IMG/VR virus record: IMGVR_UViG_3300045988_169645
DNA length: 64,000 nt
Source: a virus
Reading direction: 5' to 3' (one strand)
The stretch's first letter is position 1, and the number at the start of each line of letters is the position of its first letter. The position numbers and the translations under genes are program-made. This document shows positions 1 through 64,000 of this stretch, piece by piece. Under the pieces are notes generated by a model. That model searched no databases. It was not told where the DNA came from and worked only from the letters and a program-made list of their open reading frames with translations.

Positions 1-39285: not shown

Positions 39286-40458
39286 TTAATTCACTCCCTT
39301 CAATAACTTAATCAATTCTGACTTCAACTCCTGTGCATTAGATGAATCTGCATAATATCTTAACTTATGAACACAAGTATATTCGATATTCTTAAGAATA
39401 GGTGAAGCCTCACTACAAGGAATAACTCTACCTAAGTTATCATCAACAATCATTACAGTTGAGTCATCAGTATCTCGTCTAAAAATATTCTTTCTTGGTG
39501 TGTCACATAGAAGATATTTACCTAACTTTCTATCAACTAATGCTTTAATTTCTGCATCAAACTCCCCATCATATATTACTTGAAGCTTATTATCTTGTAA
39601 AAACTTAAGCTTTCTAACATACTTTGTGTCATCCAATGAAAGGAACTTCTTAACATCATCTGGATAACTACCCCCTGGTAATAAAGACTTCATAGCATTA
39701 CAATACTGAAATCGAAGAATACGCTCTTCTGGATTCATATAGACTTGACTAAACATATAATACCTTGCTAAAATAAAACCTTCTAATGCCTGAATACCAT
39801 CTTTCTTTAATGCTATATCATAAATTCCATTCTCATTTTTAACTACAGTAAGATTATTTATAATAGCGTCTCTGTCAAACTTACCATAAGATACCCCACA
39901 GTTGATAGCGTCACGCTCAAGATAATCCATTTTATCGGCATCTATAAATCCATCCATAAAACTATGCAATGCAATCAAATGTGTATCCGATAAATAAGTA
40001 AGCCCCTCGCCATTATAAACCTGATTTATTAAATCCCAAGCTTCACAGTCATAATTATGAGCAAGAATTATATTCTTTTTCTCATATTCGAGGATATCGG
40101 TTAATCTCTCCTCGTGTGAAATAGAAGATAACTCCTCGCTTGCATGACTAAATGGTGAGTGTCCTAAATCGTGTACTAAAGCCATCATTCTCAATAGTTC
40201 TAAATCACCTTCACGATAGAACTCTGGACAATTTTTAATTACTGCTTTATACATATCAGTTACGCATTTGCAAACTCCCAAAGAATGCTGAAATCTCGTG
40301 TGAGTAGCACTTGGGTACTCGTATTCTGCAAAACCTAGCTGTTTAATATATCGTAATCTGTCAAAAGACTTACTATTTATTAACTTCATTTCTGCATCGG
40401 AGAACTCAATATCGCCATGAATTTGATCTCGCTTAATCAAAATATCACCAACTTTCAC
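39286..40458 (-). CDS. HD-domain dNTP triphosphohydrolase (Dgt/SAMHD1-like)
   Basis: FDRLRYIKQLG ... FQHSLGV ... LVHDLGHSPFSHASE ... DADKMDYLERD are the dGTPase/SAMHD1 signature blocks. Confidence 0.8.
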   Translation of the reverse strand: MKVGDILIKRDQIHGDIEFSDAEMKLINSKSFDRLRYIKQLGFAEYEYPSATHTRFQHSLGVCKCVTDMYKAVIKNCPEFYREGDLELLRMMALVHDLGHSPFSHASEELSSISHEERLTDILEYEKKNIILAHNYDCEAWDLINQVYNGEGLTYLSDTHLIALHSFMDGFIDADKMDYLERDAINCGVSYGKFDRDAIINNLTVVKNENGIYDIALKKDGIQALEGFILARYYMFSQVYMNPEERILRFQYCNAMKSLLPGGSYPDDVKKFLSLDDTKYVRKLKFLQDNKLQVIYDGEFDAEIKALVDRKLGKYLLCDTPRKNIFRRDTDDSTVMIVDDNLGRVIPCSEASPILKNIEYTCVHKLRYYADSSNAQELKSELIKLLKGVN

Positions 40459-40553
40459 AAAAAATAAAATGTATAAAAGTAATACAAAAGCTACCCCTTT
40501 AACTTAAAATAAAAAGAGCTAGGCGTTTAACCTAGCTCTCACAATTACTTAAA

Positions 40554-41960
40554 TTATAAACTTCTTAAAGCATTTATCATTGCTGATACCTGACTAAATG
40601 TTTCAGAGTAGCTGCTACCCCTACACTGCAAGTTTTTACCTAACTTTTGACTTGCCTCATCAGCTTTCTCACCCTGAATCCAGACATTATAATGATACTG
40701 TGCTCCTCCGTCCGGTTTCTCGTACTCAAGCTGTATAGCCATATAAGCATCTGCTTCTACATCTGTTGCACCTATACGGCTTAAAATACTCCAATCAAGA
40801 CCTAAATATCTTCCTTCATAAATACCATCGTCAAAGATGCTATGCCCGTCATCCATTTCTTCTCCAGTTGTAGATGCATTAGCATTTCCACAAAGGTCTT
40901 TAATGCTCTTAAATAATTTCTGATAGTCTTTATAAGCTGACTGACACTTACCGAGAGTACTATGGATACAACGCAAAACTGCATTAGTTGTAGGTTCTAC
41001 CTTAATATCGAAATCATAAGACTCTTTAATAAGATTACGGAATAAAACATACATTTCGTTATTCTCAGTCTTCGTAACCCCACAATAGAAGCCATTGTAT
41101 AAAAATCTCTTTCTGCTTGAATCATCTGGCATAAACCAAACAATACCCATCTCATCTAAGTCATAATATTCACAATTAAGTTTTACCATATTATGCTTTT
41201 CGTGTAATGCATCAAGACCTTTCTGAAAACTATGCATAATATCTACTACTTTAGGAATTGCATACACTTTCTTACAATCCTCGATAGTAAATGGCTTTGC
41301 TGAGTTAGCTTTAATGCCTAAACTACCCCAACCTCCAATATTTAAATCATATGTTCTTGCAAACACTGTATTATTAGTAGGTGAACAATCGGCTAAGTTT
41401 GGCTGACCATTTACTAATGGTGCTACCAAGACATCTCCCATATTATGTCCATCTGAATTAGGATTATTTACCTGTAATACCTGCCCCCAACCAGTCTTAT
41501 ATACACCAACATACTGACTAGGTATATAAATACCCATTGCCTGAGCTGTTTGCTCTGCAGCTCTGGATACTGTAAACCAGCCTTTAGGAATTTTTGTTAT
41601 TGCTGTTCCATTTACATTCGTGTATGCTGACTTTAATTTCTCTTCTTTTACAGTCCATAACTCTCCTGCTGTGCCACAAAGGGTAATGCATTCTCCGTCA
41701 GTCTTATAACAACCACACTGATTTAAAACCTGCATCAAATCTGTGTGCTGTCTACATTCATCTACAGTAGAAATATACTTGCCTAATACTTTCTTCATCG
41801 CATTAAAACTATCTGGCTGTTCTAACTTATTTGCAAATACAATATCTTTAGGCATCTTACAAGCAAAAATATTATATTGCTTTCTCTTACAATTTCTCCA
41901 CTTCTGATTTGTCTGGCTCATTAACTGAGCCAAGACCTGTGGGTCATTTAAATTTAACAT
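40554..41960 (-). CDS. hypothetical protein, paralogue A (shares N-terminal about 230-aa domain with the downstream-on-plus neighbour)
   Basis: Shared blocks NCKRKQYNIFACKMPK / ITLCGTAGELWTV / NGQPNLAD. Confidence 0.5.
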   Translation of the reverse strand: MLNLNDPQVLAQLMSQTNQKWRNCKRKQYNIFACKMPKDIVFANKLEQPDSFNAMKKVLGKYISTVDECRQHTDLMQVLNQCGCYKTDGECITLCGTAGELWTVKEEKLKSAYTNVNGTAITKIPKGWFTVSRAAEQTAQAMGIYIPSQYVGVYKTGWGQVLQVNNPNSDGHNMGDVLVAPLVNGQPNLADCSPTNNTVFARTYDLNIGGWGSLGIKANSAKPFTIEDCKKVYAIPKVVDIMHSFQKGLDALHEKHNMVKLNCEYYDLDEMGIVWFMPDDSSRKRFLYNGFYCGVTKTENNEMYVLFRNLIKESYDFDIKVEPTTNAVLRCIHSTLGKCQSAYKDYQKLFKSIKDLCGNANASTTGEEMDDGHSIFDDGIYEGRYLGLDWSILSRIGATDVEADAYMAIQLEYEKPDGGAQYHYNVWIQGEKADEASQKLGKNLQCRGSSYSETFSQVSAMINALRSL

Positions 41961-41984
41961 AATTTCCTCCTACTATAATAACTA

Positions 41985-44273
41985 TTAATGTAAATACTTC
42001 ATATATTTAAAATTATTTCCAAATATTAATAATAATCTACCACTTAAATTATGTGCAACTATAGGTATGGAAAAACTTAAATCTACATTTGAATCAAGTC
42101 CATGACTACATTCCTTACCATCATTTGCTATATAAGTACAAACGAGTAAAGTACTTACTTCTTCCAGAACACCTCTACTACTTAGAAATGCCAAAGATCT
42201 TGTTGTGGCTGATGTAGACTTTGTATAATCAAAATTTTTATAATTAAAGTCTATAACAAATGTACGAGTACCTACAATACTATTTGTACTTTTTGCATAA
42301 ATATTAAATCTAACTTTAACCTTAGTTGCATCTCCTGTATCTATATCAATAATCTCTAATCTAAACTGTTCAATATTCTCATTCGCAAGACTAAATACCT
42401 GCTTAATAGTAGCTTTTGAACTATATAGAGTTCTCAATGGATTTAACTTAAAAAGTCTACATAAATCTATAAAGATTAAACCAGAAACTTTATCTACCCC
42501 TCGTCCTATTCCTATCATATAATCTTTGTCGAAAACTTTACCACCTGAACGAGCAGAAACAGTTACTGCTAAATCTTTTTCATCAACTTTAACAAATAAC
42601 GTACAAGAATCTATTTTTGAGTCAATATCCTTACCCGGTTGTGCATTTTTATGTATTCTTAATCTAAAGTTACTTTTACTACTTTCCTTAACACCATATA
42701 TAGCTTTAGCATCATCCTCATTAATCTCTGCATTTAAACAAGAAAATATTCGTTCTAAACTGTAAATTAAACCTTTAACTATATTTCCCTTTGGTACAAT
42801 AGTACTCTTTGCTAAATAAGCATCTAATTTAGAGAAAATAAGCTTTGATGCTGTAATACAATTACGACCAAAATTATCACTACTACAGTCTCTACTAAAT
42901 ACCACTACTAAATCTTTACTTGCTGGTAGAGTAACATGACTAGCGGTCTCATGTCTCTCACGCACACCTATACCATCTTTAAATATATCTAAATACATAT
43001 ACTGATGAGGTATATTTGACTGAAACCAAAGAGTATAACATAACTGTCCTCCAACAAATCCAGACTTAACAACATTACTGTTATAAAACCAAGATAAACT
43101 GGGACTAGAAATAGACATAACAGCACTATATTCTAAATAATTAAATAATGCTTTAGAATACTCTTTTGCAGAACAATTCTTTCCGATATATGCTCCAGCT
43201 CCTAATAAATTTGCGACTCCAACATTAAGCATTCTATCTAAAAAGTTACCACAAGTAATCTTAGCATTAGTTGAAAGTTCATTATTTACTACCCCTTCTG
43301 TAAAGATTACTTCCATCATATCACTAATATTTAGCTTTATTCCACTTTTTGCTAAATTAGCACCCCAATTTCCTAAAACATGAGAAGCTTTAACATTAAT
43401 CTCATGCTTATATTCATTCTTATGCTGACTATAGTATGATGGAATTTGTTTAGGAACTAAATCGTTATAAATTTCAGAGTATGAAAAATAAAGATACTTA
43501 CATAAAATATCATTATACTCTCTTATAGTTAACTTACCTGACTTATCCTTTGCACTAACCAGCTTAGGTAAGTCTGCTATAGTCATACTATTCTGTGCCT
43601 GTTTCAAACAATCTGTCCAACCTTGATTATTATAAGTAGCTGCGAAAACTTCTCCATTGACTACCCATCTATCTGCGAGATTTGGCTGTCCATTTGGTAA
43701 CTTAGAGCAAACAATGAAATCACCTTTACCATGACCAACATTAAATCCGTTATAAGCTAGGATACTACCCCTTGATGTCTGAACTTGTCCATGCTGACCT
43801 GATGGTACAAAGCAAGCCATATTCTGACCTGCAGTTGCTTGAGCTGAAGTTCTAACTACAGTCCAATCAAGATACTTACCCTGTAATCTTGCATTCAAAG
43901 TCTGCTGATTTATAGCTAAAGGCTGACCACCTTGCATAAATGTATAAGTACCTGCTAACTTATCTGCTGGTACTGCCCACAATTCGCCTTGTGTACCACA
44001 TAATACAAAAGGTGTAGAATCTGTAACAGCATAAGCCAAATTCTGAGCAACTAATTGCTGTAAATAGCTTAACTTCTGCGGGTCATGCTGCTGAAGTCTT
44101 TTAATATCCTCAACTGTAAAATATTCCGCACCAACTCTTCTTGCAGTCTCGTGCTGTTCTAACTTATTGATGACAATAGTATTCTTAGGTGGCATACAAA
44201 CATAAATTTCATACTGTTTCTTTGCACAATTCTTGTAGGAACTAGGGTCATCTATATTTACCTGTACTCCCAT
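41985..44273 (-). CDS. hypothetical large protein, paralogue B (762 aa)
   Basis: Same N-terminal blocks (NCAKKQYEIYVCMPPK / FVLCGTQGELWAV / NGQPNLAD) plus an about 500-aa unique C-terminal region. GGAGG ribosome-binding site. Confidence 0.5.
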   Translation of the reverse strand: MGVQVNIDDPSSYKNCAKKQYEIYVCMPPKNTIVINKLEQHETARRVGAEYFTVEDIKRLQQHDPQKLSYLQQLVAQNLAYAVTDSTPFVLCGTQGELWAVPADKLAGTYTFMQGGQPLAINQQTLNARLQGKYLDWTVVRTSAQATAGQNMACFVPSGQHGQVQTSRGSILAYNGFNVGHGKGDFIVCSKLPNGQPNLADRWVVNGEVFAATYNNQGWTDCLKQAQNSMTIADLPKLVSAKDKSGKLTIREYNDILCKYLYFSYSEIYNDLVPKQIPSYYSQHKNEYKHEINVKASHVLGNWGANLAKSGIKLNISDMMEVIFTEGVVNNELSTNAKITCGNFLDRMLNVGVANLLGAGAYIGKNCSAKEYSKALFNYLEYSAVMSISSPSLSWFYNSNVVKSGFVGGQLCYTLWFQSNIPHQYMYLDIFKDGIGVRERHETASHVTLPASKDLVVVFSRDCSSDNFGRNCITASKLIFSKLDAYLAKSTIVPKGNIVKGLIYSLERIFSCLNAEINEDDAKAIYGVKESSKSNFRLRIHKNAQPGKDIDSKIDSCTLFVKVDEKDLAVTVSARSGGKVFDKDYMIGIGRGVDKVSGLIFIDLCRLFKLNPLRTLYSSKATIKQVFSLANENIEQFRLEIIDIDTGDATKVKVRFNIYAKSTNSIVGTRTFVIDFNYKNFDYTKSTSATTRSLAFLSSRGVLEEVSTLLVCTYIANDGKECSHGLDSNVDLSFSIPIVAHNLSGRLLLIFGNNFKYMKYLH

Positions 44274-44322
44274 TTTGTTACCTCCGTATTTAAATTATTG
44301 ACGTATAAATTAATTCGAAATG

Positions 44323-44356
44323 CAAAAAAGAAAACGAAGTTCTCTACTTCGTTTTC
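44323..44356 (-). terminator. Rho-independent terminator (minus strand), perfect 11-bp stem
   Basis: GAAAACGAAGT-agaga-ACTTCGTTTTC followed by TTTTTT on the minus strand. Confidence 0.7.
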
Positions 44357-44380
44357 CTTCTTCTAAAATACTATATAAAC

Positions 44381-44644
44381 TTAAATACAAGTTGACTGCT
44401 CTTCTTTTGTAAGAGTATCATATAGTCTTGTAAGGTCTGCGATTTCTGCCTTTTCCACTATTACAAGTGCCTTAAGACTCTCAACCCTTCGCTTCTTAAA
44501 TGGGACAAACTTTCGTTCCAATATAGTATGTAACTTTGCAGAGTCAGCAATAAACTGATTAGTTAATTTTGCTAAACGCTGTAAGCAATTCTCCTTGACC
44601 TTTTTCTGCTCCAAATAATTATCCATCTGAATTACTTTACCCAT
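44381..44644 (-). CDS. hypothetical small protein
   Basis: 87 aa ORF between a promoter and a terminator. AAGGAG ribosome-binding site. Confidence 0.5.
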   Translation of the reverse strand: MGKVIQMDNYLEQKKVKENCLQRLAKLTNQFIADSAKLHTILERKFVPFKKRRVESLKALVIVEKAEIADLTRLYDTLTKEEQSTCI

Positions 44645-44682
44645 GACTTTCTCCTTTTAAGTTCGATTTATTTTACATTGAT

Positions 44683-44711
44683 AGTATAGCACATAACTAT
44701 ACAAAAGTCAA
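44683..44711 (-). promoter_or_regulatory. sigma-A-type promoter (minus strand): TTGACT - 17 nt - TGcTATACT
   Basis: Minus-strand read TTGACTTTTGTATAGTTATGTGCTATACT. Confidence 0.55.
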
Positions 44712-44731
44712 TAGTAAATCAAACTTTTTAT

Positions 44732-45118
44732 TTAATCCTGATAAATATTTTTTGCTTCTAGCAAAATACGCTTCAGAGCTGACTCATTATCTAATGATAT
44801 GATATACTGTGGTTTGAAATAATAGCCATAATACAATATCTTATCGCCAAAATAATCTCTTGCTGTATCTTTGTAATCTTCAAAGAAACCTGAGTTATTG
44901 TCGACTAAAGCATACTTATTACAAGTTATAGGTACAACTTCTACCTCATCAAAGTCCATATACTGAACTATTTCGATATCAGCTACCCCCAGAGATTTTG
45001 CTTTGCTCTCTGTAACTGCACAGGTATAATCTCCACCTAAAGAAATTGTATAACCTACTGTGACTTTCTCACCATTATTACTAAATACTAATTTATTTAA
45101 AATTTCAAACTCTTTCAT
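44732..45118 (-). CDS. hypothetical small protein
   Basis: 128 aa ORF immediately downstream of a consensus promoter. GGAG ribosome-binding site. Confidence 0.5.
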   Translation of the reverse strand: MKEFEILNKLVFSNNGEKVTVGYTISLGGDYTCAVTESKAKSLGVADIEIVQYMDFDEVEVVPITCNKYALVDNNSGFFEDYKDTARDYFGDKILYYGYYFKPQYIISLDNESALKRILLEAKNIYQD

Positions 45119-45146
45119 AGGTATCTCCTTTCAATCTTCTATAATA

Positions 45147-45175
45147 ATTATACCACAAAACTTAATAAAAGTCAA
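45147..45175 (-). promoter_or_regulatory. near-consensus sigma-A-type promoter (minus strand): TTGACT - 17 nt - TGgTATAAT
   Basis: Minus-strand read TTGACTTTTATTAAGTTTTGTGGTATAAT. Confidence 0.6.
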
Positions 45176-45363
45176 TAGAAAACAGATAACTAATAAAATA
45201 ATGTGTTAAAAACAGCAAACACATTTTTGAGCTTGATGAGAACTAGGTTGAGCAAATAACCTTACAGTTTTCAGAAAATTTACATACAGAAATTATAACA
45301 AATCAATAAGTTCAAACAGCCTGAAAAATCAATCTCAAAAAGTTCCTAAAAACTAGAGCTTTA

Positions 45364-45711
45364 CTAATCTCTAATCTTTATATCCTTATACTCAACTTGT
45401 GGTTCATCACTAAATTGTAGCCACATAAAATCATCAAATTGCATACCATGAGTCTTTCTACATATAGCTTCTGGGTCATAAAAATCTACCCCTAAGTCGT
45501 ATAACAATTCTCTAGCGTTTGCTCTTTCTCTTGGAAAACATCTACTCTCATAAAATTCTTCTAAATCTTCATAAGTTACTTTAGTTCTTACACCAAAAGC
45601 AACTAATAGAACTTCATCTGAATAATTTTCAAAAGTAACTTCTCTACCTCTAACGTGTATTTTAGTTAAAAGTTCGTCTTTATAATAATAATCTACGTCA
45701 TAACTAATCAT
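45364..45711 (-). CDS. hypothetical protein
   Basis: 115 aa ORF. AAGGAGG ribosome-binding site. Confidence 0.45.
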   Translation of the reverse strand: MISYDVDYYYKDELLTKIHVRGREVTFENYSDEVLLVAFGVRTKVTYEDLEEFYESRCFPRERANARELLYDLGVDFYDPEAICRKTHGMQFDDFMWLQFSDEPQVEYKDIKIRD

Positions 45712-45723
45712 AATTTCCTCCTT

Positions 45724-45761
45724 ATAAAAAGACCAGTAAATCCAATCGAACTTACTGGTCT
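45724..45761 (-). terminator. Rho-independent terminator (minus strand)
   Basis: AGACCAGTAA-12 nt loop-TTACTGGTCT (10-bp stem) followed by CTTTTTAT on the minus strand. Confidence 0.5.
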
Positions 45762-45782
45762 CATATTTAAGAGCTATTCCTT

Positions 45783-46352
45783 TTACATTTCTTCTCCATA
45801 ATAAAGTTTAACAACTGTATTGTAATAACCTGCTTCCGGCTCATCATAACTCTTTAGCTCGAACTCTAACTGATGTGTCTTTCCATCATTATCCTTAAAC
45901 TTATAAAAATCGCTATGACTCGTGGACTCTGTTGACTCCGTTGAGTCTGACTCAACTTTTTCACTATTACTTTCTATATATGACCTTATTTCATCTACCC
46001 CTTTGTCGTACTCATCTTTGTCCTTAAACGAGATTACAACCTTATAACAAGCAATTAAATCCTCATCTTTTCTCGAATAGTCAAATTCGTAGTTAGCTTC
46101 ATAATCTAAAAACTTATCTGTTGTGGTTGTCTCTGATGGATTTCCAGCCGCATGATGACCATTTTCTCTAACTTCATAAGTTAGATTATGCTCTTTGATA
46201 TAGTTTTCTACATCTTCTGCTGTCGATTTTGCAGGTATAATTTCTGTGAGGATTGTTGATTTTGCTTTACCTCCACTTGATGAACCACAACCTGCTAATG
46301 TTCCTACTACCATGACTGCTGATACAATCGCACATAAAATTTTCTTCTTCAT
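45783..46352 (-). CDS. lipoprotein
   Basis: Signal peptide with lipobox MKKKILCAIVSAVMVVGTLAGC. Glu/Asp-rich. Confidence 0.55.
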   Translation of the reverse strand: MKKKILCAIVSAVMVVGTLAGCGSSSGGKAKSTILTEIIPAKSTAEDVENYIKEHNLTYEVRENGHHAAGNPSETTTTDKFLDYEANYEFDYSRKDEDLIACYKVVISFKDKDEYDKGVDEIRSYIESNSEKVESDSTESTESTSHSDFYKFKDNDGKTHQLEFELKSYDEPEAGYYNTVVKLYYGEEM

Positions 46353-46431
46353 AAATTTTCCTCCAATAATTTATTCATTTATATAGTTTATGCAAAAGCT
46401 TTATAAAATATACCAGATATTGACAAATTTA

Positions 46432-46695
46432 TTAACCAAATTTATATCTTGAATCCTGACAACGAAAATCAAGATTAAAACTTCTTATGTTATTATAATT
46501 AAATGAGTAACATTTATTATCTCTTGCAGTAATTTCAATTTCTTGATTTCCTAACTTTTTAATACTGCCTTGAATATTTGAACCATTAGTAAGAAATAAA
46601 GTAACTGTATCTCCTACAAAACATTTCTTATCATAATACTTTTCATTCTCGGCATCTAATGATAAACAAGTAACTCTTTTCAAACAAACTCCCAT
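46432..46695 (-). CDS. hypothetical small protein
   Basis: 87 aa ORF. Confidence 0.4.
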   Translation of the reverse strand: MGVCLKRVTCLSLDAENEKYYDKKCFVGDTVTLFLTNGSNIQGSIKKLGNQEIEITARDNKCYSFNYNNIRSFNLDFRCQDSRYKFG

Positions 46696-46708
46696 ACTAT
46701 TCTTCCTC

Positions 46709-47356
46709 CTAACAATTAAAGAACTGCTTAAATAAATACTGACTTAACTGACTTTTATCAAAATCAATTTCTGGATGCCACTGGACTCCAAAAACTTTCT
46801 CATCGTACTGAACCATTTCAACTACCCCTTCCTCTGCAGTTGCAAGAAGTTTTGCGTTCGGTGCAATGTCTTTTACTGCCTGATTATGAAAAGACCTAAC
46901 TGTATCTGAGTTATTATACTTAAAATCATCAGTAAAAATAACTGGATGTGAGATACCCCTGTGGTTTTGTACATTACATAATGTGCCTCCATAATATACA
47001 TTTAAGCACTGAATACCAAAACATATACCAAAAATACTTTTATTCTGTTCATTAAATACTCTAATGACACCTCGTGTGAAAGAATAACCATCTTCTCCTG
47101 AATAACTCTTATCACCAGTATAATATAAAGGATTAACATCTTCTCGACTACCTGTTAAAATTACACCTTTACACTTATCTGCAACAACTTCAAGACTTTC
47201 TTTATTGTAAATAGGTAAAAGACAAATCTTTCTTTCAGAAGTGCTCAACTTCTCCGCTATTTCAAAGAAACAATTAGGTATCTGGGCTACTGTAGCAAAC
47301 TCTCCATCTCCAAAGCTCTTAACTCGCAAGGTAATTGCATAATAATCTACTTTCAT
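46709..47356 (-). CDS. class I glutamine amidotransferase-like protein
   Basis: IFGICFGIQCL (nucleophile elbow G-x-C-x-G) and FGVQWHPE (His/Glu of the triad). Confidence 0.65.
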   Translation of the reverse strand: MKVDYYAITLRVKSFGDGEFATVAQIPNCFFEIAEKLSTSERKICLLPIYNKESLEVVADKCKGVILTGSREDVNPLYYTGDKSYSGEDGYSFTRGVIRVFNEQNKSIFGICFGIQCLNVYYGGTLCNVQNHRGISHPVIFTDDFKYNNSDTVRSFHNQAVKDIAPNAKLLATAEEGVVEMVQYDEKVFGVQWHPEIDFDKSQLSQYLFKQFFNC

Positions 47357-47368
47357 TTAAAAATCTCC

Positions 47369-48475
47369 TTAAACTATTTTTAAGTATAGACACCTCTTGT
47401 AAACTTCATCAAAAATATGTTTGTACTCCGAGTAACTACCCCTGAGTTTATTAAACTTATTAATATTTAAACCTACATTAGAGTAACTTATATACTGTTC
47501 TGCTAACTGTCTAAGAGTTTCTTTACTGTTAAACATCTGACTAAGTGTATCTTCGGCACTTCGACCAAAATAATCCACTACTAATGCACAATTAAAATCA
47601 AATATAGGTGCTAGGCTAACTATCTCATTAGTTTTATTATCAACTAGAAAACCATAGTTCTGTGTATGTCTATCAGTATTTACTAAGATGAAATCCAAAA
47701 CTGGTATATCTGCAAGATTTCTATCTAAACTATACATATACTGTCTGAAATTTATATTATAAGTGTTGCAGTATTCAATAATTTCCCAAGCTTCAACAAA
47801 AGAATAGTCATCTGTAATAAAATTCTTACACTTACTTACATATAATTTTCCTACTTTAGTATTTCTCACTCTACCAGTATATTCAACTACACTCAAATTA
47901 GTATCAAAACACTCTAATATTTTAGATGCTAAAACTTCCATTCTCGTACTGATATTATTCTGAAAATTATCAGACTTTAACAAATATAAATCATTATCCT
48001 CTCTTATCCAACACTTTCTAAACAGACCATGAGTAGTCAGCTCAGGACAGATACTATTTTCTGTAATAGTAGGGTTTATACCTAATAGAGAAATTTCTAA
48101 TATCTCTTTAAAATGCTTATGTCTTATATTTACATCTACATATTTTTCATTCTCGTTCTTTGCTATCCAATAGCAATCCTGAATAGCTACCCCTTTACAA
48201 GCTAGACATATCTTTACTCGAGTCTCGATATCATCTAACTGTGGTATTTGATACATAGTATAAATCTGCTTCGCATTAGCTCTACTTAGGCTTAAAACTC
48301 GTCGACTTAACCAACTCTTCAGATATTGAATATTTCTTAACAAATCCCTCGGGTTAACACTCTTTACAAATTTACCCTGCAAACTATATGGTAAAAATTG
48401 TTCATTTATCACTTCGACAATAAAATCATCAAAGTCAAAATATAAAACTGGAGTATCTGCGAACATTAAATACAT
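47369..48475 (-). CDS. HipA-like Ser/Thr kinase domain protein
   Basis: VNTDRHTQNYGFLV (HipA catalytic loop NxDxHxxN) and LAPIFDFN (HipA LxPxYD motif). Confidence 0.55.
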   Translation of the reverse strand: MYLMFADTPVLYFDFDDFIVEVINEQFLPYSLQGKFVKSVNPRDLLRNIQYLKSWLSRRVLSLSRANAKQIYTMYQIPQLDDIETRVKICLACKGVAIQDCYWIAKNENEKYVDVNIRHKHFKEILEISLLGINPTITENSICPELTTHGLFRKCWIREDNDLYLLKSDNFQNNISTRMEVLASKILECFDTNLSVVEYTGRVRNTKVGKLYVSKCKNFITDDYSFVEAWEIIEYCNTYNINFRQYMYSLDRNLADIPVLDFILVNTDRHTQNYGFLVDNKTNEIVSLAPIFDFNCALVVDYFGRSAEDTLSQMFNSKETLRQLAEQYISYSNVGLNINKFNKLRGSYSEYKHIFDEVYKRCLYLKIV

Positions 48476-48480
48476 AATAT

Positions 48481-49569
48481 CTACCCCTTTATTTTCTTCA
48501 TTCTTTCAGTCATTTCTCTTCTATCAAAAGCATAGTCAAGAGCTGTATCTCTAGTTATCACCTTTTTCTTGTATAAGTCTAGTATGGTTGAGTCCATACT
48601 CACCATTCCTTGGTCAAGAGCTTCCTTTGTTAAGAGATAATCTGGAATTTCATCAACACGTTTATCCCTAATCATACGCTGTAACTCTTTATTTTTGAAC
48701 ATAACCTCAAATGCTACAACGTACCCTTTTCCATCGGCTCTAGGTAATAACTGCTGAGATACAACAGCTTCTAATATAGCACATAACTGACTTCTTACCT
48801 GATTATGCTGTGCTTCTGGGTACATATCAATAATACGATTTATAGTATCTGCTGCACCTAATGTATGAAGTGTACTACAAACCAAATGACCTGTTTCTGC
48901 TGATTGTAAAGCAATCTCTGTAGTCTCCAAATCACGCATCTCACCGATAAGAATAACATCTGGGTCTTCACGAAGTGCTGCTCTAAGCCCATTAGCGAAA
49001 CTATCACAATCTGTACCAATCTCTCGTTGATTTATAATACTTCTCGAATGCCAATGTAAATACTCGATAGGTTCTTCAAGTGTAATAATATGCTTATATA
49101 AGTTCTTATTTATAATATCCAAAAAACTTGCCAATGTAGTAGACTTACCTGAACCAGTCGGTCCGACAACTAATATCAAACCTCTACGCTTCTTATATAG
49201 ATTAAATACATTCAATGGTAAACCTAATTTTGTATAACTTGGAACTGTTTCATTAAGAACTCGAAATACCCCTGCTAAATCGCCTTTTTGCTTAAAAACG
49301 TTGCACCTCAATCTTGCTACGCTATGTACAGAATAAGCAAAGTCATATTGCCCATTTGTATTTAATATTGATTTAGCTAAAGTATCTAGCAATGGGAAAA
49401 AAAGAGTCTCAGCTATATTCGGTGTAATTATCGCATAATTCATATTTTGTAACTCACCATGTATTCTAACTCTTGGTTGTGCACCTACGCTTATATGTAA
49501 ATCACTACCCCCCATTTGTACTGCTTCTGTAATTAATTTATCTATATTATTGGCAATCTCCATAATCAA
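48481..49569 (-). CDS. pilT: PilT-family (type IV pilus retraction / secretion) ATPase
   Basis: GLILVVGPTGSGKSTTL (Walker A). IITLEEPIEY. DPDVILIGEMRDLETTEIALQSAETGHLVCSTLHT. 362 aa, PilT size. Confidence 0.85.
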   Translation of the reverse strand: MIMEIANNIDKLITEAVQMGGSDLHISVGAQPRVRIHGELQNMNYAIITPNIAETLFFPLLDTLAKSILNTNGQYDFAYSVHSVARLRCNVFKQKGDLAGVFRVLNETVPSYTKLGLPLNVFNLYKKRRGLILVVGPTGSGKSTTLASFLDIINKNLYKHIITLEEPIEYLHWHSRSIINQREIGTDCDSFANGLRAALREDPDVILIGEMRDLETTEIALQSAETGHLVCSTLHTLGAADTINRIIDMYPEAQHNQVRSQLCAILEAVVSQQLLPRADGKGYVVAFEVMFKNKELQRMIRDKRVDEIPDYLLTKEALDQGMVSMDSTILDLYKKKVITRDTALDYAFDRREMTERMKKIKG

Positions 49570-50767
49570 CTATCCTCCTTTTACTACTTAAAGTGCTTGC
49601 AGTAATTTTACTAATTAAATCAACACTTAATTTATACCTAACTTTTATACCTAATACAGCTAACAAAGAATTCATCATTTCCTCAAAAACATCTAATCCT
49701 TTATTATACCTTAACGATATATAATTACTTGCAAAAATTTGATAAGAATTACTATTAAGTTTTGGTAGTCTATATTCCCTTAACCTAATTACCTTAACAC
49801 CATTTTGTTCGCATAAATTATCCTTTAATGTATCAAGACCTATTCTATTTTGATGAAATGTTCGTCCATCATATTCTATTGCTATTCTTCTACTCGGTAT
49901 ATAAATATCTAATTCTAACTTATAATTATTATAACCTAACAACCAATCTGGTCTATAATTATACTTGCAATCAAACCATTTTCCTATCTCAATCTGCATT
50001 AATTTCTCTGGTGCAGATTTCATGCAAATAGGGCAATCACCGTTTTGATATAAAAAAGTATATAATTTCATTTTAAAAATAGTTCCACAAACTAAATGCT
50101 CGAATTCAGCATCTGCTATACTATTCTTATAGCTTAAAAGTTTATATTCTGAAGTATGAGCATTAACTAATCTTTCTACTTCTTCAAAACTTCTTACACT
50201 AACACCTGATTTTGTACATCTTGGACATCTTTGTCCTCGTTTAAAATTTGCAGCTGTAACATCATAAACTAAACCACAACTATTATGCTTTAAAGTTACT
50301 TTATTATTTGCTCCTGTATATTCTGATAATAAAGTATAATCACTGCCAACTGTATTAAATATAAATTCCTTAAATGAATTAGTTGTTCCTTTTACTTTTC
50401 CATAACATTTAAGACATCGCTTACCTGATAAAATCAATCTTGGTTCCTGTTCGTATTTACTTCCACAAATATTATGTCGTATAAGTATTTTATTTGTACC
50501 TTTTGTGTAATCACCTAAAACAGTATATTCATCCCCATATAAATTATAAACTTCCTCTTTAAAAAATCTTGTACTTTTTGATGCACCCCCACTGATAACT
50601 TCACATAATAGACTATCAGTTCTTTTACAATACAAAACACCCTTTATTTTAACTCCCAAATTTACAATATAATTATATAACTCTGAATAAGTTACTGCAT
50701 CAACAACAGAATCCTTAGAATCAGATACATAATATAAATTATTCTTATAACCTAAGTAACTAAACAA
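49547..50767 (-). CDS. protein with three zinc-ribbon repeats and a C-terminal Vsr/DUF559-like PD-(D/E)xK endonuclease-type domain
   Basis: Repeat Y(T/S)(L/V)L.(E/D)YTG.N.K(V/I)...H..CG..Y...........RC..C three times. C-terminal block is ...LELDIYIPSRRIAIEYDGRTFH. Confidence 0.45.
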   Translation of the reverse strand: MFSYLGYKNNLYYVSDSKDSVVDAVTYSELYNYIVNLGVKIKGVLYCKRTDSLLCEVISGGASKSTRFFKEEVYNLYGDEYTVLGDYTKGTNKILIRHNICGSKYEQEPRLILSGKRCLKCYGKVKGTTNSFKEFIFNTVGSDYTLLSEYTGANNKVTLKHNSCGLVYDVTAANFKRGQRCPRCTKSGVSVRSFEEVERLVNAHTSEYKLLSYKNSIADAEFEHLVCGTIFKMKLYTFLYQNGDCPICMKSAPEKLMQIEIGKWFDCKYNYRPDWLLGYNNYKLELDIYIPSRRIAIEYDGRTFHQNRIGLDTLKDNLCEQNGVKVIRLREYRLPKLNSNSYQIFASNYISLRYNKGLDVFEEMMNSLLAVLGIKVRYKLSVDLISKITASTLSSKRRIVDYGDCQ

Positions 50768-50780
50768 AAATAATCATCTC

Positions 50781-51605
50781 CTAAATTTCATATCGTTTAT
50801 AAAAACCCTTAAATGGCTTTTTATTACTGTAAAAAGCTTTTTGACTTTCATCCTCACAACAAAAACAAAGTTCAACTTCATTTTCAGTAAGTTCTACATC
50901 AATAAAACCATCAAAAATATCTACCCCTGCTATTTTTGAATAAAAATATTGAAAATCCTCATTATGTAGAATACAGTCACTCAATACAATACAAGTAATA
51001 CCTGATTTAGTTGTAATTGTTGTTAAATGATGAAAGTAATCTACATTACAGCAATTATTTAGTAATAACTTTATAAAATCAATATACTTTTCACTAAAAT
51101 CACGAATACCTGAATACATTAAGATATTTCCTCTAAATCTACTAGACTTTTTCGATGGATCTGTCATTGTATAATTCCAATTCTTATAAAGCAAATCCTT
51201 GAAATCAGTTAAATCAGATAAATCATCATTCATATTTAAAAACTTTGATGGTAAAATATGTCTGAATAAAGCTTCTTCATATGTGAAACCTAAATCAATA
51301 ACATCTACCCCTATTTCGTGTAACTTTTGTGGGCAACTACCTCCTACTTCGTCTCTATAAATTTTTAACTTAAAATTATTATAAGACATTGGCTCTAAAT
51401 CTTGAGTAAATGCAACAAAAGATGAGTAATCCTCAATTTCGTAACCAAGTATAGCTTTTAAAATATCTGCCTTATTATTTAATACTTTATCTCTAATTTG
51501 TAATCTACAATCTGGTAAAGGATAACCAGTTTCTTCAACTCTTACTTCATTATCCTCAAAAACTAACATTTTTCCATCTTTTAACTGAGATATGTAAAAT
51601 TTCAT
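50781..51605 (-). CDS. hypothetical protein
   Basis: 274 aa ORF. Confidence 0.45.
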   Translation of the reverse strand: MKFYISQLKDGKMLVFEDNEVRVEETGYPLPDCRLQIRDKVLNNKADILKAILGYEIEDYSSFVAFTQDLEPMSYNNFKLKIYRDEVGGSCPQKLHEIGVDVIDLGFTYEEALFRHILPSKFLNMNDDLSDLTDFKDLLYKNWNYTMTDPSKKSSRFRGNILMYSGIRDFSEKYIDFIKLLLNNCCNVDYFHHLTTITTKSGITCIVLSDCILHNEDFQYFYSKIAGVDIFDGFIDVELTENEVELCFCCEDESQKAFYSNKKPFKGFYKRYEI

Positions 51606-51763
51606 TCTTCATACTTCTCCTTAAACTCTGTATATTGTAAAGCAATATTACTTTTACCTGCCTGATAATTTTCATGATTCTCTGGGTAAGAAACAATAAC
51701 CTTTTCCTTATAAATAAGTTGTTCAGAATTCTAGTCTAAACTCTTTACTGCCTTTTAATGAAA

Positions 51764-52468
51764 TTAAATAATGCATGGATTTTTGACCTCCTTAGACTGT
51801 ATTCTTCCATCTACATCCTTAAAATATGTACAAGTATCTGTAGTCAAATTATATAAAATCTGACAACCTCCAAAAATGTTACCACCATCAATATACCTAC
51901 AATTATCTAAATAAGGATTGTTAAGTCCTGCACTTCCTATAGGTACATGACCATGTATATAAATGTCTGTATTATTTCTATCACTAACAGCAGTCAATAG
52001 TTCTGAATCCCATAAACAATTATATACAAGCTTTGAATTTTCAAATTTGATAATATCATCTATCCCTTTATAATAACAGCCATGAACTAAAACAAATTTT
52101 TTACTATTGACGACTAACTGTTCGCAAATTTTTCTTGATAATAAGTAATCTAAAAGATTATCATATTCTATACTTGGCAACGATATCAAAGACTGTGCAG
52201 TAGCTTCTCCACCATTTTGCTTCGAAATCCAAGTATTCATTATATACTCACTTCCAAAAATCATCGACATTATAAGAAACCACTCATGATTACCAAGTAA
52301 AAGTTCTACATTAGGTCTTTTCATAATATCCTGAAGAATTGTAATACCTAAGCTACCCCTATCAATCACATCTCCTACTATGTACAATAGGTCGTCACCT
52401 TTTAACATATTAACTATGTGACTATACATGGCTAAATCACCATGTATATCACTAACTGCATAAATCAT
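51764..52468 (-). CDS. calcineurin-like metallophosphoesterase (lambda PPase-type Ser/Thr protein phosphatase)
   Basis: AVSDIHGD (GDxHG). IVGDVIDRG (GDxxDRG). GNHE. Later His-containing VHG and GH motifs. Confidence 0.8.
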   Translation of the reverse strand: MIYAVSDIHGDLAMYSHIVNMLKGDDLLYIVGDVIDRGSLGITILQDIMKRPNVELLLGNHEWFLIMSMIFGSEYIMNTWISKQNGGEATAQSLISLPSIEYDNLLDYLLSRKICEQLVVNSKKFVLVHGCYYKGIDDIIKFENSKLVYNCLWDSELLTAVSDRNNTDIYIHGHVPIGSAGLNNPYLDNCRYIDGGNIFGGCQILYNLTTDTCTYFKDVDGRIQSKEVKNPCII

Positions 52469-52470
52469 AA

Positions 52471-54303
52471 TTAAGCCCCCACGTTAACTCTACTTAAAAC
52501 TTCTTCAATCTCTTTACCATTTAATGTTTCATACTCAAGTAGAGCCTTTGCTAACTTCTCTACTAAGTCGTAGTTTTTAGTTAGTAAATCAACAGTTTCT
52601 CCATAGAGCTCTTTAGACTTTCTCTGCATAAGTTCAAAAGCATTTGACTTATCAATAATCTGTCTTTCAGCTAAAACATTCATATCTAAAAGACCAAATT
52701 CTTCCTCAAAACCAAGCCTTGACACATATTCCTCTAATATACCTGTAGCTTGAGTGATATCGGAAGAAGCTCCTTGAGTAACTGAATTAAACTTAATTTG
52801 CTCACTTGCTCGACCTGCATAACAAATCTTTACTCTATTTTCATAATACTCTTTTGTAAGGAACTGTGTATCTGAATCCTCTCCGAAAACTACCCCTCCT
52901 ACTCCTGAAGTTGTACCAATAATTGATGCTCTTGACATAGGTTCACCTAATAGGTAATGCATAACTGCATGACCTGCTTCGTGGTAAGCTACAATTTTCT
53001 TATCCTCCTTGAAGTGTTCTTCTTTAGCTCTATTGCCTTTGAATACCTTCTTATCAATGGCTTCTTCCAAGCAAGCCATATCAATAAAAGGTTTCTTGTG
53101 CATTACTGCTATAATACTTGCTTCATTGCAAATTGCTGCAATATCAGCACCCGTGAAACCACTAACTTGTTTAGCTAAAGTTTCTACATCAATATCACTT
53201 GCCACTGAAAACTGCTCAAGATAAAATTCAAATAACTTAACTCTTACTTTCCAATCTCTAGGCTTATTTACAACAATCTGTCTATCAAAACGACCTGCTC
53301 TTGTAAGTGCGGAGTCTAATTTATCAGCTCTATTTGTAGCTGCTATGATAAACACACCATCTCGACCAGTAAAACCATCCATCTCCTGAAGTAAAGCATT
53401 GATTGTCTGCTCATTTTCAGTATTACTACCCCTAGTGTCTCGCTTAATACCGATTGAGTCGATTTCGTCAAAGAACACTATACAAGGTGCATTTTCTCTT
53501 GCAATTTTGAAAGTCTCTCTCACTCGTTTTGCACCTAAACCTACAAACATTTCAATAAGACTTGATGAATTTACATATATGAAAGGCACTCCTGCTTCTC
53601 CTGCAATAGCCTTTGCTATCAAAGTCTTACCAGTTCCTGGCTCACCTGAAAGTAAGATGCCTTTCGGTACTTTAGCACCAATCTCCTCACCTAAATCTCT
53701 ATTCTTAAGCAATTCTGTAATGAACTTTACATCATCAAGAATTTCATCCTGACCAATTACATCTGAAAACTTTACATTGCTTGTCTGGATAATATCTTTG
53801 GCTTCTACCCCTTTCGTTTGATCTTTCATCATTCGCATAATAATTACAATCCAAATAATAGGTACTGCTAAACTTACCATCATACTAAACATATCTACAA
53901 CAGTTGTATTATTTCTATCTAATACAAGATGTACATCGTGTTCGAGCATATCCTTTCTAAATGTATCGTATGCAGGATATTGAACTCTACGCTTGTCCTC
54001 ACTCTTGTATATGTATTCTTCTCGTTCCTCTTGAGTCATATCCTTAGTGTCATCATTTAGTAATGTATAAGTCATCCACTCATCTGAAGCACTATAATAT
54101 ACAGTATCAACCTTTCCGTTTTCTACATCATCAAGAAACTCTGTATATTCGACTTTTTCAATCTTAGCAATTTGCTGTGTCTTCACACTATTCATTATAG
54201 AGAACAGGCAAATAATACAAACTGTCCAAGATACTAATGCTCTTATGACTTTCTGTTTATTCTGCTTAATAAATTCTTTCAGTTTATTCCAGTTATCTTT
54301 CAA
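52471..54303 (-). CDS. ftsH: FtsH-like membrane-anchored AAA+ ATP-dependent zinc metalloprotease
   Basis: Two N-terminal TM helices. Walker A GEPGTGKT. IVFFDEIDSIG. Second region of homology ATNRADKLDSALTRAGRFDR. HEAGHA zinc site. TTG start with an AAGGAGG ribosome-binding site. Confidence 0.9.
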   Translation of the reverse strand: MKDNWNKLKEFIKQNKQKVIRALVSWTVCIICLFSIMNSVKTQQIAKIEKVEYTEFLDDVENGKVDTVYYSASDEWMTYTLLNDDTKDMTQEEREEYIYKSEDKRRVQYPAYDTFRKDMLEHDVHLVLDRNNTTVVDMFSMMVSLAVPIIWIVIIMRMMKDQTKGVEAKDIIQTSNVKFSDVIGQDEILDDVKFITELLKNRDLGEEIGAKVPKGILLSGEPGTGKTLIAKAIAGEAGVPFIYVNSSSLIEMFVGLGAKRVRETFKIARENAPCIVFFDEIDSIGIKRDTRGSNTENEQTINALLQEMDGFTGRDGVFIIAATNRADKLDSALTRAGRFDRQIVVNKPRDWKVRVKLFEFYLEQFSVASDIDVETLAKQVSGFTGADIAAICNEASIIAVMHKKPFIDMACLEEAIDKKVFKGNRAKEEHFKEDKKIVAYHEAGHAVMHYLLGEPMSRASIIGTTSGVGGVVFGEDSDTQFLTKEYYENRVKICYAGRASEQIKFNSVTQGASSDITQATGILEEYVSRLGFEEEFGLLDMNVLAERQIIDKSNAFELMQRKSKELYGETVDLLTKNYDLVEKLAKALLEYETLNGKEIEEVLSRVNVGA

Positions 54304-54351
54304 TGTTTAATCCTCCTTGTAATAACTTCTTTAATATATAAAAAATAACTA

Positions 54352-54627
54352 TCACCTAAATGCAGAGAACTTCTTACCCTCTACCCCTCTCGCATACTCT
54401 TCTAAAGCCTTTAAATTCTTTGAGAACGCATATATTACAGTGTCATCTAAATTAAAATCTGATGGTACTAATATATAAAATTCTGAACTGTGATTTACTA
54501 GCCATACCTCATAATAGCATTCTACAGGAGTATCGTAAACAAAAACCTCTCCTTCTTGACTGTAAGGCTGTTCCTTGTAACTTTTAACAACTTCTTCATA
54601 TTTGGCTTCTGACGTTATTTTACTCAT
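54352..54627 (-). CDS. hypothetical small protein
   Basis: 91 aa ORF between the flotillin terminator and ftsH. Confidence 0.4.
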   Translation of the reverse strand: MSKITSEAKYEEVVKSYKEQPYSQEGEVFVYDTPVECYYEVWLVNHSSEFYILVPSDFNLDDTVIYAFSKNLKALEEYARGVEGKKFSAFR

Positions 54628-54675
54628 AATATGCCTCCTAAAACATTTATAACATATAATTATAATACAGAATAT

Positions 54676-54704
54676 TAAAAAAGGACTAGGGAATTTCTCC
54701 CTAG
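54676..54704 (-). terminator. Rho-independent terminator (minus strand) after the flotillin-like gene
   Basis: CTAGGGA-gaaat-TCCCTAG followed by TCCTTTTTT on the minus strand. Confidence 0.6.
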
Positions 54705-54722
54705 CCCTCGCAAGAAGTAATA

Positions 54723-56266
54723 TTACTTCTTTTCGGTTGTGATATTGACATTGTTTTCTGTCTGAGCCTGAATTGTGTTAGCCTTCATAGCATCAGTTAA
54801 ATCGAATCCAGTTGTTTCTTTAACTGTCTCGACAACCTTTGCTAATGCTGTCGGTACATAATCTGTAACCTGAGCTACCCCATCAACTCCTCCAATAATG
54901 GAAATCTTGTCAATCTGCTCCATAGGCTTCGCAATTGCACCTGCAATCTCAGGTAACTTGTCGATAATCATCTGAGTTACACCTGCCTGATTCATCTTCT
55001 GCATAGCCTCTGCTCTTCTCTCAAGACCTTCAGCTTCTGCAAGAAGTTTTGCTCTTGTAGCTTCAGCCTCAGCAGAACCCTTCTTAGAGATAGCATCAGC
55101 CTCGGCTTCTGCTTTCTTACGAATTGCATCTGCCTGAGCTACTGCTGTAGCTGTAATGGCGTCTGCATCAGCCTGTGCGTCAATTCTCTTCTTTTCAGCT
55201 TCTGCCTCTGCTTTCTTGATAGCATTGAACTTAGAAGCCTCAGCCTCCTGCTCCTGTTTCTTACGATTTGCCTCAGCAGGTTTAACTACCTCTGAAAGAA
55301 GTTTCTTTTCCTTCTCAACAGCCTGCTGTTCTGCAAGTTCAGTGTTCTTCTGAGCCTGTGCAATCTGTACCTGAATTTCAGCCTCAGTAATCTCTTTCTG
55401 TCTTTGCTGTCTTACAAGTTCTGCATCTGACTGAGCCTGAATAACATCTTTCTCAGTAATCTTTGTCTGAATCTCACCTGCAAGTGCTGCTTTAGCCTGA
55501 GCCTTAGCTGCTTCTTCATCGTACTGAGCCTGCTTAACTGCCTGTTCTTTCTCAGCTTCTCTTACCTCTGTTCTCGCTTTGATTTTAGCCTGTTCTCCTG
55601 CACGAATATTCTCGGATGTTTTCTCATCCTGTTCACGCTGAGCATCAGACTTCTGAACCTCTGCATCCTTACGTCTCTGAGCGATTGTACCATCGCCTAA
55701 AGCCTTTATGTAACCATTCTCATCAGAAATATCTGTGATTGTGAAGTTCTTGACTTCAAGTCCCATTGTACTTAACTCAGTACCAACGACTTCCTGAACT
55801 CGACTAGAGAAACTTTCTCGGTTTGCATACAAATCTTCAACAGTCATTGTTGCAATAATCTCACGAAGTTTACCTTCAAGTACAGCAACAGCAGTTGACT
55901 TAATGTTATCAATGATTTCATTCTCATTTCTACCAGTAAACTGCTCAATAGCTGTAAGAATACTATCAGTAGAATTACTTACCTTAATAACAGCAGTAGT
56001 GCAAACTGAAATAGGAAACCCTTCATCGCAAGAGATTTGTTAGTCTCAACATGAAGTGGAATATTACCAAGTGAAATGTAGTCTATTCGTTCCAAACCCG
56101 GAATTACTAAGCCACCTCCACCAGTGATTACTCTCTTCTTAAGACCTGTAATAACACCTGCTTTATCCTGTGGTACTTTCTTCCACATAGAAAAGATAAG
56201 TGCTAATACCACAACTACTGCAACAGCAATTGCGACAATTGGTAACATCTGATTTAACATAGTCAA
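54723..56266 (-). pseudogene. flotillin-like SPFH/band-7 protein carrying a -1 frameshift (N-terminal part 55979..56266, remainder 54723 to about 56040)
   Basis: N-terminal ORF gives TM + KRVITGGGGLVIPGLERIDYISLGNIPLHVETN. The other frame continues QISCDEGFPISVCTTAVIKV...TMTVEDLYANRESF and a long Ala/Glu-rich flotillin tail. The join is at the AACAAA run around 56026-56036. Confidence 0.7.
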
Positions 56267-56338
56267 ATCCTCCTTATAATATTAAATTTTCAAAGTGCTC
56301 ACTCAAGATGTCTACCCCTTGATTTACTTTGCAAATAT

Positions 56339-56367
56339 ATTATAACATGGAACTTACCAAAAGTCAA
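56339..56367 (-). promoter_or_regulatory. near-consensus sigma-A-type promoter (minus strand): TTGACT - 17 nt - TGtTATAAT, upstream of the flotillin-like gene
   Basis: Minus-strand read TTGACTTTTGGTAAGTTCCATGTTATAAT. Confidence 0.6.
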
Positions 56368-56384
56368 GCATAAATCAAATAAAA

Positions 56385-56627
56385 TTAAACTTTATTTAAA
56401 GCTTTACCGTCAACTAATAGGAATAACTCTGCGATAGTTTTGATTTCTGTATACGGTTCATACTCCTTATATCCCTTTATATCTGATACTGATACAATTT
56501 GCAACTCATCTCGCATAGCTAAAGATAATGCACCAAATAAATACTTCATTTCACGCTCATTTTTGGTCTTGTAGTAACAAGAACCTTGCTTATCTCGTTC
56601 AGCAACTACTATTGTACTTGTAAGCAT
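56385..56627 (-). CDS. hypothetical small protein
   Basis: 80 aa ORF between the NfeD-like and flotillin-like genes. Confidence 0.4.
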   Translation of the reverse strand: MLTSTIVVAERDKQGSCYYKTKNEREMKYLFGALSLAMRDELQIVSVSDIKGYKEYEPYTEIKTIAELFLLVDGKALNKV

Positions 56628-56636
56628 ACGATACCC

Positions 56637-57167
56637 CTACATTTCTTTTACCAAAACATAATCATCTTTAAACTCTACAATACGAACCTTAGCACCTTGC
56701 TTGATATCTACTCCTGATACAGACTTAGCTGTTAAACTTACAGAAGAATCTCCAAATCTTTCAGCTACTATACTGCCAAAACCGTTTGCTGGTATAGTAT
56801 TTACAACCTTACAATTACTATACTTTAATAGTGATTTATCATCGGCTTCTGACTGATGTTTTTTAAGATACTTTGTAAAAGTTTGAACTAAAACAGCACC
56901 TACATAAGCTACTATTCCTCCAATAATATTTCTTACAATATATGGTAATGGGTTTAAAAGTAAACCCATTCCTCCAAATAACACTGATGCTAAACAAATT
57001 GCTCTCATAGATATAGGTAAAACACAAATATCAAGGTCTCCAATATCTACATCGAAGCCATCAAAGTCAATAAGTCCTGCAATAGACTCAAAACTATCAA
57101 GAACTAACGTAACTAACATAACAATAAGACCAACACTTATGCAATAAAAATATACTGTATTACTCAT
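56637..57167 (-). CDS. NfeD-like membrane protein (membrane segment + C-terminal OB-fold), the usual operon partner of SPFH/flotillin proteins
   Basis: N-terminal TM helices. C-terminal CKVVNTIPANGFGSIVAERFGDSSVSLTAKS...GAKVRIVEFKDDYVLVKE is typical of the NfeD beta-barrel. Confidence 0.6.
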   Translation of the reverse strand: MSNTVYFYCISVGLIVMLVTLVLDSFESIAGLIDFDGFDVDIGDLDICVLPISMRAICLASVLFGGMGLLLNPLPYIVRNIIGGIVAYVGAVLVQTFTKYLKKHQSEADDKSLLKYSNCKVVNTIPANGFGSIVAERFGDSSVSLTAKSVSGVDIKQGAKVRIVEFKDDYVLVKEM

Positions 57168-57169
57168 AA

Positions 57170-57409
57170 TTAAACCTCCTTATTGTACTGAAATGTTATG
57201 CTTGGGTAATTCATTTCTCTAAAGAATCTTGAAAAACCAGTTATATTATCTGCTGATAAAATACCTAAACTTACAAGAATAAGAGGACTTATTACAGAAA
57301 AACTTGCACCTGTATCCACTACTAAAGGAGTTTCAATATCATCATCTTTCTTTAGCTCCGCTGTACAGATATACTGTCTATAATCTTTAATATAATTAAA
57401 TTTAATCAT
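57170..57409 (-). CDS. retropepsin-like (clan AA) aspartic protease, short
   Basis: PLVVDTGASFSVIS carries the D-T-G-A catalytic motif. 79 aa. The upstream 57410-57690 region contains only stop-riddled fragments. Confidence 0.5.
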   Translation of the reverse strand: MIKFNYIKDYRQYICTAELKKDDDIETPLVVDTGASFSVISPLILVSLGILSADNITGFSRFFREMNYPSITFQYNKEV

Positions 57410-57670
57410 AATCTACCCCCTAATAATGGGTAAAAACACTTTCTACCAGTGCCTCTATTAAAAGCTATCAACTCATCTCTGTAGATATAGTCACAGAAAG
57501 CGTATACAATCATCTTATACCCCGTAGACTCATCAAGTTCAAAATCTTTATTTATTGAACATATAGGTGCTACCTCATTATCTCTTCACCAAACAAATGA
57601 TGTTTCAAAGGGCTCATCAAATACATTTAGATTGCCTTCTTTATGATATGGTGGTAAATCTACTGACTTT

Positions 57671-58045
57671 TTAGGAATTACTTGTAGCATTATTTGCCTC
57701 CTCAATCATTCTTTGTGTTTCTTCCTCTGAAATGCCTAAAACTACTCTATTGTACCAAAATGACTCTGTGTAAATTTCATTTCTCAAATCCTGTGGTAAA
57801 GGCTCTTTTCTTAATATCATGTCCTCTGCCTGTGATATTAAACTTTCATAATGCTGTGCTCGTTTCTTTACTTCTCCGTACAACTCTGTATCTGAAAAGA
57901 TATCAAAAGCTACTCCTAATTCTCTTAATACCTCTCTTTTTCTAATTCTATAAGCGACTCCACTACCCCCTATACTCATTCTCGGTACAGTTATTTTTGC
58001 ATCTTTAAAATTTAACTTAGCAAACTCTTCCTCTGCATTAAACAT
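57671..58045 (-). CDS. hypothetical protein
   Basis: 124 aa ORF. Confidence 0.45.
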   Translation of the reverse strand: MFNAEEEFAKLNFKDAKITVPRMSIGGSGVAYRIRKREVLRELGVAFDIFSDTELYGEVKKRAQHYESLISQAEDMILRKEPLPQDLRNEIYTESFWYNRVVLGISEEETQRMIEEANNATSNS

Positions 58046-58556
58046 TTGAATACCTCCTTAAATATATAACACCATAAGCTTTCAAAAGATTTATTGACTC
58101 TTTAAAATTTAAGTCTTTTATTACTTTAGTCAACTCTGGTAACTCTGACGTCTTAATCAATATATTTGCTATACCATTATTTTGCAGAGCCATTACAAAA
58201 TAAATACCATCATTGTCCGCAAAACTTACTAAATCAGTTTTAGAAAAACTACTGCAACTCGGATGATTATGTAAAAATAAGTATCTATGCATATGTAAGT
58301 CTTTACTATATTTTACATAATCATCTAAATTTACAGTCAATTGCACCTTATTTTCAATACCCTTAAACCATTGACTCCTTGTTAAATCAAAACTATCTAA
58401 TAATATACCACATTCATTAGAATCATTTTTATCCCTAGCTACCTGTAATAACTGTTTACTATAAACTTCTAAAATCTTACAAGTATTTTCATCATGATAA
58501 GGTAAATTTTTGATACTCACCCTATTTATATCTTCGTCTGTTATATAATGTTTCAT
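58038..58556 (-). CDS. RadC-like JAB/MPN metalloprotease-domain protein
   Basis: LFLHNHPSCSSFSKTDL fits the JAMM H-x-H-x(6-7)-S-x-x-D motif. Confidence 0.5.
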   Translation of the reverse strand: MKHYITDEDINRVSIKNLPYHDENTCKILEVYSKQLLQVARDKNDSNECGILLDSFDLTRSQWFKGIENKVQLTVNLDDYVKYSKDLHMHRYLFLHNHPSCSSFSKTDLVSFADNDGIYFVMALQNNGIANILIKTSELPELTKVIKDLNFKESINLLKAYGVIYLRRYSNV

Positions 58557-59293
58557 ACTTTAAATACTTCCTTAAAAGCCTTATAATTAGCTCCTCTAGG
58601 AATAGCAAAAACAACTTTATCGAAACAACTACCCCTCAAAGCTTCCTTAAATAAAGTAGCTACCTCTATAGGGTCTTGCTTAAAAACTCCACAACCAAAA
58701 GCACCTAATATCAAGGTCTTTACATTATTCTCAGATGCAATATCTACTACAAACTTAATTCGCTCAGCTAATGCTTTAGAATTCTCCTCTTCCGTAAAAC
58801 TATTATGCTGAAACATAATAGATTTATTTGGTGCTGGAACTGTAATAACAGAACAGTTAGTCTTATTATCAAATACAACATCTGGTGAATATAAGCCTCT
58901 ATTCATATACAAACCTCTATTTGTATGATTTCTATTCCACTCATAAAACATAGCATCAAATGTTGAAATAACACTATACAAATATGAGTGTCTACAAATG
59001 TCTTCCTCTTGAGCTGAACTACCCCTCATATAGCCTCCACCTGGGAACTTATACGAAGCGAAGTTTAAAACAGCCATATTTTCTGAACTGTATTTGTGAA
59101 TTGCACTAACTGAATCTAAATCAGCTATCTCGATGCTTGGTAAATCACCTGACATTTCAAGTTTGAAATCTCGCTCATAAACTTTAGTTCTGGCTATACT
59201 AGATTTGATATTTTCTCCGTATCTAACCTGCATATTTTTATTATTCTCAATAGCTCTTTTTGCTAACTCACTTTTTCTTGACCTGTAGTCCAT
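58553..59293 (-). CDS. bacterial-type poly(ADP-ribose) glycohydrolase-like macrodomain protein (DUF2263-type)
   Basis: FPGGGYMRGSSAQEE matches the PARG signature GGG-x(6-8)-QEE. Macrodomain glycine-rich segment ILGAFGCGVF. Confidence 0.7.
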   Translation of the reverse strand: MDYRSRKSELAKRAIENNKNMQVRYGENIKSSIARTKVYERDFKLEMSGDLPSIEIADLDSVSAIHKYSSENMAVLNFASYKFPGGGYMRGSSAQEEDICRHSYLYSVISTFDAMFYEWNRNHTNRGLYMNRGLYSPDVVFDNKTNCSVITVPAPNKSIMFQHNSFTEEENSKALAERIKFVVDIASENNVKTLILGAFGCGVFKQDPIEVATLFKEALRGSCFDKVVFAIPRGANYKAFKEVFKV

Positions 59294-59305
59294 AGTATTC
59301 CTCCA

Positions 59306-64000: not shown

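What the first reader, a model, noticed from the sequence alone, without database searches (positions are those of the whole stretch)
52471..57409. Phage-encoded membrane-microdomain module: NfeD-like, flotillin-like (SPFH), FtsH-like protease, plus a retropepsin-like protease
- In transcription order the module is a retropepsin-like Asp protease (DTGA), an NfeD-like protein, an 80-aa ORF, a flotillin-like SPFH protein with its own consensus promoter and terminator, a 91-aa ORF, and then a full FtsH homologue (2 TM helices, AAA+ domain, HEAGH site).
- NfeD-SPFH operons are a bacterial hallmark, and in Bacillus the flotillins organise FtsH-containing membrane microdomains.
- I am not aware of a described phage-borne flotillin / NfeD / FtsH set. 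It suggests the phage builds or hijacks a membrane proteolysis platform.
Basis: partly seen in the sequence, partly recalled or inferred. Interest (0 to 1): 0.7.

Follow-up and report, generated by a model that had tools for sequence, protein, structure and literature searches.

The report
Flotillin–NfeD operon captured beside element-encoded FtsH
A roughly 390-kb extrachromosomal element of gut Lachnospiraceae (huge phage or megaplasmid, unresolved) carries its own FtsH membrane protease with a host-derived NfeD–flotillin operon beside it, but in this copy the flotillin gene is broken by a 1-base deletion and the "retropepsin" is a deleted remnant.

Summary

**Confirmed**
- FtsH (52471-54303) is complete and has all its catalytic motifs.
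- The SPFH protein is a true flotillin.
- The 176-aa protein is a YuaF-type NfeD. This rests on remote homology and synteny only.
- The promoter and terminator are present.

- The flotillin gene is split by a 1-nt deletion at 56018/56017. This null allele recurs on 6-7 long human-gut contigs.
- The "retropepsin" is a 79-aa remnant of a 186-aa protein.
- The 80-aa ORF is a DUF6718 protein.

**Comparative picture**
- FtsH is conserved across a clade of 210-500 kb contigs.
- NfeD–flotillin sits directly upstream of FtsH in at least three diverged lineages.
- These flotillins form one clade nested inside Lachnospiraceae flotillins (72-73% identity).
- An unrelated flotillin, plus SecY, sits beside FtsH in a fourth lineage.
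- Six other lineages lack flotillin. At least four independent null alleles exist.

**Interpretation and caveats**
- A functional flotillin–FtsH link is plausible but inferred.
- "Phage-encoded" is not established. The window has no virion or plasmid hallmark genes. The closest FtsH in the curated plasmid and phage collections searched is on the Butyrivibrio megaplasmid pCY360. Similar gut megaplasmids are known to be misfiled as huge phages.
- Phage FtsH and phage flotillin annotations already exist.

The parts
52471..54303 (-). FtsH homologue, 610 aa, intact: 2 TM helices, extracytoplasmic domain, AAA+ module, M41 Zn-protease. It is a conserved gene of the element clade.
   Evidence: Pfam; motifs; PDB FtsH matches; 120 homologues of at least 57% identity, many on 210-500 kb contigs; invariant catalytic residues across 22 clade members.
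54352..54627 (-). 91-aa acidic protein of unknown function. It belongs to a small paralogue family (91-101 aa) found near FtsH in relatives.
   Evidence: No Pfam, PHROG or PADLOC hit. 69% identical to L086_92, 51% to L086_101 and 30-35% to the 94-aa gene. Its counterpart in L001/L003 is a different paralogue with an in-frame TGA.
54681..54709 (-). Intrinsic-terminator-like hairpin (13 bp, 6 GC pairs) followed by a T-run, just after the flotillin stop codon.
   Evidence: sequence.
54723..56260 (-). Flotillin (FloT/YuaG-type) gene, 512 codons when intact. Here it is disrupted by a 1-nt deletion between 56018 and 56017, giving a 93-aa N-terminal fragment (56260-55979) and a 374-aa C-terminal ORF (55847-54723).
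   Evidence: Human flotillin-1/2 at 6.5e-51 in PDB. The exact fragments recur on 6-7 long contigs.
56339..56367 (-). Sigma-70/sigma-A-type promoter-like site, TTGACT-17-TATAAT with an extended -10 TG, upstream of flotillin. It is specific to the window/L001 lineage.
   Evidence: Absent in L092/L095, which have a hairpin there instead.
56385..56627 (-). 80-aa DUF6718 protein inserted between the NfeD-like gene and flotillin. It is absent at that place in bacteria and in L092/L095.
   Evidence: Pfam PF20476 6.3e-13; contexts.
56637..57167 (-). YuaF-type NfeD-like protein, 176 aa: about 3 N-terminal hydrophobic helices plus a C-terminal OB-like domain.
   Evidence: Profile to PDB 2K14 (YuaF) at 8.5e-6, the only hit. 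Pfam NfeD sub-threshold, reaching 1.1e-5 in the L095 orthologue. 38-41% identical to the gene upstream of bacterial flotillin. Hydropathy.
57170..57409 (-). 79-aa remnant of a 186-aa retropepsin-like aspartyl protease. It keeps DTGAS but lacks residues 75-181.
57406..57690 (-). 94-codon small gene (same paralogue family as ORF91) interrupted by an in-frame TGA (57588-57586) at a conserved Trp codon.
48481..52468 (-). Conserved downstream neighbours of FtsH: a metallophosphoesterase (51764-52468), a 274-aa protein (50781-51605) and a T2SS/T4P-type ATPase (48481-49569). In this window an HNH homing endonuclease (49547-50767) is inserted among them.
   Evidence: Pfam and PHROGs. The FtsH / ~274-aa / T2SSE order recurs in L003, L084, L086, L088, L092 and L157.

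Best explanation
The window comes from a roughly 365-393 kb extrachromosomal element of human-gut Lachnospiraceae. Whether it is a huge phage or a megaplasmid is unresolved.

The element has its own, long-diverged FtsH membrane protease as a conserved gene. FtsH lies in a block with a ~274-aa protein and a T2SS/T4P-type ATPase.

A bacterial two-gene operon, a YuaF-type nfeD gene followed by a FloT-type flotillin gene, was captured from a Lachnospiraceae host. It was placed immediately upstream of ftsH. It has been kept under purifying selection in several sublineages.

The most likely working model runs as follows:
1. NfeD binds and stabilises flotillin oligomers on the cytoplasmic face of the membrane.
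2. These assemblies act as a scaffold or holdase platform.
3. That platform concentrates the element's FtsH, and probably other element-encoded envelope machines. The result is element-controlled quality control and turnover of membrane proteins.

The coupling is facultative, because many relatives keep FtsH alone.

In this particular genome the flotillin arm is inactivated by a recent 1-nt deletion. The neighbouring retropepsin-like gene and 94-codon gene are also broken. Here, only FtsH, the NfeD-like protein, DUF6718 and ORF91 can be functional.

Shown: gene identities, the frameshift, the host origin of nfeD-flotillin, recurrent adjacency to ftsH, purifying selection and recurrent loss. 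Inferred: physical or functional coupling of flotillin/NfeD with FtsH, and any benefit to the element.
For: **Identity**
-.

**FtsH is conserved in the clade**
- 120 homologues of at least 57% identity, many on 210-500 kb contigs.
- It is intact (606-610 aa) in every close relative.
- Catalytic residues are invariant.

**Host origin of nfeD-flotillin**
- In an NJ tree the element's flotillins P0001-P0007 form one clade nested among bacterial flotillins.
- The best bacterial matches (72-73%) are Eubacterium plexicaudatum ASF492 and related Lachnospiraceae MAGs.
- 59 of 61 bacterial loci have the NfeD-like gene directly upstream. None of the 61 has FtsH within 6 kb.

**Recurrent adjacency to ftsH**
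- Window/L001, L092 and L095.
- An independent flotillin of 32% identity lies directly upstream of FtsH in L004, preceded by a 226-aa gene and then SecY.
- Of the 80 best FtsH-bearing IMG/VR loci, only the clade member L004 has a flotillin nearby.

**Selection (differing codons, synonymous/nonsynonymous, window vs L001)**
- Flotillin 29/2, NfeD 12/2, FtsH 12/2.
- The truncated L003 fusion shows 17/21, consistent with relaxed constraint.

**Known biology**
- NfeD binds flotillin and stabilises its oligomers (PMC11222466).
- B. subtilis FtsH interacts with FloA and FloT (PMC4409396).
Against: - No experiment or co-folding result links these three proteins.
- Flotillin has its own promoter and terminator here. 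L092 and L095 have a hairpin between nfeD and flotillin. The three genes are therefore not one transcription unit.
- The site upstream of ftsH is a hypervariable hot spot carrying unrelated cargo in relatives: a retropepsin-like gene and small paralogues in L086, a GDSL-like gene in L088/L157, and a serpin in L005.
- Six of about ten lineages lack flotillin.
- At least four independent null alleles circulate: the window's allele, P0253, P0259 and the P0085 fusion. Flotillin is therefore dispensable.
- Flotillin's SPFH and coiled-coil parts are cytoplasmic. The periplasmic HflK/C cage geometry cannot simply be transferred to it.
Confidence: 0.5

Rival explanations
1. Coincidental neighbours. 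The nfeD-flotillin operon is an independent host-derived accessory cassette for membrane stabilisation or repair. It landed in a recombination hot spot that happens to lie upstream of ftsH, and it has no functional tie to FtsH.
For: - It has its own promoter and terminator.
- The hot spot carries unrelated cargo in relatives.
- FtsH occurs without flotillin in most lineages.
- Loss is recurrent.
- In bacteria flotillin is never next to FtsH.
Against: - Two unrelated flotillins (32% identity) occupy the same position directly upstream of ftsH in separate lineages.
- The trio is contiguous in three lineages whose FtsH proteins are only 50-60% identical.
- FtsH-flotillin interaction is documented in B. 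subtilis.
Confidence: 0.3
2. The element is a megaplasmid or similar non-viral extrachromosomal element rather than a phage. The module is then plasmid-borne envelope housekeeping for long-term residence in the host, not a phage infection tool.
For: - The best FtsH match in the curated plasmid and phage collections searched is Butyrivibrio proteoclasticus megaplasmid pCY360 (46%, full length). 300-720 kb Firmicutes plasmids follow at 35-39%. PA5oct-type phage FtsH reaches about 32%.
- pCY360 carries Rep, ParA/ParM, VirB4, VirD4, MobA and sortases, and has no annotated virion genes.
- About 50 window ORFs scanned show no terminase, capsid, portal or tail hit other than Phage_lysozyme2. The window also has a TnpB and no tRNA.
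- Hodor megaplasmids (human gut, 211-389 kb) are classified as viral by geNomad and VirSorter2, with exactly TnpB and Phage_lysozyme2 as their phage-like hits (PMC12934698).
- Relatives carry envelope and surface cargo: type IV pilins, a prepilin peptidase, SecY, an LRR/Big_2 protein with a C-terminal PETG sorting-like signal, a rhomboid and an S41 protease.
Against: - The window and the flanks examined also show no Rep, Par, T4SS or relaxase hit (same calls).
- Only 7 of 76 window ORFs match pCY360, without synteny.
- GC is 33% against 45-47% in Hodors.
- Two relatives are in IMG/VR.
- Phage-typical traits are present: a free-standing HNH homing endonuclease that is variably present, a LAGLIDADG insertion in PolA, and Thg1/RNA-ligase and ADP-ribosyl-toxin/NADAR genes in relatives.
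Confidence: 0.5
3. The flotillin frameshift is bypassed by programmed -1 ribosomal slippage on the heptamer G_GGT_TTC that the deletion created. Full-length flotillin (V82F) is still made.
For: The deletion creates a formally perfect X_XXY_YYZ heptamer exactly at the frame junction.
Against: - The near-identical L001 and more than 70 other contigs encode an uninterrupted gene, so the site is a mutation and not a conserved signal.
- There is no downstream stimulatory structure (MFE z=0.33).
Confidence: 0.03
4. The frameshift is a sequencing or assembly error and the gene is intact in the real genome.
For: A single-base indel is the commonest assembly error. There are only 2 nonsynonymous differences from L001, so no decay has accumulated.
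Against: - The exact 93-aa and 374-aa products are recorded by JGI/IMG, ENA and Logan on 4-7 contigs of 365-388 kb, with the same neighbouring alleles.
- The deleted G is not in a homopolymer run.
Confidence: 0.08

Closest known systems
Bacillus subtilis yuaF-yuaG (nfeD-floT) operon and flotillin microdomains containing FtsH
   Same: - The gene pair and order are the same: a short TM-plus-OB-fold NfeD followed by a flotillin with an N-terminal anchor, an SPFH domain and an EA-rich coiled coil.
- YuaF is the only PDB match of the 176-aa protein.
- FtsH is a documented FloA/FloT interactor (PMC4409396).
- NfeD stabilises flotillin oligomers (PMC11222466).
   Different: - Here the pair sits on a ~390-kb extrachromosomal element, physically next to a second, element-specific ftsH. 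That arrangement was found in none of 61 bacterial loci.
- A DUF6718 gene and a separate promoter are inserted between nfeD and flotillin.
- The flotillin is frameshifted in this copy.
E. coli HflK/HflC-FtsH supercomplex
   Same: An SPFH-family scaffold is paired with the FtsH AAA+ protease. The full-length window FtsH aligns to the FtsH chain of entry 7vhp, which from my own knowledge is the HflK/C-FtsH complex structure.
   Different: Flotillin is a different SPFH subfamily. Its cage faces the cytoplasm rather than the periplasm. There is no HflK/HflC pair here, and the interaction is not shown.
FtsH of Pseudomonas jumbo phages MIJ3/PA5oct (Wroclawvirus) and Microcystis phage MaAM05
   Same: A full-length FtsH homologue on a large mobile genome, of unknown function (PMC6892783). 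It falls in the same PHROG family, phrog_30773.
   Different: - Identity is only about 32-36%.
- The PA5oct-like vB_Pa-PAC2 record pairs FtsH with an annotated 'FtsH-interacting integral membrane protein', ClpX and ClpP, not with flotillin/NfeD.
FtsH of Butyrivibrio proteoclasticus megaplasmid pCY360 and other Firmicutes megaplasmids
   Same: It is the closest FtsH in the curated plasmid and phage collections searched (46%, full length including the N-terminal TM region) and lies on a 361-kb Lachnospiraceae replicon. pCY360 also carries PARG-like, metallophosphoesterase, HD and TnpB genes.
   Different: pCY360 has no flotillin or NfeD. Only 7 of 76 ORFs are shared, without synteny. It has clear plasmid and conjugation genes, which were not seen in the window.
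'Flotillin family protein' of phage csAssE-Sib and Vibrio phage KIT04
   Same: An SPFH/flotillin gene is annotated in deposited phage genomes. In csAssE-Sib a small TM protein lies directly upstream, like nfeD.
   Different: Identity is only 28-30%. No FtsH lies within the 6 kb examined on either side of the csAssE-Sib flotillin; the KIT04 locus was not inspected. Neither has been studied.

Membership tests
FtsH (AAA+ / peptidase M41 membrane protease) | N-terminal two transmembrane helices flanking an extracytoplasmic domain | tested here: met
   Hydrophobic segments at about 18-41 and 133-161. FtsH_ext 2.1e-6, above the Pfam cut-off.
FtsH (AAA+ / peptidase M41 membrane protease) | AAA+ module with Walker A/B, an aromatic pore loop and the second region of homology | tested here: met
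   GEPGTGKT220, DEID279, MFVG252, TNRADKLDSALTRAGRFDR323. Pfam AAA 5.3e-44.
FtsH (AAA+ / peptidase M41 membrane protease) | M41 domain with an HEXXH zinc site and a downstream acidic ligand | tested here: met
   HEAGH441. Peptidase_M41 5.7e-32. H441, E442, H445 and E501 are invariant in 22 clade members.
FtsH (AAA+ / peptidase M41 membrane protease) | ATP-dependent proteolysis as a membrane hexamer | not testable with these tools
   Needs biochemistry.
Flotillin (SPFH/Band 7, FloT/YuaG type) | SPFH (Band_7) domain after an N-terminal membrane anchor | tested here: met
   Band_7 2e-25 on the repaired or intact sequence. Hydrophobic segment at residues 1-31.
Flotillin (SPFH/Band 7, FloT/YuaG type) | C-terminal flotillin domain with an EA-rich coiled coil | tested here: met
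   Flot PF15975 1.2e-10. Human flotillin-1 6.5e-51 over residues 44-386.
Flotillin (SPFH/Band 7, FloT/YuaG type) | An uninterrupted reading frame in this window | tested here: not met
   A 1-nt deletion at 56018/56017 splits it into 93 and 374 codons. The allele recurs on 6-7 contigs.
NfeD (short, YuaF / NfeD1b type) | C-terminal OB-fold NfeD domain (PF01957) | tested here: inconclusive
   Pfam E=0.12, 13 bits against a cut-off of 29.1. Orthologues reach 1.1e-5 at 26 bits, still below the cut-off. A profile finds YuaF 2K14 at 8.5e-6 as the only hit.
NfeD (short, YuaF / NfeD1b type) | N-terminal membrane helices, with the gene immediately upstream of an SPFH gene | tested here: met
   About 3 hydrophobic segments. 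An orthologue lies directly upstream of flotillin in 59 of 61 bacterial loci and in L092 and L095.
Retropepsin-like aspartyl protease (Asp_protease_2 / gag-asp_proteas) | Catalytic D-T/S-G-A motif | tested here: met
   VVDTGAS at residues 30-36.
Retropepsin-like aspartyl protease (Asp_protease_2 / gag-asp_proteas) | Complete fold of about 90 residues, including the second conserved hhG-D-hh motif, scoring above the family cut-off | tested here: not met
   19.5 bits against a cut-off of 24.3. Residues 75-181 of the 186-aa L003 homologue, including LLGIDFI, are deleted. The intact homologue passes (32.6 and 31.8 bits).
Tailed bacteriophage genome | Terminase, major capsid, portal and tail genes | tested here: inconclusive
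   None among about 50 window ORFs in Pfam, PHROGs or NCBIfam; only Phage_lysozyme2. The window is only about 16% of the replicon. Two relatives are in IMG/VR, but such calls are unreliable for gut megaplasmids.
Conjugative megaplasmid (pCY360 / Hodor-like) | Rep, ParA/ParB/ParM, VirB4, VirD4 and a relaxase | tested here: inconclusive
   None in the window or the flanks examined (same calls). An HD-domain protein and a RecD-like helicase are adjacent (6323-7348 and 8826-12086), but the HD domain is of HD_5 type and is not shown to be MOBH. FtsH is closest to pCY360, but only 7 of 76 ORFs are shared.

The most novel reading that the evidence does not exclude
The elements of this clade build their own membrane-protein homeostasis platform. 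A private FtsH recruited a flotillin scaffold at least twice independently: once as a Lachnospiraceae nfeD-floT operon, and once as an unrelated flotillin in a locus that also carries a private SecY. If the replicon proves to be a huge phage, this would be the first virus-encoded flotillin/NfeD/FtsH microdomain. The natural intact and null flotillin alleles would then serve as a ready-made genetic test.
Probability: 0.2. Interest if true: 0.7.

Novelty: new variant of a known kind. Interest (0 to 1): 0.45.

Why it matters
What bacterial flotillins do, and how they relate to FtsH, remains debated. This study finds a natural system in which a mobile element has physically joined an nfeD-flotillin operon to its own ftsH.

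- The joining has happened in several lineages, and apparently twice independently.
- The flotillin is kept under strong purifying selection, yet also loses function repeatedly.
- Intact and null alleles therefore co-circulate in human guts.

That is comparative and population-genetic evidence for a facultative flotillin-FtsH partnership. It also provides a set of natural mutants to test it.

The case is a useful caution as well. A ~390-kb gut contig called 'phage' may be a megaplasmid. 'Phage-encoded' claims about envelope genes need hallmark genes from the whole replicon.

Tried and rejected
- **IMG/VR scans with single FtsH or flotillin sequences** found nothing. Only a 22-sequence FtsH alignment reached relatives.
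- **blastn of the region against GenBank phages** gave only spurious Listeria fragments.
- **Programmed -1 frameshifting at GGGTTTC: rejected.** The intact allele is the norm and there is no downstream structure.
- **Genome-wide TGA-to-Trp recoding: not supported.** Only four TGA-joined ORF pairs exist in 64 kb.
- **Defence-system reading: rejected.** PADLOC gives only generic AAA hits (IetA, TRIP13) for FtsH and nothing for flotillin or NfeD. The intact retropepsin hits the candidate PDC-M08B at 7e-6.
I did not repeat it, since the YuaF profile hit answered the question.
- **The exhaustive FtsH search of 1.84 billion representatives** gave a continuum of unannotated hits and no clade boundary.
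- **Attempts to settle phage versus plasmid all failed.**
  - Family scans of about 50 ORFs.
  - tRNA scan.
  - Megablast against plasmids.
  - tblastn of the 762-aa ORF and of PolA against phages.
  - Full read-through of pCY360.
  - Search with the topoisomerase of relative L004.
  - Jug phages (360-402 kb, GC 27-30%, Bacteroides hosts) seem to be a different group.

Full report
**What is in the window.**
Positions 52471-57690 hold a run of minus-strand genes. In transcription order they are:
1. A 94-codon small gene with an in-frame TGA (57690-57406).
2. A 79-aa ORF with a DTGAS motif (57409-57170).
3. A 176-aa membrane protein (57167-56637).
4. An 80-aa ORF (56627-56385).
5. A promoter-like site.
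6. A flotillin gene (56260-54723).
7. A terminator.
8. A 91-aa ORF (54627-54352).
9. A 610-aa FtsH (54303-52471).

The whole 64-kb window is about 33% GC (27.9-38.6% per 2-kb bin). All of its large ORFs lie on one strand, and the GC skew is monotonic.

**FtsH.**
- The assignment is secure. Pfam gives AAA 5.3e-44, Peptidase_M41 5.7e-32, AAA_lid_3 and FtsH_ext.
- It has two hydrophobic helices, Walker A and B motifs, the MFVG pore loop, the SRH and HEAGH.
- It aligns over its full length to solved FtsH structures.
- All catalytic residues are invariant in 22 relatives.

**Flotillin.**
It is not.
- The ORF listing gives a 95-aa N-terminal ORF (93 aa when read from the ATG) and a separate 374-aa ORF in the -1 frame.
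- The near-identical contig L001 (302 kb) encodes an uninterrupted 512-aa protein (P0001). The alignment shows one missing G in the window, GGGTGTTCC to GGGT-TTCC, between 56018 and 56017.
- The repaired protein has Band_7 (2e-25) and Flot (1.2e-10). It matches human flotillin-1/2 at 6.5e-51.
- The exact 93-aa and 374-aa products are on record from JGI/IMG, ENA and Logan on 4-7 contigs of 365-388 kb. One is a human-gut assembly with the same neighbouring genes. The null allele is therefore real and circulating.
- The deletion happens to create a G_GGT_TTC slippery heptamer. However, the intact allele is the norm and no stimulatory structure follows (z=0.33). I reject programmed frameshifting.

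**NfeD-like protein.**
- Pfam NfeD fails (E=0.12).
- The only PDB match is B. subtilis YuaF, the NfeD partner of FloT. It scores E=0.01 for the single sequence and 8.5e-6 for a 7-sequence profile covering the whole C-terminal domain.
- It is 38-41% identical to the gene immediately upstream of flotillin in Lachnospiraceae genomes.
- It has about three N-terminal hydrophobic helices.
- I accept 'YuaF-type NfeD-like' on remote homology plus synteny.

**The other ORFs.**
- The 79-aa 'retropepsin' is below the Pfam cut-off.
  - It is an internal in-frame deletion of a 186-aa protein. Residues 75-181 are lost, including the second conserved motif.
  - The full-length form in L003 passes the Pfam cut-offs, and L086 has a diverged homologue of 29% identity.
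- The 80-aa ORF is DUF6718.
- ORF91 belongs to a family of small acidic paralogues (91-101 aa) scattered upstream of ftsH in relatives.
The promoter is specific to this lineage.

**Relatives.**
- FtsH has 120 listed homologues of at least 57% identity, many on contigs of 210-500 kb.
- Contexts I read:

| Locus | FtsH identity to window | What lies upstream of FtsH |
|---|---|---|
| L001 | ~99% | as in the window, but flotillin intact |
| L003 | ~98% | intact retropepsin, then an NfeD::flotillin C-terminal fusion in which DUF6718 and the SPFH domain are deleted |
| L084/L085 | 90% | nothing between ORF124 and FtsH |
| L086/L087 | 82% | small paralogues and a retropepsin-like gene, no flotillin |
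| L088/L089, L157, L158, L005 | 56-68% | no flotillin |
| L092 | 60% | NfeD-like, flotillin, FtsH contiguous |
| L095 | N-terminus 50% | ORF124-like, NfeD-like, flotillin, FtsH |
| L004 | 59% | SecY (Pfam 1e-76), a 226-aa gene, then a flotillin only 32% identical to the window's; no NfeD |

- Among the 80 best FtsH-bearing IMG/VR loci, only L004 has a flotillin nearby.
- The conserved partners of ftsH are a ~274-aa protein and a T2SS/T4P-type ATPase downstream of it.

**Origin and selection.**
- An NJ tree of 118 flotillins, with the L004 flotillin as outgroup, places the element's versions (P0001-P0007) in one clade nested among bacterial ones.
- The nearest bacterial proteins (72-73%) are from Eubacterium plexicaudatum ASF492 and related Lachnospiraceae MAGs.
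- In 59 of 61 bacterial loci the NfeD-like gene is directly upstream. In none is FtsH, DUF6718, ORF91 or the retropepsin within 6 kb.
- So the two-gene operon was captured from a Lachnospiraceae host, and its juxtaposition with ftsH is an innovation of the element.
- FtsH is much further from any bacterial FtsH I could identify. It is 38-39% identical, over the C-terminal ~74% of the query, to Enterococcus and Listeria FtsH sequences that are probably host-derived entries in the phage collection.
- Differing codons between window and L001, synonymous/nonsynonymous, are 29/2 for flotillin, 12/2 for NfeD and 12/2 for FtsH. The L003 remnant shows 17/21. That means purifying selection until very recently, and relaxed constraint once the gene is truncated.
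- At least four independent null alleles exist: the window's allele, P0253 (another 1-nt deletion), P0259 (a large deletion) and the P0085 fusion. Intact alleles occur on at least 70 contigs, and FtsH is always intact.

**Is it a phage?**
I could not establish this.

*Against a phage:*
- About 50 window ORFs scanned against Pfam, PHROGs or NCBIfam gave replication, regulatory and conflict functions. These include PolA with a LAGLIDADG insert, a RecD-like helicase, a sigma factor, a ligase-like protein, HD proteins, PARG, an HNH endonuclease and TnpB.
- No virion protein was found. The only structural-sounding hit is Phage_lysozyme2. There is no tRNA.
- tblastn against PLSDB put the best FtsH match on the 361-kb Butyrivibrio proteoclasticus megaplasmid pCY360 (46%, full length). 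Firmicutes plasmids of 300-720 kb follow.
- I read pCY360 end to end. It has Rep, ParA, ParM, VirB4, VirD4, MobA, sortases and Cas12a, and no annotated virion genes.
- A 2026 preprint describes human-gut 'Hodor' megaplasmids (211-389 kb). They were filed as huge phages by geNomad and VirSorter2, and their phage-like hits are TnpB and Phage_lysozyme2 (PMC12934698). The IMG/VR membership of L004 and L005 is therefore weak evidence.

*Against a plasmid:*
- Only 7 of 76 window ORFs match pCY360, without synteny.
- GC differs from Hodors.
- No Rep, Par or T4SS gene was seen.
- Homing endonucleases and an intein-like insert are phage-typical.

I put phage and megaplasmid at roughly even odds.

**Mechanism.**

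*Shown:*
- The identities of the genes.
- Host capture of the nfeD-flotillin operon.
- Repeated placement next to a private ftsH.
- Selection on the operon, and its dispensability.

*Established elsewhere:*
- NfeD binds flotillin and stabilises its oligomers, and flotillin acts as an ATP-independent holdase in membrane microdomains (PMC11222466).
- B. subtilis FtsH interacts with FloA and FloT (PMC4409396).
- SPFH cages regulate FtsH in E. coli. This last point rests on my own knowledge of the HflK/C structures.

*Inferred:*
- The element's NfeD-flotillin assemblies scaffold its FtsH, and perhaps other element-encoded envelope machines, for controlled turnover of membrane proteins. Candidates seen in relatives include type IV pilus genes in L086, SecY in L004, and rhomboid and S41 proteases in L088 and L157.
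- The link is facultative.
- The main rival is coincidental placement in a cargo hot spot.

**Prior knowledge and novelty.**
- Phage FtsH was first reported for MIJ3/PA5oct in 2019, with function unknown. It forms PHROG family phrog_30773. In the PA5oct-like vB_Pa-PAC2 record it lies next to an annotated 'FtsH-interacting integral membrane protein', ClpX and ClpP.
- Flotillin-family proteins are annotated in Vibrio phage KIT04 and phage csAssE-Sib.
- Five jumbo- and huge-phage reviews and surveys contain none of the terms FtsH, flotillin or SPFH. Three further papers searched, including the Hodor preprint, mention neither FtsH nor flotillin.
- The individual genes are ordinary family members.
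- The new element is the recurrent fusion of an nfeD-flotillin operon with an element-specific ftsH, together with its population of null alleles. I rate this a new variant of a known kind, of moderate interest.

Noticed in passing
window 57586-57588; L001 11758-11760; L003 11611-11613: In-frame TGA codons sit exactly where homologues have a conserved Trp, in two different small genes: the 94-codon gene in window/L001, and the ORF101-like gene in L001/L003. The downstream frame is intact in both. This is either two W-to-stop mutations or local TGA read-through.
   Followed up: partly
window 13580-14905 (TGA at 14537-14539): A 122-aa ORF with a signal-peptide-like N-terminus ends in TGA. It continues in frame, without further stops, into the 286-aa membrane-protein ORF. 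This could be one 442-aa gene split by TGA. Only four such TGA-joined pairs exist in the window.
   Followed up: partly
L004 6178-7533: A relative in IMG/VR (290 kb) encodes its own SecY (Pfam 1e-76). It lies two genes upstream of its flotillin-FtsH pair and just after a GyrB/GyrA-like topoisomerase pair.
   Followed up: partly
L086 1-4634; window 48481-49569: Relative L086 (419 kb) carries a type IV pilus-like set: T2SSF, at least five N_methyl pilins and a prepilin peptidase. The order FtsH / ~274-aa protein / T2SSE ATPase is conserved across most lineages.
   Followed up: partly
window 49547-50767: A 406-aa HNH homing endonuclease (phrog_559, 1.5e-50) is inserted between the 274-aa gene and the T2SSE ATPase. 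L001 has an ORF at this position (370 aa as called). L003, L084 and L086 have none.
   Followed up: partly
window 19728-24272: A 1514-aa family-A DNA polymerase carries a LAGLIDADG domain (residues 1005-1079), which looks like an intein or homing-endonuclease insertion.
   Followed up: no
window 6323-12086: An HD_5 phosphohydrolase, a TnpB (OrfB_IS605 plus Cas12f-like TNB) and a 1086-aa RecD-like helicase (AAA_30, UvrD_C_2, SH3_13) lie side by side. This resembles the split HD-relaxase-plus-helicase described for Hodor megaplasmids, but MOBH identity is not shown.
   Followed up: partly
window 31625-33565: A 646-aa ORF has no Pfam, PHROG or NCBIfam hit but contains an NPPY motif (FLCNPPYK) and GEFYTP. 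That suggests a divergent N6-adenine DNA methyltransferase.
   Followed up: no
window 54352-54627, 57406-57690; L086 8474-9446: A family of small acidic proteins (91-101 aa, core motif YKE-PY-QEG-VFVYD-P-ECY-EVW) occurs in 2-3 paralogous copies just upstream of ftsH in several relatives. Its function is unknown. A role as FtsH adaptors or inhibitors is pure speculation.
   Followed up: partly
L005 8520-9908; L088 2483-3082 and 15842-17002; L157 3241-3831 and 11286-12479: Other protease-related cargo lies around ftsH in relatives: a serpin directly upstream in L005, and rhomboid and PDZ-S41 proteases in L088 and L157.
   Followed up: no
window 56385-56627 vs L001 9634-9876: The DUF6718 gene is only 89% identical to L001 (21 synonymous and 9 nonsynonymous codon differences), while the flanking genes are 98-100% identical. 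This suggests allele exchange by recombination.
   Followed up: no
window 58553-59293, 61876-63180: A microbial-type PARG (2e-28) and a YkuD L,D-transpeptidase with a PG_binding_4 domain lie upstream of the module. Both are conserved in close relatives.
   Followed up: no

What the first reader, a model, noticed from the sequence alone, without database searches (positions are those of the whole stretch)
58038..59293. Adjacent JAB/MPN (RadC-like) and PARG-type macrodomain genes: a candidate conjugation-reversal / de-ADP-ribosylation pair
- The two genes overlap. One has the JAMM motif HNHPSxSSFSKTD. The other has the PARG signature GGG-x7-QEE plus a macrodomain Gly-rich loop.
- JAB domains remove ubiquitin-like or cGAS-type conjugates. 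PARG/macro domains remove ADP-ribose or bind and hydrolyse ADPr-derived signals.
- Together they look like an erasing counter-defence module, for example against ART toxins, DarT, or Cap2-type conjugation.
Basis: partly seen in the sequence, partly recalled or inferred. Interest (0 to 1): 0.65.

Follow-up and report, generated by a model that had tools for sequence, protein, structure and literature searches.

The report
PARG beside a polymorphic JAB toxin-immunity cassette
The two genes are a genuine bacterial poly(ADP-ribose) glycohydrolase and a divergent JAB-fold hydrolase, but the JAB gene's true partner is the small gene after it, and this pair, swapped as matched alleles between strains, looks like a toxin-antidote cassette related to effector domains carried in gut-phage heads, not a phage counter-defence pair with PARG.

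Summary
On the minus strand, 58553..59293 encodes a bacterial-type PARG (PF10021, TIGR02452) with an intact GGG-x7-QEE signature. 58038..58556 encodes a 172-aa JAB/MPN-fold protein, "X", with invariant NxxxE, HNHP, S and D. The two genes overlap by ATGA.

The window is a gut Firmicute chromosome, not a phage. PARG-X adjacency was found only at this one syntenic locus.

The conserved unit is X plus the next gene, "Y" (57671..58045, 124 aa, helical).
- Y-like genes follow nearly all full-length standalone X homologues in unrelated contexts.
- At this locus, three matched pairs (X1-YA, X2-YB, X3-YC) are exchanged as a ~600-bp cassette within and across species.
- Orphan Y copies occur.
- X is repeatedly disrupted while Y stays intact.
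- Elsewhere, the X domain is mostly the C-terminus of phage MuF, minor-capsid or portal proteins.

Best reading: X-Y is a polymorphic JAB toxin/effector with a cognate immunity or antitoxin protein. PARG is a co-located, probably independent, ADP-ribose-removing "enzymatic immunity" gene. Toxicity and substrates are untested. I rate it a new variant of a known kind, of moderate interest.

The parts
58553..59293 (-). Bacterial-type poly(ADP-ribose) glycohydrolase (PARG, TIGR02452/PF10021), 246 aa. RBS GGAGG lies 6 nt upstream of the ATG.
59003..59041 (-). PARG catalytic signature GGG-x7-QEE (residues 85-97).
   Evidence: It aligns to GGGFLGGAQAQEE of DrPARG.
58682..58705 (-). PARG diphosphate-binding Gly-rich loop GAFGCGVF (residues 197-204).
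58038..58556 (-). X: a 172-aa JAB/MPN-fold hydrolase of an unnamed family. It is allele type X1 and the predicted toxin/effector.
58407..58427 (-). X motif NDSNECG (the NxxxE element; E48 is the predicted catalytic Glu).
58233..58271 (-). X motif HNHPSCSSFSKTD (H96, H98, S105, D108; the JAMM-type metal site).
57671..58045 (-). Y: a 124-aa helical protein of allele type YA. It is the predicted cognate immunity/antitoxin of X. It overlaps X by 8 nt and has a strong GGAGG RBS.
57800..58395 (-). Swapped allelic cassette: the JAB core of X (from about codon 55) plus roughly the first 82 codons of Y. It is non-homologous to a same-species strain whose flanks are 96.5% identical at the DNA level.
57586..57690 (-). 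34-codon remnant of a 94-aa gene that is intact downstream of Y in other strains. It belongs to the variable region, and membership in the system is uncertain.

Best explanation
Two modules sit side by side in one co-directional, translationally coupled gene string on a gut Firmicute chromosome.

(1) PARG. It is a catalytically intact bacterial-type poly(ADP-ribose) glycohydrolase. It most likely removes ADP-ribose from RNA, protein or DNA that has been modified by ADP-ribosyltransferase toxins, acting as an 'enzymatic immunity' or repair function. This role is inferred from family knowledge.

(2) X-Y. This is a cognate two-gene cassette. X is a cytoplasmic JAB-fold, metal-dependent hydrolase with the catalytic residues E48, H96, H98, S105 and D108. 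X is predicted to be harmful to the cell through peptidase or nucleic-acid-processing activity. Y is a small helical protein predicted to bind and neutralise its own X allele.

The cassette is polymorphic. Matched X-Y alleles are exchanged by recombination between the conserved 5' end of X and the conserved 3' end of Y. Orphan Y genes accumulate, and X decays while Y persists. The X domain is the same domain that uncultured gut phages carry at the C-terminus of MuF, minor-capsid or portal head proteins. That places it among phage-delivered effector or 'MuF polymorphic toxin' domains.

Shown here: the domain identities, the fold, the motif conservation, X-Y linkage across unrelated contexts, allele co-variation, the recombination breakpoints, purifying selection within allele types, and the asymmetric loss of X.

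Inferred, not shown: the toxicity of X, direct X-Y binding, the substrate of X, and the independence of PARG.
For: Identity of PARG and X.

X-Y as a unit:
- Nearly every full-length X-family gene in about 60 loci has a tightly coupled small downstream ORF.
- The small ORFs after standalone X genes form one family with Y, sharing the motif P..EEI..R...E..LGI...FD...G..VP.EL.
- Their neighbours otherwise differ: ComM/DprA, ClpX, SbcCD, a histidine kinase and others.

Co-variation:
- X1-YA, X2-YB and X3-YC are always adjacent across 15 loci.
- Orphan YA or YB copies follow X3-YC in L007 and L070.

Cassette swap:
- The same-species strain L008 has flank proteins 98-99% identical and PARG 95% identical, but X is only 47% and Y 50% identical.
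- DNA homology breaks at window 58395 and resumes at 57800.
- The types are trans-specific. In L098 PARG is 72% identical, yet X is 87% and Y 81% identical.
- dN/dS within an allele type is 0.11-0.21.

Direction of toxicity:
- X is disrupted while Y stays intact in L010/L011 (in-frame deletion of the catalytic core), L175 (40-nt deletion) and L178 (113-aa remnant).
- Further truncated X variants occur on long contigs.

Phage link:
- 568 cluster representatives match the X profile.
- 29 of 39 long X-domain proteins carry Phage_Mu_F, Phage_min_cap2, VG15 or portal N-termini.
- The best viral fold matches are gut siphovirus 'minor capsid proteins'.

Literature:
- JAB toxin domains with the NxxxE/HxH/S/D signature have been predicted in polymorphic toxins (PMC3482391).
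- MuF toxins have downstream immunity genes (PMC5576092).
- Bacterial PARGs reverse RhsP2 RNA ADP-ribosylation and protect cells (PMC11833690).
Against: - No experiment shows that X is toxic or that Y binds it.
- Y has no recognisable fold match, and no complex model could be made.
- One contig, L078, has an intact X with a frameshifted Y. It has 6.8x coverage, so this may be an assembly error.
- The small ORFs after the phage MuF-X fusions are unrelated to Y, so an 'immunity' partner is not demonstrably conserved across both contexts.
- PARG-X translational coupling (ATGA) is retained in every orthologous locus seen. A functional tie to PARG therefore cannot be excluded.
- X lacks any secretion or delivery domain, so it is not a classical polymorphic exotoxin.
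- Only three PARG-homologue contexts were sampled.
Confidence: 0.5

Rival explanations
1. Tripartite system. PARG, X and Y work together. For example, this could be an ADP-ribosylation-linked defence or TA system in which PARG is a second antidote or a regulator, or in which X acts on an ADP-ribosylated or conjugated substrate that PARG also processes.
For: The ATGA overlap between PARG and X and the 8-nt overlap between X and Y are conserved in all orthologous loci across at least two or three species. PARG evolves faster than the flanking housekeeping genes: about 72% identity against 90-95% for FtsH and the DHH-like protein.
Against: All PARG-X adjacencies are orthologous, so they count as one evolutionary event. 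X homologues elsewhere never have a PARG neighbour. Sampled PARG homologues never have an X neighbour. Cassette swaps replace X-Y but leave PARG unchanged.
Confidence: 0.15
2. X is a non-toxic RadC-like nucleic-acid-processing or repair enzyme, and Y is its adaptor or regulatory subunit. The allelic diversity reflects horizontal replacement without any conflict function.
For: Six of 19 family members give sub-threshold RadC hits. The only PDB sequence match is RadC 2QLC around the HNHPS motif. One X-Y module sits next to comM and dprA. RadC-clade JAB domains have been proposed to act on nucleic acids (PMC5512222).
Against: A housekeeping enzyme would not be expected to show any of the following: three deeply diverged, strictly co-varying allele pairs at one site, orphan Y copies, repeated X loss with Y retained, or a main niche as a phage-head-borne C-terminal domain.
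Confidence: 0.15
3. One reading: a JAB and PARG pair acting as a phage or mobile-element counter-defence 'eraser' module against DarT, ART toxins, Thoeris or Cap2-type conjugation.
For: Both domain assignments are correct. Phage MuF-X fusions could be injected anti-defence effectors (PMC5512222). A PARG homologue lies on a contig that looks like a conjugative plasmid.
Against: The context is chromosomal and non-mobile. There is no PARG-X co-occurrence beyond this locus. X is frequently inactivated while Y is retained. X co-diversifies with Y, which an eraser enzyme would not need.
Confidence: 0.07
4. X-Y is an inert remnant of a degraded prophage head module: a MuF C-terminal domain plus its neighbouring gene.
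For: The X domain is predominantly found in phage head proteins.
Against: Purifying selection acts within allele types, with dN/dS of 0.11-0.21. The catalytic residues are intact. Both genes have their own RBSs. Standalone X-Y modules are widespread in non-phage contexts. No other phage genes lie at the locus.
Confidence: 0.05

Closest known systems
Bacterial-type PARG (DUF2263 / PF10021 / TIGR02452; D. radiodurans DRB0099, T. curvata PARG, S. coelicolor SCO0909)
   Same: The window protein matches the full-length family above the curated cutoffs. It has the GGG-x7-QEE catalytic signature and the Gly-rich diphosphate loop, and it aligns to the solved structures 5ZDF and 3SIG.
   Different: Identity to the solved enzymes is only about 30-40% over the aligned stretch (read off the alignment; the tool reported no figure). 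The genomic context differs from the DrPARG operon with an RNA ligase and a Pnkp-like enzyme. The substrate here is unknown.
[quoted passage not shown] 2012, PMC3482391)
   Same: X is a JAB fold used as a predicted toxin with a downstream immunity gene. Its signature NxxxE, HxH, S, D is identical to that reported for Tox-JAB-1.
   Different: X does not reach the Pfam Toxin-JAB1 threshold; 1 of 19 members hits at E 0.055. Tox-JAB-1 is RHS-linked, secreted and found in Bacteroidetes. X is standalone and cytoplasmic, or MuF-fused, in Firmicutes and their phages. The partner Y is a new family, not shown to be related to Imm65 or Imm-NTF2.
MuF polymorphic toxins / MuF-fused injected effectors of temperate phages (Jamet et al. 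2017, PMC5576092; Iyer et al. 2017, PMC5512222)
   Same: Homologues of X are C-terminal domains of Phage_Mu_F, minor capsid protein 2 or portal proteins, followed by a small ORF.
   Different: The window gene has no MuF domain and is not in a prophage. A JAB domain of this family was not found by name in what could be read of those papers: the main texts of both, and the stored supplementary files of PMC5576092, one of which was truncated.
RadC-like JAB domain (PF04002)
   Different: X is below the Pfam threshold. The His-to-Ser spacing is one residue shorter. X has an extra N-terminal helical segment with the NxSNE motif and an obligate small partner gene.
Cap3 (type II CBASS) and BilC (Bil system) JAB deconjugases
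   Different: No Cap2, E1/E2, CD-NTase or Ubl genes lie nearby. There are no PADLOC hits. Sequence identity is 12-15%.
DarTG and other ADP-ribosylation TA systems with a macrodomain antitoxin
   Same: In both, an ADP-ribose-removing macrodomain-superfamily enzyme lies adjacent to a putative toxin gene.
   Different: No ART or DarT toxin is present. PARG is of the PARG clade, not DarG-type. The adjacent toxin candidate is a JAB hydrolase with its own partner Y.

Membership tests
Bacterial-type PARG (PF10021 / TIGR02452) | A match to the family profile above the curated cutoff. | tested here: met
   PF10021 scores 100 bits against a cutoff of 23.5. TIGR02452 scores 192.3 bits against 50 and covers residues 16-245.
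Bacterial-type PARG (PF10021 / TIGR02452) | The catalytic signature GGG-X6-8-QEE and the diphosphate-binding Gly-rich loop. | tested here: met
   GGGYMRGSSAQEE lies at residues 85-97 and GAFGCGVF at residues 197-204. Both align to the DrPARG motifs.
Bacterial-type PARG (PF10021 / TIGR02452) | Hydrolysis of ADP-ribose O-glycosidic linkages. | not testable with these tools
   This needs an enzymatic assay.
JAB/MPN+ (JAMM) metallohydrolase superfamily | The JAB (deaminase-like) fold. | tested here: met
JAB/MPN+ (JAMM) metallohydrolase superfamily | The conserved Glu plus the H-x-H-x7-S-x2-D metal-binding motif. | tested here: met
   E48, H96, H98, S105 and D108 are invariant in 19 standalone homologues and 39 fusion homologues. 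The spacing is x6 rather than x7.
RadC family (PF04002) | A match to the Pfam model above the gathering threshold. | tested here: not met
   The window protein gives no hit. Six of 19 relatives hit only at E >= 0.0066.
Tox-JAB-1 (PF15659) | A sequence-profile match and RHS/secreted architecture. | tested here: not met
   One of 19 relatives hits at E 0.055. No RHS or signal sequence is present. Only the residue signature NxxxE/HxH/S/D coincides.
MuF polymorphic toxin | An N-terminal MuF (PF04233/PF06152) domain fused to a variable C-terminal toxin domain, encoded in a (pro)phage. | tested here: not met
   The window X is standalone and chromosomal. Its homologues do meet the feature: 25 of 39 have MuF or minor capsid protein 2 N-termini.
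Toxin-immunity / type II toxin-antitoxin pair | A tightly linked two-gene unit conserved across unrelated genomic contexts. | tested here: met
   Y-family ORFs follow X homologues in more than 25 distinct loci.
Toxin-immunity / type II toxin-antitoxin pair | Cognate co-variation of the toxin and antidote alleles, and the presence of orphan antidotes. | tested here: met
   Three strictly matched allele pairs and orphan YA/YB copies were found. The cassette breakpoints were mapped.
Toxin-immunity / type II toxin-antitoxin pair | The toxin inhibits growth, and the antidote neutralises it by direct binding. | not testable with these tools
   Support is indirect only: X is lost with Y kept in L010/L011, L175 and L178. 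L078 is a counter-example.
Type II CBASS Cap3 / Bil BilC deconjugase | Encoded in an operon with E1/E2 (Cap2 or BilB/D) and a CD-NTase or Ubl gene. | tested here: not met
   The neighbours are DUF4234, DUF2752, PARG, Y and FtsH. PADLOC gives no hit.

The most novel reading that the evidence does not exclude
X-Y is the first recognisable example of a large, unnamed JAB-fold toxin/effector family. The profile search recovered at least 568 representatives at 50% clustering. Gut phages would inject this domain from their heads as MuF/portal fusions, and bacteria would keep it as a balanced, trans-species polymorphic toxin-immunity (or abortive-infection) locus. In this lineage PARG would have been recruited as a functionally coupled third component, linking ADP-ribose removal to control of the JAB toxin.
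Probability: 0.12. Interest if true: 0.75.

Novelty: new variant of a known kind. Interest (0 to 1): 0.45.

Why it matters
JAB/MPN hydrolases are known as deubiquitinase-type peptidases and, in bacteria, as Cap3/BilC deconjugases. JAB 'toxins' have been predicted from sequence, and I found no biochemical study of one in these searches.

This locus offers a compact natural test system. It has three matched X-Y allele pairs, orphan Y genes and natural X-null variants. With these, one could ask what a toxin-type JAB domain attacks and how a small helical protein blocks it specifically.

The same domain sits on the head proteins of many uncultured gut phages. Its activity therefore bears on what temperate gut phages inject into their hosts.

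The adjacent PARG adds a case for the recent proposal that bacterial PARGs are stand-alone immunity enzymes against ADP-ribosylating toxins.

Tried and rejected
- Pfam, NCBIfam, PHROGs and PADLOC scans of X and Y gave nothing above threshold.
- A PDB sequence search with X alone found nothing meaningful. With the family profile it found only a weak RadC motif match.
- The Y structure model (pLDDT 72.5) had no significant Foldseek match in the PDB.
- The search for related loci with the 19-sequence alignment failed because no conserved stretch was long enough. I replaced it with a degenerate DNA pattern for F-x-HNHP-x4-FS-x2-D.
- The genome-contig scan with PARG returned only a 30%-identical Hallerella locus, so the organism could not be named. 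Cluster look-ups show metagenome sources only.
- tblastn of X, and of a MuF-borne X domain, against cultured phage and plasmid collections gave no match.
- hhalign of the Y family against the small ORFs after the phage MuF-X fusions showed no relationship.
- The promoter and terminator scan was not above the shuffled expectation.
- The afdb50 fold library was unavailable.
- I rejected the view that X-Y is a prophage remnant, given purifying selection and intact motifs.
- I rejected a Cap3/BilC-type deconjugase, because no E1/E2/Ubl partners are present.
- I rejected Y as the toxin, because intact Y persists where X is destroyed and also occurs as orphan copies.
Full report
**1. Observation**

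On the minus strand, ORF 58553..59293 (246 aa) and ORF 58038..58556 (172 aa, here called X) exist as described. They overlap by the 4-nt ATGA.

The 246-aa protein is a bacterial-type PARG.
- It matches PF10021 at E 2e-28 (100 bits against a 23.5 cutoff) and TIGR02452 at 1.1e-56 (192 bits against 50).
- It matches the solved D. radiodurans and T. curvata PARGs at 7.6e-26 and 2.9e-19.
- It carries GGGYMRGSSAQEE at residues 85-97 and GAFGCGVF at residues 197-204.

X has no hit above threshold in Pfam, NCBIfam, PHROGs or PADLOC, nor in PDB sequences. Three results nevertheless place it in the JAB fold.
- An AlphaFold2 model built from eight homologues is confident (pLDDT 85.9, pTM 0.83).
- In 19 diverse homologues the invariant residues are N44, S46, E48, H96, N97, H98, P99, S105 and D108. 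The same residues are invariant in 39 long fusion proteins.

The His-to-Ser spacer is one residue shorter than in canonical JAMM or RadC proteins. 'RadC-like' is only loosely right: RadC and Prok-JAB hits in the family are all sub-threshold.

**2. Context**

All genes in the window lie on one strand, and the GC content is about 33%. The locus is chromosomal. The order is NERD, HD, YkuD, a DHH-like 305-aa gene, DUF4234, DUF2752, PARG, X, a 124-aa gene (Y, 57671..58045), a strain-variable stretch, FtsH, and then a metallophosphatase and type IV pilus genes.

The identical X occurs on many long contigs, up to about 390 kb, most of them labelled human-gut metagenome where a source is given. The organism could not be named. 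Nothing phage-like lies nearby.

**3. The real partner of X is Y**

Y overlaps X by 8 nt and has a strong GGAGG RBS. Four lines of evidence tie X to Y.

(a) X and Y travel together outside this lineage.
- A profile of X finds 568 cluster representatives at E<=1e-3.
- A degenerate DNA pattern for the motif fetched 37 viral and 120 metagenome loci.
- Nearly every full-length X-family gene has a tightly coupled small downstream ORF.
- The ORFs that follow standalone X genes (189-197 aa) form one family with Y. They share the pattern P..EEI..R...E..LGI...FD...G..VP.EL.
- The surrounding genes are otherwise unrelated: ComM/DprA, ClpX, SbcCD, a histidine kinase and others.

(b) X and Y alleles co-vary at this locus.
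- Three deeply diverged X types (47-53% identical) are each always followed by one Y type: X1-YA, X2-YB and X3-YC, across 15 loci.
- Orphan YA or YB copies lie after X3-YC in L007 and L070.

(c) The pair is exchanged as a cassette.
- Strain L008 belongs to the same species as the window. Its flank proteins are 98-99% identical and its PARG 95% identical, yet X is 47% and Y 50% identical.
- DNA homology of 96.5% stops at window 58395 (about X codon 54) and resumes at 57800 (about Y codon 82).
- Conversely, L098 has a PARG only 72% identical but X 87% and Y 81% identical. The allele types therefore cross species boundaries.
- Within a type, dN/dS is 0.11-0.21, so both genes are under purifying selection.

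(d) Loss is asymmetric.
- X is destroyed while Y stays intact in L010/L011 (in-frame deletion of the HNHP core), L175 (40-nt frameshifting deletion) and L178 (113-aa remnant).
- Further truncated X variants sit on long contigs.
- The reverse case was seen once, in L078, a 6.8x-coverage contig.

This pattern is what a toxin with a specific antidote shows: a conserved two-gene unit, strict allele matching, orphan antidotes, and a dispensable enzyme gene. Y itself is predicted to be a four-helix protein (pLDDT 72.5) with no fold match.

**4. Where the X domain comes from**

- Of 39 long proteins that contain the X domain, 16 have Phage_Mu_F, 9 have minor capsid protein 2, 3 have VG15 and 1 has a portal N-terminus.
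- In viral contigs these fusions sit in head-morphogenesis modules.
- The best viral fold matches are 'minor capsid proteins' of 485-633 aa from uncultured gut siphoviruses, with TM up to 0.77.
- MuF-fused C-terminal domains are interpreted in the literature as toxins or effectors packaged in the head and injected with the DNA, often with a downstream immunity gene (PMC5576092; PMC3482391; PMC5512222).
- JAB toxin domains (Tox-JAB-1 and Tox-JAB-2) have been predicted, and Tox-JAB-1 carries the same NxxxE/HxH/S/D signature. X does not match the Pfam Toxin-JAB1 model.
- The small ORFs after the phage fusions form their own family, unrelated to Y.
- No homologue was found in the cultured phage or plasmid collections.

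**5. Is PARG part of it?**

The ATGA coupling of PARG and X is kept in every orthologous locus. These loci, however, represent a single evolutionary origin.
- Among roughly 100 X-homologue loci, PARG appears only in three syntenic ones.
- Three PARG homologues at about 50% identity sit in other contexts without an X-like neighbour. The contexts are a contig that looks like a conjugative plasmid, a site beside an RNA ligase/kinase/phosphatase gene, and a site beside an HhH-GPD glycosylase.
- Cassette swaps leave PARG untouched.
- Bacterial PARGs were recently shown to reverse RhsP2-type 2'-OH RNA ADP-ribosylation and to protect cells as immunity enzymes (PMC11833690).

The most economical reading is a small conflict island. 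PARG would be a stand-alone enzymatic immunity or repair gene, placed next to a polymorphic JAB toxin-antidote cassette and further variable small genes. A functional tripartite system is not excluded; I estimate it at about 15%.

**6. Mechanism proposed (inferred)**

X binds a metal through H96, H98 and D108, with E48 acting as the general base, and hydrolyses a cellular target. The target could be a peptide or isopeptide bond. It could instead be a nucleic acid or nucleotide, as has been argued for RadC-clade and toxin JAB domains. Y binds its cognate X and blocks it.

Allelic diversification is maintained either by inter-strain incompatibility or by an arms race with phages that carry related domains or antidote mimics. 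Recombination uses the conserved 5' 160 nt of X and the conserved 3' 130 nt of Y as homology arms.

**7. Verdict**

PARG is an ordinary member of a known family. X-Y is an undescribed family-level variant of the known JAB toxin/effector plus immunity theme, with an unusually clear natural polymorphism.

My confidence is about 0.5 in the composite explanation. It is about 0.9 for the domain identities and about 0.8 for X-Y being a cognate pair.

Noticed in passing
window 54723..56266 (minus strand): The flotillin (SPFH/Band 7 plus Flot) gene is split into 95-aa and 374-aa ORFs by a 1-nt deletion near 56018, relative to the intact 512-aa gene in strain L002. It is either a pseudogene or a sequencing error.
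   Followed up: partly
window 54300..57670; loci L001-L010, L177, L178: The stretch between Y and ftsH varies between strains. A 94-aa gene survives here only as a 34-codon remnant (57586..57690). A 186-aa retropepsin-like gene (PF13975 in L008) survives only as 79 aa (57170..57409). The 176-aa ORF, DUF6718 and flotillin genes are present or absent between strains. A paralogous 91-94-aa family recurs (for example window 54352..54627). The region may be a polyimmunity or accessory island.
   Followed up: partly
L016, L022, L031, L043, L017, L160 (viral and metagenome contigs): Phage MuF/minor-capsid-X fusion genes are followed by a conserved 57-73-aa ORF family (motif ..NLSE.D...L...AEPY.ED.P..R.FDG..D..R..AT.AK). 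It is unrelated to Y and could be the phage-side immunity protein or a head gene.
   Followed up: partly
L171, L172, L173: PARG homologues at about 50% identity sit in three other contexts: on a contig with conjugation genes (TraG/PrgI/Rep3), next to an RNA ligase/kinase/phosphatase gene (as in the D. radiodurans DRB0098-0100 operon), and next to an HhH-GPD glycosylase in Blautia.
   Followed up: partly
L007 1461..2771: An IS605-family OrfB/TnpB (Cas12f-like) gene is inserted upstream of the locus in a related species.
   Followed up: no
L078 2937..3312: One contig (6.8x coverage) has a frameshift in Y while X is intact. This is the opposite of the usual pattern and is either an assembly error or a counter-example to X being toxic.
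   Followed up: partly
window 60035..60952 and 61013..61423 (minus strand): The conserved 305-aa protein has no Pfam hit here, although one source names it a nanoRNase/pAp phosphatase (DHH-like). The upstream 136-aa ORF has a single hydrophobic segment and an extremely Asp/Glu-rich tail.
   Followed up: no
P0006, P0010/L175, P0004/L178, P0011/L010: Several different deletions remove or frameshift the region just upstream of, or including, the HNHP motif of X in different strains. This suggests recurrent inactivation and not a single inherited lesion.
   Followed up: partly
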